Assembly (NCBI GenBank): GCA_945860915.1
Contig: CAMARR010000011.1
Coordinates: 1,394-65,393 of the forward strand
Reading direction: 5' to 3'
DNA from: Candidatus Kuenenia stuttgartensis
GTDB taxonomy: Bacteria > Planctomycetota > GCA-002687715 > CAIWVZ01
DNA: 64,000 nt
Notes under the pieces: model-generated
The model's database searches: none
Seen by the model: only the letters and a program-made list of their open reading frames with translations
What the model was told of the DNA's origin: nothing
Program-made: the position numbers and the translations under genes
In this document: piece by piece, positions 1-64,000 of the stretch
Layout: each line of letters opens with the position of its first letter
Numbering within the stretch: the stretch's first letter is position 1

Positions 1-250
1 TGCTGCGATAGCTTGCGTCAAACAGCATTCTATCGTGCCGCGCGAGCAGTTGGTCGACGGACTCCCCGCTTCGAATTGGCAGCCGCGCACCGGATGCTAA
101 GGCTGAATCGACTGCTGCACGCCAACTGCATGGATCGAGCGGGAGGAGCTCCTTGCGGGCAGTTATGGCGTGGTAGGGGCCATTGTTTATCCAGAATCGC
201 TTTGTGTAGACAGAGATTGCGTCTGCCACCGCTGGCGGCATCGCAACTCG

Positions 251-511
251 ATGAAGATAGAGCTCTTCGAGAAGATCGAGAAGCTCGGCGCCATGCTCGC
301 ACTTTTGTGCAACAAAGATCCGTCGACCGGCAATCGCAGCCCGCGAGAGGTGGTAAGCCAACAGACGATCGCGCGGCGTCAGTCGCACCCACGCATCGCA
401 ATAGCACTGGACCACCGCTGCGTCGCCTACCTTCTCAAGGAGGTACCGACGATCGTCGGTCTCGGCGACGGGTCCGCTCATGTCACGCTTTCGGTGGGCC
501 TTGATACGTGA
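251..511 (+). CDS. hypothetical small protein (86 aa)
   Basis: ATG at 251 lies inside track ORF 170..511. GC3 is high in this frame and other frames are broken or Arg-rich. No motif recognised. Converges on queD and overlaps its 3' end. Confidence 0.3.
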   Translation: MKIELFEKIEKLGAMLALLCNKDPSTGNRSPREVVSQQTIARRQSHPRIAIALDHRCVAYLLKEVPTIVGLGDGSAHVTLSVGLDT

Positions 512-1202
512 TGAATGAGGTCGGAGTCTCCCACACCTTGATCTCGTGGAGCGGGAGGTCGGAGAGCTTGCGCCAGATCCAGATCGCGATGTACTCGGCA
601 CTCGGATTGGGAATGATCTCGTTGAGATACGTGTGGTCGAGAACATTCACCACGCGGTCGGCTACGACCTTCTTCAGCGCCATGAAGTCGAACGCCATTC
701 CAGACCAGGTGTCGAGCGGCGCTTTGACCGTCACCCGAAGCTTGAACGTATGGCCATGGAGGTGCTCACACTTGCCGTGATAGCGCGGCAAGTTGTGGGC
801 CGAATCGAACGTGAAGTCCTTCGATACGAGGAGCGTCGTTCCAGCCTCGACGGGCATTTCTTCTGCGACCGTGGTCTTCTTGTAGAGGGCGGAATGAAGT
901 TGCGGAAGTCCAGCGGGGGCCGCTGCATCGCCAAGAGCCGCCTCGATTTGCTCGCGGACCAATTGAAGCCCTGGAATAGGCAGGAGCAAGTTGCGCAAGT
1001 TCCCGAGGGCCTCGCCATGGCCTTCCACAACCCAGCGATCCACCGAAATATCGGTGGATCGATAGGATCGGCAGCCCGAGGCCGTTGCACATCGGACGAG
1101 GGTTTCTGCAAACTCCCCCTTGGTGAGCAACACTCCGACGAGAAGCGTGGTGCCGCTCGGGCAATCGCCGGATTCAGGACGTCGGGGGTCTGCAGGCGCC
1201 AT
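483..1202 (-). CDS. queD: 6-carboxy-5,6,7,8-tetrahydropterin synthase (QueD/PTPS family), possibly with N-terminal extension
   Basis: The last 124 aa carry PTPS/QueD signatures (DFTFDSAHNLP, CEHLHGHTFKL, LDHTYLNE). An internal ATG at 857 would give a standard-size QueD. The upstream 115 codons are open but have weaker GC3. Confidence 0.8.
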   Translation of the reverse strand: MAPADPRRPESGDCPSGTTLLVGVLLTKGEFAETLVRCATASGCRSYRSTDISVDRWVVEGHGEALGNLRNLLLPIPGLQLVREQIEAALGDAAAPAGLPQLHSALYKKTTVAEEMPVEAGTTLLVSKDFTFDSAHNLPRYHGKCEHLHGHTFKLRVTVKAPLDTWSGMAFDFMALKKVVADRVVNVLDHTYLNEIIPNPSAEYIAIWIWRKLSDLPLHEIKVWETPTSFITYQGPPKA

Positions 1203-1407
1203 AGTCCAAGACGTTAACCCTGCGCCCGCGGAAGTTCCATCCCCAACGATCTAGATGCGTTGACCCATCGCATCCCCGGGCTTATCATCCTCGCCCGCTT
1301 CGGGTCCCTCCGGATCCGAGGCACGTCTTCGGACAGGTTCTTGCATGTTGATGGGTTGATGTGCGGCTTCGCACGAACAGAAGCTGCATTGACCCTCGTC
1401 AAACTGC

Positions 1408-1424
1408 GTTCCATTGTATGGAAC
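1408..1424. promoter_or_regulatory. perfect inverted repeat GTTCCAT-N3-ATGGAAC in the divergent queD/lipoprotein intergenic region (possible operator or hairpin)
   Basis: Read directly: gttccat tgt atggaac. It lies between divergent starts at 1202 and 1566. Confidence 0.2.
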
Positions 1425-1565
1425 CTGCTTCAGGACAAGGGATCAGCACGGGTGATGAGACCGCAGTGCCTTGGCATTAGGGTTGCTCACACCTGACTTA
1501 TCAGGGGTTCCCATACCCCGGTGGCACGGGATTACACCCTGCCAGGAACTTGGAGTGACGAGAAC

Positions 1566-4202
1566 ATGACGAGGCTTCGCAGCATCACGGCCGTCCCGGC
1601 CGCACTTGGAATCGCACTGGCCCTCACGGTCGCAGGTTGCGGCGGTGGTGGTGGTTCTTCTTCCGGGACCATCACCGTCCCTAACTCGCTTATCGAAATC
1701 CGCGTGCAGGGCGTCACAACGCCGCTGTGGCAGAACGTCGCGGGTACGCCCACGTCGCCACCCGTTTGCCCAACGGGTGTTTTCTTGAACGCAAGTCTCA
1801 CCTTCACGTTCAACGGTGCTGTTGACCAAGGCTCGCTCCCCGGAGCCGGCTCTCTGGCGCAAGGCCCGATCAACATCACGACCACGAACGCCCAGACGAC
1901 ATCGGTCGCCCAGGGGTCGTTTACGGTTGTCGATGATCCGACTCTCCCGGCCGGCAACAACCGACGCGTTCTGTTTACTCCCGTCCTCCCGTCGTCAGCC
2001 GCAAATCCGTGCGAGTCGGGATTCACCGCAGGCGCTTCGGCACCCGCGATTGCCGCCGGAGCAACCTTTACTGTCTTCGTCCCCAAGTCAGGCAATTCGC
2101 CACAAACAGTGACCATTGCTGGCCAAGGCCTTTCGAATGAAGCCGTCACCTGCTTCCGAACGTGCCCGTGCCCGCAGCCCGCACCAGCGACGCAGTGCAC
2201 GTCAGTCTCGACTGACATCACGCCCGGCCCGCCCTTCGTGCTTGCAACGACTCCGGCCACGGCTGATGTCCCCTCGACATCGATCGACCCGTGCTCGATC
2301 GCCAACAATCAAGTCGTGATGACCCTAAGCGAGCCGCTCAGTCCGGCGAACATCACAACTCAAAACGTGAAGGTGATCAACACCCTATCCGGCCTTCAGG
2401 TCCCGGGTACTGTGACCTTCACGCAAGGTGGCACGGGTGGCGTCCCCGCGACACAGTCGCGCATCGTCTATACAGCGTCGGCTCCTCTCTTGGGCTCCAC
2501 TCTCTACGAAATCACGTTTACGAATTTGGTCAAAGACTTCGGGGGCAACGCCCTTGTAACGAATGTCGCCAACCCGACCTTGCGGCTGCGCTTCCAGACC
2601 AACCCGGTCACCTTCGTCCCGGGCACCCCGTTCCTCGAGTCGTTCAACTCGCCTGTGAACTTGGGGACCACCACCGGAGCGATCAGTTGGTCGTCGTCTG
2701 GCTCGGTCAATGCGACCTATCCGCTTGAATTCGTTGGGACCGGCGCGGCAGGTGCATTCGCGCCTGCAACCACACCTACATCCCTCGACACACTCGCCAC
2801 ACTTGGCATTTTCAACTTCACTTCTGTCACCATCAACCCTGGCATCACCGTTCGAGTCAAAGGCGACTATCTTTGCCATTGGCGCGTACTCGGCGCCGTC
2901 GCAATCAACGGGACGGTCAACCTATCCGCCGGTGCAAACACACTCGCGACTGCCCCGTTCGAGGAGCAGGGCGCGATGGCGGGCCAATTCAATGAAGGCG
3001 GCACCACGTCCCCCAACACCGTCCGTGCGGGCAGGGGCAATGCGGGTGCCGGCGATGGCGGTCGTGGCTCTCCGGGCGCTGGTGTGCGGTCGGCCGCAGG
3101 TGAAGGCGGATTCGGCGCACGAGTTTCCGGAACTTCAAACCCAGGCCCTGTCGGCGCGAACACGTTCTTCGGCGGGGGCGCCGGAGGAGATTCTGGGTTC
3201 TTCCCGCCCCAAGTTGCGGGTGAACTTGGCGGCCTCGGTGGCGCAGGTGGCTCGGCTGGAACAGCGGGTGGTGCGGGTTCGCCTCGCCTCACCACACCGG
3301 CGTACCCCAACTGCACGGTGAATGCCACAGCAACCCAAGTTATTGCACAGGGTACGGGCATCCCCCCCGTCTTCGTGCAACCCATCAGCCAACAATCTGG
3401 CGGCTCTGGCGGCGGCGGCGGCGGCGACCACCTCGACGACGCGCTGGCGGCGCCAGGCGCTGACGATCAGGGCGGCGGCGGTGGCGGCGGCGGTGGCTCG
3501 CTTCGCATCAGCTGTGTTGGCAACTACACGCAAGGCGCCTCAGGAATCATCACTGCCAACGGCACCGTTGGCGGCGCTGGATCGACCAACGCGGGCTCCG
3601 GTGGATCGGGCTCGGGCGGTCAGGTCTGGATCCAGGCCTTCTCATCGATCACGTTGGCAACCACCTCTGTAGTCAGCATAGACGGCCCACTCCGTCTAGC
3701 GACCACTGGTTGCGCAGCGGGTGCGGGTGGAGACGGTGGCGAAGGACTCTGCCAGTTCGAGGCGGGTGTCGGCACACCGAGCACCACCTTCGTCAAGACG
3801 CCGGGTGCTCCTTACATCACCGCTCCGTTCCCGTTCTCGTCTGGCGTGACCGGTACGGTGACGTCGACATTCTTCGACACCACCTACGGTGCACCGGACT
3901 TTACGGGAGCCGTGGAATCGAAGACTCAAGGCAATGCTGCAGGCGCAGTGCTTGTCATCGCCTACGAAGGTGCGCCAGAGTCGACTTCGACGCCGGGCAC
4001 TCCGGATGTCACGCTGATCAAGTCGCTTCAGGCGGGATCGCCCATCACGGCGGCCACGCTCGATGCGCTTGACGGATATCGTTTCATCCGCTTCAAGGTG
4101 ACCATCACCTATCCGGCCCCGCCAGCCACGCCGGCAAATGCCATTTTGCCGTCCGTCGAGGACATCACCATCAGCTACAACATCGCGCCAACCTGCCCTT
4201 AA
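1566..4202 (+). CDS. large glycine-rich surface lipoprotein with Ig-like (SbsA/Big-type) segment
   Basis: ATG at 1566 gives MTRLRSITAVPAALGIALALTVAGC (lipobox). An MTLSEPLSPANITTQNVKV segment resembles SbsA-type Ig domains. The central region has long GGxGG tracts. Track ORF is 1521..4202. Confidence 0.8.
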   Translation: MTRLRSITAVPAALGIALALTVAGCGGGGGSSSGTITVPNSLIEIRVQGVTTPLWQNVAGTPTSPPVCPTGVFLNASLTFTFNGAVDQGSLPGAGSLAQGPINITTTNAQTTSVAQGSFTVVDDPTLPAGNNRRVLFTPVLPSSAANPCESGFTAGASAPAIAAGATFTVFVPKSGNSPQTVTIAGQGLSNEAVTCFRTCPCPQPAPATQCTSVSTDITPGPPFVLATTPATADVPSTSIDPCSIANNQVVMTLSEPLSPANITTQNVKVINTLSGLQVPGTVTFTQGGTGGVPATQSRIVYTASAPLLGSTLYEITFTNLVKDFGGNALVTNVANPTLRLRFQTNPVTFVPGTPFLESFNSPVNLGTTTGAISWSSSGSVNATYPLEFVGTGAAGAFAPATTPTSLDTLATLGIFNFTSVTINPGITVRVKGDYLCHWRVLGAVAINGTVNLSAGANTLATAPFEEQGAMAGQFNEGGTTSPNTVRAGRGNAGAGDGGRGSPGAGVRSAAGEGGFGARVSGTSNPGPVGANTFFGGGAGGDSGFFPPQVAGELGGLGGAGGSAGTAGGAGSPRLTTPAYPNCTVNATATQVIAQGTGIPPVFVQPISQQSGGSGGGGGGDHLDDALAAPGADDQGGGGGGGGGSLRISCVGNYTQGASGIITANGTVGGAGSTNAGSGGSGSGGQVWIQAFSSITLATTSVVSIDGPLRLATTGCAAGAGGDGGEGLCQFEAGVGTPSTTFVKTPGAPYITAPFPFSSGVTGTVTSTFFDTTYGAPDFTGAVESKTQGNAAGAVLVIAYEGAPESTSTPGTPDVTLIKSLQAGSPITAATLDALDGYRFIRFKVTITYPAPPATPANAILPSVEDITISYNIAPTCP
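3408..3497 (+). repeat. in-frame glycine-codon triplet tracts: (GGC)6 at 3408..3425 and GGC/GGT x9 at 3471..3497
   Basis: Read directly. In the lipoprotein frame they encode G6 and G9 runs. Confidence 0.9.
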
Positions 4203-4263
4203 TGCGGGTTCATCGATAGTCGTTGCGGCACACGGGGGTTCCTTCGGGGACCCCCGCGGTGTT

Positions 4264-5307
4264 TTACGAGCCGATGTAACGGTCGTAAATCGCGCGCGCA
4301 ATCGCAGGATCACGCGTCCCGCGCACCAAGGCGCGCCCGTCGTCGAAGACGGTGATGTCGTGTCCGCCGGTCCGAAACGTCAACGAAAATCCGTTGGAGG
4401 TGACATCGCCGAGAGTTGCGAGCCTTGCCGCGAGACCATCAAGCGACGGCGGGCCGCGGCGCTGCGGGACCACCTGAACGGCATCGCGACCACAGTAGGT
4501 AATGAACCGCTCACGCGCGCCGCCTTCGAGGAAAACAAACTTCCGCTCGGCGCAGCACGGACAGTCGGGGGCCCGCACGGCGTCGGCAGCGACGGTTGCC
4601 ATTCGAAATGGCCAAAGTTCGATTGACAAGTAGCCTCGACGAACGGCATCGAGGTCTCGCACCAGAATCTTGATCGCCTCGGCGGTCTGCAAGGCAGCGA
4701 CCATCGTCGCGATGGGTGCAATGACGCCAGCCGTTTCACACGTTGCAGTCGCGCCAATTGGCGGAAGTTCACGGAACAAACAACGAAGACAGGGCGTTAC
4801 TTGAGGGATGACGACTGCGGTCAATCCCGTCGCGCCGACACAGCCGCCATACACCCAGGGGATGCTCTCGCGCACGCACCAGTCGTTAAGAAGATAGCGA
4901 GTCGCAAGGTTGTCCGTTCCATCAAGAACTAGGTCGACCTCGCCGATGATCTCCTCAAGCGTGTCGGCACGCACGTCAGCCACCTTGGGGCGAATGTGGA
5001 CTCCGCGATTGAACTGCGTGAGGTGACGGGCGAGCGCGATAGCCTTTGGCAGACGCGTGCGAGCATCCTCGTCCGTGTAAAGGGACTGACGCCCCAAATT
5101 GGATTCCTCGACGACATCACGATCGACAATGGTGACCGTCCCGACGCCGCTTCGAACCAATTGCTCCGCGATGGATGCGCCAAGTGCTCCGGCGCCAACC
5201 AACGCTACACGGCTTGAAAGCAGTTTTTCCTGCCCGGCAAGGCCGATTTTCTTGAACGTAACTTGACGCGCATATCGCGCGTCATGCGGGCTTCCTGATG
5301 CATCCAT
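4264..5307 (-). CDS. ThiF/MoeB/HesA-family E1-like adenylyltransferase with C-terminal extension
   Basis: Has the Rossmann motif VALVGAGALGASIAEQLVRSGVG, then IVDRDVVEESNLGRQ, and Zn-site cysteines CLRC...CPCC. The tail (VFDDGRALVRGTRD...YDRYIGS) resembles the long Firmicute-type ThiF/MoeB from memory. ATG at 5307 is preferred over the track start at 5442. Confidence 0.85.
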   Translation of the reverse strand: MDASGSPHDARYARQVTFKKIGLAGQEKLLSSRVALVGAGALGASIAEQLVRSGVGTVTIVDRDVVEESNLGRQSLYTDEDARTRLPKAIALARHLTQFNRGVHIRPKVADVRADTLEEIIGEVDLVLDGTDNLATRYLLNDWCVRESIPWVYGGCVGATGLTAVVIPQVTPCLRCLFRELPPIGATATCETAGVIAPIATMVAALQTAEAIKILVRDLDAVRRGYLSIELWPFRMATVAADAVRAPDCPCCAERKFVFLEGGARERFITYCGRDAVQVVPQRRGPPSLDGLAARLATLGDVTSNGFSLTFRTGGHDITVFDDGRALVRGTRDPAIARAIYDRYIGS

Positions 5308-5433
5308 CCGATGATTGGTTATCAGGTGTTCGCCGCGAAGGCAACTTGGCTGCTTGTTCCACCCCGACGGTGACCTTACGATCCCCCGGTCGCAACCCCG
5401 GAACCAACTGATAGTGCGGAGACCTGCATCCCC

Positions 5434-6459
5434 TTGACCCACGACGCCCAGACTTACTTCAAGACCTCTCGATCACTGTGGTTTCCGGTGTCGGTGAACG
5501 CGATGATCCTAGGCACGGTTGGGATTATCGTCTTCCAGTTGGCGACGGCCTTGCTTTGCCTTGCGTCAGGCGAGCCAGGTGCCACCCAGTACCGTTTGAT
5601 GGGGTTCCCGGTTGCCGTCACCGAACTCATCACGCACGTGCATTGGCCTGGAAACGGCGATTGGGTCTTCTGTGCACAACTTCTTATCGCCTACGTACTT
5701 TGGGCGAGGCTTGCGCCGGCCATTGCGCGCATCACGGCAGTTCGCATTGCGCGAGATCAGTACATCACCCTCGGCGAAGCGCTCCGATTTTCGGGCGTCC
5801 ACTTCAACACCGCACTTCTCCACATTCCCGCGGTCGCCCTTCCTGCAGCTTTTTGCGCATGTGTCGTAATCCTGATCGGCGCCATCAGTCAGTTCTGGGC
5901 GCCCCTGTGGATACTCGGCGCCTTGCTGCTTCCGATCGCAGTGCTCTGCACAGCGCTCGCAGGTGCGCTAGTCCTCGTGGGCACACTCGCGATGTTCTAT
6001 ACGCCTGGAGCCATCGCCGTTGAAGGCAAGCGCACGTATGACGGACTCGGAAAGACATTCAACTACCTTCTCGCCCGACCGTTCTCCGCCCTCACGCACC
6101 TCGCCCTCATCGTCATCTTCTTCCGTGTGCTCAATGCAGGCATCTTCGGTGACCTGCGAGACCGGACCGCGAGCCTTCTTGGCGTCCTCAACTTCATCGA
6201 CACCTCAAGTTTCCGCGATATCGTTCGAGGTAATTCGGATGTCGATGGCCCTGTCGCGACCTTCGCGGCCTGGCTCTGGAATGCCATGTGGTGGCTTCTG
6301 GAAGCAGTGATTACCGGAGCGTTGTTGTCTTGGGCAATTGCAGCCTGCACGTCATCGTGGTTGATCCTGCGACAGGACATCGACGGCAATGATGTCGGTC
6401 ACGTCGTGGACACAGCCGAGCTGTCGCTCGATCCTTCGTGGGAGAGCAAAAAAGACTGA
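5434..6459 (+). CDS. polytopic integral membrane protein, unknown function
   Basis: Multiple long hydrophobic segments. Divergent from the E1-like gene. TTG start at 5434, with an alternative ATG at 5503. Confidence 0.6.
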   Translation: MTHDAQTYFKTSRSLWFPVSVNAMILGTVGIIVFQLATALLCLASGEPGATQYRLMGFPVAVTELITHVHWPGNGDWVFCAQLLIAYVLWARLAPAIARITAVRIARDQYITLGEALRFSGVHFNTALLHIPAVALPAAFCACVVILIGAISQFWAPLWILGALLLPIAVLCTALAGALVLVGTLAMFYTPGAIAVEGKRTYDGLGKTFNYLLARPFSALTHLALIVIFFRVLNAGIFGDLRDRTASLLGVLNFIDTSSFRDIVRGNSDVDGPVATFAAWLWNAMWWLLEAVITGALLSWAIAACTSSWLILRQDIDGNDVGHVVDTAELSLDPSWESKKD

Positions 6460-6517
6460 CGCGAGCCCCAAAATGGAGCTCGCGTCGTCCGTTGCGTCCC
6501 AAGTGGGGCGCGCTAGG

Positions 6518-8269
6518 TCACGGAATGATGGTGACTTGCGTAGCGTTCGAAGAGAACCCACTCAGAGTCGTGGGATTCGCGAACGTGACGTAGCCAAACC
6601 ACAAGCTGAGACCGGCGAGTCCAGGAACTGGCGGGATGGCAGACAATGCCGACGCATTGCCCTGTGCATCCAGGAAGCCAACGAAGTTCGAGAACAAGGG
6701 GCTGATGTTCGCGTCTTGGATTCCGAGCTGCGTGATGGCATCGAACTGAATCGGGAGCACGGTGTTGTTCTGCGAAGGATCGAACACGATCCCAGGCGCC
6801 CCGCCGGTTGCCGAAACCAACATGACGTAGAGGGAACCGGCCTGTGCCACGCCGCCGATCAAGTTCATCGCGTAGTTAGCACCGACGCCTTCCGCAATCG
6901 TATCCATTCCGTTTGCATTCAGCGGCGTCTCATAGATCTGAAGCGCGTCGATAGTCAACGGACGGCATAGCAAGTTGCTCACAATGCCCTCGCGGTAGCC
7001 AAAGTTCACCAGTCCGATGGTCGGCGTTGCCGACGTGAACTGATAGCGCGTGCCGTCAAGGATCGAGCCTACGGTGCCGCCAAAGTACGCATCAATGCGA
7101 TTGCCGGAGGTCTGAAGGCGGATGCGCTGCCAGCCATCGTTTACGCCCGCGACGATCGGAATCGTGGTGAGCACGGTCTCCGTGTCGCCGCCGTTCTTTT
7201 CATCGATAAGGCTTAGATTCATCCCGGCGACCGTTGCGTAGAACACCCAGTTGATTCCAGTCAAGCTCGACGCGTTGTTGATGCCGACTCCACCCGGGAG
7301 GGTGTAGTTGTGGAACGAATCGTCCGTCCCACGCACACCGATGCTCCACTGCTCGGTCTCCGTGCCGGTGACGCCAGTCGTACGAATGTAGACATAGCAG
7401 TCAACGGTGAGATCCGCCTTCGGAGTTGAAACCCAGCCCGATTGATTGCCACCGCCGGTGGTATCCCACGTGATCATGGCGTAGCCGCCTTGGGGCGACG
7501 TCGGGATTGCATTGGGGTTCGAATTCGCCGGGTTTGCAGAAGGAGGGCCAGAGGTCAATGGATCAATCACGCGCGGAGCGCGGAATGAGTACTGGTAACC
7601 AGCGAGGATCGCTTCGGGCACGTAGCTATCGAAATTGTCCGACATCGGAACCGTGTTCGGCTGATTATTGGTTGCCCCGGGAGTCTGAGGCATCATGCCG
7701 AAGTCGTGGCCGTTGTTGTTGGTGTCGTAGCCATCGAACCAACGCGACCACGTTTGAACAGAAGCATCGTTGGCCGTGAAGTTGCCCCAAATCGGGCCAC
7801 CTTCGATGTACTGGAGGGGATACCCGAAGGCAATCTTGTGGCCTTCGTAGGTCACGGAGTCGACGACATTGAACGCTGGATCAACTAGCGCGGTGGTTTC
7901 GTTGTCGTTCTCGAATAGGTTTGTAGACAAGGTCGGATTGACGACGACGAGATTAACGTTCGGCACCAAGGGTGATCCGATAACGTAGAATCCGCCGGGT
8001 GCGATGACGGTAGTTGCGCTTCCAGGAACCCCTGGAATCGTATAGTCGGCATTGTTGTCAGATGGCAATCCGCCAAGATTGGGATTTTGGTCCCACGACA
8101 TCAAGATCCAGCCGCTGATGTCAACGGCGGACGTCCCGGCGTTATACAGCTCGACGAATTCGCGGTCGTCGATACCGGTGTCGTCGTACTCGATTTCGTT
8201 GATGACAACTTGAGCGTGCGTCACCGCGCATAGGGCGGCAAAGCCGAGGAATAACTTCAATGACTTCAC
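6518..8269 (-). CDS. secreted lamin-tail-domain (LTD) protein with shared C-terminal module
   Basis: GTG at 8269 is preceded by GGAGAA. Signal peptide VKSLKLFLGFAALCAVTHA, followed by the LTD signature VVINEIEYDDTGIDDREFVELYN. The C-terminal ~120 aa match the module seen in 3 other genes. Confidence 0.8.
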   Translation of the reverse strand: MKSLKLFLGFAALCAVTHAQVVINEIEYDDTGIDDREFVELYNAGTSAVDISGWILMSWDQNPNLGGLPSDNNADYTIPGVPGSATTVIAPGGFYVIGSPLVPNVNLVVVNPTLSTNLFENDNETTALVDPAFNVVDSVTYEGHKIAFGYPLQYIEGGPIWGNFTANDASVQTWSRWFDGYDTNNNGHDFGMMPQTPGATNNQPNTVPMSDNFDSYVPEAILAGYQYSFRAPRVIDPLTSGPPSANPANSNPNAIPTSPQGGYAMITWDTTGGGNQSGWVSTPKADLTVDCYVYIRTTGVTGTETEQWSIGVRGTDDSFHNYTLPGGVGINNASSLTGINWVFYATVAGMNLSLIDEKNGGDTETVLTTIPIVAGVNDGWQRIRLQTSGNRIDAYFGGTVGSILDGTRYQFTSATPTIGLVNFGYREGIVSNLLCRPLTIDALQIYETPLNANGMDTIAEGVGANYAMNLIGGVAQAGSLYVMLVSATGGAPGIVFDPSQNNTVLPIQFDAITQLGIQDANISPLFSNFVGFLDAQGNASALSAIPPVPGLAGLSLWFGYVTFANPTTLSGFSSNATQVTIIP

Positions 8270-8448
8270 AGGGTTCTCCGGGCAGAGGTTAGGCGCTGGG
8301 TCGACCGCAAACCGGGCGACCATTTCGCACCCAAAGCATAGGCTCCACCGCTCTCAGGATCAAAGTAAGTCGAGTCAAGAAATGGCGAACTCAACGGGGA
8401 AATGGCCCCGGCAGCGGCAACCCCTTATGAACGCGGAGGTAACGTCGC

Positions 8449-10086
8449 CTAGCGCTGTTTCTCAAACTCATCGCCGCGAGTCCACGTGGGACGACCGGAC
8501 GCGTCGACGACACGACAGAACGCCGAAAAGAGCAGCTGGAGGTCGTCTACAGCGCCTTCAAGCCGCCAACGGGAGTCGAACTGATCCGAGGGCTGATGGT
8601 AGTGCAGAGCCGTGTAGGAGCGTTGCACCGAGCGTCGGGTCTCGCCATCTTCAAGGAAGTCGCTCCCCGATCCAAGAAAGACGGATGGCACGCCGATCCG
8701 AGCAAAATTGAAATGGTCGGAACGATAGAACAAACCAGCCTCGGGGTTTGCGTCGGGCAAGAGTTTCCGCCCACGACGGTTCGCCTCGCTGGTGAGGACA
8801 TCTGTCAGATCGCTCTTGCCGTGACCGATCAATCTAAGATCGCGAGTGCGCCCCCAGATGTTGACGCCGTCGATGTTGAAGTTGGCGACGATTTTCTTGC
8901 GGGGAATGGTCGGGTATCGCGCGAACCACTCCGACCCAAGTAGCCCCTGCTCCTCGGCCGTGACCGAAACAAAAAGGACGGACCGTCTCGGCCGCGACCC
9001 ACTAAGTGCCCGCGCAAACGCCAAGAATGCGGCACATCCGGATGCGTTGTCGAGAGCACCGTTGTAGATCGCGTCGCCACCTTTGGGTGTTCCAATTCCA
9101 AGGTGGTCGAAGTGCGCGGTTACAACAATCGCTTCATCCCTAAGCTCTGGGTCCGTTCCGGGTAAGAGCCCAACAACGTTGCCTGATTCGAGCGAGCGCA
9201 CGTCGTTTCGTGTGGCCACGGAAACCGCGACATCGAGGACAACGGGTCGGAAGTCGCGCTTCTCCGCTGCGGCGCGAAGGACGCCGAGGTCCCTGCCGCC
9301 GAGCGTAACTAGGCGCTTCGACGCCTCTTCCGTCAACCACATCGCGAGCGCAAGCGGCTGTTCCGCGCTGAAAGGTAACCAACACCGTTCCTGAGCGTGA
9401 TTCGACTGCACCACTTGGAACGGGTACGACGCGGAGGGCGTCGTGTGAATGATCATGGCACCCACCGCGCCACGCCGGCGCGCTTCCTCGTACTTGTACG
9501 TCCATCGACCATAGTAGAGACGCGTCTTGCCTGCGAACAACGATGGATCCGCCGATGGGTCATCGTTCATGATCAAGACAACCTTGCCGCGAACGTCCAC
9601 GTCCTTGAAGTCATCCCAATTCTGCTCGGGCGCCGTGATTCCATATCCGACGAACACCACCTCTGCACGCTCGATGCGGCTCTCGGTCGCTGGCGAGTAC
9701 GCGAAGCATGTCCAGTCATCGCGTTCGGCAAAGAGCGCATCGCCACCCTTCCCGAATGCCTGCAAAGGGCGGATGACCTCAGACTTGATGCCCGTGATGG
9801 GTACAGGTTGCGTAAAGCTGCCGTCCGGCATGCCGGGTTGAATCCCTGAGGAGGCTAGTGCTTGCGCAATGTAGGCGCGCGCGGCGGCATCACCGCGCTT
9901 TCCGACACCACGCCCCTCGAACTCGTCCGAGGACAAGCGCGCAATATCGGCCTTCATGCCGACAACATCGATCAGCTTCTCGCGCTCGGAGACCCGGTCG
10001 ATTCCCACGTGAGGAGGCGCGTCGCCAGTATTCGATTGGCACGATGCAAATAGCAAGCACGAGAGGACTAGAAGGATTCGGCGCAT
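8449..10086 (-). CDS. M28-family metallo-aminopeptidase lipoprotein with PA domain
   Basis: Lipobox LFASC. M28 motifs HFDHLG, NGALDNASGCA, TAEEQGLLGS and SDHFNFARIGVP are present. Confidence 0.85.
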   Translation of the reverse strand: MRRILLVLSCLLFASCQSNTGDAPPHVGIDRVSEREKLIDVVGMKADIARLSSDEFEGRGVGKRGDAAARAYIAQALASSGIQPGMPDGSFTQPVPITGIKSEVIRPLQAFGKGGDALFAERDDWTCFAYSPATESRIERAEVVFVGYGITAPEQNWDDFKDVDVRGKVVLIMNDDPSADPSLFAGKTRLYYGRWTYKYEEARRRGAVGAMIIHTTPSASYPFQVVQSNHAQERCWLPFSAEQPLALAMWLTEEASKRLVTLGGRDLGVLRAAAEKRDFRPVVLDVAVSVATRNDVRSLESGNVVGLLPGTDPELRDEAIVVTAHFDHLGIGTPKGGDAIYNGALDNASGCAAFLAFARALSGSRPRRSVLFVSVTAEEQGLLGSEWFARYPTIPRKKIVANFNIDGVNIWGRTRDLRLIGHGKSDLTDVLTSEANRRGRKLLPDANPEAGLFYRSDHFNFARIGVPSVFLGSGSDFLEDGETRRSVQRSYTALHYHQPSDQFDSRWRLEGAVDDLQLLFSAFCRVVDASGRPTWTRGDEFEKQR

Positions 10087-10132
10087 GCCTCAAGATTAAC
10101 GGAGCGGTGATCGCCGCGCCTGTGAGAAGGAT

Positions 10133-10681
10133 TCAGCTTGAGACGTCTTGCAGATACTCAAAGCCCTCACCGCGGAGGACATCGATGGAGAAGCCCGAAA
10201 TGGCGTCGCTCGGGGCGATGTAAAGCCCGCTTCCTTGAACCTGACTGAAATTGAGCATCGGAAACGCGCCGACGAGTTTCTTGTAAGTCGCCTGCTGATG
10301 CCAGGTGGGTTCAGGCAGATCGCACACCTCGCCAAGCATCACGTCGGCGCTGGAAGCAGCCTCGACGAGGAAAATGCCGCTCACGAGTATCAGCCGGCCG
10401 CCACGGCCGAAGTCTGCGTCAGGCCAACCGGCCATGGACTCAAGACCGCTCGCCCACTCTTCGTAGGTCGCATATCCCGAGTCTCTGATGAGATCCCAGG
10501 TTCCAAGGCGAGCAAATGGAATCAGCTCGACTAAAAGCGCAGAGGCTTTCGACCAGCATTGCCGCTGTGCGAGCGAATCCCCTGCCTTCCGATGGTCACG
10601 CACGACTTGACCTAACGCACGACGGGCGGATTCCTGCCCACTTGACTCGATCGCGAGTTGCACACCAAAGAACGTTGTCAT
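10133..10681 (-). CDS. hypothetical soluble protein, last gene of the ATP-grasp operon
   Basis: 182-aa ORF starting 3 nt after the upstream stop. Its layout is vaguely reminiscent of DUF1517-type proteins; this is from memory and unverified. Confidence 0.65.
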   Translation of the reverse strand: MTTFFGVQLAIESSGQESARRALGQVVRDHRKAGDSLAQRQCWSKASALLVELIPFARLGTWDLIRDSGYATYEEWASGLESMAGWPDADFGRGGRLILVSGIFLVEAASSADVMLGEVCDLPEPTWHQQATYKKLVGAFPMLNFSQVQGSGLYIAPSDAISGFSIDVLRGEGFEYLQDVSS

Positions 10682-10684
10682 CTC

Positions 10685-12079
10685 TTAGCCTCCGCTAGAA
10701 CCACCGACGCGCCCCCACGAACCACCAGGCGATGGCTTCGACGTCCTTGGCGTAAGCCCGGACACTATCGCGCTTCGCTTGGACGCACCCCCATCGAAGC
10801 CCGTGGTTGGAGCGGTCACACGTGGTTGTGTGCGATACAGGGTATCGGCAACTCCAGACGACCTCCCGCCATACCACCCATAACGGTACATCCAGTAGTG
10901 GAGCATCCACGATGATCCCGAGGAACGGCCAACTGGCTTTGTCGAAGCTTGCGATTGTGGGCGCGACTGCGCAGCTGGTGGCTCAACAGGCATGTAGGTT
11001 TCGGGAGGCGGAGAACCGACGGAGGACATCCCAAGGTGCCGGACTTCGATTCCATCTTTTTCGAGCGCGACGAATAGGTCCACAAGATCATCTTGCTCAG
11101 TAGGTTTGTCTGCGTCGGGGCGCACGTAAAGCACCTTCTTAACTCCAAGACCCCGCATCGCGGCGGAACTTGGCAACTTCGCAACCGACCGGTTGTCAAA
11201 CACATCAGGCTGATTGGCATAAGGAGCCAATCGATCGCCCTGCAAGACCCATGCTGATGGACGCGGCAGCATCCCATCCTTGCGCGATGCAAGAAACTTC
11301 GAACGCCAGTAAAGGAGTGCTCCTAGCGTTTCGTGGGACTTCACAACGCCCGAACGATGTGGAAGATTGTCGACTGTAATCACGACATCACACATCGAGG
11401 CAAGCCCCGCAGCAGCCGCCACCGCCTGCGACCCTGGTAAATCGATGATCAGGGCAAGCTCACGCTCGGCTCCAAGCGATTGGAGGGTTTCGGCCATGGC
11501 GACACCGCGGTCAAACGCCTGACGGTCTGCAGGCGACACCGATGGAACAATCCATGAAGGAGGCGTCGTACTTCCCGCGACGACGTCGCGTGGAACATCA
11601 AGTAGCGTCCGTACCATCCATGGGCGCAAGTCTTCACGGACAGGCTCGAAGTCCGCTGAAAGTGATTTGACACCAGCGCGCCACGAATCAGTGCCATCCA
11701 CTCCCACCGTCGAAGGCGAAGGAATCGTCGGTATCACCCGCTCGGCTTGCGCCTGCAAGGCGGCCTCTCGTTCCCTCAAGGAGGCATCACTCGAATTGGA
11801 GGACACGAGGTGTGCAATGGTCGAAACAACTACACCAACAACCGCGATGGCAATTATTGTCGGGACGACAGAAAATCGTCGCTTTCCAAGCGGAGCGTCG
11901 CTCGCGCGCCCCTTCACCCAATCCGACGAGGTCTCCCCCGATGGCGCGGAGTCGAGCCCACCCAGTGTTAGGTCTGCTGCCGTGCTCTTCACATGTTGTG
12001 TTGAGGTGAAGCGCACCGCGATGAGTGATCGGCTGTCGAAAAATACTTCTGTCAAGAATGCATCGGCTGCGTCGCTCAT
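10685..12079 (-). CDS. single-pass membrane protein with DUF1190 (YgiB/YjfM)-like C-terminal tail
   Basis: One TM segment (VVPTIIAIAVVGVVVSTIAHLV). The tail SSGSSWMLHYWMYRYGWYGG...TTGFDGGASKRS...SSGG resembles the E. coli YgiB C-terminus as I recall it. 4-nt overlap with the upstream ligase gene. Confidence 0.7.
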   Translation of the reverse strand: MSDAADAFLTEVFFDSRSLIAVRFTSTQHVKSTAADLTLGGLDSAPSGETSSDWVKGRASDAPLGKRRFSVVPTIIAIAVVGVVVSTIAHLVSSNSSDASLREREAALQAQAERVIPTIPSPSTVGVDGTDSWRAGVKSLSADFEPVREDLRPWMVRTLLDVPRDVVAGSTTPPSWIVPSVSPADRQAFDRGVAMAETLQSLGAERELALIIDLPGSQAVAAAAGLASMCDVVITVDNLPHRSGVVKSHETLGALLYWRSKFLASRKDGMLPRPSAWVLQGDRLAPYANQPDVFDNRSVAKLPSSAAMRGLGVKKVLYVRPDADKPTEQDDLVDLFVALEKDGIEVRHLGMSSVGSPPPETYMPVEPPAAQSRPQSQASTKPVGRSSGSSWMLHYWMYRYGWYGGRSSGVADTLYRTQPRVTAPTTGFDGGASKRSAIVSGLTPRTSKPSPGGSWGRVGGSSGG

Positions 12080-13311
12080 GGCTCGACTCCAACCGGACAG
12101 ATTTGGGCGAGCCCGTCGGTCGCGCCCTCGGATGTCCGCGCCAATACTCCGGAGGGCGCCGACCCCACCATCCAGACTCCCAAGTTGCAGATATCGCCGT
12201 TGCTATCGCGTTGCGGAACGAATGCTCGTTGCGCTACCCAACGTCGAGGCCGCATCTGAATGATCGACTCCGCCCAGACCTCGGGAGTTGTTGCGGATCC
12301 GAGGATGACCTCTTCGCCCTCGCATCCGTAATCGGACTTAAGCACCCAGTCCATTTGCTCATCCAAGAGGACCCCGGCCGGTACGTTCTCTGCAAAGTGA
12401 GTCTCGGGGAATGTCGCACGGGCAACCCCTTCGAGCTCGGCGGAGATGAGCCCCGGCATTTCCCAAGGCAAAGCCATGACCCGCTTGTTCTGAGGAATTG
12501 CGGCAGCGAAAGGATTGATGACGTTGACCTTGCCCGCGCCCAGTGCATCGGCGATGGCAAGAAACTCCCGCCCAAGCGGCGAAGCATCCGGTGGGTCTGG
12601 TTCGTCGAGCCAGATGGCCTCGCGTACTCCCCACCAGTCTGTCTTGTAGTGACGCAGCAAGAGGTCGCACTTCTTTCCAAACATACCTACGCCACGGTCT
12701 GAATGTGATTCGATGTTAAACGGCGAGCCCCGAACCACTTGACACCCCATCTCTCCAAGCCAACGCATGAGCAGCCGCGTGTGATTGGTGTCTTCGGTCA
12801 TCTCTGTCGGCTCAATTAGTCCGACGGTTGCCCCCCTAGGATCTTTGCCGAGGGCCTCGTTGACGGCCGACTTCCATCTCGGCTCAAGGAGGAGCGACGG
12901 ATGGCGCAGTTGCGGATGGCGGGCAGAACCGAGTCGCGACGACTCGATGGTCTCGGCCAATCCGGTCGGCGTATCGCAGTTGATTTCGCACGCAATTGGT
13001 CCGGAGCCCGTGTTCGTTTCAAAGACATCAACCCGCGCGAAAGTCAACCAACGTGGAGCATCGATGGACGCGATGGCCTGCAACGACGCCGGAATACCCA
13101 GAGATGCCATGACATCGGGGCGCTTGACGAGGACATTTACGTAGGCGTCTAGCACGCGGCACATCGAAACTGCGCACCCCGCCAGGCTCCCGAGGCGCCC
13201 CGCCGTCAGCACGATGGGATTTGCGTTGAATCGCAGGCGCCCCCCAACCCACGGGTCGCCAATGAGGCCGTGCCCTAGGATTTCGTCAGCGATTTTGGAG
13301 GAGTTCACCAT
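12076..13311 (-). CDS. glutathionylspermidine-synthase-family ATP-grasp ligase (YgiC/YjfC-like)
   Basis: GSP_synth-type motifs: CEINCDTPTGLAE, LLRHYKTDWW, VINPFAAAIPQNKRVMALPWE, WVLKSDYGCEGEEV. Confidence 0.85.
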   Translation of the reverse strand: MVNSSKIADEILGHGLIGDPWVGGRLRFNANPIVLTAGRLGSLAGCAVSMCRVLDAYVNVLVKRPDVMASLGIPASLQAIASIDAPRWLTFARVDVFETNTGSGPIACEINCDTPTGLAETIESSRLGSARHPQLRHPSLLLEPRWKSAVNEALGKDPRGATVGLIEPTEMTEDTNHTRLLMRWLGEMGCQVVRGSPFNIESHSDRGVGMFGKKCDLLLRHYKTDWWGVREAIWLDEPDPPDASPLGREFLAIADALGAGKVNVINPFAAAIPQNKRVMALPWEMPGLISAELEGVARATFPETHFAENVPAGVLLDEQMDWVLKSDYGCEGEEVILGSATTPEVWAESIIQMRPRRWVAQRAFVPQRDSNGDICNLGVWMVGSAPSGVLARTSEGATDGLAQICPVGVEP

Positions 13312-14096
13312 GCTGATGACAGCACCAACGCTGCGAATATGTAGCCTAGCCCTTCAACGCCACCAATCCACGGATCGCGATCAACGGAGACCCTACGGTC
13401 GAGCTCGGTTGGCGTCATATCGAGGACCAATCGCGCCACGACGAACTGTCTGAATGGGTAGAGCGCCAAGACCCAGACTAGGGAACGTCCGAAGGCTACG
13501 AGGGACGGACGCCATCCGTCAAACGTCCCCTCGGTCGCGCCGACGACCATCAGAGCAACCGAGAGGTGGAGTCCTGCGGAGGCCAACGCGGCTGCAATGT
13601 TCCCGGCGGCAACTTCATCCTGATCTCTAAAGCCTGTCACTTTGCGATGCGTTGCGCAGATCACGATGAGGGCAAGCCAACAGATACCGGCATAGGCAGC
13701 GCCAATGACGAATGACTGACCATCGACACCGCCAAAGCAGGCGGTCGAGACCGCTGCCGCTCCAAAAATGTGTGCGGTCCCTTGGATCGCGGCTGCGGGA
13801 TTGCTCGAGGCCAAAGAGCTCAGCCTCGGGAGCGGATACGCAAGGCTCACGAGCAAGTAGCCGAGCGGAAGCGCCAACACGGCAGCGACAATCTGGACAC
13901 TGGCCCATGCAAGATGAGTGCCGTCAATCGCCTTGAGTCGCGAAGCCCAGTCGCCGGCGTCGGGCACAAGTGCGACCACCGAAACCACTGCGTGGTCCAC
14001 GGCGGAAAGCACGGTTGCCGCGAGCGCGAGATGCATTGCCCCGCGAAGGAGTCGGGCAGGCACTGGTTGCGCGATCGAATTCGCAGAGGTCGTCAT
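13305..14096 (-). CDS. DUF350-like polytopic membrane protein (apparently two DUF350-type halves)
   Basis: Hydrophobic throughout. FRDQDEVAAGNIAAALASAGLHLSVALMVVGA matches the DUF350/YjfL signature as I recall it. Overlaps the ligase start by 7 nt. Confidence 0.75.
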   Translation of the reverse strand: MTTSANSIAQPVPARLLRGAMHLALAATVLSAVDHAVVSVVALVPDAGDWASRLKAIDGTHLAWASVQIVAAVLALPLGYLLVSLAYPLPRLSSLASSNPAAAIQGTAHIFGAAAVSTACFGGVDGQSFVIGAAYAGICWLALIVICATHRKVTGFRDQDEVAAGNIAAALASAGLHLSVALMVVGATEGTFDGWRPSLVAFGRSLVWVLALYPFRQFVVARLVLDMTPTELDRRVSVDRDPWIGGVEGLGYIFAALVLSSAW

Positions 14097-14193
14097 GTCA
14101 CCGCTCCTCCGTCATCGGACTACTGACGTGTGAGAAGCCTAGGCTTATTGGCAGCGCGTGGCAAGGCGGACCCAATCGGACTACCATGCGCAC

Positions 14194-15231
14194 ATGCGAG
14201 GCGAACTGGCACAGAAAGACACGAGGCTGAAAGCGTGGTGTGCCGCCACGGGCCATGACGGCATTCACCTCCGAACTCGTGCGAACGTTGCGTGGATCAC
14301 GGGTGGTTCCGACGTTTGCGTTGATCGTGCTTCTCCTCTCGGCGTCGCAAGTGTGCTTTGGACGCCACACGAGAAAGTGGTTCTGACCGATACGATCGAG
14401 GCTCGCCGTTTATTGGACGAAGAGGTTCCGTCAGGGTTCTCAATCTCTGCACATGACTGGTTCTCCTCTTCGACGCCGATCGCTGACGGCATCGCGACCG
14501 ACTTCCCGAATGACCCAATCACCGCGCTTCGCGCTCCGCTCACGCGCGAAGAAATTACCCGCTATCGCAAGCTCGGCTTTCTTGTGTCCACCGTCGTCGA
14601 ATCCGTGCTCAAGGACGTGCGAGTCGGAGATTCCGAGCTAGAGGTCGCGGGGCGACTCGCGGGAGTCCTTGCAACGCGCGGTGTGTCCTGTCCCGTGACA
14701 CTCGCCGCAGCCGACGGTCGTATCGCGGCTTACCGTCACCCGATCCCAACCAACTTGCGCATCGAGAAGGCGCTCATGCTCATCGTGTGCGCGGAGCGAC
14801 AGGGACTCATTGTCGCCATGACTCGCCTGATCCACTTCGGAGCCATCGCGAGCGACCTGCGAGCGCGTCATCACGCTTGCTGTACGGTGGACACGGCACT
14901 CCACAACGCGACGCAATACGGAACACCGCTTGCCGACATTTTCAGTTTGGCACAGCGGACCTACGCTGAAATGGGATTCGATGGCGAATGGTGCTTCCAC
15001 CATCAGGGTGGCCCCATTGGGTATCGGCCGCGTGACGCCATCGTCGTGCCGCAGGGCCCCGGACTTGTGCTTAAAGGGCAAGCCTATGCGTGGAACCCGT
15101 CAATTACGGGAACGAAAAGTGAAGACACGATCCTCGCGGGGGGAGAGGTACTAACGCCGTGCATCGACTGGCCGCTTGAAGAGTCGGGCCGGCCAGATTG
15201 GCTAGTGCGGCCCGCTACTCGTCGACGATAA
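14194..15231 (+). CDS. M24-family (creatinase/prolidase fold) peptidase
   Basis: N-terminal creatinase-like region followed by a pita-bread fold region (HHQGGPIGY, WNPSITGTKSEDT). ATG at 14194 inside track ORF 14158..15231. Confidence 0.75.
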   Translation: MRGELAQKDTRLKAWCAATGHDGIHLRTRANVAWITGGSDVCVDRASPLGVASVLWTPHEKVVLTDTIEARRLLDEEVPSGFSISAHDWFSSSTPIADGIATDFPNDPITALRAPLTREEITRYRKLGFLVSTVVESVLKDVRVGDSELEVAGRLAGVLATRGVSCPVTLAAADGRIAAYRHPIPTNLRIEKALMLIVCAERQGLIVAMTRLIHFGAIASDLRARHHACCTVDTALHNATQYGTPLADIFSLAQRTYAEMGFDGEWCFHHQGGPIGYRPRDAIVVPQGPGLVLKGQAYAWNPSITGTKSEDTILAGGEVLTPCIDWPLEESGRPDWLVRPATRRR

Positions 15232-15993
15232 TCAACTTCCGCGCAAAGCGAGCAGAAGCGACTCTCTGTGCTGCGTCCAGGCCTCAAGCACGTCGTTCGA
15301 CCTCGTGTGCTCGAGGGTGATGACCCCGATACCTAGGTCGCGGCCGGCCCAGGAGCCGAGCGAACCTGGTGTCGGAAACCCGATCTCCGCTTTCAGCGGA
15401 AAAAGCGAAAGCCGAGCCATCTCAGCCGCGAGTTCCGCCGCCGGGCCATCGAAGTTGATGCAGCGCAGCGGCTGGTGAATCGAGATGATCCGCTTTGGCT
15501 TGTACTTGCTAATGAGCATCGCCAAAAAAGTCGATTCCGGCTCCGATAGCGGCGCTGGACCTCGCTTGGCCGCTGCATCGAAGTTCCCAGCCGGGAAGTT
15601 TCGGTTTAAGTCGACACCGCGCGCGTTGAATCTACGGTTCTCTGCAAGGCCGTCTGGGTTCAGCACAGGAACGAAGATGGCGGTGCGTCCCTCGAGAGTC
15701 GCCGTGTTCGTCTTGATCTCCTCCATCAGTCGACCGAGAAGCCCCTGACCAACAGGTTCAGATCCGTGAACCACGCCGACAAAGAGCACATGTTCGGAGC
15801 CGCTTCCAATCGAGAACGCTTCAATCGGTCGGCCTTCGACGGACATCGCACGATCTACGGATTCTCGCCAAATCCCCGTTGAAGAGTTCCGATTCGACGT
15901 TGAGACTGGCGATGAGCCCGCCATGTCAGTTTCTCCGCCGGATGCGCACGCGAGGAGAAGACACGGCAATAGCAGCACAATGAACTTGTTCAT
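15232..15993 (-). CDS. M14-family zinc carboxypeptidase lipoprotein (MpaA / gamma-D-Glu-DAP amidase-like)
   Basis: Lipobox LLLACA. M14 motifs VVHGSEPVG, LNPDG, RFNARGVDLNRNFP and SIHQP are present. Confidence 0.85.
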   Translation of the reverse strand: MNKFIVLLLPCLLLACASGGETDMAGSSPVSTSNRNSSTGIWRESVDRAMSVEGRPIEAFSIGSGSEHVLFVGVVHGSEPVGQGLLGRLMEEIKTNTATLEGRTAIFVPVLNPDGLAENRRFNARGVDLNRNFPAGNFDAAAKRGPAPLSEPESTFLAMLISKYKPKRIISIHQPLRCINFDGPAAELAAEMARLSLFPLKAEIGFPTPGSLGSWAGRDLGIGVITLEHTRSNDVLEAWTQHRESLLLALRGS

Positions 15994-16041
15994 GGGCGAG
16001 CAGTCTAGCCGCCAATTCGGTGGCCGCGTAGGGCCTCGTCG

Positions 16042-17772
16042 TCATGCGCAGCCTCGTGTCATGGTGATCGCCAATCGCCGGATGCTGCCGGGGTCTGCCA
16101 TCGAAGCTGTCTTGGGTAGGATTCCATGGCGCCGCACATCAACGACCTCGTCGCGCGTGTGGCCTCCGGGCTTGCGGCGAGCACTGCTCCGGACTCGACT
16201 CCAGTCTTCATTCCGGAGTGCGCTACGCGTCGCAACCGCGGCAAGACTCGCTGCGGTCGCGAGTGCTGTATCGATCTCCTTGACCGATAGACGCGGAGGC
16301 CTTCCAGTCATCCATTCAGCCATCGCCACTGGAATTGCGGCGATGTCGTCGCCGATGTCCGATCCAACGACCGCGTCGAGAGCGCGATCTAGAAAGTGCT
16401 GTCGAGCGTGCGGGTCGTCGTGCGCCCGTAACGCCATATCAACCGTCAGCGTCACATAACGGGCTCTCAAGACCGGGTCATCTTCATGCGCGAGAGCCGC
16501 GGCAAGCATACAGACGGCACCCAGTCCATCGCCAGCCGACTCTCGCAAGGCGGCACGTGTCGCTCCGATACATGCCTTGACTGCCTGAGGAATCATCGAC
16601 TTCATCGCATAGCGCAAATGAGCGTCGGCGTGTTCAAGGCGTCCGTCCTCGACTGCGACCCACGCGAGTCCGACGTCCGCGGCCGGGCACCCTTCTGCGA
16701 CGGAGGCAGTCAACACTGCGACACCTTCGGCACGTCGGCCAAGGTCCAACATGGCGAGGCCGCCGAGCGTCGCAAGCGTTGGAGTACGAGCGCTTTCCGA
16801 AAGCACGGCGGCTCTAAGCGCCCCTTCAGCATCTCCTGACAAGAGTGCGGCGCGCGCCGCGACGGCGGCTAAGTCGACATCTTTGCGTTGCAGGTCGCCG
16901 AAATGCGCCACATGCTCGCGCGCCTCCGGCAACGCACCGACTCGATCGGCGAGGTGCGCTCCACGCTTTCTAAGGAGTGACGGCTCCCCGCCAGGCCATG
17001 GTGCGGAATGGGCGTCAGCATCTAGGAGTTCGAGGAGCGGCGCGTCTTCGGGCAGCCCTCGCTCGATGCAGGCCTTCCTACACGCCTGCGCAAACGCGAA
17101 GCGTCGAGTGCACGTGGCGGCCTCTAGCGCCGACGCAGCTCGATCGAGCAGCACTGCGGCTGCCGTGACATCTCCTATAAGCTCGGCAAGACTCGCCTCC
17201 ACGACAAGTCGTCGCGGCCCATCTTCATTCGACTTAGCAAGTTCAAGAAATCCGCGAGCTTGGTCCACCCGACCCTCGCATAGAAGCACCTCGGCGAGGT
17301 CGCTCGCGGCGAGTGGGTAGGTCGGATCATGGGCGAGCGCCTTGCGAAAGGCCTCGGCTGCATCAGGCAAGCGGCCTGCGCGCGCGAGGAGACGCCCTCG
17401 TGCGTGGTGAGCGCGTCCAAGGAACGCCGCGGGAATTGCCTTCGCCATCAGCGCGCGGTCGAGGCTTGCAGCGAGGGAGTTGAGGTCACTTGTGCGCGCT
17501 GGACGACTATCTTCAGCCGTCGCGATCAACACGATGTGATGAGCCCCCAAGACCCTCGCAGCGGATCTGAAGCCGCGCTTCAGGAGTCGTTCAGCAAGCC
17601 GCTCGCCTTCCTGCCCAGCCTCGGACCCACTTGCGAAGAGTGCGGATGCCGAAGCGACAGCACCGACGTCATCGTCGGCATCGACGGCACGTCGCAGCAA
17701 TGCCAGATGATTAGACGACTGCGCCCCGCCAAAAGCCGCTGTGTCGCTGAGTTGAATAGGGTTGTCTCTCAC
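16042..17772 (-). CDS. Ala-rich TPR-like helical repeat protein
   Basis: 576-aa ORF. Contains repeated helical-hairpin segments of TPR type (AAEAFRKALAHDPTYPLAASDLAEVLL). No catalytic motif seen. Confidence 0.6.
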   Translation of the reverse strand: MRDNPIQLSDTAAFGGAQSSNHLALLRRAVDADDDVGAVASASALFASGSEAGQEGERLAERLLKRGFRSAARVLGAHHIVLIATAEDSRPARTSDLNSLAASLDRALMAKAIPAAFLGRAHHARGRLLARAGRLPDAAEAFRKALAHDPTYPLAASDLAEVLLCEGRVDQARGFLELAKSNEDGPRRLVVEASLAELIGDVTAAAVLLDRAASALEAATCTRRFAFAQACRKACIERGLPEDAPLLELLDADAHSAPWPGGEPSLLRKRGAHLADRVGALPEAREHVAHFGDLQRKDVDLAAVAARAALLSGDAEGALRAAVLSESARTPTLATLGGLAMLDLGRRAEGVAVLTASVAEGCPAADVGLAWVAVEDGRLEHADAHLRYAMKSMIPQAVKACIGATRAALRESAGDGLGAVCMLAAALAHEDDPVLRARYVTLTVDMALRAHDDPHARQHFLDRALDAVVGSDIGDDIAAIPVAMAEWMTGRPPRLSVKEIDTALATAASLAAVATRSALRNEDWSRVRSSARRKPGGHTRDEVVDVRRHGILPKTASMADPGSIRRLAITMTRGCA

Positions 17773-17858
17773 GTCGAAGGTCCGTCCCTATCTCTGTCGG
17801 CAGGAACGCCTTTCTGACAGTGCTCTTGCAAATCCACCCAATTGGCTACATTTCTTCC

Positions 17859-18761
17859 ATGGCGGACTCAGGCGCGCGCGGGGCGACGATCGAAGACCTC
17901 GCTTTCATTGAGGACATCTGCAGAGACATCGCTCTCAAGACGCGAAGCTCCGTCTTGCCCTACCCTGCATTTGCGCTGGCGCTCGGGGATTCACTCATAG
18001 TCCACCGCGCTACGAAGGACGGGCGAACTATCGCTCTGGCAACAGCCATCGATCGAGGTCGGGAGCTCGACCTTTTCTTGATTGCTGTGTCATTCAGCCA
18101 ACGTCGGACGGGAATCGCAGGAGAGTTGCTTGACCAGCTGACCGCGCAGCATCTGAAGGTCGGGAAGAGCCGCCGGATCTTCGCGAACTGCTGGCCAGGA
18201 TCAGGCGGAGGCCCTGGCGCGTTGCTCGCCGCCGGATTCTCGACGGCCCCGGGCAAGGTCCGATGGACTCGCGATGCAGGCCCAACGTCGATTCCGCCTG
18301 CGAAAGTATCCCTCCTTCAGTGGAATGACTTAAAGAGCATCTCCCTCGACCGGCGGGCCCGTCTCTTGGGAGCGGTGGGTGCCGCGTGGCCAGGCGATGC
18401 CGACCCTGTCCCGGTACTGGCGGCGCTCAGCTCGGCACGCGACTCGCAAATCCTCATAGGACTCCACAACGACGAGGTCAAGGCTGTTCTCGCCGGCGTT
18501 TCGGTTGGCGACACGTTCCATATTCTGCTTGGCTTCGAAATCGAAACAGGGCATGGCGAAGGGATCGACGGCGGTCTTGCGATCCTCCTCGAAAACGCCA
18601 AAACCTGTGGCGTGAAGAGCCTTTCCGTCGAAACGGCGGTTCCAACTGCCAGAACCGCTCCAACCCTTACTCGCCTCGGATTCCGATCGGTCGAGGCGGC
18701 GGCGGGCTTCCTCGCCGGGACTCCCGGCCACGCTTTCGAAGGAAACGCCTTCGCACTATGA
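17859..18761 (+). CDS. tandem GNAT-family N-acetyltransferase
   Basis: First half carries the GNAT core LIAVSFSQRRTGIAGELLDQL. Second half has a GNAT-like beta-alpha pattern. ATG at 17859; the track start is GTG at 17820. Confidence 0.7.
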   Translation: MADSGARGATIEDLAFIEDICRDIALKTRSSVLPYPAFALALGDSLIVHRATKDGRTIALATAIDRGRELDLFLIAVSFSQRRTGIAGELLDQLTAQHLKVGKSRRIFANCWPGSGGGPGALLAAGFSTAPGKVRWTRDAGPTSIPPAKVSLLQWNDLKSISLDRRARLLGAVGAAWPGDADPVPVLAALSSARDSQILIGLHNDEVKAVLAGVSVGDTFHILLGFEIETGHGEGIDGGLAILLENAKTCGVKSLSVETAVPTARTAPTLTRLGFRSVEAAAGFLAGTPGHAFEGNAFAL

Positions 18762-18817
18762 ACAGGGCTCGAAACCTTCCGGCCTTGAGTTCGTATCATC
18801 GAGCGGAGGATCTGTTC

Positions 18818-19816
18818 ATGAGAGTCCTGTTATCAGTCATGGTCGCCACGATCTTAAGCTGCGCCATCAGCGCGCAGGTCAAGGTCGGTGATAAGGCAGC
18901 GTGGCCCGAAGCGAAGTCTTTAGGCTACACAAAGATGAAAACCATCAACGAGGCCAAAGGCAAGTTGGTCCTCCTCGAGTACTTCGCCTTCTGGTGAGGA
19001 CCTTGCAAAACGGGCATGCCCCACCTCAACCAGTTGGTTGAGAAATACGGTAAGAAGGGTTTCTTGGCGATCGGCGTGACGAGCGAACCTGAAGGCCCCA
19101 CCAAGGGGTTCATGGAATCCACGTCAGCCAAGATGGCTGTTGCTTTTGAGCCAGGCCTCAAGAGCATGAAAGCGTACGGATTCACAGGGTTCCCATCGTC
19201 TGCACTCGTTTCGCCGAAAGGCGTGGTGGTGTGGACTGGACATCCGTCGAGCCTCACCGAGAAGATCATCGAAGACAACTTGGTCGGTGTTGTGATGAAC
19301 AGCAGCGGCAAGCTCACTGTCGATGTCGAGCTGCCGAAGAAGTACAGCGCGATCGTCAAGCAGCTCGAAAAGGGCGACTTGGGCGAAGGCATGAAGGCTC
19401 TTGATGCCGCAATCGCGGCGCAAAGCGTCAGCGAGACGGACAAAACGGCTCTCGAAGCCGCGAAGTCCGCGACGCAGAACGTCTTGGACGAAGAGACCAA
19501 AGCCGTCGACGCCGCAGTGACTGAAGAACGATGGCACGACGCGACCTTGGGTTGGAAGCGTATCGCGACTCACTTCAAGGGGCACGAGGCTGCCAAGGTA
19601 GCCGACACCAGCGCAGCCGATGTGCTGAAGGATCCTGCAAAGAAGAAGGAGCTCGAGGCCGGCCAACGCATCGCGGACGCCCAGAAGGCAGCAGCTGCGG
19701 GCAAGAAGAAGGAAGCCTTAGGCATCCTCGACAACTTGGGAACCGGGTATCTCAAGGACACCAAGGAAGCGGCACGGGCCAAGACCGTCGCCGACGAGAT
19801 CAAGAAAGACGGTTGA
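18818..19816 (+). CDS. secreted TlpA/ResA-like thioredoxin-fold oxidoreductase with in-frame TGA (candidate selenocysteine) plus C-terminal helical domain
   Basis: SD GGAGGA at 18805..18810 and ATG at 18818. Signal peptide MRVLLSVMVATILSCAISAQ. Track ORFs 18386..18997 and 19016..19816 share one frame, separated only by TGA at 18995..18997. Read-through gives LLEYFAFW-U-GPCKTGMPHLNQLVEKYGKKGFLAIGVT. Confidence 0.7.
19025..19042 (+). other. candidate SECIS-like hairpin (7-bp stem CUCAACC/GGUUGAG, loop AGUU)
   Basis: Read directly. The stem starts 28 nt after the TGA, and the loop lies about 35-38 nt downstream. Confidence 0.35.
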
Positions 19817-19958
19817 TCCTTCAAGGTCGCCATCAAGCGCCCCCGGGTCATTGATCTGGGGGCGTTTTCATTGCCACCGGGACAAAAATCGCAATGATGA
19901 TGGCCGAATGAACCCAAGCGTCGGCGACACCCCGCCACCACGATCAGGACAAACCACC

Positions 19959-21230
19959 ATGCGTTTCGCGGCCATAATTTTAGGACTCGTCGCCAGCACC
20001 GCTTCGCTCCTCGCTCAAACCGAGGCCGCGCCAACAACGATGCCGACGAAGCACGCGTGGATCCGCATGGGAGGCGACCCTGCAACGAAATCAACCCTGG
20101 AAATCGCGCTACGTCGATTCGATCGACCTGACGGAATCGCTGTCACCCTAGTAGGCGTTGCCCACGTTGGTGAAAAGAGTTTCTACGAAGCACTTCAACA
20201 GAAACTGAATACCTTTGATGTGGTCCTCTACGAGTCGGTGCTTCCAGACGGAGCATCACGCCCCGAGGGCTCGAACGACACGGAGCGAACAGAAGCAACG
20301 ACTCGCTCACTCAAGTTCCTAGGTGACACCGCGCGGCGCTTTCGCGAGGAGGCGGGTGCGTGGCCTCTCACAATCGACGAACTCGGCGCATGGGCAAAGA
20401 AGCTAGACCCGCGAGTCGGTCATGGTGTTCGCAACGCATCAACAGACGCATGGGGCATTGCGATCACCTGCGCCGTTGACGCTGCAACCGGGGAATTCAC
20501 GGTTCAAACCACGAGTCGCGATGGTCGCCCATCCTTGACATTCAAAGTCGAACTCCCGACGTCGAAGCCAACCGACAAAAAACCCAAGAAAGCTCCGAGC
20601 AACGTCCAACGGGACTTGGCTCACGCCCTCGGCCTCTCATATCAACTCGACGGCATCGACTATGCCGGTGCCAGCTTCGTTCATGCGGACGCAACCCTCG
20701 GTGATGTCGAACGCGGAATGAAAGCTGCGGGTGGGAACTTCGAGCGAATCGACTCACTTCTGCGAGGATCGGGTCCGATGGGCACGGTCCTTCAACTCAT
20801 GATCAGTCTGATCAAGAACTCCAGTGACGACACCAAAGGAATGATGCGTGGCCTCTTGGTCGAGCTCTTAGCCTCGGCCGACGACAGAATGACCGACGCT
20901 CTCGGCAAAGGAACGTCAGACGTGATCGTTGGGATGCGTAATCGCGTGGCGTTCCGTGAACTTGACCGCTTTCTGATGCAGTCTCGTCCACCTCGGACAA
21001 TCGCGATCTTCTACGGGGCACTGCACCTCGACGACATGTCCGCACGGCTCGAAGAGCGCGGGTTTCGTGCAAGCGCAGCCGACTGGCTCACCGCCATCAC
21101 TGCCGAAGCAACGCCGGGCGGCAACGACAACCTGCGCAAGCAGCTGCTTGGAGGCATGAAGAAGGCCGGAGAAAAGCGTAAAGCACCGACATCACGTCCC
21201 GACTCAAAGCCGGCAAACGAAGGTCGCTAG
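19959..21230 (+). CDS. secreted TraB/GumN-family-like protein
   Basis: ATG at 19959 gives signal peptide MRFAAIILGLVASTASLLAQ. VTLVGVAHVGEKSFY...VVLYE and a C-terminal IAIFYGALHL pattern resemble TraB/GumN; this is from memory. Confidence 0.55.
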   Translation: MRFAAIILGLVASTASLLAQTEAAPTTMPTKHAWIRMGGDPATKSTLEIALRRFDRPDGIAVTLVGVAHVGEKSFYEALQQKLNTFDVVLYESVLPDGASRPEGSNDTERTEATTRSLKFLGDTARRFREEAGAWPLTIDELGAWAKKLDPRVGHGVRNASTDAWGIAITCAVDAATGEFTVQTTSRDGRPSLTFKVELPTSKPTDKKPKKAPSNVQRDLAHALGLSYQLDGIDYAGASFVHADATLGDVERGMKAAGGNFERIDSLLRGSGPMGTVLQLMISLIKNSSDDTKGMMRGLLVELLASADDRMTDALGKGTSDVIVGMRNRVAFRELDRFLMQSRPPRTIAIFYGALHLDDMSARLEERGFRASAADWLTAITAEATPGGNDNLRKQLLGGMKKAGEKRKAPTSRPDSKPANEGR

Positions 21231-24200
21231 GGAGCCGACAGCACGCGCATTGCAAGGACGCCGCCCGACTGGGGCGATCCATCAAATCCGGGGCCGGTCA
21301 CCATCAAGACAAAAGGCTCGCCACCAGCAAGTGGCAAGGCGAGTGGCAACGTCGAAGGACCATTCACTCGCTCGGTGATCACGCTTGTACGTGTTCTGAT
21401 CTCAAGTCGATTGCCCTCGCATCCAACCGGCAATCGGACTTTAATCCAGCCTCGGACCACCGTTCCCTCGCGACGTAGCTCCTCTACGAGCACGACGGGA
21501 CCATTGGAATACAGCCGCTCACCCCGATTGAGATTCAGGGTCACCAGCGGGTGCAGCCCGGTCGGCAGCAACGAACCTCCGTCATCAGAAGACACGATGA
21601 CGCGTTCGGTCGGCTTGGCGAGCAATCGCGTCACGAGGGTGAGTGGATCCGCAAGGACTGTCGACGCAACGATCACCGGCTCTCCATCAAGCCTACGCGA
21701 CACACCACGGGCAGCGTCAGCGTCGCGAAGCGGCCGCGCGGCGCGACCGAATGCGTCGTAGCGGTCGAGCACCTCTGCATCCTGAGGCGCTTGATCCGCG
21801 GCGAGCAGAAAGTTGACTAACAGTCCGTCTGCAACATCTGCTCGAATTCTCCTCCGATCGACGCCTCGGAATGGTGACCGTCGCGCAGTGAGGGTCACAA
21901 TCGTCCCGAACGGCACGTAGGTGTCCCCGTGGCCATCCTCGGACATCCACACTGAAAGTTCCCGAGGGGAGCCTCCAAGCGGCCCCAGCAGTGGAGGCGC
22001 GAGGCCATCCACCGCACCAACTTCAACGACGCCGGGCAGTAACACTTTAGTCTCCTGGTCGCGAATCGTGAAGCGGATGCGAGCAGCAGGAATCAAAGCA
22101 ATTCGGTCAATTATCACGCCATCAGTCGGCACTCGAAGCGAAAGAACATGGTTGGCCCCCCCGGGGGGGATCGGCAAAGCTGCAGCAAATTTCCCTGCGA
22201 CAAGGGGGAACCCTCGTGCCGTTCCAACCGGTACACCATCGATTGCAATGGAAAGATCGGCAGGTGCTTCCGAAGCCAGGCGGCCACGAATCTCAACGAG
22301 CAATGGCGCCGCAACAGCATCGAATGGCACATCGCGAATGCCGCGCGGCATGGCGACAGGGCCTGAGATCAGGATCGTTTCTCGGGTGTGCGATGTTGCG
22401 ATTGCACGGGACGTCGGGCCCGAACCCGATTGCGGACGGGTAGCCTGGGCTTCGAGTGGTCTGGAAAGAAGCAACGCCACAAGAAGCAGGAGTACCGCGG
22501 GACCATCGGCCTTGCGTCCATACTTAGCGAGGAATGCTGCGACTTTTTCGCTCCCTGAACCCTTGGGCGCTGCGACGTTCGAGGTCCCGTCTTCGACAAT
22601 TACGCCTTCATCTCCCATTTCCATTAAGAAGCGTGATGGCGTGCGCGATTCCTCTTTGCCAAAGCGCACCCGCTTGGCTGCCCGTGACAACCATAGGCGT
22701 TCGCGCGCGCGAGTCACCGCAACATAGAAAAGCCGTCGCTCCTCTTCGATGCCCTTTGACTCTTCGGCGGCATCAAGGTCGTCATCTCCGGAGCCGGAGC
22801 CGATTGAGTTCTGATGGGGCAACAGTCCTTCTTCGCAGCCGACGATGAACACATTGCGGTACTCGAGACCCTTTGAGGCGTGAACGGTGAGGAGCGAAAC
22901 CGCATCCTTGTTCTCATTTTCGTCCTTCTTGTCCTGATCACGAAGCGAAAGGTCCTCAACGAACTTCGCAAGCCCGCCACCCCGACGTGTGTCGTGTTCG
23001 CCTGCCGCTTCAAGGAACTCCTCAAGCACCGCGAGTCTCCCCTGCCGCTCAAGCGGGTCAGTAGTTTCAAGCTTGATGTAGTCGCGGTAGTTCACGGTTT
23101 CAATGATGTGGTTGAACGCGGCACGCGCCGACTGCTTGCCTTGTTCCCGCATCGTACGGATGAGCGACAACAGCGCGGCGGAACCCTCTCGCGCCGGCGT
23201 ACCGAACGAAGAGATCCCTGACTCGAGCGTAGCCAAGAGGCCGGCGCGACGTTCGCCCGCAGCCTTTTTGATGACATCCACAGACGTCTTCCCGATGCCG
23301 CGCGCAGGTGTATTGACGATCCGTAGAAATGCCGGATCGTCACGGTCGTTAAGTGCGGCACGTGCGTACGCGAGGAGGTCACGAACCTCCCGGCGGTCGA
23401 AGAACGAGAATGTCCCCAATACTCGGTAGGGAATCTGCCGCGTCCGGAGCGCCTGTTCGAGCGGGCGGCACTGACGATTAGCCCGAAACAGCACAGCGAT
23501 TTCGCGGAGAGCATGCCCCTCGGCCACCAACGTCGCCACGTTGCGGCCAACCCAATCTGTCTCTTCACGATCATCGGGGGCAACAAAAAGCGTGATGGGC
23601 TGCCCCGTGCCTAAGGCAGACCAGAGTTTCTTCTTGCGTCGCGCGCTGTTAAGCCCGATGACTCGATTGGCCGCAGACAGGATTGTCATCGTCGATCGAT
23701 AGTTCTGCTCAAGCGCAACGACCTTTGCGCCCGGAAAATCCCGGGTGAACTTGAGAATGCGGTCGGGCTCGGCACCGCGCCAACCATAGATGGACTGGTC
23801 GTCGTCTCCGACGCAGCACAGGTTGGGAGCGCTGCCCGCAAGCAGACGCATCAAGTGATACTGCGTCGCGTTCGTGTCCTGATACTCGTCAACCATCCAG
23901 TAGCGCCACCGCGCCTGAACCGTCGCCTGAAGACTCTTGTCACGTTCCAGAACACGCAGAGGCAACAAGATCAGATCATCGAAGTCCACGAGTCCTCGAT
24001 CTCGCAGCATTTGTTCGTAGCGCTCGTAGGCGTCGACGATGCGCTCCTCTTTAGGGTCGCGGGCCGCGGCAGCAGCTGCTTCGGGTCCTAGGGCCCCGTT
24101 CTTCCACATTGAGATCTTGAAGTGCGCGTCTTTGGGCTGAATCTGGTCACGCCCCATTCCAATCTCACGAAGCGCATCGGCGACGAGGTCCTGTTGATCC

Positions 24201-24541
24201 CCTGAATCTGCGATCGTGAAGTTCTTCGGAATACCAAAATCGGCGCCGTAGTCTCGCAGCAGACGGACACCCAAGCTGTGGAACGTGCAGATCGTCAAAC
24301 CTTCGGTTTTCCCATGCAGCAATGTGCTCGCACGCTGCGCCATTTCCTTGGCTGCCTTATTGGTGAAAGTCACGGCGCCAATCGCCGTTGGCGGAACCCC
24401 TTTCGACACCAGGTGGACAATGCGACTCGTAACGACTCGAGTCTTGCCGGTTCCCGCACCGGCGAGCACCAACAATGGGCCTTCGGTTTGGAGGACGGCC
24501 TGTTGTTGTTCTGGATTTAATCCCGTGAGATGCGCAGCCAT
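21227..24541 (-). CDS. PcrA/UvrD/Rep-family SF1 DNA helicase fused to a ~430-aa C-terminal region of unknown function
   Basis: All SF1A motifs are present (AGAGTGKTRV, TFHSLG, VDEYQDTN, GDDDQSIYGWRGA, LEQNYRST, TVHASKGLEY, YVAVTRARE) within residues 1-677. The ORF then continues into ADGPAVLLLLVALLLSRPLEAQA plus 400 aa. Confidence 0.9.
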   Translation of the reverse strand: MAAHLTGLNPEQQQAVLQTEGPLLVLAGAGTGKTRVVTSRIVHLVSKGVPPTAIGAVTFTNKAAKEMAQRASTLLHGKTEGLTICTFHSLGVRLLRDYGADFGIPKNFTIADSGDQQDLVADALREIGMGRDQIQPKDAHFKISMWKNGALGPEAAAAAARDPKEERIVDAYERYEQMLRDRGLVDFDDLILLPLRVLERDKSLQATVQARWRYWMVDEYQDTNATQYHLMRLLAGSAPNLCCVGDDDQSIYGWRGAEPDRILKFTRDFPGAKVVALEQNYRSTMTILSAANRVIGLNSARRKKKLWSALGTGQPITLFVAPDDREETDWVGRNVATLVAEGHALREIAVLFRANRQCRPLEQALRTRQIPYRVLGTFSFFDRREVRDLLAYARAALNDRDDPAFLRIVNTPARGIGKTSVDVIKKAAGERRAGLLATLESGISSFGTPAREGSAALLSLIRTMREQGKQSARAAFNHIIETVNYRDYIKLETTDPLERQGRLAVLEEFLEAAGEHDTRRGGGLAKFVEDLSLRDQDKKDENENKDAVSLLTVHASKGLEYRNVFIVGCEEGLLPHQNSIGSGSGDDDLDAAEESKGIEEERRLFYVAVTRARERLWLSRAAKRVRFGKEESRTPSRFLMEMGDEGVIVEDGTSNVAAPKGSGSEKVAAFLAKYGRKADGPAVLLLLVALLLSRPLEAQATRPQSGSGPTSRAIATSHTRETILISGPVAMPRGIRDVPFDAVAAPLLVEIRGRLASEAPADLSIAIDGVPVGTARGFPLVAGKFAAALPIPPGGANHVLSLRVPTDGVIIDRIALIPAARIRFTIRDQETKVLLPGVVEVGAVDGLAPPLLGPLGGSPRELSVWMSEDGHGDTYVPFGTIVTLTARRSPFRGVDRRRIRADVADGLLVNFLLAADQAPQDAEVLDRYDAFGRAARPLRDADAARGVSRRLDGEPVIVASTVLADPLTLVTRLLAKPTERVIVSSDDGGSLLPTGLHPLVTLNLNRGERLYSNGPVVLVEELRREGTVVRGWIKVRLPVGCEGNRLEIRTRTSVITERVNGPSTLPLALPLAGGEPFVLMVTGPGFDGSPQSGGVLAMRVLSAP

Positions 24542-24572
24542 GGGAGGGTCGAGACGTTAGCATCTGCGAGTC

Positions 24573-24824
24573 ATGAAGGTTCCGGCACTGCTGTTCATCG
24601 CCATTGGCCTCGTCGGGTGCGGGAACGGCGAGACCCCGCCTCCCCAACCCGCGCGCAGTCGCCCGTCCGAGGCGGAGCTGACGTGCCCGGTTGAGGGTAC
24701 GCGATTCGTCCCGTCACGCGGCGTCGTCGCCGACCTCGGGACATCCGGTCTTCAGGTCTGTTCACGAGGGTGCGCGATTCGGGCTGAGGCCTCGCCCGAG
24801 CGCTATCTCCAGAAGGCGAAATGA
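24573..24824 (+). CDS. small YHS/TRASH-like domain lipoprotein
   Basis: Lipobox IGLVGC. LTCPVEG...(x)...VCSRGCAIRAEASPERYL fits the YHS pattern CPV.G ... C...C...F...PE.Y. Confidence 0.6.
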   Translation: MKVPALLFIAIGLVGCGNGETPPPQPARSRPSEAELTCPVEGTRFVPSRGVVADLGTSGLQVCSRGCAIRAEASPERYLQKAK

Positions 24825-24825
24825 C

Positions 24826-25515
24826 GTGCAAGGTGCCCCGGATCCCATTCCGAGTCGTCCCGCCGAAAGGCTGGATGTACGAATCGAGTTCCCCGGCATC
24901 CGAGCCGTCATCGCAGTTACCGGAGCCACCTCGAATGTCGGCAAGACTCGTACCTGCGAGGAGTCGATTCGGGCGCTGGTTTCCGCAGGACACCGTGTTG
25001 CCGCCCTCAAAGTGACGCGCGCTCACTTGGGCGATGCGTGTCCGCGCGGCGTCTCCGCATGCGGCACCTGCACTAGCCTAGACGAGCCCTTTCGCATCGT
25101 GACAGATCCCGCGATCCTCGCGACACCGAAGAAGGACACCGCTCGTTACCTTGAAGCCGGGGCTCACCGAGTCATGTGGCTGCTGGTACGTCCGTCGGCG
25201 ATGCGAGTAGGAATAATCGCCGCACTGTCCCAACTTGAGCCGGGAGTAATCCTCGTAGCTGAAGGCAATTCGTTTCGTGATTTTGCGTCGGCAGATGTCA
25301 CGCTGATGGCGTGGTCCCGCCGCTTTCCAGCCAAGAGCTCCGCGCTGGCCATCTTGGATCGTCTAGATGGTTGCGTCGAGCGGCCTGATCTTGCATCCTT
25401 GAACAACGGGACCGAATTCCGTTCACCCAACCTGAGTGTCCCGCAAGTGCCACCTGATGAGATTGGCGCCTTCGTGCTCAAGCACGTCGCTTCGAGGCTC
25501 ATCGCCCGTCCGTGA
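24826..25515 (+). CDS. MobB-like P-loop NTPase with Cys-x6-C-x2-C insert
   Basis: GTG at 24826 lies 1 nt after the upstream TGA. Walker A is VTGATSNVGKT, and the KKDTARYLEAGAHRV and ILVAEGNSF layout is MobB-like. The track ORF 24691.. extends 5' over the YHS gene in another frame. Confidence 0.6.
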   Translation: MQGAPDPIPSRPAERLDVRIEFPGIRAVIAVTGATSNVGKTRTCEESIRALVSAGHRVAALKVTRAHLGDACPRGVSACGTCTSLDEPFRIVTDPAILATPKKDTARYLEAGAHRVMWLLVRPSAMRVGIIAALSQLEPGVILVAEGNSFRDFASADVTLMAWSRRFPAKSSALAILDRLDGCVERPDLASLNNGTEFRSPNLSVPQVPPDEIGAFVLKHVASRLIARP

Positions 25516-28226
25516 CAGCTGACCCAACGCATCCACCCACGCTTCGAAGTCGTCTCGCACGATTCATCGGAGCCGGACTTTCCGCAGGCCTCGTGCTTGC
25601 GGTCATCGACGCAACGCTGCTCCTCACAGCCGGCGTCATCCATGTTCGCCCGCTCGTCCTTTCAAGCGCGTGGTGTGTCGTCGGCGCCGCGGCGGCGGTC
25701 ATCATCGCGCTGGTGGCGCCGTTCGTCACCAGCCCGCGCCGGGTCGCCATCGCGGGCGCAATCGCATTCGCGCCGGTCGCGCTTGGCGTCCACTTAAATC
25801 TCTTCGACGGTGCGGCGGCGTCGCAACTCCCAGCACTCGGGCTCTTTAAGTGCGTGGTCGCCGCCGCGATTCTCGGCTCTGGTGCCTTCGTTGCGACGGT
25901 CGCCGTTCGATATAGATCGAGCCGCGCGACTCTCGCCGTGTGCGGCGTGTTGCTCGTCGCAGCAGCTACGGCAGCCCACCTTCTCATTTATCCAAAGCAG
26001 TACCCAAACGCGCACGACGTCTTGATTGCGCATGCGATCGCAGGCTCTCTCCTGTTCGGCTTTGCATTCCCATTGTCCCGCTCCGCTCTCGTCATTCCCG
26101 CACTTCTCGTGGTATCGGCCGCCGTGGGCGGATCAGATCCACTCATCCGCCCGATCGCAACTCGACTACCGCTTGCAAGCCGCTGGCTGCCGTCGCTTCT
26201 GCCTGATGGCAACGCACATCCAAGTCGCCCGCCGCACGTATTGCCAGCCTGGAGTGACGCGGATCTCACACGATCGCTGGGGATGCTCCGCGACGGCGGA
26301 ATGCCCACGCGACCTAATGTCGTCTTCGTAACCATCGATGCGTTGCGCGTGGACAGGGTTGCCGCCTACGGCGCGCCGAGTCGACTAACGCCCCGTCTCG
26401 ACAGTGTCGCGGCGGCAGGAACGGTCTTCATGCAGTGCCGCGCCCCCGCGACGTTGACCTACTGGTCAATCATGTCGATGTTCACGGGCCTTCGACCAGA
26501 TCGAATCAAACTCCATCCGGAGCCCGACGCGCTTCCAATTCTCCCGCGAGCGCTCGAGGATGTGGGCTATCGAACCTATGGCTCGTTTCCTTCGTGGGCT
26601 GTGTTCCCAGATTCCGCGGACTCGGCGCGGCAGGGCCCCACAAGTCTCGGATTCTCCACTGTAGAGGACCGTGACGTCACCGACACGGAGCGTGTCGCGC
26701 TTCTAGCGAAGTGGGTTCGCGAGAACGGTAACAACCCGTTTTTCGCATGGGTGCACCTGATGGCGCCTCATGCTCCTTACCGGCCTCGAGGGGGGCCGAT
26801 TTTTGGGACCTCCGCGGCACGGCGCTACGACGCCGAAATCCTCGATGCAGACGGCGACCTAGGGTCGCTCGTCGATCAACTCGTTACGGCTGGTTGCTCC
26901 GCCAACACAGTGTTCATCGTTTCAGCTGACCATGGAGAGGAATTCGGTGAGCATGGCGCGGCGTTCCACGGCCTAACGGCCTACGACTTTGCGGCGCATG
27001 TTCCGTTGGTGATCGCCGGGCCGGGCATTCCAAAGAGCCGATTTGAATCCCATGTTTCGCTCACGGACCTCATGCCATCGGTCCTGCACATCGCCGGCGC
27101 ATTTCCTGTTGCTGCACTCGATGGCAGATCATGGTTCGTTCCAAGCTCGATCGACAATCCTGACCGCGCAATTTTCATCGAGCAACGCATCCCAATCCAT
27201 AACGTGTGGCTTCGAGCTGTTATTCGTGGACGGCACAAGGTGATCTTGGACTTCAACAGCAAGACCCATCAGCTTTACGACATCGCAGCCGATCCAGCGG
27301 AGTCGAAGGACATCTCGGGTACTGGATTGCCTGCAGAATCTGATCTCTTGGGACTCGCCTTCGCACCACCACCTCCGCTCGAAGCGATGCCCGACGCCGA
27401 GCTTCTGAACCTAGAACGTCTAAAGCGTGTTGGCGAAGGAGGCGTGGATCGCTGGGGATCCCTTCTCCTCAGCCCACGGTCACGACTTCGGATTCGCGCC
27501 GTTGAAGCCCTCGGTGCGTTGCCCGACGCGCGCGGGCGGGCGACGCTTCGCTGGTTCGCCGAGGCCTTAGGACCAGCGACGGATTCGGAACGCCTTCGCG
27601 CCTTGATGCTCGCGGTACCGGAGCGTGGCGATCTCGAGCACGCAGATCCACGGTTTCGGCTAGCGTTTGTCCAATACGTAGCCAAGGACGGTCCACCTCT
27701 GGATCCAGATGCGTTGCTTGAACACTTGCGCAAGGAAGACAACCGTACAATCGTGTACGAGATCCTGCGCGGAACGAGCTGGGCAAAACGACCACCGAGC
27801 GAGCCGGAGCTCGAACGCTACGCTGCAACCGCGGACGAATCGGGCATGCTCGCCGCGCGAATCCTCGCAACCCTGCGTGTTGATCCTTCAGGCCGGGCAA
27901 TTCCCGGCAAGGCGGTCGTCGATGCCTCGATGGCGCGTCCGATTGCCATCGGAGCGGTTGGCGTTGAAGTCACCGTGCCACCGTCCACAGGCGAAGCTGG
28001 AGTTCTCAACTGGATCCTCTTCTGGTCAACAGAGGACATTTCTCAAGCCGCCGTTTTCGTGGTTTCGGGGGGCGCCACTCTTCCGTCAATGGTCTTCAGG
28101 CAAAACGGCGTTCTTGGCATTGCGCTCTCACAGGGCCCAAAACCCATCACGCTTCAAGTCCTAGGGAATAAGGTGCGCCCAGTATTCTCGGCCGCGCTCC
28201 GTGCTGCGCCTCCCGTCGGTCGCTGA
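25512..28226 (+). CDS. membrane-anchored alkaline-phosphatase-superfamily (sulfatase/LtaS/EptA-like) enzyme with C-terminal HEAT-like repeats
   Basis: Polytopic hydrophobic N-terminus of ~250 aa. Catalytic-domain motifs VVFVTIDALRVD, APATLTYWS (no CxPxR/SxPxR formylglycine motif), WVHLMAPHAPY and SADHGEEFGEHG. Helical-repeat tail. GTGA overlap with the upstream gene. Confidence 0.8.
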   Translation: MTADPTHPPTLRSRLARFIGAGLSAGLVLAVIDATLLLTAGVIHVRPLVLSSAWCVVGAAAAVIIALVAPFVTSPRRVAIAGAIAFAPVALGVHLNLFDGAAASQLPALGLFKCVVAAAILGSGAFVATVAVRYRSSRATLAVCGVLLVAAATAAHLLIYPKQYPNAHDVLIAHAIAGSLLFGFAFPLSRSALVIPALLVVSAAVGGSDPLIRPIATRLPLASRWLPSLLPDGNAHPSRPPHVLPAWSDADLTRSLGMLRDGGMPTRPNVVFVTIDALRVDRVAAYGAPSRLTPRLDSVAAAGTVFMQCRAPATLTYWSIMSMFTGLRPDRIKLHPEPDALPILPRALEDVGYRTYGSFPSWAVFPDSADSARQGPTSLGFSTVEDRDVTDTERVALLAKWVRENGNNPFFAWVHLMAPHAPYRPRGGPIFGTSAARRYDAEILDADGDLGSLVDQLVTAGCSANTVFIVSADHGEEFGEHGAAFHGLTAYDFAAHVPLVIAGPGIPKSRFESHVSLTDLMPSVLHIAGAFPVAALDGRSWFVPSSIDNPDRAIFIEQRIPIHNVWLRAVIRGRHKVILDFNSKTHQLYDIAADPAESKDISGTGLPAESDLLGLAFAPPPPLEAMPDAELLNLERLKRVGEGGVDRWGSLLLSPRSRLRIRAVEALGALPDARGRATLRWFAEALGPATDSERLRALMLAVPERGDLEHADPRFRLAFVQYVAKDGPPLDPDALLEHLRKEDNRTIVYEILRGTSWAKRPPSEPELERYAATADESGMLAARILATLRVDPSGRAIPGKAVVDASMARPIAIGAVGVEVTVPPSTGEAGVLNWILFWSTEDISQAAVFVVSGGATLPSMVFRQNGVLGIALSQGPKPITLQVLGNKVRPVFSAALRAAPPVGR

Positions 28227-28287
28227 TTCCATTAGCACCGTAGCGGACACGCGACTGTCGCGCTAGCGTCTCCCGGCTCCAGTTACC

Positions 28288-29529
28288 ATGTCAACGCCCA
28301 GCCGCACGACATTCATCATCATTCTTGTTTTCGCCATCGGTCTGGCGTCGTGCGGAGATTCAACGCCCCCACAGAAAAGTCCGCCATCGAATGAGGCCTC
28401 CGACACACGTCCGATGCCTCCGCCGCAGACCCCGTCTGTTCTCCTTGCCAAAGCGATCGCGTGGCATGGCGGTATGGAACGCCTCCGGTCACTCAAGACA
28501 TGTCGACTCCGTGCGCATGGCCGGCAGATGGGGCGACCCTACAATGTCACGGTCTTCTTTGATCGCCGAGGCTACTGGCGTAACGACCTTGAGATCCATG
28601 ACGCCATTCTTTCTCAATCGATAACTCCAACTGGATCTTGGGCAACGTTCGAGGGCGTTCCCGTGTCACTTGAGGAGCGTGACCGCGATGCCCTGATCGA
28701 AGGTCTGCGATTTGTGAGCCTTTCGCTCCTGACCGATCTCGTCACTAATCCTCGAGCAACGGTGACGGAAGTGGAATCGAAGGAGAGAGGGTCGCTCCTT
28801 GAGGTCAAGTACTCGGATGCACCGACAGGGCCATTCTCGCTTGCGATTGCGAGTGATGGACGCCTGACATCTCTCTCCTGGAACTCTGCCGTCTTCGGAT
28901 ACCGCGGCTCTCAATCGTCACGCATCGAGATTCTCGGGTATGGCGAAAGCCGTGGGATCAAACTTGCCACCGAAACTCAACTTCTCGTAGATGGCGCAGT
29001 CGTGCAACGAGAGTTCGTTAGTGAACTCGCGGTCGATGAGGACTTCCCGGCAGCGACGTTTAAGGCGCCAGAAGACGCCACAGAGCCACCAATCTTCGAT
29101 CGCATGACAGCCGGTGGCGCCTTCGCGTGGACGGATTCGGACGACCTCGATGATGGTGCCGAGGAGCGGTTGTCCAACTGGATCGAACGTCAACGGTGGC
29201 GCCGAGCAGGGCCGACAATTCGAACATTGCCGGAGGCGACGACGCGACAATCGGCCGTGATGATCGCTCTCGACATCAGCAACCCTGAGACCCGCCCGTC
29301 GACCCGGCCCACGACACGCCCAAGCGACGGCCCGCGCGTCCGCGACATCACATCAACGCGAGTCCTCGCGATGGCGGGGGCGCTCAAGTCTGGTTCCGTT
29401 GACGCGGCCGTCAGCCGCCTCAACCGCGAGGCCGCAGCACGCGGACTTGTCCCAGACGCGCCGCTACGCATGGTGCAATGGGGGCCCGATCGAGTCCAAT
29501 TCCAGTTGCCCGTTCGTGCGAAGAACTGA
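28288..29529 (+). CDS. lipoprotein of unknown function
   Basis: MSTPSRTTFIIILVFAIGLASC lipobox. 413 aa. No catalytic motif recognised. Confidence 0.7.
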   Translation: MSTPSRTTFIIILVFAIGLASCGDSTPPQKSPPSNEASDTRPMPPPQTPSVLLAKAIAWHGGMERLRSLKTCRLRAHGRQMGRPYNVTVFFDRRGYWRNDLEIHDAILSQSITPTGSWATFEGVPVSLEERDRDALIEGLRFVSLSLLTDLVTNPRATVTEVESKERGSLLEVKYSDAPTGPFSLAIASDGRLTSLSWNSAVFGYRGSQSSRIEILGYGESRGIKLATETQLLVDGAVVQREFVSELAVDEDFPAATFKAPEDATEPPIFDRMTAGGAFAWTDSDDLDDGAEERLSNWIERQRWRRAGPTIRTLPEATTRQSAVMIALDISNPETRPSTRPTTRPSDGPRVRDITSTRVLAMAGALKSGSVDAAVSRLNREAAARGLVPDAPLRMVQWGPDRVQFQLPVRAKN

Positions 29530-29534
29530 TTGCA

Positions 29535-30596
29535 ATGCGTCTCGCATTTCTATTGATCGTCGCATTCGTTGCGGTTGCATCCATGTACAAGCCCGGGCCT
29601 CCGGCTTTCTCACCAAACCAAGCCAAGGGTGCTTGGCTCGCCGCATCCGGTGGCACCCCTCTCGATGGTGCCGCAGCCGTAACGGCGTTGATTCGCCTTA
29701 AGGAACTCGGCGCGAACACGGTGGCCCTCGGACCAGATGTCATCCAGCCGCGCCTTGATGCTCCCGAACTTGAGTGGGGCTCGCATGACGCGTCGTTGCG
29801 CTTCGTCCTTCGGGCCGCGCGTGAGCTTGGCCTCCGGACTTTTGTCATGCCCCGCGTCGAGTCTCCCGACTTCTTCAAGCCTCCTTTTCCATGGCGAGGC
29901 AAGATGAGCTTCAAGGACTCGAAGGTTCGGGACGCTTGGTATGTCAACTACCGTTCGATGATTACGCACTATGGTCAACTTTGCCGAGAAGAGTCCGCAT
30001 CCATCCTCGGAATTGGGCTTGAGTACCGCGAGCTCGCGAAGGCCGATCCGAAAGAATGGCGCGCGGTTGCAAGAGCAGCACGCGAAGCCTTTGGTGGGCC
30101 GATCACTTACTCCGCAAACTGGGACGATTACGATCAGGTGTTGTGGTGGGACGCCGTCGATGTCATTGGTATCGGCGCCTACTTTGAGGTGCTTGAGGAT
30201 GGCCTGCCCGATCAGACCTTTGTCAATACTGCAACACTGACTCCACCCACGTTGCGACAGGTGGAAAAGGGCTGGGAGCCGATCAGGGCGAAGCTACGCG
30301 CGACAAGTGCCGCCGCCGGACGCCCAATCTGGTTCACCGAGGTTGGATTCACGACTTACGCCGACACCAACTACTACCCCTGGAGGTGGCAGGCCGAGCG
30401 CAAGGAGGACGCCTCGCAGCAAGCTCTCGCCTATCGCGCGCTCATCCGGACATTCGTTTCCGAACCCTGGTGGAATGGCGCCTGCTTCTGGCGTTTCTAC
30501 ACCCGCGACGCCGAGATGCCCGACTGCCGCTACCGCTTGACCCAAGAGTCGATCTGGGTGCTCCACGACGCGTGGTCTCGGCCGTCACGCGGCTAG
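29535..30596 (+). CDS. TIM-barrel glycoside-hydrolase-like protein (clan GH-A-like; GH5/GH113-type guess)
   Basis: ATG at 29535 followed by an N-terminal hydrophobic anchor. ILGIGLEYRE, ITYSANWDDY and PIWFTEVGF resemble clan-A acid/base and nucleophile strands. The family assignment is a guess. Confidence 0.55.
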   Translation: MRLAFLLIVAFVAVASMYKPGPPAFSPNQAKGAWLAASGGTPLDGAAAVTALIRLKELGANTVALGPDVIQPRLDAPELEWGSHDASLRFVLRAARELGLRTFVMPRVESPDFFKPPFPWRGKMSFKDSKVRDAWYVNYRSMITHYGQLCREESASILGIGLEYRELAKADPKEWRAVARAAREAFGGPITYSANWDDYDQVLWWDAVDVIGIGAYFEVLEDGLPDQTFVNTATLTPPTLRQVEKGWEPIRAKLRATSAAAGRPIWFTEVGFTTYADTNYYPWRWQAERKEDASQQALAYRALIRTFVSEPWWNGACFWRFYTRDAEMPDCRYRLTQESIWVLHDAWSRPSRG

Positions 30597-30726
30597 CCAT
30601 TCACCCACGACGAGCCGTGCAGTAAGTCGTTCGGCGTGCAAGTCTGCCCTCTTCGGGCGAATGCCATTCCGATTTGCTTTGGGTTGTGCGCGATCTTCGG
30701 CGAGTTCGGCTATCGTTCCCAAGCCC

Positions 30727-31404
30727 ATGCTCCTTGCCGACCTCTCAGAGACCGCTGCGGCCCTAGTCACCCTCGCCAACGAGGGCGGTTGGATTGACAC
30801 GTTCATCAAGGACCACGCGACTGATTGGGGGCTTCCGTTCCTGTGGACGCTGCTGCTAATCGCCGGACTTGGAATCCCAATTCCGGAGGACATCCCGATT
30901 GCCGCGGCGGGGCTCCTTTGCGCTCTCCAAGTCGTCGATGGGGTCGTTCCGTGGCACCAGCACGCAATTTACTTAGGGTGCGTGTACTCTGGCGTCTTGG
31001 TCGGTGACACCATTGTGTATTGGCTCGGGCATCACTATGGCGAAGCCATACTCTTGCGCCCCTTCATCGCGCGATTCATGACCCCTGCGCGTGTCGCCAA
31101 GGCTCGAACATTTTTCCAGTACCGAGGGGCACTCGCGGTCGTCATCGCGCGGAACATCGCCGGTGTCCGCTTCCCCACGTTCTTGATGGCTGGCATTACC
31201 CGCATGGGCTTTGTGAAGTTCATCGTCTGCGATGGCCTTTCGGGGCTTGTTTCTGTCCCGTTCTACTTCTACTTGGGCTTTGGAGCCGGAAAGAACATGG
31301 ACGTCATCAAAGCCAACCTTCCTTGGGTCATCGCGGGTCTTATTGTCGTTGCCGGGGTGGCCATATTGATCAAGCGCGCATTGAAAAAGGACGGCCTAGC
31401 GTAG
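30727..31404 (+). CDS. DedA-family (SNARE-associated) membrane protein
   Basis: GIPIPEDIPIAAAG, GDTIVYWLGHHYG and RNIAGVRFPTFLMAG are DedA motifs. Alternative start at 30661. Confidence 0.8.
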   Translation: MLLADLSETAAALVTLANEGGWIDTFIKDHATDWGLPFLWTLLLIAGLGIPIPEDIPIAAAGLLCALQVVDGVVPWHQHAIYLGCVYSGVLVGDTIVYWLGHHYGEAILLRPFIARFMTPARVAKARTFFQYRGALAVVIARNIAGVRFPTFLMAGITRMGFVKFIVCDGLSGLVSVPFYFYLGFGAGKNMDVIKANLPWVIAGLIVVAGVAILIKRALKKDGLA

Positions 31405-31465
31405 TGCAACGGTAACCCCGGCCCTGGCCCTTGCACGGACGGCGCGGGTGCCGGAAAGTGTCGGC

Positions 31466-32203
31466 ATGCTCAAGAACGAAGTCGCAATCGTGACCGGAGG
31501 CGGTGGCAACCTGGGTGCCGCCATCGCGCGCAAGTTGGCCGACGCTGGTGCATTCACGTTCGTCTGTGGCCGCACCGACTCGACACTGAAGGTCACCGTG
31601 GCTGAAATCGCAGCACGCGGCGGGACCGCCGACTGGATCACTACCGATGTCACCAATTACGAAGCCTGGGAGGACTTGGTCGACGAGGTTCAGCGTCGAG
31701 CCGGGATGCCAGTGTCAATTTTAGTCAACAACGCAGCCCGGTTCACGTGGCGTGCATTCCGCGACTGGGATGCGAGTGCGTTTAGGGACGTTATCGAATC
31801 CAACCTACTCTCGGCTATGTACGGCTGTCGTGCCGTGGTCGACGCGATGCATGCGCGGGGAGGGGGCTCCATTGTGAACGTTTCATCAATTCACGGACTT
31901 GTGGGTGACCGCAACGTGGCCCCCCATGTCGCGACAAAGTTCGGGCTCAACGGCCTAACAGTCGCGCTTGCTCAAGACCTGAAGGAGCAGAAGATTCGCG
32001 TCAACGCCGTCTGTCCGGGTGCCATCGAGAAGGAGCCCGCGAAAATTGCCCTGTTGGAGAAGGAGTGGCCGGGCTCACGCATGTTGCTCGCGGACGACGT
32101 AGCCGACATCGTGGCCTTCCTTGCGTCGCCAGCCTCGCGCGCTATGAATGGCGCGATCGTCCCGATCTACGGCAAAACACATCCGGGTGTGAAAGCTCTC
32201 TAA
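31466..32203 (+). CDS. short-chain dehydrogenase/reductase (SDR, FabG-like)
   Basis: VAIVTGGGGNLGAAIA, NNAA and SSIHG...(x)...KFG are present in classical SDR spacing. Confidence 0.9.
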   Translation: MLKNEVAIVTGGGGNLGAAIARKLADAGAFTFVCGRTDSTLKVTVAEIAARGGTADWITTDVTNYEAWEDLVDEVQRRAGMPVSILVNNAARFTWRAFRDWDASAFRDVIESNLLSAMYGCRAVVDAMHARGGGSIVNVSSIHGLVGDRNVAPHVATKFGLNGLTVALAQDLKEQKIRVNAVCPGAIEKEPAKIALLEKEWPGSRMLLADDVADIVAFLASPASRAMNGAIVPIYGKTHPGVKAL

Positions 32204-32265
32204 GAGCCCCCCCTCCTGTTCCATTGGAAATTACTGGGTACCATGGATTTGCGAAGGAGACCCGT

Positions 32266-32685
32266 GTGACCGGAACAGCTAGCCGACGACCGACCCTCTA
32301 TATCGACTTTCTCGCCGCGTTCTTCGTCGAGAAGGCGTCGGGACTTGAGGTAGCTCCGTTCGCCCGACAGTTCTTGGCGGCGGTTAAAGGTCGCTTCCGT
32401 ATCCGCTGCCTTTCGGAAATCCCGGAAGCGCAAGCGTTGACCATCACGCGCTCTCTCGGCTTCGACGCCGACTACGTTCACTGGAGCCGCAACCTTGGCA
32501 AAGCCAAGGTCATCGACATGAACGAGCCCTTTTATTGGATCGAGGCTGACCCCTCGCCGTCCGATCTCCTCCGACTTTCGGATGCGCGTTGTTCGGAGCG
32601 CCTCATCCCCATCGTGCGGCGTGAAGGCGTGACTGAGGCGACGCTCAAGAAGCTCGAAATGACTTTCGACGCGTCTGCGGGCTGA
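32266..32685 (+). CDS. hypothetical protein (139 aa)
   Basis: GTG at 32266 lies 6 nt after AAGGAG. The 5' part of the track ORF 32065.. overlaps the SDR gene. No motif recognised. Confidence 0.5.
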   Translation: MTGTASRRPTLYIDFLAAFFVEKASGLEVAPFARQFLAAVKGRFRIRCLSEIPEAQALTITRSLGFDADYVHWSRNLGKAKVIDMNEPFYWIEADPSPSDLLRLSDARCSERLIPIVRREGVTEATLKKLEMTFDASAG

Positions 32686-32689
32686 CCCC

Positions 32690-33754
32690 TCAGCCTCCGA
32701 TAGTCACAAGCATGCCACCCGTCGCAGTGGCCGGGCCAACAGCAGTCGGCACTCCGGACGGATCAAAGACGATCGCTTGAAGGGCAACCGATGCCCCAAC
32801 GAGTGACGACCAAGCCGGTATCGGCAAATTCCATTCGACTGCGCCGCTACCGTCCACCACGCCAGGGACTACGCCGAGCCACGTCCCAGGAGTCGGGTCG
32901 ACAAGCAGAGGAAAAGTCAGTCCCTGCACCCCGATGTCCATGTACGTCGGTGCATTGGACATCGCGAGAACCGCGGGCGCCCCGATGTAGGCCGATGACA
33001 CGTGCAAAGCGAACGCCGTGTTGCCGGTGAGCGGCTGACCGACTGTTTCGATCAACGGCGTACCGGTCGATCCGCCTACTCCGTAACCATAGGAGAGAAC
33101 TGCCCCGGGCGTTGCGGGGACAGTCCACGTCCAACGCGACTTCAGTGCATTGATGGCTGAGTTAGTCGGAGAGAATGCGTTCCAGCCCGAGGCATACATG
33201 CGCTGGAGCACGCTTTCACGTCTAAACGTGCCGTTCCAACCCGTCGTCGTGGCGCAAGTCGTTCCGGAGACAGTGACGAGGACGCCGACGTCGCGTACGC
33301 CGTCCCAGGCGAAAGGCGTCGTTCCCGACCAAAGTGGGCTCCATGTATTGGCTACACAGTTCCAGCTCACCGAACCCGTCGTCAGGTTGTTGATCAGAGA
33401 CGAGCCGCCGGCAAGTGCGCCCGCAAATCCAGAGATCATGGGTGACGCATTGAGGTGACCGATCGTCACACGAATCTGGGGGAAGTTGAGGGTTCCGGTA
33501 CCACTCGCAGCGAACGCAATGGATGTTGGCGAAGCCCCCACTGAGAGGCCTTTCGACTGCAACTCGGCAACTGGGAGAACCGTGAGCTCTGTCCACGACC
33601 CTGGAGTGGCACCGAAGTACGTCGAAAACGGGATCGCATTGCTCCCGGCACTTCCGGCCGGATTGAGATCGGGGAAACCGGTAGTCACAGATTGAGCCAC
33701 GAGGGAGCAGGTCAGAAGCGAGGCGAAGATGTATGACTGAAGCCGGAACTGCAT
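32690..33754 (-). CDS. secreted protein of unknown function with shared C-terminal module
   Basis: Signal peptide MQFRLQSYIFASLLTCSLVAQS. The C-terminus (YGYGVGGSTGTP...LVGASVALQAIVFDPSG...LVTIGG) matches the module seen in 3 other genes. Confidence 0.7.
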   Translation of the reverse strand: MQFRLQSYIFASLLTCSLVAQSVTTGFPDLNPAGSAGSNAIPFSTYFGATPGSWTELTVLPVAELQSKGLSVGASPTSIAFAASGTGTLNFPQIRVTIGHLNASPMISGFAGALAGGSSLINNLTTGSVSWNCVANTWSPLWSGTTPFAWDGVRDVGVLVTVSGTTCATTTGWNGTFRRESVLQRMYASGWNAFSPTNSAINALKSRWTWTVPATPGAVLSYGYGVGGSTGTPLIETVGQPLTGNTAFALHVSSAYIGAPAVLAMSNAPTYMDIGVQGLTFPLLVDPTPGTWLGVVPGVVDGSGAVEWNLPIPAWSSLVGASVALQAIVFDPSGVPTAVGPATATGGMLVTIGG

Positions 33755-33899
33755 GGCGTCTCGAGCTCCTATCGGGGCTCACGCAAAGCCTATCCCCGAC
33801 AATGGCTTGCGGCGAATCGGCAACGAAATTTGGCCTCGTCGCCAGTCCGATCGGAGTGCGCTAAGGTGGATTGCCGCACTCACGTGCGCCTTATCGCCA

Positions 33900-35918
33900 A
33901 TGACCCACGAACATTCGACCTCGTGTCCGATGGATTGCCCGGATGCGTGCAGCTTAACAGCGGTCGTCGAAGGCGATCGCTTGGTGGCCCTCAAGGGCTC
34001 CACGACGAATCCATTTACCGCCGGCTTCATGTGTTCCAAAATGCAGCGCTACCCAGAACGCGTGCACGGTGCGGACCGGCTTCACTATCCGCTCATGCGG
34101 AATGGGCCTAAAGGCACCAAGTCATTTCGTCGAGTGTCGTGGGAGGAAGCGCTCGCGCATGTGGCGAGGAGAATCTCGACCATTCGAGAAACCTTCGGCC
34201 CCGGGTCGGTACTCCCCTATCACTATGACGGCTCAAACGGTGTCTTCGCTACTGGGATGGTCGATGACGCCCTGTGGCGGTCGCTAGGTGTCTGCGAGCC
34301 CATACGCACCTTATGCGCGGCACCAGCATCCGGCGCTGCGACCGCCATCTACGGGAAAATGCCGGGCACGGATCCGACCGACCTTGCCTATTCCAAGACC
34401 ATCGTCCTCTGGGGGCAGAACCCTCGCGTCTCAAACATCCATCTCGTTCCCCACCTCAACGCGGCACTGGATCGCGGCGCCAAGCTTGTCGTGCTCGACC
34501 CTCGCAAGACCGGGATGGCGAAACGAGCCCACCTTCACGTTCCGCTGTGGCCCGGCTCGGACCTAGCGATCGCGTTAGCGCTCATCGCTGAGTGTGAGCG
34601 CCGCGGTTTGGTGGCGCACGAGTTCCTCAAGAATCACACACGCCATGCGGACCTCCTCCTCGCCGCCGCGGCTCCATGGACCTTGGAACGAGCGGCGCAC
34701 GAGGCGCGCGTGCCAGTCGCCACGCTGAAATCACTCGCCGATCTCTACCTCGGAACCGAGCGACCCGTCATGACTCGCATTGGATGGGGCCTCGAACGCA
34801 ACAGAAACGGCGACGGGGCCATGGCTGCGCTCCTCGCGCTTCCCGCAGTCTGCGGACACTTCGGAGTCCGAGGCGGTGGGTATCTTCTTTCGCAGTCGGG
34901 CGCCTGGCGTGTCGCCGCGCAGGATCTCGCGGGGGTGCCAGACTCGCCACGCCGCCACGTCAATATCTCCCAGCTCGCCACTGCGCTACGTGCCGACGAA
35001 GCTGAGCCGATCAAAGCGCTTATCGTGTACGACGCCAACCCGATGGTGTCGACCCCCGATCAGGAGGGCGTGCGCAGGGGGCTGCAACGCGAAGACCTGT
35101 TTACGGTAGTCATGGAACAGGTCATGACGGACACCTGCGACTACGCGGATGTGATCCTCCCGGTTCCAACGTTCATAGAACAGCATGAGTTGCACCGCGC
35201 ATACGGAACGAGCATCCTGCAACGCATCACCCCTGCCATTCCAGCCGTGGGTGAGTCCCGACCGAATGAGGTGATCTTCGCGGACCTCGCTCGACGACTC
35301 GGCTTTGAAGGACCCGCCTTCGACCCATCACCGGCCGCACTGGAAGCAAGGTGGCTTAAAACTGTTAAGGGCGCAGGCCCCGACGACCTCGATAGGCTGC
35401 GCGCCACGGGATCGGCGACATTGACTTCACCCACCGGTCGTCCGCCCGTCGCGTTTGTCGACGTCTTCCCGTACACGAAGGACCAACGGGCAGACCTACA
35501 CCCAGAGGAATGGCGCGCGAAGGGCGTCGACGTTTTCGCCTTTGCTCCAGACCCGAGCGTTCCGGAAACTCCCTTTGCCGTCCTCTCGCCGGCGACAGAC
35601 TCGACGATCAACTCGATCTTGGGTGAACTAAGCGACCGCACCCTGCCATGTCACATTTCGCCTGGCGATGCGGCCCTCGTCGGTGTATCCGACGGCGACT
35701 TTGTCAAGTTGAGCAATTCCACAGGGTCACTCGTCGCCAAGGCCACATTAGATCCAGACCTGCGACCGGGAGTCCTCGTCGTCCCGAAGGGCGTGTGGCT
35801 GCGCAATGGGCCGGCGCGAGCTACGGCCAACGCGTTGGTGTCCGAAGCAGTCACGCCAGCGACCGGAGGTGCGACCTACAACGACGCGCGCGTACGGCTA
35901 GTACGCCTCGATCCCTGA
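33900..35918 (+). CDS. cytoplasmic molybdopterin-dependent oxidoreductase (MopB/COG0243 superfamily)
   Basis: ATG at 33900. N-terminal 4Fe-4S cysteine group SCPMDCPDACSL...(x)...MCSK. Length and layout fit bis-MGD enzymes. No Tat signal. Confidence 0.85.
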   Translation: MTHEHSTSCPMDCPDACSLTAVVEGDRLVALKGSTTNPFTAGFMCSKMQRYPERVHGADRLHYPLMRNGPKGTKSFRRVSWEEALAHVARRISTIRETFGPGSVLPYHYDGSNGVFATGMVDDALWRSLGVCEPIRTLCAAPASGAATAIYGKMPGTDPTDLAYSKTIVLWGQNPRVSNIHLVPHLNAALDRGAKLVVLDPRKTGMAKRAHLHVPLWPGSDLAIALALIAECERRGLVAHEFLKNHTRHADLLLAAAAPWTLERAAHEARVPVATLKSLADLYLGTERPVMTRIGWGLERNRNGDGAMAALLALPAVCGHFGVRGGGYLLSQSGAWRVAAQDLAGVPDSPRRHVNISQLATALRADEAEPIKALIVYDANPMVSTPDQEGVRRGLQREDLFTVVMEQVMTDTCDYADVILPVPTFIEQHELHRAYGTSILQRITPAIPAVGESRPNEVIFADLARRLGFEGPAFDPSPAALEARWLKTVKGAGPDDLDRLRATGSATLTSPTGRPPVAFVDVFPYTKDQRADLHPEEWRAKGVDVFAFAPDPSVPETPFAVLSPATDSTINSILGELSDRTLPCHISPGDAALVGVSDGDFVKLSNSTGSLVAKATLDPDLRPGVLVVPKGVWLRNGPARATANALVSEAVTPATGGATYNDARVRLVRLDP

Positions 35919-35977
35919 CGAGATTCGACTTCCCACGGGCCCGGAGGATCCGCTAGGATGTCGCATCTACGGAGTAA

Positions 35978-37048
35978 ATGATGCGCCACCTAATTGCATG
36001 CTTGACACTGACTGCCGCCGCAACCGCACAGCTGATTCCCGACGGAATCTACTATCGATATAACGAGGGTGCAGGGACTACCACCGCAAATGTGGCCAGC
36101 CCGAACGTTGGAACGCCAACTGCCACAATGACCACTCAGTCATTTGGCGTCGGCAAGGTTGGCTCAGGCCTCTCGGCCACAGGCCTTGGAACGAGTTACA
36201 CCAATTCGGGCTGGACTACCAACCTCATCGGCACCTCGTGGACCGTCGAGTTCTGGATCAACCCCGCCTACGTCGGCACCACCATTTCCTACCTAGTTGG
36301 CGACAGCGTATCCGGTTTCCGATTCTTCTGGGGAGGCGTTGCTGGCGCAGGCAACATCATCTGCCGAGGCACCGGATTCACCGACTGCACGATCACAGGT
36401 TGCGTCAACACGATCAACACTTGGAGTCATGTCGCATTCGTCTATGACCACCTTGCGGTCCCAAGGACGATCGTCGGCTACCTGAATGGATCTCCCGTCA
36501 TTACCTCGATCCAAGCCGTCGCAGGCGTCGCAATCACCGGCGGCCCTTTCTACGTGGGAAACTACAACGCCACGGCGGTCGGGCTGAATGGATCCATGGA
36601 CGAGTTTCGGCTTTGGTTCTCGGCACGCACGGCAGCCCAAATCGCAGCCAACTATCTGGGTGAGATTTATCCCGAGAACATCTTCACCGCGACCACCACG
36701 GGCGGTGGCGCTGGCGATCTCACGCTTTCCTTGACTGCGATCAACGCGGCTGCAACGGAAGGCTACATATTCCTTTCGCAGACCGCGACGGGCCCTCTCG
36801 GCGCAGGACCATTCCTCGGCTTAGTGCCTGATGCACTGACGTGGAGCGGATTCGGTGTCCCTATGGCACCCGGCAATCCGTTGCACTTCCCCATTGGGAT
36901 TCCAGGCATCTTTCCTGACCAGCCCTTTGTTGTCCCCCCTGGGACATTGGTGAGTCTCGCCGGACAGACGTGGGACTCGGTCGTACTCGTACTGGGATCC
37001 GGGCAGACTTACGTGGGTCGTTCGTCGGTGCAACGTCTACCCTGGTGA
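35978..37048 (+). CDS. secreted LamG/concanavalin-A-like lectin-domain protein with shared C-terminal module
   Basis: Signal peptide MMRHLIACLTLTAAATAQ. WTVEFWINP...GSMDEFRLWFSARTAAQIAANY is a Laminin_G_3-type signature. The C-terminal ~110 aa match the shared module. Confidence 0.75.
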   Translation: MMRHLIACLTLTAAATAQLIPDGIYYRYNEGAGTTTANVASPNVGTPTATMTTQSFGVGKVGSGLSATGLGTSYTNSGWTTNLIGTSWTVEFWINPAYVGTTISYLVGDSVSGFRFFWGGVAGAGNIICRGTGFTDCTITGCVNTINTWSHVAFVYDHLAVPRTIVGYLNGSPVITSIQAVAGVAITGGPFYVGNYNATAVGLNGSMDEFRLWFSARTAAQIAANYLGEIYPENIFTATTTGGGAGDLTLSLTAINAAATEGYIFLSQTATGPLGAGPFLGLVPDALTWSGFGVPMAPGNPLHFPIGIPGIFPDQPFVVPPGTLVSLAGQTWDSVVLVLGSGQTYVGRSSVQRLPW

Positions 37049-37112
37049 TCATGTTCTTCGTGCCTTTCACACCACCAATTGCCTCGCCGCAACGCTGTTA
37101 ACTTCTTGTCAT

Positions 37113-37154
37113 CGAACAACACCTCCCTCGCTCGTATGTGTGGAGGTGTTGTCG
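37113..37154 (+). terminator. strong hairpin downstream of the LamG gene (11-bp core stem ACAACACCTCC/GGAGGTGTTGT, 15-nt loop), no U-tract
   Basis: Read directly. Starts 65 nt after the stop at 37048. Followed by direct repeat CGCGAGCCTC x2 at 37163..37184. Confidence 0.35.
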
Positions 37155-37310
37155 GCGGATTTCGCGAGCCTCTCCGCGAGCCTCAAAACACACGCGCCGA
37201 TGCAGGAATTGTGCAGACCTTTTCTCGGTGAGTCTCAGCGGACGATAGAAAGCTGACCGAGGGCGCAGTTGAGTCGGTTGGCCGACGACCTGCGATGTAG
37301 GGGGGATGTG

Positions 37311-39038
37311 ATGGGCAAGTTGTATCTTTGCGCGGCCACTTTGGCTTCAATGGCGATTGCGCAGGCGTGTCCAGAGCGCGTAAGCGTGGCGTCGGCCGGG
37401 TTGGAGGCGAATTCGCATAGCTATGCCCCGTCGGTCTCCACGGACGGAGCCTACATCGCATTTGTCTCCGACGCGTCGAACCTCGTTCCCGGCGACAACA
37501 ACCTTGTTGCAGACGTTTTCGTACGAGACCGGCGCCTCGACGTGACGACGCGAGTGAGCGTGGCATCGAATGGCGCACAAATGGACCCTTGGCTGTCCGG
37601 GGGATTCACGCCTCTCGGCTGCTCGACACCGTCCATCTCGGGAGATGGCCGATTCGTTGCGTTTGCATCCTACGGATCCAATCTCGTCCCCGGGGACACC
37701 AACGCCCGTCAGGACATCTTCGTCCACGATAGATCTACGGGCAGTACCGTCCGCGTAAGTGTCTCGACCAATGGGATCGAGGCCGATGCCGATTCGTACT
37801 TTCCCACAATCTCGAGGGATGGGCTGATTGTCGCGTGGCAAAGCTCCGCGACGAATCTGGTTCTAGGTGACACAAACGGCAACTCGGACATTTTCGTGCA
37901 TGACCGCACGACGGCGACCACCACTCGAGTCAGTTTGACTGCCGCTTCAGCTCAGGTGTTTGGTTCATCGACATCGCCATCCCTTTCCACGACGGGTCAA
38001 TTCGTCGCATTCGCTTCCACAGCATCCAACCTAGTTACTGGTGACACCAATGCCGCCGCAGATGTCTTCATCGCGGATCGCGTCACCGGCTCGGTCACTC
38101 GCATCAGCGTGAACTCTTCCGGTGCCCAAGCCATCGGTTCAAGTCTCGGAAGTGGCGAACCATCCATATCTGGCGATGGCACCAAGATCGCGTTCCGTAG
38201 TTACATGACCAACCTGATCGCCGGGGACACAAATGGGTGCGCCGACATATTCTTGCGAGATCTCGCCGCAGGAACCACAACACGAACGAGCTTGACTGCA
38301 ACGTCCGGCCAAGGAGTCGGCAATTCAGCAAGCGGTGCAACCGGCTCCTTCGGGCCTAGAATTTCGCAGGATGGCCGCTACGTCGCCTTCGTGAGCCATT
38401 CGACCAACCTCGTCCCGAATGACTCGAATGCCACTGCTGACACATTCCTGCGCGACACCCTCGTCGCAACGACCACTCGCATGGGAGTGACGCCCAAGTC
38501 GGCGAGCCTCGATACTGGAGCTGCGTATTGGGGATCAACGCCATGGCTTGCCATTTCAGGCGATGGCGCCACCGTCGCATTCATCACGACAAGCTCGAGT
38601 GCAGTGGACGTCGACACAAACGGCGCCACGGATGTCTTCGTCAACTCGCTGCGTCCGCGGCTTGCCACGGCAGCGACGATCGCCAAAGGACAAACGCTCA
38701 CGCTGACTATGGACGCTCCTTCGAACGCCGTCGGCAGCGCCTATGTCCTCGCTGCGGCGCTTGCGACTACGCCGGGAATCCATGTTGGTGCAGGAAGGGT
38801 GTTTCCGTTAGCCAACGACGCCGTTCTCATCGCGACGCTTTCGCCGAGCACGCCCGGCCTGATGGCATTCCACGGGTCCTTTGGCGTCACGGCATCGGCG
38901 ACGGCAACATTCGCAGTGCCCAATACGACATCACTCGTCGGACTCACGTTGTCCAGTGCGTTTGTGATTCTCGACGGTGGCCATGCCTATGGGCTGCGGG
39001 CCTGCTCGAATGTCGTCACCTTCGTCATCACGAACTAG
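37311..39038 (+). CDS. secreted PD40/TolB-like beta-propeller repeat protein with shared C-terminal module
   Basis: ATG at 37311 gives signal peptide MGKLYLCAATLASMAIAQA. About 8 repeats of S.SGDGR.VAF.S.A.NLV.GDTN...D.FV.DR..G.T.RVSV. C-terminal module as in 3 other genes. Confidence 0.8.
   Translation: MGKLYLCAATLASMAIAQACPERVSVASAGLEANSHSYAPSVSTDGAYIAFVSDASNLVPGDNNLVADVFVRDRRLDVTTRVSVASNGAQMDPWLSGGFTPLGCSTPSISGDGRFVAFASYGSNLVPGDTNARQDIFVHDRSTGSTVRVSVSTNGIEADADSYFPTISRDGLIVAWQSSATNLVLGDTNGNSDIFVHDRTTATTTRVSLTAASAQVFGSSTSPSLSTTGQFVAFASTASNLVTGDTNAAADVFIADRVTGSVTRISVNSSGAQAIGSSLGSGEPSISGDGTKIAFRSYMTNLIAGDTNGCADIFLRDLAAGTTTRTSLTATSGQGVGNSASGATGSFGPRISQDGRYVAFVSHSTNLVPNDSNATADTFLRDTLVATTTRMGVTPKSASLDTGAAYWGSTPWLAISGDGATVAFITTSSSAVDVDTNGATDVFVNSLRPRLATAATIAKGQTLTLTMDAPSNAVGSAYVLAAALATTPGIHVGAGRVFPLANDAVLIATLSPSTPGLMAFHGSFGVTASATATFAVPNTTSLVGLTLSSAFVILDGGHAYGLRACSNVVTFVITN
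37386..38650 (+). repeat. about 8 tandem ~48-aa PD40-type propeller-blade repeats (protein level)
   Basis: The periodic motif GDTN...D(I/V)F(V/L)(H/R)D recurs about every 48 codons in the translation. Confidence 0.7.
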
Positions 39039-39050
39039 GCGACAACGCGG

Positions 39051-39293
39051 CTACTTCTTTTCGGAGGGCTCGGCCGGAGTCCAGCTGAACTTAGACTTCA
39101 GCTCGGCGAGAAGCGCATCGACCTGTGCCTCGGAACCCGTGATCTTCAGGATGCTGGCATCCTCGTATTGAGCGATCAGGATCTGGCCTTTGGCCCAGCT
39201 ACGCACATGATCCACCACGTCGGGACGATGGTGATCGTTGTAACGCGTGAATTTTTTGAACGTCTGGGTGACTTTGACGAGCGGTTCCGCCAT
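39051..39293 (-). CDS. hypothetical small protein (80 aa)
   Basis: Clean ORF with good GC3. 24 nt downstream of the zinc-ribbon gene on the same strand. No motif recognised. Confidence 0.5.
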   Translation of the reverse strand: MAEPLVKVTQTFKKFTRYNDHHRPDVVDHVRSWAKGQILIAQYEDASILKITGSEAQVDALLAELKSKFSWTPAEPSEKK

Positions 39294-39317
39294 GGTCAGG
39301 CTCCGTAGGATGCGACA

Positions 39318-39617
39318 TTAACCCTTTTCACGATCCGCGCCACCGTCCCTCTTGGCCATTCTCTTGGCGGCATCGAACAGCGAATCAAGCCGTTCCTGCT
39401 GATTCTTGACGCGGTCGGCCGCGACGTCGAAATCTGATGCAGCACGCGCTCGCCGTTCTTCCGTAGCCCGGAGGGCCGCCGAGAGGGGGTCTTCTCCCCT
39501 CCCTGGAGCGGGGCTGCCGGCCTTGTGGTGACGAATGACCCTCCCGTCCTTGGGGTCAACCTCGAGGATTTCCGAGCAGCATGGGCACCTTACAGATAAA
39601 GGCTTGGGCGAGTTCAC
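39318..39617 (-). CDS. small zinc-ribbon-like protein with charged helical tail
   Basis: RCPCCSEILEVDPKDGRVIRHH (CxxC...HH), then a coiled, charged C-terminus. Confidence 0.55.
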   Translation of the reverse strand: MNSPKPLSVRCPCCSEILEVDPKDGRVIRHHKAGSPAPGRGEDPLSAALRATEERRARAASDFDVAADRVKNQQERLDSLFDAAKRMAKRDGGADREKG

Positions 39618-39663
39618 AGTGCGATTTTACCTCAATCCACATTCATGACGATACAAGAACATC

Positions 39664-40053
39664 ATGGCTGCCCCGTCTCGCCGCGTACGCGCTCGCATCC
39701 TCGTCAAGCTCTCTGCCAGAATTGGAGACGAGAATAGCGAAATGGTATCCGTACGCGACGTCTCGCCAGACGGCTGCTCCATCCTGACTCGGAATGTCCC
39801 GGAAAAGGGGTCGCGAGTGGTGCTCTGGATCGGCGAAGACACGATGCCCATGATTCGGATGGAGGCGAAAGTTGCGAACCTCATTCCCACCAACGTCGTT
39901 GGCGTGATCCGGGTTGGCATGTTCTTCATTCCACCGCAAGTGAATCCACAGGCTCAGACGAAAGCGTGGCATGCGCTGTTCCGCAGAGTGATGAAGTCGG
40001 GCGTGGTTGACGTTCCGCCCCAAGAGACGGTTCGTCCTACGCCGCAACGATAA
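39664..40053 (+). CDS. PilZ-domain protein (putative c-di-GMP receptor)
   Basis: RRVRAR (RxxxR) followed by RDVSPDGCSI (D.S..G) at PilZ spacing. Confidence 0.7.
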   Translation: MAAPSRRVRARILVKLSARIGDENSEMVSVRDVSPDGCSILTRNVPEKGSRVVLWIGEDTMPMIRMEAKVANLIPTNVVGVIRVGMFFIPPQVNPQAQTKAWHALFRRVMKSGVVDVPPQETVRPTPQR

Positions 40054-40069
40054 GGCGGGAACTGCGAAC

Positions 40070-41182
40070 CTAGGCGAGTGCCGCGACGAGTGCGTCGACG
40101 ACCTCGTTATGCTCCGACTCCGTGAGCCCAGGGAACACTGGCAACGCTAAAACTTCGTGCGCGGCGAGTTCTGCTTCCGGGAAGTCTCCCTTGCGGTAGC
40201 CGAGATTTGCGAAACACTCCTGTAGGTGGAATGGAATCGGGTAGTAGACCATCGTCCCCACTCCCTTCGCCTTCATCGAACTCTGCACCAAATCCCGCCG
40301 TCCACGCTTGACCCGCACGACGTATTGGTGGACCGAATGTCCCTCGTGAATCTGCGGAAGCACCACGCGATCTGCGTCGATTCCGCGCGCGCGAATCCGC
40401 TCCTCGTAGCGACGCGCATTCACGCGGCGCGTGGCATTCATCGTATTCAGATGAGGAAGACCAGCGCCGAGGATCGCCGCTTGCAGAGCGTCGAGCCTGA
40501 AGTTCCCTCCAACTAGCCGGTGGGCATATTGAGCAGTTTGACCATGGGTGCGGATCATGCGCAATAGATCCGCCATCGCGGGGTCCTTCGTCGATGCCAT
40601 CCCCGCATCGCCCGCTGCGCCGAGGTTCTTCGTCGGAAAGAACGACCATGCGGCCGCAGCGGTGAGCTCGCCGGCAACACGACCAAAAGCGTCGCGAGCG
40701 CCAATCGCCTGCGCAGCGTCTTCAAGGATCGGGATGCCGGGCATCGCCGCAATCAGCGAAGTCATATCCATGACGTGGCCATAGAGGTGAACCGGCACAA
40801 TCGCCTTGACTCCCCGACGCTCCGTCAACGCCACTTTCTGCGGATCAAGTCCAAAGTTCACCGGCTCGATGTCGCAAAAGACGGGCACTGCGCCGAGTCG
40901 CGATATGGTCCCCGCGGTCGCAAAGAACGAGAACGGAGTCGTGACGACGCGGTCGCCATGTCCCACGCCAAGCGCCATGAGGCCGGCTAGCAGGGCGTCG
41001 GTGCCACTCGACATGCCGATGACATGATGCCCATCCAATGCCTGAGAACAGGCCGCTTCAAACGCTTCGACTTCCTTGCCCAAGATGAACTGTCGATGGC
41101 CGAGCACGCGCAGAGCTGCGGCCTTCATGTCTTCAGAAAATGGTGCCATCACACGGCCGAGATCAATGAATGGGACGGTCAA
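40070..41182 (-). CDS. DegT/DnrJ/EryC1/StrS-family PLP sugar aminotransferase (WbpE-like)
   Basis: VPFIDLG..., FILGKEVEAFE and SFFPTKNLGAAGDAG are family motifs. TTG start at 41182 lies after GGAGGA and overlaps the upstream TGA (TTGA). Confidence 0.9.
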   Translation of the reverse strand: MTVPFIDLGRVMAPFSEDMKAAALRVLGHRQFILGKEVEAFEAACSQALDGHHVIGMSSGTDALLAGLMALGVGHGDRVVTTPFSFFATAGTISRLGAVPVFCDIEPVNFGLDPQKVALTERRGVKAIVPVHLYGHVMDMTSLIAAMPGIPILEDAAQAIGARDAFGRVAGELTAAAAWSFFPTKNLGAAGDAGMASTKDPAMADLLRMIRTHGQTAQYAHRLVGGNFRLDALQAAILGAGLPHLNTMNATRRVNARRYEERIRARGIDADRVVLPQIHEGHSVHQYVVRVKRGRRDLVQSSMKAKGVGTMVYYPIPFHLQECFANLGYRKGDFPEAELAAHEVLALPVFPGLTESEHNEVVDALVAALA

Positions 41183-41751
41183 GACGATTCCTCCACAAGT
41201 CCGCCCGAAGGCGACGCCACGTAGCCTCTTCCGCACTCGCCGCAGCGCCCTTTGACTGGATCAACGCGCTCGCCGCAGCGGCATGTGTAACCGCACGCTA
41301 CCGCGGGGTTCCCTGCCACCAAGACGAAGTCCGGCACATCACGTGTGACCACCGCGCCTGCCGCAACAAACGCGCAGCGCCCTACGGTGACACCACACCG
41401 AATCGTGGCATTGGCGCCGATCGTCGCTCCTTCACGAACCAATGTCGTTTCGTACTTATCCCGGCGTGGAAACGTCGCACGCGGGCGCCGTACATTGGTG
41501 AAAGTGGCAGACGGCCCGACGAACACACCTTCCTCAAGAACCACGCCATCGAACAAAGAAACGTGGTTCTGAATCTTGCAACGGTCCCCGACCGAAACGG
41601 TCCCTGCAACAAACACGCCCTGCCCGAGAATGCAGTTACTGCCAATACGAGCGCCCGGCATCACGTGAACCCCATGCCAGATTCGAGTTTCCGCACCGAC
41701 AACCGCGCCGACGTCCACGTGCGCGGACGGGTGAATGAGGGGGTCGCTCAT
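41179..41751 (-). CDS. left-handed beta-helix (hexapeptide) sugar N-acetyltransferase (WbpD-like)
   Basis: Hexapeptide repeats (IHPSAHVDVGAVVGAETRIWHGVHV...). ATGA overlap with the upstream oxidoreductase stop. C-terminal CxC..(x)..C.C zinc-ribbon-like tail. Confidence 0.85.
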   Translation of the reverse strand: MSDPLIHPSAHVDVGAVVGAETRIWHGVHVMPGARIGSNCILGQGVFVAGTVSVGDRCKIQNHVSLFDGVVLEEGVFVGPSATFTNVRRPRATFPRRDKYETTLVREGATIGANATIRCGVTVGRCAFVAAGAVVTRDVPDFVLVAGNPAVACGYTCRCGERVDPVKGRCGECGRGYVASPSGGLVEESS

Positions 41752-42749
41752 CGCGAGATTCCGAGTGCTGCAGAGCATCTGATCGGCTCGCCGCCCGAGC
41801 GCAGGCTCCGGCTCGCTGCTTCAAGCACGGCCACGACACCCAAGCCATGTCGCCCACCGGATAACGGCTCCTCGCGTCGGTCGCAGCACTCGAGAAAGTG
41901 GGCTATTTCGAGTCGAAGCGGCTCCTGCGGCGGGAGCGTGATGTCGAGGCCTTCATCTCGTCGGTGCACCAATACTTCTCCCGCTACATCGACACCAGAG
42001 TCATACAGGCGAAGCGATCCTCCCGTTCCATTGTCGACAAATGTCGCCATCTTTCGGTCGCCGATGACCGTCAGCCTTTGCTCTCGAAATGGATGTAACC
42101 AAGAGACGAACACATGGCCTTTGATTCCGCTTGCAAATTCAAGATGGGTCACGGTGACGTCGCTTCGGTCATCCCGAAGAAACGCGCTCCCAATAGCTCG
42201 AACTGACGTTGGCGTTTCTGCGAGAAGGTAGCCCATCGCAGCGAAGTCGTGCGGCGCGAACGACCAGAGGATGTCCTCCGAGGGCCGCACGGTGCCTAAG
42301 TTGAGTCGATGAGCGTAGACGTAGCGCACAGCACCAAGGTCCCCGGAGCGAATGAGCTCACGCAGACGGAGAACTGCGGGGTGGTACAGCGTGACATGGC
42401 CGACCATGAGGACACGACCATGACGATCTGCGACGCCGACAAGTTCCTCTGCCTCGGAGGCCTTCAACGTCATCGGCTTCTCGACGAGAACGTCCTTTCC
42501 TGCCTGCAAGGCGGCGAGCGCGAGCGCATGGTGTGTCGGCGCCGGGGTTGCAATCACAACCGCGTTGACACGACCGTCACACAAGATCGCGTTCCACGAC
42601 GCCGCCTGCTCGCCCGGTTGAAGCACCGCGCACTGCGAAGGATCCACATCAAACGCCGAATGCAGCTCCCCGAATTCTCTGAGAATCCTTAGGTGGTTTC
42701 GGCCCCAGGCTCCAAGTCCTAGGAGGGCGACGCGTGGACGACTCGACAT
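41748..42749 (-). CDS. Gfo/Idh/MocA-family NAD-dependent sugar oxidoreductase (WbpB-like)
   Basis: N-terminal VALLGLGAWGRNH Rossmann motif, EKP motif (VLVEKPM), typical length. Confidence 0.85.
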   Translation of the reverse strand: MSSRPRVALLGLGAWGRNHLRILREFGELHSAFDVDPSQCAVLQPGEQAASWNAILCDGRVNAVVIATPAPTHHALALAALQAGKDVLVEKPMTLKASEAEELVGVADRHGRVLMVGHVTLYHPAVLRLRELIRSGDLGAVRYVYAHRLNLGTVRPSEDILWSFAPHDFAAMGYLLAETPTSVRAIGSAFLRDDRSDVTVTHLEFASGIKGHVFVSWLHPFREQRLTVIGDRKMATFVDNGTGGSLRLYDSGVDVAGEVLVHRRDEGLDITLPPQEPLRLEIAHFLECCDRREEPLSGGRHGLGVVAVLEAASRSLRSGGEPIRCSAALGISR

Positions 42750-42855
42750 GGGTCCAAGATCCTACGCTCGCGAGCGAGGGCGATCGAAGGCCCATAGAAA
42801 CGAACAACCCCGGCCAAGTGACCGGGGTCGTTCTTTGAACAGTGTGGGAAGCGGA

Positions 42856-43545
42856 TCAGCCGCCGCCACCACCTGGACGACGATTGCCGCCCTGGCCACC
42901 ACGTCCGCCGCCCATGCCACGGCCACCCATGATGGATCCGCCGAGCGATTCTTCGACCTTCTTGGCCTCGTCTTCGGAGAGGAACTTGCGGAGGTCGGTC
43001 TTCAGCTCATCGCGGAAGGCTTGCATCTCCGACATCATTTCCTCGCGGGAGAGTTCGCCCGAGCGCATGGCTTCCATCATTTCGCGCATTTTGTCTTGCG
43101 CGGCCTTCTGGGTTTCCTTGAGCTTCTCGGTCTTCTTCTCGTCGAGCTTCAACTCCTTGGCAATGTCGTCGAGCGACTTCTGGCCGGAGGCAGCCATTGC
43201 ACCGCGAGCCGGGGTGCCCTTCTCGATGCGCTCGGCGAGCTTCTTCGAAGCGTCAGCGAGAGCCTTGTCGGTTCCGGTTGCTTGGGCATTCAGAATGGGG
43301 AGGGCCGGCTTTCCGACCTTCTCGACGGCCGCGACGGATGAGTCACGGATGACGACATTTGAGTCCGCGATCTTTGCAGCGAGGGTCTTGACCCACGCTT
43401 CAGCCGCGGCATCAAGTGGAGCCGGTTTAGCTGCATCCTGTGCTGCGACGGGTTTCTTCGCGGGTGCGCCTGCCGGGGCGCCTTCTTGGGCGACGGCCAC
43501 GACGGCCGAAAGCGCCATCACAATGGCAAACGGGAGCTTCTTCAT
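42856..43545 (-). CDS. secreted helical protein with Spy/CpxP-like charged region and Gly/Arg-rich tail
   Basis: ATG at 43545 gives signal peptide MKKLPFAIVMALSAVVAVAQ. HEAT-like segment, then an E/K/M-rich helical region ending GGRGMGGGRGGQGGNRRPGGGGG. The opposite-strand ORF 42842..43627 is rejected. Confidence 0.65.
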   Translation of the reverse strand: MKKLPFAIVMALSAVVAVAQEGAPAGAPAKKPVAAQDAAKPAPLDAAAEAWVKTLAAKIADSNVVIRDSSVAAVEKVGKPALPILNAQATGTDKALADASKKLAERIEKGTPARGAMAASGQKSLDDIAKELKLDEKKTEKLKETQKAAQDKMREMMEAMRSGELSREEMMSEMQAFRDELKTDLRKFLSEDEAKKVEESLGGSIMGGRGMGGGRGGQGGNRRPGGGGG

Positions 43546-43788
43546 AGTGTCAACCTCATTCATTATGGGCTCGGCCGCGATTGCGACCGACGCACCTGGT
43601 GCATCCTTTACGGATCGCCGACTCTGATCTTTCGGCGATCAGCGCGACGGGAAATGACGAACTTCGCCCACGACCTCCGGTCTTGGGCGCCAAAACGGCG
43701 GCTCAGCCCCGAAAAGCCACCCCCACGCCCTTCCAGGGGCCAAACGGACTATTGACCCCGGAACTGGGGCTTCGGTGAGCTCCCGCGG

Positions 43789-44511
43789 TCAACGGGGTCG
43801 ATCGGCCCGCAAGCCGGATTTCTCCACCTGGTGTTTTTTAAGCAAGCGAGACAGCTGCCCCCGGTCCATCTTCAATGTCCGAGCAGCCGCAGCGATGTTG
43901 CCGTGGCACGCGGCTAGGCGGTTTCGAAGGAGCCGCTTCTCAAAAACGTGCTTTGCCAATTTCAGAGAATGGCCACCCTCCCCATCTAGGGGAGAGTCCG
44001 CAAGGAGTTCACGCAAGGGATCGGCCAGCGCTTCGGCGTCGGCATTCTGCGCCGAATGTAACGCCAATCCGATTACACTGGCGGCGGCTCTCATCGAGTC
44101 AAGATCGGCAGAGTCGAGTCGGTGCGTCGCGTTGTCTGATGCGACATAAATGGCGGCCCAAAGCCCATTTTCGGCAATTACGGGAAGGGCGTAGCCCATG
44201 CCCTTGGCACTCGAATCCACCACAATGTGGCCCTCGTTGTGACTTTGCAATGCGAGGCTCATAGCATGGTCAAATACTTGGCCCTTGTTCGACTCGAACT
44301 CGGTATGCCCCTTGGCCACGACCTTCATTTCTGCGCCGTTGTTCGCGACCACCATGGCTCGGCAACCGCGGATCACGAGTCGCAGTAGATCGACCGCGGC
44401 ACCCACGCGTGAGTCGAGCGAGCGCGATGCGTGCATCCGCTGCGTGCACTCAAGGAGCTCCTTGACTATGCGAGAACATGGGGTGGGAATCGAAGTGGCA
44501 GGTCCGGTCAT
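43789..44511 (-). CDS. GAF-domain regulator with Fis-type (HTH_8) C-terminal helix-turn-helix, lacking an AAA+ module
   Basis: The C-terminus FEKRLLRNRLAACHGNIAAAARTLKMDRGQLSRLLKKH is the NtrC/Fis HTH signature. The upstream ~150 aa are GAF-like. No Walker motifs. Confidence 0.7.
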   Translation of the reverse strand: MTGPATSIPTPCSRIVKELLECTQRMHASRSLDSRVGAAVDLLRLVIRGCRAMVVANNGAEMKVVAKGHTEFESNKGQVFDHAMSLALQSHNEGHIVVDSSAKGMGYALPVIAENGLWAAIYVASDNATHRLDSADLDSMRAAASVIGLALHSAQNADAEALADPLRELLADSPLDGEGGHSLKLAKHVFEKRLLRNRLAACHGNIAAAARTLKMDRGQLSRLLKKHQVEKSGLRADRPR

Positions 44512-44749
44512 GTGCGCCTTTCAACGAGTCTCGATCAAAGAGGAACAAATCTGCACGGCCAAAGAACATTCAGGTCGCTTAATTCCGTTTTGGTCGTATT
44601 TTCGCATTTCTTCTGTGTGCTTTTCGCCCGTCTCAGTTCAATCTCAGTAACGACGCCCCGAAACTCGCGCCCCGAAAGGACCTGCATCGGCCCTTTCGAC
44701 CATGGATTTCGCTCGGATCGGATCGGGATCCCGTTAGACTTCGCGCCTC

Positions 44750-45184
44750 ATGAAGGAAGCTGCGGGATATATTCTCCTATGTGAACAGGCCGACGATTGG
44801 TCGGTCCTATTATTACGGAACGCCCGGCATCACACGTGGGGATTCCCCAAAGGCCATCTCGAGCCAAGCGAATCGGCACGAGACGGAGCCCTGCGCGAAC
44901 TCAAGGAAGAGACCGGAATCACCACCTTGACGCCGGTCGCTGACTTCGAGTCCGTCACGACATACCGCCCGCGGTTTGCCGGCGCGGAGGCGCTCGAGCC
45001 TGATGACATCCCCGAGAAGCGAGTTCGCTACTTCTTGGCGACCGTCCCGAAGCAGACCCTCGTCAGATCCAAGGAGCACGACGCGGGTGGCTGGATGCTC
45101 CCCGAGGAGGCGTGCGCGCTCCTTGGCCATGAAGACCTTCGCCGCGTCCTTCGAGACGCACTTGCTCGCGTGCGTCGCGGCTGA
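44750..45184 (+). CDS. NUDIX hydrolase (Ap4A hydrolase-like)
   Basis: Nudix box GFPKGHLEPSESARDGALRELKEETGI. Confidence 0.85.
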   Translation: MKEAAGYILLCEQADDWSVLLLRNARHHTWGFPKGHLEPSESARDGALRELKEETGITTLTPVADFESVTTYRPRFAGAEALEPDDIPEKRVRYFLATVPKQTLVRSKEHDAGGWMLPEEACALLGHEDLRRVLRDALARVRRG

Positions 45185-45198
45185 TTATTGTTGATTCT

Positions 45199-47091
45199 AT
45201 GTCACTTTTGACTTTCACCGGAGTGCGCAAAGTCTATGGAGGCGACACCCTCCTCGAAGACGTCACCTTCACCATCCGCGAGGGAGACCGCATCGGTGTA
45301 GTCGGAAGAAACGGTGCAGGGAAATCAACCATCTTCAGGCTTGCGTGCGGCGACGAGCACGACGACGGCGGCGAGATCTCGCGAGGACGCGGGATCACGC
45401 TCGCTCGGCTCGCTCAGGACCCAACACTGGATCCGGACGCGACCATCCTGAATGAAACGCTCGGCGCTCTGCGTCATGTAAGAGACCTCGAAGTTCAACT
45501 GCGAGCCATCGAGGATGCCATGGCAACCGCCGACCCCGACGAAGCCGCAAGGCTCGCGGAAGAACATGGGGTTGTCCACGAGCGCTTTGAACGCCAAGGC
45601 GGCTACCGTCTCGAAGCGCGCGCACTTGAAGTCCTAGCGGGGCTCGGCGTCGACCTTTCGATGGCAGGTCGTTTGTGTCGCGGCCTTTCCGGTGGAGAAC
45701 GTAGTCGAGTTGCGTTGGCGCAGGTGTTGCTCCAGGACCCAGACCTCATGCTGCTTGACGAGCCGACGAACCACCTCGATCTCAGCGGAATCGAGTGGCT
45801 CGAGGGCTACCTGCGCGGCTCGCGCAGTGCGTATCTCGTCGTCTCGCACGATAGGTGGTTCTTAAACCGCGTAACCGAGGCAACGCTTGATGTCTCGGAC
45901 GGCACCGCGCGCATGTGGCCTCAAGGCTACGGCGGCTTTGAAAAACTTAAGGCAGACGAGCACAAATCGCTTCTCCGAGAAGTCGCGAAACAGCGGGTCT
46001 ACATCGACAAGGAGCGGGCGTTCATCAGACGACATCTCGGGTCACAGCGATCCCGTGAAGCATCGGGTCGACTCAAGCGACTTGAGCGAGTCGAGCTTCT
46101 GATTCCCCCGCCGGGTGAGTCCGCTACGGCTACTTTCACGCTGACACCGGATCGTCCGCAAGGAAACCTCCCGATCTCGGGGCGCGAACTGTCCATCGAG
46201 CTCGGAGGTCGCGAGCTTTTCCGGGATGTGAGCTTTGACCTTCTGCCAGGCGATCGACTTGGCATCGTCGGACCCAATGGATGCGGAAAGTCGACCCTGC
46301 TCAAAATATTGGCAGGTCGACTCGTTCCAACCTCTGGTCGTGTCGACATCGCAAAGTCGTGCGACATAGGCTACTTTGATCAGGATCATCGACTCCTTGA
46401 TTCGCAGGCAACCCCCTATTCGACGATCCACGACTACCGTCCCCAATGGACGGATTTTGCCGTCCGGTCATGGCTCGCCAGGTTCGTGTTTCAAGCAGAA
46501 GATATTGAGCGCAAAGTTGGCACGCTTTCGGGTGGCGAACGCGCTCGGCTCGCGCTCGCTCGACTTCTGATCGACAGGCCGAACGTCCTATTCCTCGACG
46601 AACCGACGAACCACCTCGACATCCCCTCATGCACCGCGCTTGAGGAAATGCTCGACGGCTTCTCGGGCACCCTCATCGTGGTTTCGCACGATCGTTGGTT
46701 TCTGCAGCGTGTCGCTACGCGAGTTCTTTGGATCGAGAATGGTCGAAGCAAGTTCACGCATGGATCATGGTCCGAAGCGGCCGCCGCGCGCAAAGCGTCC
46801 ATTGAGGGGGCACGCAAGGAAGCGGAAGAGTCTCGAGGCCGCGCGGCGAAGACAGCAAAGCCCTCTTTGGTCCCGAAGGCGGCCGCTCCAAAAGCCAAGA
46901 AGCGACGCGCCCTCGGTGAAGTCGAGGCAGAGCTCATGCAACTTGAGGAACGGAAAGCCGTGCTGCATGTTCAGCTCGGCTCGCCGACACTCTACAGCGA
47001 CGCTGCCAAGGCAAGGTTGGTTCGCGATGAGCTCGACGCCCTACAGCGAAGATTGACTGCCGTCGAAGAAGAGTGGGCGGGCTTCGCATGA
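45199..47091 (+). CDS. ABC-F family ATPase (two ABC domains, no TMD; EttA/Uup/YheS-like)
   Basis: Two Walker A motifs (GRNGAGKST, GPNGCGKST) and two signatures (LSGGERSR, LSGGERAR). Has an inter-domain linker and a C-terminal coiled coil. Confidence 0.9.
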   Translation: MSLLTFTGVRKVYGGDTLLEDVTFTIREGDRIGVVGRNGAGKSTIFRLACGDEHDDGGEISRGRGITLARLAQDPTLDPDATILNETLGALRHVRDLEVQLRAIEDAMATADPDEAARLAEEHGVVHERFERQGGYRLEARALEVLAGLGVDLSMAGRLCRGLSGGERSRVALAQVLLQDPDLMLLDEPTNHLDLSGIEWLEGYLRGSRSAYLVVSHDRWFLNRVTEATLDVSDGTARMWPQGYGGFEKLKADEHKSLLREVAKQRVYIDKERAFIRRHLGSQRSREASGRLKRLERVELLIPPPGESATATFTLTPDRPQGNLPISGRELSIELGGRELFRDVSFDLLPGDRLGIVGPNGCGKSTLLKILAGRLVPTSGRVDIAKSCDIGYFDQDHRLLDSQATPYSTIHDYRPQWTDFAVRSWLARFVFQAEDIERKVGTLSGGERARLALARLLIDRPNVLFLDEPTNHLDIPSCTALEEMLDGFSGTLIVVSHDRWFLQRVATRVLWIENGRSKFTHGSWSEAAAARKASIEGARKEAEESRGRAAKTAKPSLVPKAAAPKAKKRRALGEVEAELMQLEERKAVLHVQLGSPTLYSDAAKARLVRDELDALQRRLTAVEEEWAGFA

Positions 47092-47804
47092 GCGCCGTAG
47101 ACCCCCTTCAGAACAGGGATGCCGTTTTCTTTGACGCTGGGTTTACGCTTCTGATGCCGGTCGCTCCAATCCCCCATATTTATCTGGAGCACGCGAGCGA
47201 AGTTGGTGTCACTCCGTGCCGCGATGCATTCGGCGAGGCGTTCCACGCGACTTGGAAGGGCATCGGAGGTCGAGTTTTTCGACCCGACCATCGGACGTCT
47301 GACGTCGAGGAGCGCGACGCTTGGCATGTATTGACTCAAACCATCGCCAAGCACTTTCCCGATCTACACGCGCGTCACCCGGAGTGGTTTGACCTCCTAA
47401 TGAACCGCTTCGATGCGCCAACGACATGGGTGATCGCTGACGGGGCGGTCGAACTTCTGCGTGCGCTGCGTAACCGTGGGCTCAAACTTGCAATCGTGTC
47501 CAACTGGCATTCGGCGCTCGTTCCGATTCTGCGAGAGCACGGACTATTGGACTACTTCGATGCGGTTCTGTGTTCGGGAAGTGAAGGCTACAGAAAACCA
47601 CACCCGGAGCTTTTTCGGCGGGCGTTATCCCGTGTCAGGACGTCGCCTGAGCGAGCAGTACATGTTGGGGACTCCCACCACGACGACGTGGTCGGTGCGC
47701 GGCGCGCGCGTATCGCGGCATGGCACCTCTCGGAGACGACGGAAGCCGGCCGGCACGGCACTGCGCGCAATCTCCGAGACCTCGCTGTGGCCTGGCGACT
47801 CTAG
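47088..47804 (+). CDS. HAD-superfamily hydrolase (subfamily IA)
   Basis: AVFFDAGFTL (motif I variant), IVSNW, GYRKPHPELF and HVGDSHHDDVVGA are present. ATGA overlap with the ABC-F stop. Confidence 0.85.
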   Translation: MSAVDPLQNRDAVFFDAGFTLLMPVAPIPHIYLEHASEVGVTPCRDAFGEAFHATWKGIGGRVFRPDHRTSDVEERDAWHVLTQTIAKHFPDLHARHPEWFDLLMNRFDAPTTWVIADGAVELLRALRNRGLKLAIVSNWHSALVPILREHGLLDYFDAVLCSGSEGYRKPHPELFRRALSRVRTSPERAVHVGDSHHDDVVGARRARIAAWHLSETTEAGRHGTARNLRDLAVAWRL

Positions 47805-48379
47805 ACGGGGATCAACGGGCTACGACTCAGCGCCCGGGTGATCGCGGCTTGAAGGTCCTGACGGAGAATGGGCTTCGAGAGGACTTCGGAAGCGCCTGTT
47901 TCTCGCTTGACCTTCGCCGGATCTAGATCAGCGCGGTCACTTGAGATCACGACGCGGACGTCGTCCATCTCTGGATTGCTTCTGATTTTCTTGGCGACAT
48001 CGAGGCCGTTCATGCCCGCCATGTTGGCGTCAATCATGACGACCTTCGGTTTGTGCTTTCCAATGTGGATGAGCCCGGAGATGCCATCGCTTTTAAAAGT
48101 GATGTCCCATTTGCCGTCGGTCTCGAGGAAGTCTCGAAGTGACGTCACGGTCTGGTGATCGTCCTCAACCACCAAAATGGTCGGCCTATGGTCTAAACCA
48201 GCCGGCAGGGGCATCCCTCGTTGGACTAGGAATGCCGCGAGAATCTTGGCATCTACCCGTCGATGACCGCCGGGAGTCCGGAACGCCTGCAGATACCCTC
48301 GGTCGATCCAATTCGCCACCGTGCGCTCGCTGACGCCAACCATCTTTCCGATCTCGTTCGTGGTGAGAAGTGCTTGCAC
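47801..48379 (-). CDS. response regulator with N-terminal excisionase/MerR-type HTH (HTH_17) and C-terminal receiver domain
   Basis: LLTTNEIGKMVGVSERTVANWIDRGYLQAFRTPGGHRRV, then REC motifs ILVVEDD, VVMIDANMAGMNG, VVISS and LSKP. GTG at 48379 lies after AGGAG; the track start is 48445. Confidence 0.8.
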   Translation of the reverse strand: MQALLTTNEIGKMVGVSERTVANWIDRGYLQAFRTPGGHRRVDAKILAAFLVQRGMPLPAGLDHRPTILVVEDDHQTVTSLRDFLETDGKWDITFKSDGISGLIHIGKHKPKVVMIDANMAGMNGLDVAKKIRSNPEMDDVRVVISSDRADLDPAKVKRETGASEVLSKPILRQDLQAAITRALSRSPLIPV

Positions 48380-48452
48380 GGGGATAACTCCTATGGCGGT
48401 GGACGCCGTTCGCCGAGGCGGGAAACTATCAAACCTCCGGGCCACGGATAAC

Positions 48453-48462
48453 GGAATATTCC
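48453..48462. promoter_or_regulatory. 10-bp perfect palindrome GGAATATTCC in an AT-rich region upstream of the response-regulator gene
   Basis: Read directly. It sits in a visibly AT-richer stretch, 48446..48500. Confidence 0.2.
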
Positions 48463-48563
48463 AAAATATCCCCGTACAATTTTCGATTCTTAAGGATTTC
48501 CACGAAAATCACCTGCACACGCATCGGGAGTGCCTTGGAGTCGAGCGTCAACAGCGTGAGAGG

Positions 48564-49022
48564 CTAGCGCCACTCCGCCGAAGCCCACCAACTCCTAAAC
48601 TCCACTGGGGTTACGACCAAAACGATGCGGTCGAGTCCCCCGTCGATCTCGACAAACTCGCCGCTATGATTTCCGATAATCAGAAGTTCGGCTTCACCAC
48701 GCCGCACACGGATCGCGCGATCCGCTACTGGGCTATTCTCCGGAAACGACGGCACACCCCGCCACCCTTGATCGAAGACAGACGTCGACCAAGTTGTCAC
48801 GGCAACCGGAACGCGAGCCACGATGTCATGTCCACGGACACTTGCGATCGGGTCGAACGTCACGATGGCGCGGGTTTCGAAGATGATTCGTTCAATTTCC
48901 GTCGGGGCTTCAAGGATGTGCATTGCCCACGGAGCAAGGGCTCCAAGTGGCATGCTCCCTCGACGGCTGCCGGTGCCACAGGCAAGTGATGCGAAGACGA
49001 GCCACGCAACGACCCAAGTCAT
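48564..49022 (-). CDS. hypothetical lipoprotein
   Basis: ATG at 49022 gives MTWVVAWLVFASLACG (lipobox). No motif recognised. Confidence 0.5.
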   Translation of the reverse strand: MTWVVAWLVFASLACGTGSRRGSMPLGALAPWAMHILEAPTEIERIIFETRAIVTFDPIASVRGHDIVARVPVAVTTWSTSVFDQGWRGVPSFPENSPVADRAIRVRRGEAELLIIGNHSGEFVEIDGGLDRIVLVVTPVEFRSWWASAEWR

Positions 49023-49042
49023 GACGTGGACGGGAGCGCGTC

Positions 49043-49804
49043 TCACTCGGCAACCACCTCAACTGACACAATGAGAAGTGCTTGCGCGGGCGCGGTCGCC
49101 CTTCCGGTCGACGGATCCTGCACGACGGGCACGGCTGCGAGCTGGTCGAGTATCGCGAGGCTCGCGGCGTCTTTCACCCGACCAAACACGCAGTTTCCCC
49201 AGTCCTCCGGACGGGTGCGGCCACGGTAATCAAGCGACGGTTGCTCGCCTAAGTTCACAAAGAACGACGATGTCGCAGAATGCGGTTCTGCCCGTCGCGC
49301 CATCGCGAGCGTGCCACGGGTATTGAGCAGGCCATTGTCCGATTCGCAACGAACGGGAGCGCGGACGGCGAGTTCCTTGCCGTCCCGATCGAAGCGGCCG
49401 GCATCAAGGCGCAGACCTCTCTCCGCTCGATGGAATCGTGTGCCGTCATAGAATCCCGATTTGGCGTACACGAGAAAATTCTCGACGGTTAGAGGTGCCT
49501 TGCGCCGGTTGAGTTCTAGCGTGACGACGCCTTCCGAAGTCACAAGGCGCACGATGGGCGTCTCTGACTTCCCTGCCGCCATCGGGGTTTCCTTCCAAAG
49601 GTCGCCCCAAGTACCCGGCCCTTTTCGGGTAGCGGCCACGGAGGATGGCGCCGTCTCAGATTTCGGGGTTGGGGGCGGCGACTCGCTGCATCCCGCCATG
49701 ACGATGCCGATCAGAATCATGCTGAAAGCGAGGCGGAACGCTGAACGAATCGGTCCATCGTGGAAAAATGAGGGTGTCGGTTCGGGACGCATGTCGGTTT
49801 CCAT
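49043..49804 (-). CDS. PpiA-type cyclophilin-fold lipoprotein with divergent active-site motif
   Basis: Membrane/lipobox segment FSMILIGIVMAGCS. Cyclophilin core VENFLVYAKSGFYDGTRFHR...NTRGTLAMAR...SSFFVNL. FHRAERGLRLDAGRF replaces [15 protein letters not shown]. The start is uncertain: 49792, 49804, or up to 49936. Confidence 0.75.
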   Translation of the reverse strand: METDMRPEPTPSFFHDGPIRSAFRLAFSMILIGIVMAGCSESPPPTPKSETAPSSVAATRKGPGTWGDLWKETPMAAGKSETPIVRLVTSEGVVTLELNRRKAPLTVENFLVYAKSGFYDGTRFHRAERGLRLDAGRFDRDGKELAVRAPVRCESDNGLLNTRGTLAMARRAEPHSATSSFFVNLGEQPSLDYRGRTRPEDWGNCVFGRVKDAASLAILDQLAAVPVVQDPSTGRATAPAQALLIVSVEVVAE

Positions 49805-50160
49805 CTTATGCCGCAGCGAGAGGATGCAACGAATCGACTCTACGAACGACCCACGTTTCGGCTCGAACTCGCGCGCGATCTCGGAAATCACGCTATATTG
49901 GAAGCGAGAGCAACCCTTGAGCCGCCAACCCTCCAACGAATCAAACTCCTCCCACGAAGGCTTGCCTCCGCAGGCGGAGCCGCTGACTCACGACTCACGC
50001 TCGAACAAACGGAACTCCGCCCGTAGGCCCCCCGCAACCGACCTCCACCACCTGCTGCCACTGTCAGCGTGCGATGTACGGCCGTGCGCCAAGTCTGTCA
50101 CGACCGACGCGCCAATCTCGCTCTCCACGCTCGCCTGAGGACGGCCGCGCGGCGGCTCGC

Positions 50161-50643
50161 TTAGGCTGGCCCGGTTGCTGCGAAGTCGATAGATCCCTGC
50201 GGCAAGAAGTAGACGATCAACATCTTTCCGTCTGTGACGGTTGGAATGTGCCAAGACCCTGGGCCTTCCAGCACATAACCCTCCGCCCGGCCGTCGAACC
50301 GCGGCGAACCTTCGAGCGCGAAGGCCAAGCTGAACTCCCCGTTGGGGTGTCGATGGCCCGGCCCTGGTCCGGTCATCACGACGGCATCAATGGAGAGGCC
50401 ATATGTAGCCGGAGTCGGCTTAGCCAATCTCCCCCATTTCACAGGCCAATCACCTCGCTCGGCGAGAAGTCCCGCTTCGTGAGCCTGAACTAACCGGTCC
50501 TTGAGCGCCGAGATCGCAACAGACCCAAAAGGGAATGCCGCCTCAACGGCGCGAGGGGCTCGCTCGTCGCCGAAGTCGATTTTCGAAACGACTTCGGCAA
50601 GCGGTACGAGCGCGGCAATCAGAGTTTCGCGCGTCTCGGACAT
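50161..50643 (-). CDS. hypothetical cupin-like protein
   Basis: 160-aa ORF with PGPGHRHPNGE and a beta-rich C-terminus. It resembles DUF4863-type proteins from memory (unverified). Confidence 0.55.
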   Translation of the reverse strand: MSETRETLIAALVPLAEVVSKIDFGDERAPRAVEAAFPFGSVAISALKDRLVQAHEAGLLAERGDWPVKWGRLAKPTPATYGLSIDAVVMTGPGPGHRHPNGEFSLAFALEGSPRFDGRAEGYVLEGPGSWHIPTVTDGKMLIVYFLPQGSIDFAATGPA

Positions 50644-50644
50644 G

Positions 50645-51388
50645 TCACTTGATCTCGAGGGTGGCCTTATTGATGAACAAGCTTTCGGAGGTGGCGCCCG
50701 AGCGGCTGCCCTTCTCTTCGAGCTTCTTCATCACGTCCATTCCTTCCGTGATCTCACCATAGATCGAGTGCCTGCCGTCAAGCCACTGCGTGGCGACAAA
50801 CGTGAGGAAGAACTGCGACCCGTCCGTCCCAGGGCCGGCATTCGCCATCGAGAGAAGGCCGCCCTTGTCGTGCTTCACGGTCGGCGAGAACTCTCCACCG
50901 AACTTGTAGCCAGGGCTTCCGGTGCCGGTGCCGAGAGGGCAACCGCCTTGAGCCATGAACCCCGGGATCACGCGATGGAACTTGAGGCCATCGAAAAAGC
51001 CGAGCTTCGTGAGGTAGATCGCGCTTGTGACGTGCATCGGTGCAATTTCCGGGAGGAACTTCACCTTGATAACACCCTTGTTGGTGTCAAGAACCCACAT
51101 GTAAGTCTTCTTCGCATCGAACTTCTGTTGCGGCGGGGCCATAAGCGATGTCTTCCACGCTGGAGCCTTGGTGTCGACTTTTGAGGTAGCGATGAACGCA
51201 TCAATCGCATCGCATGCGGCATCGGCGGCGGGCTTGCTCGGTTTGGTCTCAGCTGCCTTTGCCTCAGGCTTGGCATCCTGTCCAGCGGGCGGAGACTTCG
51301 GGTTCTGCGCGCCGGCATTGGGTGAGCATGCGAGAAGCGCGAAGGTCGCGCAGAACGACAACAGTACAAAAGTCATGGGTTTCATCAT
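50645..51388 (-). CDS. cyclophilin-type peptidyl-prolyl isomerase lipoprotein
   Basis: [22 protein letters not shown] lipobox. Canonical [31 protein letters not shown] and SIYGEI. ATGA overlap with the upstream stop. Confidence 0.85.
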
Positions 51389-52560
51389 GGCGTGTCCTTT
51401 GTGTCCGTGCCCATGTACGGGCGGGAGTCGATACGGTAACGAAGCCACCGACATTCGATAGGGCCTGTCATCAAAGGCCATTTGCGATCTGCCCGAAGTC
51501 CGAGGTGCTTCGTTAGCCCGGCGTCACCGGACAACACACATACGGTCGAGTCGGGGAACCTGCGGACCCACCGAGAGAGGTCCATCCACGAGACCATAAG
51601 GTCTTCCCCCTCACCAAGCCGCTCTCCCCACGGGGGATTGGCGACGATCATTGGCTTTGTGACATCGGGAGCCCACTGATCAAGGCTAGTCTCGGTAAAG
51701 CTCACAAGGTCAGCGACCCCCGCGGCTTCCGCGCCCTTCCTAGCAAGCGCAATCGCCCCTGGGTGGCGATCCGCGCCAAGGATCGGAGCCGGGAGAGTGG
51801 CCTTCCCTCGGGCCTTGGCTGCCGCGCGCGCCGTTGCAATGACCTTCTGGTCGATATCAGGCCAACGCTCAAATGCGAATGATCTCCCTAAGCCTGGCGC
51901 CCGATCGGCCGCCCACATCGCCCCCTCAATCAGGAACGTGCCAGAACCGCACATCGGATCAAGCAAGGGGCTCTTCTTGTCCCAGCCCGAAAGGCGGAGC
52001 AGGCCGGCTGCGATTGCCTCATTCAGCGGACTCTTCACCAGCACCGGACGCCAACCGCGCTTATGCAAGCTCTCGCCCGACCAGTCTCGCCAAATCGATG
52101 CTTCATCACGAACGATCAAGAGCTTGAGTGGCAAGTCCGGATTGTCCGCGTTGACAGAAGGACGCTCTCCGACCTGTCGGCGAAATCTGTCACAGATGGC
52201 GTCCTTTAAAACCAACCCTGCGAAGCCCGAGTGCGAGACCTTCGAATCGCGGATCGTCGCGTCGACAGAGATTGTCTGCGTGACACGCATCCACTTTTCC
52301 CATGGCAGTGCCGCAGCGAGCTCCAAGAACGACTCGCGTGAAAACGCTGGGCCGCGTCCGAGAAGTTCCGTCACGCGGGTTGCCGTGCGCAGCCAAAGAC
52401 ATGCTTCGACTAACCCGCGATGAGACGCGCGAAACGTCACACCACCACGCGATGTCCGGACGTCGGCATAGCCGAGTTCCGTCAGCTCTTCCGTAAGCGC
52501 CGCCTCGAGCCCCAGTGTGCATGCAGCGTGTGCCTCGTGCAGCCCGTCATCATGCGCCAA
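51385..52560 (-). CDS. THUMP-domain class I SAM-dependent RNA methyltransferase (COG0116, RlmL-N/YpsC-like)
   Basis: N-terminal THUMP-like region. SAM motif [12 protein letters not shown]. Catalytic [11 protein letters not shown] (NPPY-type). Confidence 0.8.
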
Positions 52561-53638
52561 AGGTAAACCTCAGGATCTCGGTTTTGGGTGGACTTGGCAT
52601 GTAGCGTCGCGCCAGAAGGAAGTTGCGCGCTTCGAGAAGATTGCCGAAGATCTGATACGCGGTTGTCTGTTCTAAATAACCCAACCCTGGGGACCCACCC
52701 GTGCCGGTCCGCGAGCCGATCATTCGCTCGACCATGCGTGCGTGTCGAAATCGGAACATCCGGAATCCCTGCTCAAATTCGACGAGGGCGTCCAACAACG
52801 TCGAAGGCCATCGCAGCAGCGGTTCGTCGCGGTAGGTCGTGATAAAGACGAACGCTCGGCGAGCGGCGAGCTCGTCTGCGGTCCCATCGAACAAGTACGC
52901 GCGGAGTGACTCGCGCTGCACGGATGCCCGGCGACTCGCGGCATCGCGTTCCGCTTGAGTCAGAACAGGATTCTGGGCGTGAAATGCGGCTTGTTCTTCA
53001 GAATACGTGTTGAAGGCATCGCGGAATGTCTCCGCGAATCGCGGAAATGCTGCCTCGATAGGCGTGCGGCCAAGCCAGTCGAGCAACGCGTTCTTCAGTG
53101 TCATCTCGCCGAGCCGCTTGGTTACGCGCTCGCGTTCAGACGGGTTGAGGTGCAACGCATAACTCCCGCCGCCTAGTCGCTCTCGATGCGCTTCGGGAAG
53201 CCCTGCCAGAATCTCCATCTCGCGGAACTGAACCGACTGAAATCCCGATGCGGGGCTGATCGAATCACGGAACGCTAGAAATGCCAACGGGTGCATCGTT
53301 TCGATCACCCGAAAATGATCGATCGCAATGCGGAGAATCTCGTTGACGCGCCCAACCGTCGCGACGACATCGGGGATCTCGCGCTCGGCGACGCGGTCTG
53401 GACGCGCCCCCTCGCTACTCGCTCGTCCGAGGCAGTCTCGGGCCGCGCTGAGTTCGTGAAGCATGAGTTTGAACCACAGTTCAAAGACCTGATGGACCAC
53501 GATGAACGTGAGTTCGTCATGGTGAAGCAATGCGCGTGTCGGCTCGGACCCCTTCCCGTACGAGGGCGGGCGCTGCGCGTTCAACACAGAACCAAGCTGC
53601 AAGTACGATCCATAGGTCGGGACGTTGAGTTCTGTCAT
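52550..53638 (-). CDS. kynA: tryptophan 2,3-dioxygenase
   Basis: TYGSYLQLGSVLNAQ, HDELTFIVVHQVFELWFKLMLHEL and SGFQSVQFREME match bacterial TDO. Confidence 0.85.
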   Translation of the reverse strand: MTELNVPTYGSYLQLGSVLNAQRPPSYGKGSEPTRALLHHDELTFIVVHQVFELWFKLMLHELSAARDCLGRASSEGARPDRVAEREIPDVVATVGRVNEILRIAIDHFRVIETMHPLAFLAFRDSISPASGFQSVQFREMEILAGLPEAHRERLGGGSYALHLNPSERERVTKRLGEMTLKNALLDWLGRTPIEAAFPRFAETFRDAFNTYSEEQAAFHAQNPVLTQAERDAASRRASVQRESLRAYLFDGTADELAARRAFVFITTYRDEPLLRWPSTLLDALVEFEQGFRMFRFRHARMVERMIGSRTGTGGSPGLGYLEQTTAYQIFGNLLEARNFLLARRYMPSPPKTEILRFTFGA

Positions 53639-54621
53639 GGCGACTCCGTAGGACTCTGAATACCGGAGCTCGTTGCGTTGGGTGCGGATGAGCCCTCCGA
53701 CGCGCTTAGCTCGATGGGATCGGGTGGTGCATCCGGAGCACGGTCCGGAAGGTCATCGCTCGATCGGGTGAGAATTTTGTGTGCCGGTGGTCTTCGAGGC
53801 GGCCGTGTTCCAGGATTGCTCGGATCCGCGACGGCCTGGGCGTGGCGTGCCAGCGCGAATAACACGCGCGCGTCGCGGGTTTCAATTGGGCCCGCAGTCA
53901 ACACACGTTCAAGGCTTTGTCGATAGGGACCCACCGTGCGGTCGTGGACGACTCGCAACTTTTCGAGCGCGCGCAGCATTTCGTCAATGAGGACGGCGCG
54001 CCACTCGGCGTCGAGAACGCGACCGCGTTCACGTGTCGCGGTAATCGTGCGCGCACCGGACGCTGCGAATATCTCGTGTGCGATAAGCAACACCGCCTGC
54101 GCCAGATTCAAGCTTGCGTAGTCCTCTGCCGTTGCCGCGGAAATGACGAAATGGCAAAGGCGCATCTCTTCCGCCGTGAGACCAGAGTCTTCCCTGCCAA
54201 AGAGTATTCCGACTTCGAGCCCCGCACTCGCCGCGTCGATGAGCTTGGGGGCCGCGTCGTGCGGCAAGAGTGTTTCTAGGCGGTGTCGCGGGCGCGCCGT
54301 CGTCCCCACCAAGAACTGGCAATCGGCGACAGCTTCTTCGAGGGTGTCGCAAACGATGGCACCCGCAAGGACGTCCTGCGCCCCAGACGCCATTTCCTTG
54401 GTCTCGGGATGCTCAAGCGACGGCCCCTTCACTAACACCAAGCGGGACAAGCCGAAGTTGCGCATCGCCCGCGCCGTCGATCCCACGTTTCGGGGGCCCT
54501 GTGGTTCGACCAAGATGACGCGGATCCGGGAGAGCACGGTCTTGAGGGGGTCCGACGGGACTTCCTTCTTGATTTGAACCCCTGACCGGGGGCGGGGGGG
54601 GCGAGTTTCATCCGGATCCAT
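53635..54621 (-). CDS. trmJ: SpoU/TrmH-family RNA 2'-O-methyltransferase (TrmJ-like) with C-terminal extension
   Basis: IRVILVEPQGPRNVGSTARAMRNFGL..LVLV and the SLNLAQAVLLIAHE knot motifs. About 80 aa of low-complexity tail. Confidence 0.8.
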   Translation of the reverse strand: MDPDETRPPRPRSGVQIKKEVPSDPLKTVLSRIRVILVEPQGPRNVGSTARAMRNFGLSRLVLVKGPSLEHPETKEMASGAQDVLAGAIVCDTLEEAVADCQFLVGTTARPRHRLETLLPHDAAPKLIDAASAGLEVGILFGREDSGLTAEEMRLCHFVISAATAEDYASLNLAQAVLLIAHEIFAASGARTITATRERGRVLDAEWRAVLIDEMLRALEKLRVVHDRTVGPYRQSLERVLTAGPIETRDARVLFALARHAQAVADPSNPGTRPPRRPPAHKILTRSSDDLPDRAPDAPPDPIELSASEGSSAPNATSSGIQSPTESP

Positions 54622-54668
54622 GCCCCGATGTTAGCGCGCCGTTCGTTAGCATCGCCCCATCGGCAATC

Positions 54669-55301
54669 TTGCCGACCGAGACTCAACCTCATCACACCGA
54701 GACTGCCTTGAACTCAGCCATTGAATCCATCGAAGCCGCCGTTGCCCAAGCCAAGATCGACACCAAAGCCGCCGGCTGGCGTGACCGCGTCGGAACATTC
54801 CCCAAAACCTCATTTGCCGGGTCGGGCCCGATCCACTGGAAGCTCGAAACGAGCGCCGGCGACATCACATTCCGATTGATGCACGAGATCGCCCCGAATC
54901 ACGCGGCCAGCACGATCTGGCTTACGAAGCTCGGCTTCTTCGACGGCTTGTCGTTCCATCGCATCATCCGCGGCTTCATGGCCCAGGGCGGATGTCCGCG
55001 CGGCGACGGCCGCGGCGGCCCGGCCTATAAGTATGCGGGCGAGTTTGCACCGAAGGTCTCCCACACCAAGCAAGGGCTCCTGTCGATGGCGAACGCCGGC
55101 CCCGGGACCGACGGTTCTCAGTTCTTCATCACCTTCGTGCCCACCGAGTACCTCGATGGCAAGCACACGATTTTCGGCGAGATGATCGAAGAGCCATCGA
55201 ACGTCGCGACGCTTCTCGCACTCGAAGCGGTTCCGACCGGAGCTCAGGATCGCCCGAAGACTCCAGTCCTCATCAAGAAGGCGACGATCATCGCATCATG
55301 A
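54669..55301 (+). CDS. cytoplasmic cyclophilin-type peptidyl-prolyl isomerase
   Basis: [31 protein letters not shown] and TIFGEM. No signal peptide. TTG start at 54669. Confidence 0.85.
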   Translation: MPTETQPHHTETALNSAIESIEAAVAQAKIDTKAAGWRDRVGTFPKTSFAGSGPIHWKLETSAGDITFRLMHEIAPNHAASTIWLTKLGFFDGLSFHRIIRGFMAQGGCPRGDGRGGPAYKYAGEFAPKVSHTKQGLLSMANAGPGTDGSQFFITFVPTEYLDGKHTIFGEMIEEPSNVATLLALEAVPTGAQDRPKTPVLIKKATIIAS

Positions 55302-56185
55302 CGTTCTCCCCGCGCACCGAAGGGGCGAACCCTCGCTCCAAGGACCTCGATCTTCTCAGCACGGAAGCAATGCTCCGCGTGATGAACGATGAAGACCGCC
55401 GCGTCGCAGACGCGGTGGCCGAGGTCATCCCTGCCGTTGCGAGAGCTGTCGATGCGATCGCCGCGCGTATGGAGAGCGGGGGGCACTATCACCTTTTCGG
55501 TGCAGGGACCTCAGGGCGATTGGCGGTGCTTGACGCCGCTGAATGCCCTCCGACCTTTGGGACTCCGCACGACTGGGTCGTCGCCCATCTCGCCGGAGGG
55601 CAAAGTGCGATGTTTGTCGCTGCGGAAGGCGCGGAAGATTCCGAGGGCCTTGGAGCAGAGGACGTCGCGGCAGCCCGAATCACCCCGAAGGACGCCGTCA
55701 TCGCGGTCGCCGCGAGCGGACGCACGCCCTATGCGATCGGCGTCCTGCGCTCCGCGCGAAAGTGCGGAGCCTTTACCGTTGCGCTTGTCTGCAATCGTCC
55801 AACTCCGATGCACGACGAGGCCGAGTTGGTCATTGACCCCGCAGTCGGTGAGGAAGTCTTGTCAGGCTCGACACGCCTCAAGTCCGGAACGGCCCAGAAG
55901 CTTGTCCTCAACATGATCTCGACCGGAGTCATGATTCGACTCGGTCGCACCTATGGAAACCTGATGGTGGGGGTGCAATCGACCAACGAGAAGCTCCGCG
56001 CCCGCGCCGTGAGACTCGTGGAGACAATCACTGGCCCAAACTCTGGCATTCCAGAGGCACTTGCTGCGTCTGGCCACGATGTCCGCGTGGCCTGCATCAT
56101 GATCAAGCTGAAGGTCTCGGCCGCAGACGGCAAGGCGCGCCTCGACGCTGCCCGAGGATCGCTACGCCGGGCGCTCGACTCCTAG
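55298..56185 (+). CDS. murQ: N-acetylmuramic acid 6-phosphate etherase
   Basis: LSTEAMLRVMNDEDRRV, LFGAGTSGRLAVLDAAECPPTFG and SGSTRLKSGTAQKLVLNMIST match the MurQ SIS domain. ATGA overlap with the upstream gene. Confidence 0.85.
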   Translation: MTFSPRTEGANPRSKDLDLLSTEAMLRVMNDEDRRVADAVAEVIPAVARAVDAIAARMESGGHYHLFGAGTSGRLAVLDAAECPPTFGTPHDWVVAHLAGGQSAMFVAAEGAEDSEGLGAEDVAAARITPKDAVIAVAASGRTPYAIGVLRSARKCGAFTVALVCNRPTPMHDEAELVIDPAVGEEVLSGSTRLKSGTAQKLVLNMISTGVMIRLGRTYGNLMVGVQSTNEKLRARAVRLVETITGPNSGIPEALAASGHDVRVACIMIKLKVSAADGKARLDAARGSLRRALDS

Positions 56186-56280
56186 AGGATCGCTTTGACC
56201 AGAATTCCAGAGCAGTTCTCGCGCACGCCGGCTCGAGATTTCATTGACATCGTGCAACGCGCCGCGATTAGAATGGGACC

Positions 56281-57393
56281 ATGCGTCAGATCACGTTCGT
56301 CATTGCCCTAAGTGTCGCCATGGCAGTGCAGGCGCCGGCGCAATCGCAAAAGTCGCTCTCTGTGTGGCAACTACCTTCCGGCGAATGCCACGAAGGGCGC
56401 CTTCTCAAGCGCGACCGAGAAACCGTAATCGTCACAGCGCTCGGTGAACTGGTTCTGGCCACTCCCGGGAGACCCGTCCCTTTCAATGCCAAGGCCAACG
56501 CGGATCTTGTCGCGCAGGCCGCGTTCGCTCTTCACCCTCGCCACGTCAGCGCTCATGTGGCGATCGCCCAGATGGCGGCCGCTTCAGGTCTTTGGGGCGC
56601 CGTTCGCAAGCACCTCGATGCGGCGCTCGCCATCGACCCCTTCCATGTCGAAGGCCGCGCCATGGCCGCTTCACTCGGTCGCAGGTTTCGCCTCACGGAT
56701 TATGACGTCCCGGGCGCCAATCAGTCGAAAGCTGCCGAAGCGCTTTTCGACGATGTTGCCAAGACCGCAGTTGGTGTGGCGCTCGCCGAAGGACGACTTG
56801 ATGACGTAGACATCGCTCTCCGTCTTCAGTTCGGGCAACGATTTCTTCGTCGCGGGAACGCGCATCAGCGACTGCTTGCAGCAAAGACCCTTGGCGGTTG
56901 CCTACAAGAGTCAACACGCATTAAGCCTCTTTATGAGGCGACACTTCTCGATTCGGCTCCCTCCGTAAGACGCGCGTGTGCGAGAAGCTTGGGCCTTGCA
57001 GGAGACCCCGCGATGGCGCGCGTCTTCGCGCGGTCACTCGCAAGCCCCCACCAAGCGATTCGACTGGCGACAGTAGAGGCCATCGCAGAGATGGGATTCC
57101 GTGAAGGTGCTCCGTACTTGGCGCGAGCTCTTGCCGGAGAACCCGCTGTCCCCCGAGCGCACATTGCCGTGACGAAGCAATCGGCGATGGTTACTGACTA
57201 CGATGTCGAAGTGGCCGCTAATGCCGTGATTGCGAAGCCTATCGTCACCGTCGTCAACGAAGGGGTGATCCTCGACGTCGCGATCATCTCCATCAGCGAG
57301 GAACGAGTTCGGATCGTCACCGCATTACGAAAACTGACGGGACTAGATCTTCCGGTGGACGCTAAGGCGTGGAAAGCTGCGGTCGGGAGCTAG
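56281..57393 (+). CDS. secreted HEAT-repeat protein
   Basis: Signal peptide MRQITFVIALSVAMAVQAPAQS. HEAT-like repeats (DSAPSVRRACARSLGLAGDPA, PHQAIRLATVEAIAEMG). Confidence 0.6.
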   Translation: MRQITFVIALSVAMAVQAPAQSQKSLSVWQLPSGECHEGRLLKRDRETVIVTALGELVLATPGRPVPFNAKANADLVAQAAFALHPRHVSAHVAIAQMAAASGLWGAVRKHLDAALAIDPFHVEGRAMAASLGRRFRLTDYDVPGANQSKAAEALFDDVAKTAVGVALAEGRLDDVDIALRLQFGQRFLRRGNAHQRLLAAKTLGGCLQESTRIKPLYEATLLDSAPSVRRACARSLGLAGDPAMARVFARSLASPHQAIRLATVEAIAEMGFREGAPYLARALAGEPAVPRAHIAVTKQSAMVTDYDVEVAANAVIAKPIVTVVNEGVILDVAIISISEERVRIVTALRKLTGLDLPVDAKAWKAAVGS

Positions 57394-58121
57394 TCGAACA
57401 CGCTACGCCACCGCCCGTCAAACCGACCGACCGGCTCGATTCCTTTCACGACACCCGCGCTTTCCCAACGCGGAGGTATCGCATCGCGGCGCAACACGGA
57501 TGCGTCGCACGGCGAATCGGCCCACACAGGATGTCGCCAACCAAATCGGCGAATGAGCGGCGTGGGATCCATCGGATTGGGAGGCTCGCCAGGCATCAGG
57601 ACGCCGATGCCGAAATGCAACACGACGATCGGGTGCTTGCGACTATACCGAGTTGTTTCCCCAAGTACCTGCCCCTGCCTCACCCGAGTACCGGCCTTAA
57701 CACACGGCGAGAAGTCTGTGAGGTGCACATAGACACGTGTCTTCTTTGTATCGCCGATGGCCAGGACGACCGCGCCCGGTCCAGGCTCTGGATCGGCACC
57801 GACGCCCGCCTCTTCAATCACACCGCTGACAGGCGCGCGCACAGGCAGCCCTTCCGGCAACGGAACGATTGCAAGCTGTCGTCCCCATGGCATTACAAAA
57901 AACGCAAGGTCTGCCCCTGAGTGCGAAGAGCCTCGGTCTCCTTGTTGCCAATAAGCATCACGCGTGCCGCGAACCCAGTCGAACGCATGGCCCTGACGCC
58001 AGAGTTGGGGCGTGCCGAATGCTGCGCCGTTGGGGATGAGGACCGTTGAACCACTCGGCAAATCGGTCGATGCAATCGGTGGCGAAGACCGGAGGAACAG
58101 CCGCTCAAGTGCGTCAGCCAC
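57390..58121 (-). CDS. M23/LytM-like domain protein, second His motif degenerate
   Basis: HSGADL (HxxxD), PVRAPVSGVI and VYVHLTDFS..VKAGTRVRQGQVLGE follow M23 topology, but LHFGI replaces HLHFE. GTG at 58121 overlaps the desaturase stop by 8 nt. Confidence 0.5.
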   Translation of the reverse strand: MADALERLFLRSSPPIASTDLPSGSTVLIPNGAAFGTPQLWRQGHAFDWVRGTRDAYWQQGDRGSSHSGADLAFFVMPWGRQLAIVPLPEGLPVRAPVSGVIEEAGVGADPEPGPGAVVLAIGDTKKTRVYVHLTDFSPCVKAGTRVRQGQVLGETTRYSRKHPIVVLHFGIGVLMPGEPPNPMDPTPLIRRFGWRHPVWADSPCDASVLRRDAIPPRWESAGVVKGIEPVGRFDGRWRSVFD

Positions 58122-59163
58122 GATTAGGTGCCCCGCCGGCGCTACGCCAGACGTCAGCGAGTGAAGCCCACAGGCTTGGTGAGAGCGTGCGACGGTAGAC
58201 GGTCGAGGCGGGCAGCGCGGCAATCAACCGACGGTGGGCCTTGCCAAGGTTGTGGTACGGGACATCAGGCAGAAAGTGATGAAGTCCGTGCCAGCGAAGA
58301 CCCACGGGTGCCCAGAGTTCCGTCCACCAGGCGCCGGGTGTGTTGACCGAATCCGCCAGCTGACCCTGCACGTCCATCTCCGCACCCGCATTGCGATATC
58401 GGTGCGCGGCGAGTGTTCGAAGGTTGTTCACATGCGCGACGCACGCCGAAACGATGTACCACTGAATCAGAACCTGGATGGGAAGTCGGTCGAACGCGAC
58501 GGACGCCACAAGAGCAATAGCCACCAATGAGGCAAGCGTCTCGGTCCAGATCCACCGAATGCGCAGGCTGTCCTTCGGCGGATCCCGGCGGTAGGCCAAG
58601 TTGATCGCGAGGGTCGACGCGCTCGACACGATCATCGCGCGAAACCGCGACCCGAGGAGCACTGAGAGAGGTGCAAGCACCAAGAAGCGCGCGAAAAGCG
58701 CGACCGGCGCAATGAAGGGTTCGATCAGCGCACGGATGATCTTGGTGCGAGGAGGCACGCCATAGGGCACATACTCCGGATCGTGAATGGTCCCGTAGAT
58801 GGTGCGTCGGTGATGGTCAAGGTGGGTCCCGTGGTACATGAATGACGGAAGCGCCAGCGGAATCCCCACAACTAGATCCCAAGCGACGTTGAAGCCGGGC
58901 AAGGCGCCCTTCGCTAAATGAGTGAGTTCGTGAACGAACAGGATCGCCCGATAGAGGGTAAGTGTCGCGACTAAAGTCAAAGCTAGGTAGGCGGGAGACC
59001 ACATCGGCACCGTGAGGGCAAAAACGAACGCAGTCCACCCGACCACCGCAGATCCCATGGCGTCGATCCAATAAAGGCCCGCATTCGGAGCGAAGAGATC
59101 GCGACAGATCTCCCGCGCCTCTTTCATCGGGACGGGGTCAACCAGATGGGATGGGACAGTCAC
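58114..59163 (-). CDS. membrane fatty-acid desaturase family protein
   Basis: Three His boxes (HELTH, HLDHH, HGLHH) with hydrophobic spans between them. Confidence 0.8.
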   Translation of the reverse strand: MTVPSHLVDPVPMKEAREICRDLFAPNAGLYWIDAMGSAVVGWTAFVFALTVPMWSPAYLALTLVATLTLYRAILFVHELTHLAKGALPGFNVAWDLVVGIPLALPSFMYHGTHLDHHRRTIYGTIHDPEYVPYGVPPRTKIIRALIEPFIAPVALFARFLVLAPLSVLLGSRFRAMIVSSASTLAINLAYRRDPPKDSLRIRWIWTETLASLVAIALVASVAFDRLPIQVLIQWYIVSACVAHVNNLRTLAAHRYRNAGAEMDVQGQLADSVNTPGAWWTELWAPVGLRWHGLHHFLPDVPYHNLGKAHRRLIAALPASTVYRRTLSPSLWASLADVWRSAGGAPNRG

Positions 59164-59214
59164 GCCCGAAAACCTACCAACCCCGCGAAGGGTCGGAACA
59201 CCGGATCGCGACGA

Positions 59215-59397
59215 TTAGCGACGCGGCGGAAGGCGTCGGACCGGAACTGGGACCGGAATCGGGGCGGGCTCGGCGCCGATAGCCCTACGGACTGCCGCCC
59301 AGGCACGGCGGATGACTTCGAGGATGCCTGAAAGCGCCAGGCCCTCGCGTTGGTCCGCGAGGTGTTTTGCGATTCGACTGGGATGGAAGATGAACAT
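59215..59397 (-). CDS. possible small protein (60 aa), uncertain
   Basis: ATG ORF with moderately high GC3 located between thiI and the desaturase. No motif. Competing ORF 59160..59411 lies in another frame. Confidence 0.2.
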   Translation of the reverse strand: MFIFHPSRIAKHLADQREGLALSGILEVIRRAWAAVRRAIGAEPAPIPVPVPVRRLPPRR

Positions 59398-59481
59398 GGG
59401 GGCCTAACCAAAGATCGGCAAGTTGCGCCTCACCCTTCATACGAGCGAGTCCGCAATTCGACGCCGTGGAACCCCAAGAAA

Positions 59482-60687
59482 CTATTTTGGTGGCTTGGTG
59501 GGGCTTGGATCTTCGAATCGTACCCGGAAGGGGATCGACGATTCCACCGCTTGTTGCGTCATTTCCGCCACCGGAAGGGCGCTCTCGCAGGCAGCGATCT
59601 CCGCCAAGGTGGCTGCAGCGGTGGGATTACGTGGGGCTAGAAGCGAGCAGCAGTCGTCTCCCTCCTCCTCGGAAATTGCCAAAGTCCCGATTTGGCGCGC
59701 TCGGCGGATGATCTCCGCCTTCCCCATCCCTACTAGCGGGCGGAGGATAGGAAGCGCCGAGGCGCCATCTGTCGCCGCAAGGTTCGTGACCGTCTGCGAC
59801 GACACTTGCGCCAGCGCGTCGCCGGTGATGAGCGCCTGTGCCTTGTGGGGTGCGCCAAGGGCACAAGCGATTCGCATCATGAATCGTCGGGTCAGGATCG
59901 TTCGCAGCGGGGCGCTGCCGTGCTCGACAAGCACTCGGTGAACGGAGTCCGCCAAGGGGACCATGAGCCCCAAGATCGTGGGCTGCCAACGGGTCAGTCC
60001 GTGCGCCAACCGATACACCTTTGTCAGAGCTTCTTCCGTGGTGTAAGGCCGCGCGTGGAAATGCACGACTCCGACGCGCATCCCGCGCGACATCATCATC
60101 CACGCCGCAACGGGTGAGTCGATCCCGCCAGAGAGCAAGGCGACGCCGAAGCCAGAAGTGCCATAGGGCAAACCACCGGGGCCTTCAATCCGCTGCGAGA
60201 GCACAAAGGCACGCCCAGCAGCAAGTTCAATTATCAGCGTGTAATCAGGTGCATCGAGGTCTACTGCCCACCCGGTTGCGACTGCGATTACTGATCCCAC
60301 TTCGACTTCGAGCGAACGCGTGCGATGAACACGACGATCGTTCCCGCGCACGCGGACGCGGAATGTAGAAATCGAATGTGACGACTTCGCCCGAAGCGCT
60401 AGTGCAACAGCGGCATTGACTATAAGCAATGTCTCGGTGGCAACCTCGACGCCGACCAGCAGGTGATGAACGCCGAAAATTCTTGAGAGCCGCTCCACGA
60501 GCACATCGACTGGGATGTTGCTTCGGCCGGGCGCCACGACGAATCGGCCGTGCACCGCGTTGATCTGCACGGGCCCCAAGTCGCGCATGGCGGTCTGAAC
60601 TGCGTAGACGAGATTCCGTTCGTAATAGGGACGGCGCCCTTGTTTCAGAGCAAGTTCGTCAAAATGGACCACGATGACGTCTGGCAT
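59482..60687 (-). CDS. thiI: tRNA 4-thiouridine synthase ThiI (no rhodanese domain)
   Basis: ATG at 60687. THUMP region followed by PP-loop LLSGGIDSPVAAW. Confidence 0.85.
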   Translation of the reverse strand: MPDVIVVHFDELALKQGRRPYYERNLVYAVQTAMRDLGPVQINAVHGRFVVAPGRSNIPVDVLVERLSRIFGVHHLLVGVEVATETLLIVNAAVALALRAKSSHSISTFRVRVRGNDRRVHRTRSLEVEVGSVIAVATGWAVDLDAPDYTLIIELAAGRAFVLSQRIEGPGGLPYGTSGFGVALLSGGIDSPVAAWMMMSRGMRVGVVHFHARPYTTEEALTKVYRLAHGLTRWQPTILGLMVPLADSVHRVLVEHGSAPLRTILTRRFMMRIACALGAPHKAQALITGDALAQVSSQTVTNLAATDGASALPILRPLVGMGKAEIIRRARQIGTLAISEEEGDDCCSLLAPRNPTAAATLAEIAACESALPVAEMTQQAVESSIPFRVRFEDPSPTKPPK

Positions 60688-60818
60688 GGCTAGGGGGGCC
60701 TTGAAACCCGCAAGTCCCAACTCAGGAAAAACTTAGGAACGCTGTTTTTAAGAACTGCATCATAAGTCCATACCGCATCTATACCTATGACCCATTTTCT
60801 AAAAGCACCCCTTGTGGA

Positions 60819-60848
60819 TTGGACAAACCGCGTTTTTCCCCTTATTCT
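60819..60848 (+). promoter_or_regulatory. candidate sigma70-type promoter (TTGGAC-17/18 nt-TTATTCT) upstream of the sigma-factor gene
   Basis: Read directly in the AT-richer divergent thiI/sigma intergenic region. The -10 element is weak. Confidence 0.25.
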
Positions 60849-60983
60849 GAGCGACGTGGTTGGGGCTAGACTCCTCGTAGGAATGATCCTGCGGGAACGT
60901 CACACCTTCGCCGCGCAAGAGCGATTCAACGGTACTTGGCGCGCCTAGACAAGTATCACACCGTCGATCGCTGGCACCACGTC

Positions 60984-62294
60984 ATGAAACTCAAGGACAA
61001 GAAAGCCGACGTCGAGTTGTTGGACGAAGATCCAATTCTCATCGACAAGGACGAACTCGCGGTCGAAGAACCCCTCCTCCGGGTGGTGACTCCGATCAAG
61101 CCGGAGGCCGTCCAGTCGGCGCAGCCCGATGATCCACTCGGGATCTACCTGCGTGACGTCGGGCAGCACAACCTGCTCGAACCCGAAGAGGAGCAGATTC
61201 TCCTCGGCGATCTCATCTTCGCACGCAACCGCTGGATTGCGACCTTCCTCGGAACCGAGGCCGGACTCGAAGCGGTTTGGGAAGACTTGGGCAAGTGGAA
61301 GAAAGGCGAGATGGCCGCACGGTCGCTCGTTCCAGGCCCCCCGAAGCCCAAGCCAGGTCGCGATGGTGACGACAATCACGTCGCGCGCCTGCATGACATC
61401 TTCGCCAAGCACGTTTCACGCAACAAACGCAGCCCATTCAAACCTGTGCGTGGTCGGAATACTGGGCTCCTCGTCGGAGCCCTTCTGTTTGTCGGCCTTC
61501 GCCCGGGTCCGCTCAAGCGCTACAGCGCCGCAGCGGTCTCCGCCAGCAAACTGCTGCGGGATCAGATTGAGAAGGTCAAGGACAACTTCGTCGCGGCGCG
61601 TCGCCCGCTCATCGAACGCAACTTGCGTTTGGTGTTGTCGGTGGCTCGCAAGTTTGACGGTGGCCCACTCGCTTACAGCGAACTCATCCAAGAGGGAAAC
61701 CTCGGTCTCATTCGTGCGACCGAATCGTTCTCTGCGCGCTTCGGCGTGCGCTTCTCAACGTACGCCTACCTCTGGATTCGCCAGGCCATCTTGCGAGCCC
61801 TTGAAGACAAGAGCCGCACGATCCGACTTCCAGTCAACGTTACCCAAAGCCTCCGCAAGGCGGCCAAGGAAGACCCAGACGGTTTCGAAGATCCGCGCAC
61901 CATTGAAGACGAGGGCAAGCGCCATCGGCTCAATGACATGCTGTCGAATCCTTCGGTCGCCCGCCCTGTCTTGTCGCTGGACTACGGCCCCGAAGATGAG
62001 AGCCGCCTCGGCGACCTAGTCGGTGACGCCTCCACCCCACGCCCCGATCACGAAGTCATCCGTGATGACATCCGCAATCTGGTGCGTGTCAGCCTGAAGG
62101 TCCTTCCGGACCGTCATCGCTTGGTGTTGCGCCTGCGCTTTGGCATCGACTGCAATCGCCCGCACACGTTGGCCGAAATCGGCAAGATGCTCCGCGTTTC
62201 CGCGGAACGCATCCGCCAGATCGAGGCCTCGGCGTTCGAGCGTCTGCGCCGCGGCCCTGACGGCACAACTCTGAAAGACATGGTCGACGACTGA
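60984..62294 (+). CDS. RpoD-family (sigma-70) sigma factor with a ~100-130 aa insertion between regions 1.2 and 2.1
   Basis: IYLRDVGQHNLL (region 1.2), NLRLVLSVARKF, ELIQEGNLGLIRATESF, FSTYAYLWIRQAILRAL, and region 4.2 TLAEIGKMLRVSAERIRQIEASAFERLR. Alternative TTG start at 60936. Confidence 0.85.
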   Translation: MKLKDKKADVELLDEDPILIDKDELAVEEPLLRVVTPIKPEAVQSAQPDDPLGIYLRDVGQHNLLEPEEEQILLGDLIFARNRWIATFLGTEAGLEAVWEDLGKWKKGEMAARSLVPGPPKPKPGRDGDDNHVARLHDIFAKHVSRNKRSPFKPVRGRNTGLLVGALLFVGLRPGPLKRYSAAAVSASKLLRDQIEKVKDNFVAARRPLIERNLRLVLSVARKFDGGPLAYSELIQEGNLGLIRATESFSARFGVRFSTYAYLWIRQAILRALEDKSRTIRLPVNVTQSLRKAAKEDPDGFEDPRTIEDEGKRHRLNDMLSNPSVARPVLSLDYGPEDESRLGDLVGDASTPRPDHEVIRDDIRNLVRVSLKVLPDRHRLVLRLRFGIDCNRPHTLAEIGKMLRVSAERIRQIEASAFERLRRGPDGTTLKDMVDD

Positions 62295-62320
62295 GTCGGC
62301 GACTTCTCACCTAAAGAAAA

Positions 62321-62350
62321 CCCCGACACGAGACGTGCCGGGGTTTTTTG
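62321..62350 (+). terminator. Rho-independent terminator after the sigma-factor gene
   Basis: CCCCGACAC-GAGAC-GTGCCGGGG hairpin followed by TTTTTTG, starting 27 nt after the stop. Confidence 0.7.
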
Positions 62351-62364
62351 TTGAAGATGACTCC

Positions 62365-64000
62365 ATGCGAAGCGTGTTCCTCCTCCTTTGCCTCGCCCTC
62401 AACTCAACGCTGCTGGCTCAAGTCACGGTGCGAGCGACGTATTTCCCAGGCCTTCAGGAGGGGCGTCCCGACATTAGTCCGACTCCGATACCTGAGACGC
62501 TTAAAGCGCTGTGCGCGTCGGTGACCGATGCGACGTCGCAAAAGGGTGGGCTAAGTCTTTCTAAGACTGATCTTCTCGTCATTGGCTCATGGGCGACGTC
62601 ATCTCCCGAGCAGAGCATCCTCCTTTGCCGTTCCGCAGAAGCCATTAGCTCGTTCGTCAGACGAGGTGGAGTATGTCTCGTGTTCCCGCAATACTCAGCC
62701 AAAGCGACGCTCGCTGCTGATCTGGCTCCAGAGCTCAAAGGAGACGCGCGCGAACCGATGGCGATGTTCGAACCTGACCTGCCACTCAAGTCGACACCTC
62801 AGTACCTCGATGAGGCGGTCGTGCTCGAGCCCGAGCATCCTCTCGTTTCGACGCCCAACAGAATCGACACGCCCCGAATCAATGGATGGAACGGGCCATG
62901 GGCGGTCCAAACGGACTCCTACCTAGCTCTGCCCAACGCCCGTGTGATTGCCGGTCACCGGTACAAGATCGCATTCCCCTATCTTGCTGAAGTTGTCATC
63001 GGGAAGGGACGCGTCATCGTTCTTTCATCTCCCGTGGACTGCCGGCAGCCATCCACGAACGATCGATCGCAAACCCTGTGTGCTGATATTCTGGCGAACA
63101 CCGTGGCCTACGTCACGGCGCTGCGAGAGAAGACCGCGCCTCCATTCAAGGCCTCAACTCTGGAGTGGCCGCCCGCCACCACCAAGGATGCGGTCATTGA
63201 CTACGACGACTACAAAGGCTTCACCGCGCGCGTCAACAGCGCCGTCGATCGCGGCGTAGTCGCGCTTCGGAGCATGCAGAAGCCTGATGGTTCGTTTGGC
63301 GACTTCCGCTGGGGATATCAACCCAATGTCTTCCCTGTCGGCCAGACCTGCCTCAGCGTGCTCGCCCTCCTCTCATCGGGCGTCCAGAAGTCGGATCCGG
63401 CGATCACCAAAGCGGTGGAGTTCGTCATTGCACGCCCGCCGAAGTCCACCTACGAATGCGGACTTGCCGCGATGATGCTCGAGCACCTCGCCGCGCCGGA
63501 ATTCGAGCGCTTCGAGATTGCTCGCATGACTCGTGAGCAGCGAAGATCGCATGTCTTCGTCCGCAATCTGAAACCGGACCACAAGACCGCGATGGCTGGG
63601 TGCGTCGCTTGGCTTATGGACGCCCGATATCGCGGCGTATGGAGCTACCTTGCGGGCAACAAGACGGCGGATCTCTCCAATACTCAGTATGGTGCCCTCG
63701 GCCTTCTCGCAGCGAGGCGATGCGGTTTCGAGATCCCACCTGAGGCATTCTCTCAGTTCATTGACGTTCTTCTGCGCTCGCAAGGCGACGGCCGTGGGAC
63801 ACGGTCGTACGCGGTGCCTCTGACCACAGAGGATCCGCCGGCGTGGCCTAAGTTTGAAATGCGGAACTTTGGGGTCTCGTTCTGGAACTACCACCCGCTT
63901 GAGCGCGCGACGAGCGGTCGCGGCACGATGGACCTCATCGGCATCACCATGCTGTTGCTTGGAGTCGACGGACTGGGATTCACCAAAGCCACTGACCCGC
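62365..64000 (+). CDS. secreted protein, 3'-truncated by the window end: N-terminal domain of unknown function plus prenyltransferase/squalene-oxidase-type alpha-alpha toroid repeats
   Basis: Not in the ORF track because no stop falls in the window. I translated frame 1 from ATG 62365 to 64000 without a stop. Signal peptide MRSVFLLLCLALNSTLLAQ. Repeats ALRSMQKPDGSFGDF and LSNTQYGALGLLAA. Confidence 0.75.
   Translation, partial: MRSVFLLLCLALNSTLLAQVTVRATYFPGLQEGRPDISPTPIPETLKALCASVTDATSQKGGLSLSKTDLLVIGSWATSSPEQSILLCRSAEAISSFVRRGGVCLVFPQYSAKATLAADLAPELKGDAREPMAMFEPDLPLKSTPQYLDEAVVLEPEHPLVSTPNRIDTPRINGWNGPWAVQTDSYLALPNARVIAGHRYKIAFPYLAEVVIGKGRVIVLSSPVDCRQPSTNDRSQTLCADILANTVAYVTALREKTAPPFKASTLEWPPATTKDAVIDYDDYKGFTARVNSAVDRGVVALRSMQKPDGSFGDFRWGYQPNVFPVGQTCLSVLALLSSGVQKSDPAITKAVEFVIARPPKSTYECGLAAMMLEHLAAPEFERFEIARMTREQRRSHVFVRNLKPDHKTAMAGCVAWLMDARYRGVWSYLAGNKTADLSNTQYGALGLLAARRCGFEIPPEAFSQFIDVLLRSQGDGRGTRSYAVPLTTEDPPAWPKFEMRNFGVSFWNYHPLERATSGRGTMDLIGITMLLLGVDGLGFTKATDP

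Follow-up and report, generated by a model that had tools for sequence, protein, structure and literature searches.

A widespread four-gene operon encoding a glutathionylspermidine-synthase-family ligase and a predicted envelope protein with an acid-free tail

The best-known member of the GSP_synth family, GspS, is encoded by E. coli gss and joins the Gly carboxylate of glutathione to spermidine; trypanothione synthetase belongs to the same Pfam family. Amidase-less ligases of this family, YgiC and YjfC, are encoded in the E. coli ygiBC and yjfKLMC loci next to YgiB and YjfM. These are exported lipoproteins, and in all of their orthologues the motif RGG[FY]G[RE] is followed by a terminal [WMFY]GG. 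RefSeq names YgiC and YjfC as peptide-spermidine ligases, an activity that Pederick et al. 2023 are reported to have found in vitro (cited in PMC11762307). The view taken in the initial annotation of our locus, that the substrates and role of both enzymes are wholly unassigned, is outdated as far as their in vitro substrates are concerned. Related "SpermGS-ATPgrasp" operons, both PspA-associated and PspA-free, were described by Ravi et al. 2024, who proposed that they are connected with polyamine metabolism and with membrane stress (PMC11237479). The variants set out there carry DUF1190, DUF2491, a K+ channel, DUF4247 and DUF2617 or band-7/SHOCT, with AdoMet decarboxylase and polyamine oxidase.

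In the 64,000-nucleotide stretch of DNA analysed here (the window), the ORF listing confirmed four minus-strand genes, which we call A to D (Table 1). Their tight coupling was exactly as first annotated: A and B overlap by 7 nt (13305-13311), B and C overlap by 4 nt (12076-12079), and C and D are separated by a 3-nt gap (10682-10684). The start codons of all four genes were consistent with the N-termini of their homologues in alignments, and no terminator-like site above chance was found in the intergenic spaces between A and D.

Table 1. Genes and sequence features of the operon in the window
Feature	Position	Strand	Description and basis
Gene A	13305..14096	-	263 aa; ORF
Gene B	12076..13311	-	411 aa; ORF
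Gene C	10685..12079	-	464 aa; ORF
Gene D	10133..10681	-	182 aa; ORF
Shine-Dalgarno-like GGAGGAG	14104..14110	-	7 nt 5' of the gene A ATG; direct sequence reading
C aa 8-26	12002..12058	-	N-terminal (cytoplasmic) motif FFDxxxLIAVRF, equivalent to GARWW in the wider family; alignments
C aa 66-92	11804..11884	-	Twin-arginine KRRFSVV, then hydrophobic segment; predicted signal anchor
C aa 128-358	11006..11698	-	Conserved core with five-stranded alpha/beta domain; AF2 and alignments
C aa 385-464	10688..10927	-	Arg/Gly/Ser-rich tail ending ...VGGSSGG; AF2 disorder and alignments
C aa 452-464	10688..10726	-	GGSWGR plus 7 small residues, the last being Gly; family statistics

The gene association on which the initial annotation had relied was found to recur in related and distant genomes. 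At least 15 independent contigs, whose flanking genes are unrelated, carry the cassette genes together, their order being permuted once. Their range covers Planctomycetota, Verrucomicrobiota and a wider clade, again with differing flanks; in a Verrucomicrobiota MAG the order is D-A-B-C with all four genes still together, and the same four genes occur with the ligases of the wider clade (38-43% identity). In all contexts that were examined, gene C follows directly after the ligase gene, and gene tables gave a B/C stop-start overlap of 1-4 nt in nine of ten other contexts, the exception being L090. Two contigs carry B-C without A and D. Overall, A-B-C-D is a real, self-contained and vertically conserved operon, and B-C is the invariant core of the cassette, to which A and D are added in most versions, this one included. 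No polyamine biosynthesis gene was consistently present near the cassette.

Gene B matched GSP_synth (PF03738) with 51.7 bits against a Pfam cut-off of 29.3, as expected from its first assignment, and 706 homologues were found. Its identity to E. coli GspS, YgiC and YjfC in alignments is only 16-18% (16% to GspS), and a phmmer search with B found no GspS chain in PDB. Residues R93, D95, E109, N111, D113, E120, E173, K276, K325 and R392 are invariant across all four proteins, and B thereby keeps the alignment-invariant residues of the GspS and trypanothione synthetase family both in the R-x-D ... E-x-N-x-D-T-P region and further downstream. Unlike GspS, B carries a clade-specific insertion (RHYKTDWW...) and lacks both a counterpart of the N-terminal ~200 aa of GspS and a CHAP amidase domain; it has no signal peptide either. 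Amidase-less and this distant, B does not fall in with the amidase-bearing GspS enzymes, the placement that the initial annotation had held to count against its own interpretation. These comparisons identify B as an amidase-less ATP-grasp amide ligase of the glutathionylspermidine-synthase family.

Gene A matched DUF350 (PF03994) with 48.1 bits against a cut-off of 26, as had been claimed for it. The duplication of the DUF350 signature was upheld in part: the profiles of the N- and C-terminal halves resembled each other across an N-x-AAAI motif (hhalign probability 69%, E 4e-5), but when the halves were scanned separately with Pfam the domain was seen only in aa 129-263. With about 6-8 hydrophobic/TM segments and a homologue in the four-gene cassettes, A is a polytopic membrane protein of the DUF350 (YjfL) family; its C-terminal half is a clear DUF350 domain, its N-terminal half a degenerate repeat. 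Gene D, originally described as soluble and of no known family, indeed gave no Pfam or NCBIfam match and is neither DUF2491 nor DUF2170. It has 29 close relatives, and distant homologues (28-35% identity) lie within the wider cassettes; Q8, R20, R40, W62-D63, E74, W76, E81, C120-D121 and Y154 are invariant. Its AF2 model (pLDDT 95, pTM 0.91) found no match in PDB or BFVD with Foldseek, and D is a cytoplasmic protein with a new alpha/beta fold, its family being unnamed.

Gene C likewise gave no Pfam, NCBIfam or PDB match, in keeping with the earlier remark that nothing outside its tail was recognisable. Its family comprises 19 close relatives, and 872 clusters (50% identity) match the core profile. 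Four parts can be distinguished: an N-terminal motif, a twin-arginine signal/anchor, an alpha/beta domain and a disordered Arg/Gly/Ser tail. The N-terminal motif is modelled by AF2 in this C as a low-confidence beta-hairpin, and its GARWW-like form is present in 73 of 134 full-length members. A single hydrophobic segment follows at about aa 69-92, so that the single-pass assignment was borne out. The pair RR precedes the h-region in 107 of the 134 members (80%) as against 9% of control windows, and the K+R count is 2.9 before the segment and 1.0 after it, a charge bias that points to an N-in topology. A lipobox-like Cys was found in 37/134 members and is absent from the C of this window. We interpret the segment as a signal anchor in this C; across the wider family it is a Tat-type signal that often carries a lipobox. 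Tat dependence of this C is uncertain because its anchor is very hydrophobic and lacks a lipobox. In the core, D213, G216, N238, R283, D295-N296-R297, Y318 and D331 are invariant and P240-H241 near-invariant in alignments. The AF2 pLDDT of the core is mostly about 75-95, dipping to 51-57 near aa 281-300, and Foldseek of the C model against PDB gave no match (best E 0.096); the alpha/beta domain is new. C as a whole is an envelope protein, either exported or anchored, and its family is unnamed.

The tail of C is mostly modelled with pLDDT <50 (aa 365-430 and 447-464), rising to ~64 around 431-446, where AF2 predicts a helix at 432-442. It contains the short conserved motifs SSW..YW.YRYGW, YR..PR.T, DGG and GGSWGR. 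Across the family, RSGS[FW]GR stands about 7 residues before a terminal Gly, Ser or Ala. A strict regex found this motif within the final 40 aa in 102 of 162 members, some of the remainder being fragments. Among those 102, the motif-to-C-terminus distance is 7 in 51 members, 8 in 28 and 6 in 9, and the chain ends with G in 70 members, with S in 26 and with A in 6. Not one of the 102 has an Asp or Glu between motif and C-terminus, and D+E account for 1.3% of the last 60 aa in the family as against 10.3% overall.

The parallel drawn earlier with ygiBC and yjfKLMC is a reasonable one as far as architecture goes. In all of these loci the gene for an amidase-less GspS-family ligase lies beside one for an exported envelope protein whose tail is rich in Gly/Ser/Arg and ends in small residues; yjfKLMC also encodes a DUF350 membrane protein and one further protein without assigned function, and the two-gene (B-C) and four-gene cassettes mirror ygiBC and yjfKLMC, respectively. 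Beyond the low identity of the ligases, the differences are that C is not a detectable DUF1190 protein and that a twin-arginine signal and a ~230-aa core replace the Cys-rich segment. Compared with the yjf version (part of yjfIJKLMC), A is a double-length DUF350 protein, a PspA/CesT dyad is missing, D belongs to neither of the DUF families excluded above and the gene order is different. The operons of Ravi et al. also combine a GspS-like ligase with YjfL/DUF350 (4TM or 8TM) and a cell-surface lipoprotein, but none of their extra partner genes is present here, and no mention of the C and D families was found in the available part of PMC11237479. What this comparison adds to the initial annotation is the wide distribution of the cassette, its B-C core, the predicted twin-arginine signal in C and the acid-free tail with its fixed distance to the C-terminus.

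As a tentative reading, possible rather than probable, we propose that B forms an amide between a carboxylate, possibly the C-terminus of C before export, and a polyamine-type amine. B would work in the cytoplasm, like its characterised relatives: it would use ATP to turn the carboxylate into an acyl-phosphate and couple this to an amine, a polyamine being the most likely choice. The best candidate would be the alpha-carboxylate at the C-terminus of the tail of C, since this conserved segment holds no other carboxylate. RimK, which acts on ribosomal protein S6, and tubulin tyrosine ligase are ATP-grasp enzymes that likewise activate the carboxylate at the C-terminal end of one particular protein; they belong to other subfamilies than B, add amino acids rather than polyamines and involve no export step, and so may serve as a conceptual precedent only. 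Modification would have to precede export, because the mature tail and the ligase would lie on opposite sides of the membrane, and a Tat-type signal allows export of a folded, modified protein. The twin-arginine signal/anchor is predicted to place the rest of C outside the cytoplasm, and a fully cationic tail would be displayed at the envelope. We can only guess that A is an accessory, either a membrane partner or a conduit for amine or conjugate, and that D serves in the cytoplasm, either as an adaptor for C or as a thiol enzyme reversing or controlling the ligation. In functional terms the module could correspond, among Planctomycetota, Verrucomicrobiota and other lineages, to the envelope-stress-associated ygiBC and yjfKLMC of enterobacteria. 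The conservation of the operon, the B/C coupling, the invariant ligase residues, the fixed-distance, acid-free disordered tail, the RR bias and the YgiC/YjfC precedent are in favour of this reading, and the tail suggests an undescribed polyamine-type tagging system. Against it, B-C co-occurrence fits other mechanisms equally well and the tail may act instead as a signal for sorting or for binding.

Several other explanations were weighed. Chance adjacency, or mis-called ORFs in GC-rich DNA, can be practically dismissed: many spurious ORFs do overlap the region, as expected at 60% GC, but the homologues of A-D in many contigs are under selection and keep the gene order and the stop/start overlaps, and the recurrence of the cassette elsewhere already refutes the idea. 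The initial annotation had assigned the last ~90 aa of C to DUF1190, and C might accordingly be a true, very divergent YgiB/YjfM in which an alpha/beta domain was swapped in for the Cys-rich segment, making the operon orthologous to yjfLMC. Both partners share the operon logic (DUF350, GspS-like ligase and exported protein) and an N-terminal export signal. In both, a hydrophobic W...G segment is followed by a G-x-aromatic-G-R/E motif and then by small residues at the C-terminus. However, PF06693 (DUF1190) matched none of 61 C-family members (19 close, 42 diverse), whereas it does match YgiB and YjfM; hhalign of the C family against YgiB, YjfM and the DUF1190 profile gave probabilities <1%, and an HMM of the C tail scored YgiB and YjfM no better than their own shuffles. 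BLASTP of C against YgiB returned E=0.07 in a single pairwise comparison. The conserved DUF1190 Cys residues are also missing from the C family and the ligases are only 16-18% identical. The DUF1190 part of the earlier interpretation was accordingly not borne out, even as the operon, DUF350 protein, ligase, single-pass protein and conserved association held, and we regard common descent as improbable. The remaining likeness (export, Gly/Ser/Arg-rich tail, G-x-aromatic-G-R motif and small-residue end) is best viewed as analogy.

Tat proofreading chaperones bind twin-arginine signals, and D could be a dedicated cytoplasmic chaperone of C, binding its N-terminal motif or twin-arginine signal, or be co-exported with it, with the ligase acting on D or elsewhere. 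D is small, well-folded, cytoplasmic, better conserved than C and encoded right after it, and C has a conserved motif upstream of its RR signal; this role is nevertheless very improbable, as two-gene versions without D still have that motif and RR, D shows no similarity to known signal-binding chaperones, and its Cys-Asp pair and further invariant polar residues point to a site for catalysis or for a ligand. A small-molecule route, only slightly less likely than the tagging of C, would have B make a soluble amide conjugate in the cytoplasm, for example of an amino acid or short peptide with a polyamine, as GspS makes glutathionylspermidine; A would move the conjugate or polyamine across the membrane, the periplasmic domain of C would bind, sense or process it, and D would be a cytoplasmic hydrolase or regulator. 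This leaves unexplained both the B-C coupling without A and D and the strongly constrained acid-free tail; no transport function has been demonstrated for DUF350, and D lacks an invariant His of the CHAP-amidase kind. It nonetheless agrees with the small-molecule substrate of the best-known family member, and D, with invariant polar residues including C120-D121, would stand in for the amidase domain of bifunctional GspS that B is missing. The many invariant Asp, Asn, Arg and Tyr residues and the near-invariant His of the C core are also typical of a ligand or catalytic site. A is polytopic and its family co-occurs with polyamine genes in other operon types (PMC11237479), and one relative has a 1045-aa Spermine_synth protein three genes away.

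The cassette comprises four minus-strand genes, named here A to D, which are predicted to code for a DUF350 membrane protein (A), an amidase-less GspS-family ATP-grasp ligase (B), an exported or anchored envelope protein (C) and a cytoplasmic protein (D). The operon described in the initial annotation was recovered with exact coordinates, and the ORF listing reproduced its junctions: overlaps of 7 nt between A and B and of 4 nt between B and C, and a 3-nt spacer between C and D. A GGAGGAG Shine-Dalgarno sequence was located upstream of A. Terminator-like sites above chance were not found between the cassette genes, nor was a sigma-70-like promoter among the regulatory signals sought, and no tRNA gene or Rfam family at gathering score was present anywhere in the 64-kb window (1-64000), whose nearest relatives are Planctomycetota MAGs. 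The adjacent M28 peptidase gene may be co-transcribed with the cassette, since it shares the strand of D, begins 46 nt past the D stop codon and is not set off from D by a terminator-like site. The M28, M24 and M14 genes do not neighbour the cassette in any other lineage examined, and conserved extra neighbours were discarded as a possibility since the flanks differ in every lineage compared. The 601-aa protein coded just past the M28 gene has a signal-like N-terminus and carries a Lamin Tail Domain (PF00932, 57 bits) in its N-terminal part, while three putative genes near the cassette (313, 341 and 459 aa) gave no Pfam match at E<=1e-4.

Table. Positions of the cassette genes and of surrounding features in the window
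Feature	Position	Strand	Remark
Gene A, 263 aa	13305..14096	-	ORF listing
Gene B, 411 aa	12076..13311	-	ORF listing
Gene C, 464 aa	10685..12079	-	ORF listing
Gene D, 182 aa	10133..10681	-	ORF listing
M28 peptidase with PA domain	8449-10086	-	flanks cassette
M24 metallopeptidase	14158-15231	+	flanks cassette
M14 carboxypeptidase	15232-15993	-	flanks cassette
601-aa protein	6518-8323	-	just past M28 gene
313-aa ORF	17820-18761	+	putative gene
341-aa ORF	5434-6459	+	putative gene
459-aa ORF	19851-21230	+	putative gene

The association of these genes was found to recur in related and in more distant contigs with unrelated flanks. In a word-indexed search C had 19 relatives and D had 29, of planctomycete-type origin, on contigs carrying the same four genes in otherwise unrelated surroundings, and all four genes were present at each of the eight GTDB loci located by D patterns. 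Searching with the ligase gave 706 matches, many at 38-43% identity and one of them in a MAG labelled Polyangiaceae, the taxonomic reach of this wider family being read from few labelled MAGs. Three contigs of the wider ligase clade were found to code for a DUF350 protein (~250 aa), a GSP_synth protein (~420 aa) and two further proteins of ~450-460 and ~195 aa; the longer of the two is homologous to C (33-35% identity, E 1e-37 to 1e-47) and the shorter to D (31-33% identity, E 1e-30 to 1e-36). The four-gene form was seen in two further contexts, and the stop of B overlaps the start of C in nine of ten other contexts. Since two contexts keep only B followed by C, this pair is the invariant core of the cassette.

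Protein B matched the Pfam GSP_synth family (PF03738) with 51.7 bits, the cut-off being 29.3, over profile positions 52-368 of 371, in agreement with its earlier assignment as a GspS-family ATP-grasp ligase. In an alignment of B with seven cassette ligases and E. coli YgiC, YjfC and GspS, ten residues were invariant throughout (R93, D95, E109, N111, D113, E120, E173, K276, K325 and R392); we take these, from GspS structure papers, to serve in Mg/ATP binding. B aligns solely to the C-terminal ~420 aa of GspS, leaving the N-terminal ~200 columns of the GspS alignment empty; the N-terminal CHAP amidase domain is absent, and B does not group with the amidase-bearing GspS enzymes. With the invariant residues kept, the amidase absent and an identity of 16-18% to YgiC, YjfC and GspS, B is probably an active, divergent member of the family. 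A sequence search for solved relatives of B matched just a spurious ATP-phosphoribosyltransferase stretch, which was disregarded.

Protein A scored 48.1 bits against Pfam DUF350 (PF03994; the YjfL family), above the gathering score of 26, and contains six to eight hydrophobic segments. Its DUF350 assignment was thereby upheld, and the proposal that the signature is duplicated stood in part. When residues 129-263 were scanned alone they matched DUF350 across profile positions 10-132 of 133 (46.5 bits), whereas residues 1-128 alone gave no Pfam match at E<=1; profiles of the two halves nevertheless aligned with an hhalign probability of 69% (E 4e-5), N-x-AAAI lying at the middle of the 32 aligned columns. 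As only the C-terminal half matches Pfam and the N-terminal half aligns to it at the profile level, the apparent duplication may be read as a degenerate first repeat. Double-length (8TM) YjfL-family proteins are already mentioned by Ravi et al. (PMC11237479).

Protein C matched nothing in Pfam, NCBIfam, the PDB or PADLOC, and a profile search with its family found no solved relative. A profile of the C core nevertheless retrieved 872 clusters of metagenome proteins at 50% identity among 1.84 billion representatives, of which 312 fell below E 1e-30, nearly all being 420-540 aa long with the same layout. The N-terminus carries a conserved motif, which reads FFDxxxLIAVRF in the window's copy and mostly GARWW across the family; after it come a twin arginine, usually as [ST]RRxxL, and then a hydrophobic segment. 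Of 134 full-length members, 107 have the twin arginine no more than 18 residues ahead of the h-region, as against 9% of control windows; a lipobox-like Cys follows the hydrophobic segment in 37 of the 134, and Lys+Arg average 2.9 before the segment and 1.0 after it. The family thus fits a Tat-type signal pattern, in which the twin arginine precedes a moderately hydrophobic h-region with an optional lipobox Cys. On the strength of the twin arginine and hydrophobic segment, the charge bias and the lipobox-like Cys, the bulk of C is predicted to lie outside the cytoplasm, and in most lineages C resembles a protein or lipoprotein exported by a Tat-type signal. In the window's copy, KRRFSVV is followed by a very hydrophobic segment without a Cys, and for this reason an uncleaved anchor appears more likely there.

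The core of C (residues ~128-358) was modelled mostly with a pLDDT of about 75-95, dipping to 51-57 near residues 281-300, and includes a predicted five-stranded alpha/beta domain within ~208-350. Residues D213, G216, N238, R283, D295-N296-R297, Y318 and D331 of the core are invariant and P240-H241 nearly so. Fold searches with the model gave just generic Rossmann-like parts of unrelated enzymes (E about 0.1) and were set aside. A candidate Rosetta-stone ligase fusion, protein P0197, was likewise rejected, its long N-terminus being Arg-rich rather than a ligase and its start probably mis-called.

The last ~100 residues of C are mostly predicted to be disordered, with short conserved motifs and a helix of modest confidence at 432-442; the window's copy ends in ...SPGGSWGRVGGSSGG, within its last 15-20 residues. 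The last tail motif of the family, R-S-G-S-[FW]-G-R (GGSWGR in the window's copy), is followed by 7 residues to the C-terminus in 51 members, 8 in 28 and 6 in 9, and the chain terminates in Gly (70 members), Ser (26) or Ala (6). None of 102 C sequences has an Asp or Glu between this motif and the end, and Asp+Glu make up 1.3% of the last 60 residues of the family versus 10.3% overall. The initial annotation had likened this tail to DUF1190, the family of the E. coli proteins YgiB and YjfM. The resemblance (SSGSxWM... and a Gly-rich end) is visible in C, with an E of 0.07 by BLASTP against YgiB in a single pairwise comparison, but membership of DUF1190 found no support. PF06693 gave no match in C (E<=1), in 19 close relatives (E<=10) or in 42 diverse ones (E<=0.1), while the positive controls YgiB and YjfM scored 187 and 64 bits. 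Probabilities from hhalign of the C-terminal ~100 aa were 0.15-0.5% against YgiB and YjfM, and 0.14% for the tail against a DUF1190 profile purpose-built from metagenome loci. With an HMM of the C tail, run against 1000 shuffles, YgiB and YjfM scored no better than shuffled sequences and lay below most of 500, and the Cys residues common to YgiB and YjfM after the lipobox have no counterpart in C, which has the alpha/beta domain in that place. As every formal test failed, we do not file C under DUF1190 on present sequence comparisons.

DUF1190 orthologues are comparable to C by analogy only: they too are exported, and at the metagenome loci L017-L088 all YjfM- and YgiB-type proteins end in [WMFY]GG, with RGG[FY]G[RE] 10-25 residues before. 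Such a conserved ending may have a bearing on what the adjoining peptide-spermidine ligases use as substrate.

Protein D gave no match in Pfam (E<=1), NCBIfam or PADLOC, nor to solved relatives by sequence. Its AlphaFold model (pLDDT 95, pTM 0.91) found at best an E of about 0.1 and a TM below 0.3 when compared by Foldseek with the PDB and BFVD, and the modelled fold is thus confidently predicted and without a solved relative. C120-D121 is invariant in the family. Assignment of D to DUF2491 (YjfK) or DUF2170 (YjfI) was discarded, with a D-family hhalign probability of 0.2% and Pfam silent at E<=1. Two of the four cassette families, C and D, are named in no database. PADLOC-DB models of defence systems matched none of A, B, C or D at E<=0.01, and by this measure the cassette is not a defence system.

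The reaction catalysed by GspS links spermidine to glutathione through the Gly carboxylate of the latter. Its relatives YgiC and YjfC, coded in the E. coli ygiBC and yjfKLMC loci, are named peptide--spermidine ligases in RefSeq; they are described, in passages of PMC11762307 (relating Sui 2012 and Pederick 2023) and PMC12506659, as ligating peptides to spermidine in vitro without GspS activity. It is a widespread arrangement for a GspS-like ligase to be coded beside a DUF350 protein and an envelope lipoprotein; in E. coli, Citrobacter and Pseudomonas such ligases have been linked to envelope stress, and PMC11237479 ties operons of this kind to polyamines and membrane stress. Cpx induces YgiB, which builds up in a tail-specific-protease mutant, and a tolC-linked growth defect is reported in E. 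coli. The cassette may be likened both to ygiBC/yjfKLMC and to the 'SpermGS-ATPgrasp' operons of Ravi et al., but differs from these systems in that DUF1190, DUF2491, DUF4247, DUF2617 and PspA are all absent: a similar logic appears to be built here with two protein families named in no database.

Judged from sequence, the module consists of a cytoplasmic ligase, B, and an obligately coupled exported partner, C, with a constrained acid-free tail, A and D being frequent accessories. The model that we tentatively prefer is that B amidates the C-terminus of C with a polyamine-type amine before export. Since an ATP-grasp ligase such as B requires a carboxylate, and the C-terminus is the only one that the conserved tail offers, this terminus is a plausible target. 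Its spacing from a recognition-like motif is fixed and it belongs to a tiny residue, as in glutathione, and a Tat-type signal would permit modification in the cytoplasm followed by export. A could then act as a membrane partner or conduit, and D, with its invariant C120-D121, as an adaptor or as a controlling or reversing enzyme. The main rival, in our view only slightly less likely, is that B makes a small conjugate that is moved by A and bound by C. Family precedent speaks for such a conjugate, and co-occurrence of the cassette genes is predicted by both models; the tail statistics and the minimal B-C core, however, favour amidation of C.

A fuller version of the amidation model, in which B and C form a protein-tagging system based on pre-export polyamine amidation of C, YgiC-YgiB and YjfC-YjfM do the same, and D is a controlling enzyme of new fold or an adaptor, seems to us unlikely as a whole. 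If true, it would represent a bacterial post-translational modification not yet described, and YgiB (...SRSMGG) and YjfM (...RGHWGG) would supply the physiological substrate of the peptide-spermidine ligases. The tail of C, acid-free, of fixed length from its motif and ending in a tiny residue on a protein with a Tat-type signal, makes C-terminal amidation directly testable, and the outcome for B-C would carry over to ygiBC and yjfMC. Even if amidation proved wrong, the cassette would have yielded two protein families that are new and a two-gene minimal core.

Variations in layout were observed at individual loci. A Verrucomicrobiota MAG (locus L012, 6995-11169) retains all four genes on one strand in the permuted order D-A-B-C. 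Locus L090 (2899-5752) and the contig of protein P0195 hold a ligase and C with neither a DUF350 gene nor D nearby; a 120-aa ORF without assignment follows C in the latter, and in the former the opposite strand holds a coiled-coil-like ORF of 198 aa upstream. At the distant cassette of locus L089, a 271-aa ORF without a Pfam match (172-987) shares 4 nt with the beginning of the DUF350 gene and may represent a fifth cassette gene there. On the contig of P0019, which among planctomycete-type relatives diverges most, a Spermine_synth domain occurs in a 1045-aa protein coded three genes downstream of the cassette on the opposite strand (13116-16253); this neighbour, seen once only, is a possible link to polyamines.

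Follow-up and report, generated by a model that had tools for sequence, protein, structure and literature searches.

A planctomycete gene split by an in-frame UGA very probably encodes an exported TlpA-like selenoprotein

Pairs of selenocysteine (Sec) and cysteine (Cys) forms among thioredoxin-fold proteins have been textbook cases since 2004–2005. The described proteins closest to the one considered here are thiol-disulfide isomerase-like selenoproteins with a TlpA-like domain (cd02966) and a UxxC motif, which were first predicted in 2005 from the Sargasso Sea metagenome (Zhang, Fomenko and Gladyshev; PMC1088965) and are now listed as a class (PMC13188914, Table 1). The gene at 18818–19816 of the window (the whole 64-kb stretch of DNA that was analyzed) is a well-supported addition to this established class of bacterial selenoproteins, and represents no new kind of system.

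Two open reading frames, 18386..18997 and 19016..19816, lie in the same frame and are separated by a single TGA at 18995–18997. A preliminary description of this DNA had read them as one gene, cut by that codon at the nucleophilic Cys of a TlpA/ResA-type fold, and had placed the start at ATG 18818; frame, coordinates, and read-through all hold. The features of the locus are as follows.

18805–18810, + strand: Shine-Dalgarno-like GGAGGA, 7 nt upstream of the start codon, read directly in the sequence.
18818–19816, + strand: complete selenoprotein coding sequence (inferred), 332 codons including UGA-60, followed by the TGA stop at 19814–19816.
18818–18874, + strand: predicted Sec-type signal peptide MRVLLSVMVATILSCAISA, with predicted cleavage before QVKVGD, from sequence features.
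18884–19282, + strand: TlpA/ResA/DsbE-like thioredoxin-fold domain, residues ~23–155, from Pfam, PDB, and Foldseek comparisons.
18995–18997, + strand: in-frame UGA, codon 60, probable Sec, from the TGA/Cys comparison of homologues and the 3gl3 alignment.
18995–19006, + strand: redox motif U-G-P-C, where strand beta1 meets helix alpha1, from the translation and the 3gl3 alignment.
19025–19042, + strand: SECIS-like hairpin CUCAACC-AGUU-GGUUGAG, with a 7-bp stem and 34 nt from the UGA to the loop.
19337–19813, + strand: carboxyl-terminal all-alpha domain of eight helices, with TPR-like helical hairpins, from an AlphaFold model.
19835–19867, + strand: likely intrinsic terminator 19 nt past the stop codon, a hairpin of 15 bp that leads into a T-run.

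Translation through the TGA gives ...LLEYFAFW-U-GPCKTGMPHLNQLVEKYGKKGF... The proposed start, with its Shine-Dalgarno sequence and 7-nt spacer, was also chosen by an independent gene caller, as the first codon of a 59-aa open reading frame (L012 8082–8261, equivalent to window 18818–18997). As anticipated, the gene caller output across 18818–19816 consists of two open reading frames, of 59 and 266 aa; the gene is called as two pieces because UGA is the codon of its catalytic residue. The same is true of the orthologues looked up: the loci of at least nine relatives are each recorded as two fragments. Downstream, the segment 19817–19880 folds at −31.8 kcal/mol (z = −4.45, with 0/200 shuffles equally stable); a consensus terminator scan did not pick up the hairpin at 19835–19867.

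The assignment to the TlpA/ResA type is sound. With U replaced by C, the product scores above the Pfam cutoffs for PF08534 (Redoxin; 51.9 bits against 26.6, 9e-14), PF00578 (AhpC-TSA; 46.5 bits against 26, 4e-12), and PF00085 (29.6 bits against 23.5). In an alignment with PDB 3gl3, a DsbE-like protein (E = 3.7e-17), U60 falls on the first Cys of WCGPC, and the cis-Pro loop, G-F-P126-S, on G-M-P-T of the same structure; P126 is invariant across the family. An AlphaFold model of a Cys-containing orthologue, P0005 (pLDDT 82.7), places the equivalent residue, C79, between a strand (69–74) and a helix (80–99), and Foldseek comparison of this model with ResA and DsbE-like structures gives target-normalised TM scores of 0.7–0.79 at probability 1.00.

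The amino terminus carries a predicted signal peptide, and orthologues likewise begin with a hydrophobic segment that ends in A-x-A/G-A and is followed by Q/E-V-K/E-V-G. At the other end of the protein, the helical domain of ~160 aa that had been suspected from the sequence is conserved, being kept in Sec and Cys forms alike, and it is all-helical in the model (window 19292–19813; pLDDT 95.3, pTM 0.87). No relative of known structure emerged for it: Pfam, searched at E up to 10, returned no significant family for this domain; Foldseek against the PDB returned nothing better than E = 0.3; and the structural likenesses, to YbgF-TPR, BamD, LapB, and BepA, are weak.

What becomes of codon 60 in other members of the family? 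TGA is kept in 15 distinct orthologues from Planctomycetota or metagenomes, at 43–82% identity, always in the context W-U-(G/T/K)-P-C, whereas the aligned codon is TGC or TGT in 39 distinct homologues. The Sec/Cys pairing expected in the preliminary description is therefore present: U pairs with Cys both in these homologues and in 3gl3. One Cys form, P0005 (locus L088), reads HWCGPC and is 51% identical; it shares 63% identity with the Sec forms P0006 and P0007, and on this basis appears to be nested among them. In a library of 1.84 billion proteins clustered at 50% identity, ~100 of the top 150 clusters of the family appear to be split at the redox motif. UGA-60 is almost certainly decoded as selenocysteine.

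The hairpin pointed out earlier at 19025–19042 is indeed present. The published bacterial SECIS model specifies a loop of 3–9 nt, a stem of 4–16 bp, G in loop positions 1–2, a spacing of 16–37 nt, and a stability of −7.5 kcal/mol or below (PMC13188914). The hairpin conforms in each respect: loop AGUU; 7 bp; 34 nt, close to the published upper bound; and −10.4 kcal/mol (z = −4.67, with 0/200 shuffles equally stable). In one sequence, such a hairpin is not beyond chance, because, of 400 TGA triplets chosen at random in this window of 60% GC, 52% precede a hairpin that satisfies the model, and 25% precede one as stable as that at 19025–19042. (Folding of the single sequence 18990–19070 gives z = −1.0, which is not significant.) The bacterial SECIS model alone thus has almost no discriminating power in GC-rich genomes, and the evidence from synonymous codons and covariation is decisive.

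Conservation of the hairpin across the aligned orthologues is, by several comparative measures, beyond chance. The AGUU loop is invariant, and the hairpin occupies the same position, in all 14 aligned orthologues as well as in L089; 13 of the 14 satisfy the bacterial SECIS model at an identical 34-nt spacing. Across the 14, 96% of the alignment cells in the stem are paired. Compensatory changes occur at two pairs (C-G to G-C in four orthologues, and C-G to U-A in three) with no one-sided change at either, and the covariation score was reached by 0/500 shuffles. L089 adds a third variant, A-U at pair 1. (The covariation goes partly with amino-acid changes, L/E to V/D, and co-variation at the protein level could in principle be at work.) Codon choice within the hairpin also is distinctive: the rare Leu codon TTG is fixed (14/14, against 5.2% elsewhere in these genes), and the rare Val codon GTT is found in 9/11 (against 3.2% elsewhere). 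Both the hairpin and the N-Q-L-V-E sequence are missing from the Cys orthologue L088. More generally, the best hairpin after the codon averages −10.2 kcal/mol in Sec forms and −6.5 kcal/mol in Cys forms (Mann-Whitney p = 1.7e-5). The structure noted from one sequence is hence conserved as RNA.

Other candidate RNA elements fared less well. Only some orthologues have a lower stem or, at +15 to +28, a first GC-rich hairpin, either of which is weak in the window and shifts in register. A search of the window for CAGTTG found further hairpins of this type at chance level only. Rfam, at gathering thresholds, gave no match anywhere in the window, and no bacterial SECIS family was seen among the results.

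Genes for Sec incorporation were sought in 64–70 kb of this genome, the window included, and in every fetched flank: selA, selB, selD, and tRNA-Sec are absent from these portions. Pfam and NCBIfam searches of ~35 window open reading frames, together with precomputed Pfam annotation of the flanks, revealed no SelA, SelB, or SelD; ARAGORN, run on the window and 30 loci, found no tRNA of any kind, hence no tRNA-Sec. This would accommodate an explanation in which UGA is recoded by other means, for example by near-cognate insertion of Trp or Cys, to yield a selenium-free full-length protein; the conserved hairpin could in principle stimulate such read-through rather than bind SelB. This explanation is nevertheless highly improbable. 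The UGA falls precisely on the catalytic Cys and is exchanged only with Cys codons in homologues, a hallmark of Sec and not of leaky termination; a redox centre with Trp or Arg at that site would be inactive; and the hairpin fits the model of a SelB-type SECIS element, in that the second loop position is G, with U after it, the spacing is 34 nt, and the stability is −7.5 kcal/mol or below. Moreover, Planctomycetes that decode Sec, with complete machinery, are documented (PMC4807772).

More improbable still is that the TGA is a genuine stop, leaving either a pseudogene or two products, an exported peptide of 59 aa and a protein of 266 aa that starts at ATG 19016. Automatic callers do annotate the locus in this manner, here and in the relatives looked up. 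Against this, the protein sequence is conserved on both sides of the TGA in the 15 orthologues, down to 43% identity, as had been argued initially from the continuation of the fold past the stop; third codon positions are the most variable on both flanks; and full-length tblastn matches to orthologues span the TGA. A split at this point would separate beta1 of the thioredoxin fold from the CxxC helix. No Shine-Dalgarno sequence precedes 19016, where the residue is M, V, or T, and the restart codon that callers assign to the downstream piece varies among orthologues: ATG, GTG, or the TTG of the loop itself. Nor would the same single lesion of a pseudogene persist across lineages and in ~100 of the best 150 clusters.

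Barely credible, finally, is that the TGA is a sequencing or assembly artefact of TGC or TGT, or a codon reassigned genome-wide: these are a priori possibilities only, such as attend any metagenome-assembled genome, whereas three assemblies (L012, L013, and L014), built independently from different samples, carry the same 27-nt TGA context, as would not be expected of the misassembly contemplated in the preliminary description, TGA is found in 14 other distinct orthologues, and TGA terminates 34 of the 57 likely window genes, as well as this gene itself, and is the commonest ordinary stop here. When the window was scanned for further in-frame TGAs that have long open flanks and lie close to a Cys, 18995–18997 was the only one that looked real; the remaining candidates are shadow frames, such as an 'SPUGPC' on the strand opposite the SIS-domain gene at 55513.

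Selenocysteine insertion is thus the preferred reading, and 18818–19816 very probably constitutes one gene, whose product is a thiol-disulfide oxidoreductase of the TlpA/ResA/DsbE type that is exported to the periplasm and has Sec as its nucleophilic residue. Translation would begin at ATG 18818, and the mRNA hairpin, 27 nt past UGA-60, would recruit the elongation factor SelB carrying Sec-tRNASec. Sec would be inserted at UGA-60 in place of termination, and translation would run on to the TGA at 19814–19816. The signal peptide would then direct export, with cleavage near A19/Q20, and the mature protein would present its U-G-P-C centre at the amino terminus of helix alpha1 in the thioredoxin fold. 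Sec may attack a substrate disulfide, or another form of oxidised sulfur, to generate a selenenylsulfide that Cys63 would resolve. As with the Cys relatives, a membrane electron shuttle of the CcdA/DsbD type presumably returns the oxidised U-C centre to its reduced state. Binding of the substrate, or of a partner, is the most likely role of the eight-helix carboxyl-terminal domain.

Among characterised bacterial selenoproteins, the majority either reside in the cytoplasm or are formate dehydrogenases. The gene described here adds a UxxC selenoprotein that is predicted to be exported and that carries an undescribed helical domain. A broader proposal, tentative and given a little less than an even chance, is that it represents a large uncatalogued family centred on the Planctomycetota, which combines a signal peptide, a U-G-P-C TlpA-like domain, and a new eight-helix domain; in which the Sec form is the majority; and whose orthologue group, to which the present gene belongs, uses a lineage-specific SECIS element that combines the fixed AGUU loop with a spacing, invariant at 34 nt, that is unusually long. 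In that event, truncated entries for one exported selenoenzyme would stand systematically, by the hundreds, in public databases. Even in this genome and the relatives looked up, the two-fragment records conceal a redox enzyme, and selenium use in freshwater and estuarine Planctomycetota is under-counted. L088, an apparent natural switch from Sec to Cys accompanied by loss of the hairpin, offers a clean comparative pair for asking why Sec is retained.

Several known systems invite comparison. CnoX and YbbN are cytoplasmic thioredoxin-TPR fusions without a canonical CxxC. The protein studied here is likened to them by architecture, in that a thioredoxin fold is followed by a helical-repeat domain, and a substrate-holding role for the helical part is suggested by this likeness; its carboxyl-terminal domain, however, has no significant match to TPR proteins (best E = 0.3, TM ≤ 0.33). 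Classical thioredoxin is cytoplasmic and comprises ~105 aa. Sec-containing thioredoxin (PF00085, UxxC; PMC13188914, Table 1) shares the W-U-G-P-C type of active site, in which Sec makes the attack, whereas the present protein is predicted to be exported and has ResA-type insertions and a second domain.

ResA, TlpA, and DsbE (CcmG) are closer in structure. The best matches are PDB 3gl3, 4nmu, 1st9, and 1jfu, and the resemblance extends to the CxxC-type motif at the start of alpha1, the cis-Pro loop, and the extracytoplasmic location (predicted here). The differences are Sec in place of the first Cys; a soluble form made with a signal peptide, rather than a membrane anchor; the extra helical domain; and the lack of adjoining genes for cytochrome c maturation or ScoI. 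NCBIfam scores fall far under the cutoffs for ResA (NF002854; 64 against 170 bits), TlpA (NF047696; 40 against 230), and DsbE/CcmG (TIGR00385; 33 against 123). The protein is expected to work like ResA, TlpA, and DsbE, yet belongs to none of these three named families. A curated Sec family, the ResA-like WAxxUGC selenoprotein NF041054, also consists of ResA/TlpA-like selenoproteins of similar length (a 354-position profile); the score here is 28 bits against a cutoff of 300, the motif is U-G-C there and U-G-P-C here, and the present protein falls outside that family.

The UxxC selenoproteins of the cd02966 type share most: the TlpA-like thioredoxin fold; Sec as the first residue of UxxC; widespread Cys homologues; a stem-loop after the UGA; and prediction by the same comparative logic. 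Compared on described properties with that class (listed example, MGB1650493.1), the present group appears to differ in coming mostly from metagenome-assembled genomes of Planctomycetota in fresh and estuarine water, and in its cleavable signal peptide (predicted) and eight-helix domain. It is further set apart by the hairpin, whose AGUU loop and 34-nt spacing are fixed throughout the orthologue group.

The in-frame TGA at 18995-18997, codon 60 of the gene at 18818-19816 (+), very probably encodes selenocysteine (Sec). The preliminary description had proposed a split TlpA-like selenoprotein; what it observed is confirmed, and its reading is supported by a conserved TGA, homologues with Cys, and a covarying hairpin. 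Three features frame the locus:

18805-18810, plus strand: Shine-Dalgarno sequence GGAGGA, 7 nt 5' of the ATG at 18818
19025-19042, plus strand: hairpin CUCAACC-AGUU-GGUUGAG, -10.4 kcal/mol, z = -4.67
19835-19867, plus strand: perfect 15-bp hairpin (AAGCGCCCCCGGGUC / GAUCUGGGGGCGUUU) leading into a T-run, placed 19 nt past the stop codon, z = -4.45

ORFs 18386..18997 and 19016..19816 in the window's ORF list share one frame, and inspection of 18300-19950 bears out the earlier claim that a single TGA (18995-18997) lies between them. Translation of 18818-19816 yields 332 codons whose sole internal stop is codon 60, flanked by KGKLVLLEYFAFW and GPCKTGMPHLNQLVEKYGKKGF; the terminal stop is also TGA (19814-19816). 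The proposed start stands as well: the Shine-Dalgarno sequence is in place, and in other assemblies of the same organism an independent gene caller begins a 59-aa ORF at exactly ATG 18818, followed by a 266-aa ORF from ATG 19016. Public annotation thus divides the gene, as had been predicted of gene callers. The second-fragment start is not conserved among orthologues: its residue may be M, V, or T, and callers choose ATG, GTG, or even the hairpin-loop TTG.

An assembly error is the weakest alternative, since the TGA recurs with an identical 27-nt context in three independent assemblies. Nor is TGA reassigned in this organism, being the stop of 34 of the 57 likely genes in the window and of gene 18818-19816 itself. 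Termination at codon 60 is addressed by comparison. Scans of genomes and metagenomes, together with contig look-ups, identified 15 distinct orthologues (protein identity 43-82%): 14 aligned (the window and loci L001, L003, L004, L017, L020, L021, L022, and L082-L087) plus L089. The genome matches are all Planctomycetota MAGs. Every orthologue places TGA at W-U-(G/T/K)-P-C, and sequence is conserved on both sides, in keeping with the earlier argument that conservation continues past the TGA; differences concentrate in third codon positions, upstream and downstream alike. More distant members (about 31% identity; L024/L028, L025, L027, L046, L057, and L090) likewise carry W-U-G-P-C.

The same position is TGC or TGT in 39 distinct homologues. 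One Cys form (protein P0005, locus L088) shares 63% identity with the Sec forms P0006 and P0007; since neither of those two comes that close to the window protein, P0005 appears nested among Sec forms. (One other in-frame TGA, SP-U-GPC at 55513 on the minus strand, is judged a chance shadow-frame match antisense to the SIS-domain gene 55298-56185, whose plus-strand frame has strong Pfam support.)

The 7-bp hairpin with an AGUU loop, noted previously, folds as described. The published bacterial model for SECIS, the hairpin that recruits Sec insertion, allows loops of 3-9 nt and stems of 4-16 bp at 16-37 nt spacing and ≤ -7.5 kcal/mol, and requires G within the loop's first two positions, as a rule with G or U next (PMC13188914). 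In DNA of 60% GC, this model is almost entirely unspecific. A single-sequence hairpin thus proves little, because 52% of 400 random TGA triplets, taken from both strands of the window (60% GC), precede a hairpin of this description, 25% precede one whose stability equals or exceeds that of the real candidate, and the 81-nt region folded as a whole is unremarkable (z = -1.0).

Alignment, by contrast with the single sequence, gives the hairpin strong support. The AGUU loop never varies across the 14 aligned orthologues, and pairing holds in 96% of cells; 13 of the 14 fall within the published SECIS values, every one with an identical 34-nt spacing. Pair 1 changes from C-G to G-C in four sequences, and pair 6 from C-G to U-A in three, neither with any one-sided change; L089 adds a further pair-1 variant, A-U. 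The covariation score was reached in 0 of 500 shuffles, and the pairing broke down once the partner was shifted by 1-3 columns. The U-A change couples a synonymous Asn substitution (AAC to AAT) with Val to Ile (GTT to ATT), which points to selection on RNA rather than protein. Codon choice is also skewed: the hairpin Leu codon is TTG in 14/14, versus 5.2% of Leu codons elsewhere in the same genes, and its Val codon is GTT in 9/11, versus 3.2% elsewhere.

The Cys orthologue provides a natural control: in L088, M-N-E-L-A-E replaces L-N-Q-L-V-E, and the hairpin is absent. The best hairpin after the codon averages -10.2 kcal/mol in Sec forms versus -6.5 kcal/mol in Cys forms (p = 1.7e-5). The distant Sec members (L046, L057, L024, L025, L027, L090) do not share the AGUU hairpin and use other hairpins. 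In L046 (312) and L057 (424) a classical GC-rich hairpin of 7 bp, its loop GUG, stands 17 nt beyond the UGA; no obvious local hairpin was found in L090, a Sec-form member on a contig of near-chromosome size (ENA ERZ25073254, ctg89735_41x_l, 3,989,566 bp).

The TlpA/ResA-like thioredoxin fold is borne out. Domain searches, run with U replaced by C, matched Pfam Redoxin (9e-14), AhpC-TSA (4e-12), and Thioredoxin (7e-7) over residues 23-146, each above its gathering score. The closest solved structures are the DsbE-like protein 3gl3 (3.7e-17), then ResA and TlpA; the 3gl3 alignment sets U over the first Cys of WCGPC, where the preliminary description had placed it, and G-F-P-S over the cis-Pro loop G-M-P-T. 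A model of the full-length Cys orthologue P0005, 51% identical to the window protein (mean pLDDT 82.7), puts CxxC between strand 69-74 and helix 80-99, and Foldseek matched it to ResA and DsbE-like structures (target-normalised TM 0.7-0.79). In its sequence the N-terminus (MRVLLSVMVATILSCAISA / QVKVGD) resembles a cleavable signal peptide, a pattern that the orthologues retain. The helical C-terminal domain of about 160 aa is likewise upheld: its 160-170 residues, modelled from the window's own sequence, form eight helices (pLDDT 95.3). Pfam returned no family for it, and in a structure search the PDB yielded nothing below E = 0.3; faint resemblances are to the TPR-like envelope proteins YbgF, BamD, LapB, and BepA.

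The hairpin at 19835-19867 is probably the intrinsic terminator of the gene; a consensus terminator scan did not pick it up. The flanking genes 17859-18761 (+) and 19959-21230 (+), called as 300 aa and 423 aa in other assemblies, have no Pfam or NCBIfam match, and the latter begins with the signal-peptide-like MRFAAIILGLVASTASLLAQ. L086 and L087 do not keep synteny with the window, and genes for cytochrome c maturation, ScoI, or CcdA/DsbD were not found next to the window's Sec gene. L087 (MAG GCA_030426805.1) has, some 3 kb 3' of its own Sec gene, a second AhpC-TSA/Redoxin/Thioredoxin_8 gene (14019-14834, 271 aa), a possible Cys paralogue.

The 64-kb window contains no tRNA and no Rfam match; SelA, SelB, and SelD are absent among about 35 annotated ORFs, as is tRNA-Sec from 30 related loci. 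Complete Sec machinery, along with selenoproteins, is documented in several Planctomycetes (PMC4807772), so the Sec trait exists in the phylum. An uninterrupted 721-aa Mo-bisPGD molybdopterin oxidoreductase with an Fe4S4 domain lies at 33753-35918 (+), its best NCBIfam match being formate dehydrogenase alpha (197 versus a cutoff of 666 bits); it has no in-frame TGA, and hence is no second selenoprotein backing Sec decoding. A MoeB/ThiF-family adenylyltransferase (4264-5442, minus strand, 392 aa) also lacks an in-frame TGA; MoeB figures among the selenoprotein families listed from marine metagenomes (PMC13188914).

A family profile searched against 1.84 billion representative proteins found 283 at E ≤ 1e-30. 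Among the best 150 of these, 100 start ≤13 residues from the profile start, directly after the redox motif (typically MPHLNQL, VPHLNQL, or MGHLNEL), and so appear split like the window gene; both of the two inspected in DNA have the in-frame TGA. The remaining 50 are full length, about 37 with CxxC. About 12 without the motif (P0048, P0049, P0065, P0071, P0085, P0088, P0113, P0115, P0126, P0136, P0140, P0173) retain the two-domain architecture and look like redox-inactive relatives. The finding corrects a systematic mis-annotation and documents in Planctomycetota a large, predicted exported selenoprotein family that bears an uncharacterised helical domain; the locus is also a neat case of SECIS covariation.

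A selenoprotein specialist would not be surprised, Sec/Cys pairs in thioredoxin-fold proteins being an established class. A "thiol-disulfide isomerase-like" UxxC selenoprotein was listed in the 2005 Sargasso Sea study (PMC1088965); a 2026 review places that family in cd02966, the TlpA-like family, and includes in its list a TlpA family selenoprotein that contains UGC (PMC13188914). The gene works like these and like the Cys-type ResA, TlpA, and DsbE, but differs in falling under curated thresholds: ResA, TlpA, and DsbE rank top in NCBIfam, each far under its cutoff, and the curated Sec family "ResA-like WAxxUGC" scores 28 bits versus a cutoff of 300. For that reason it is filed as a TlpA-like UxxC selenoprotein and as none of the named proteins, and it may represent a subfamily of these selenoproteins unlisted so far.
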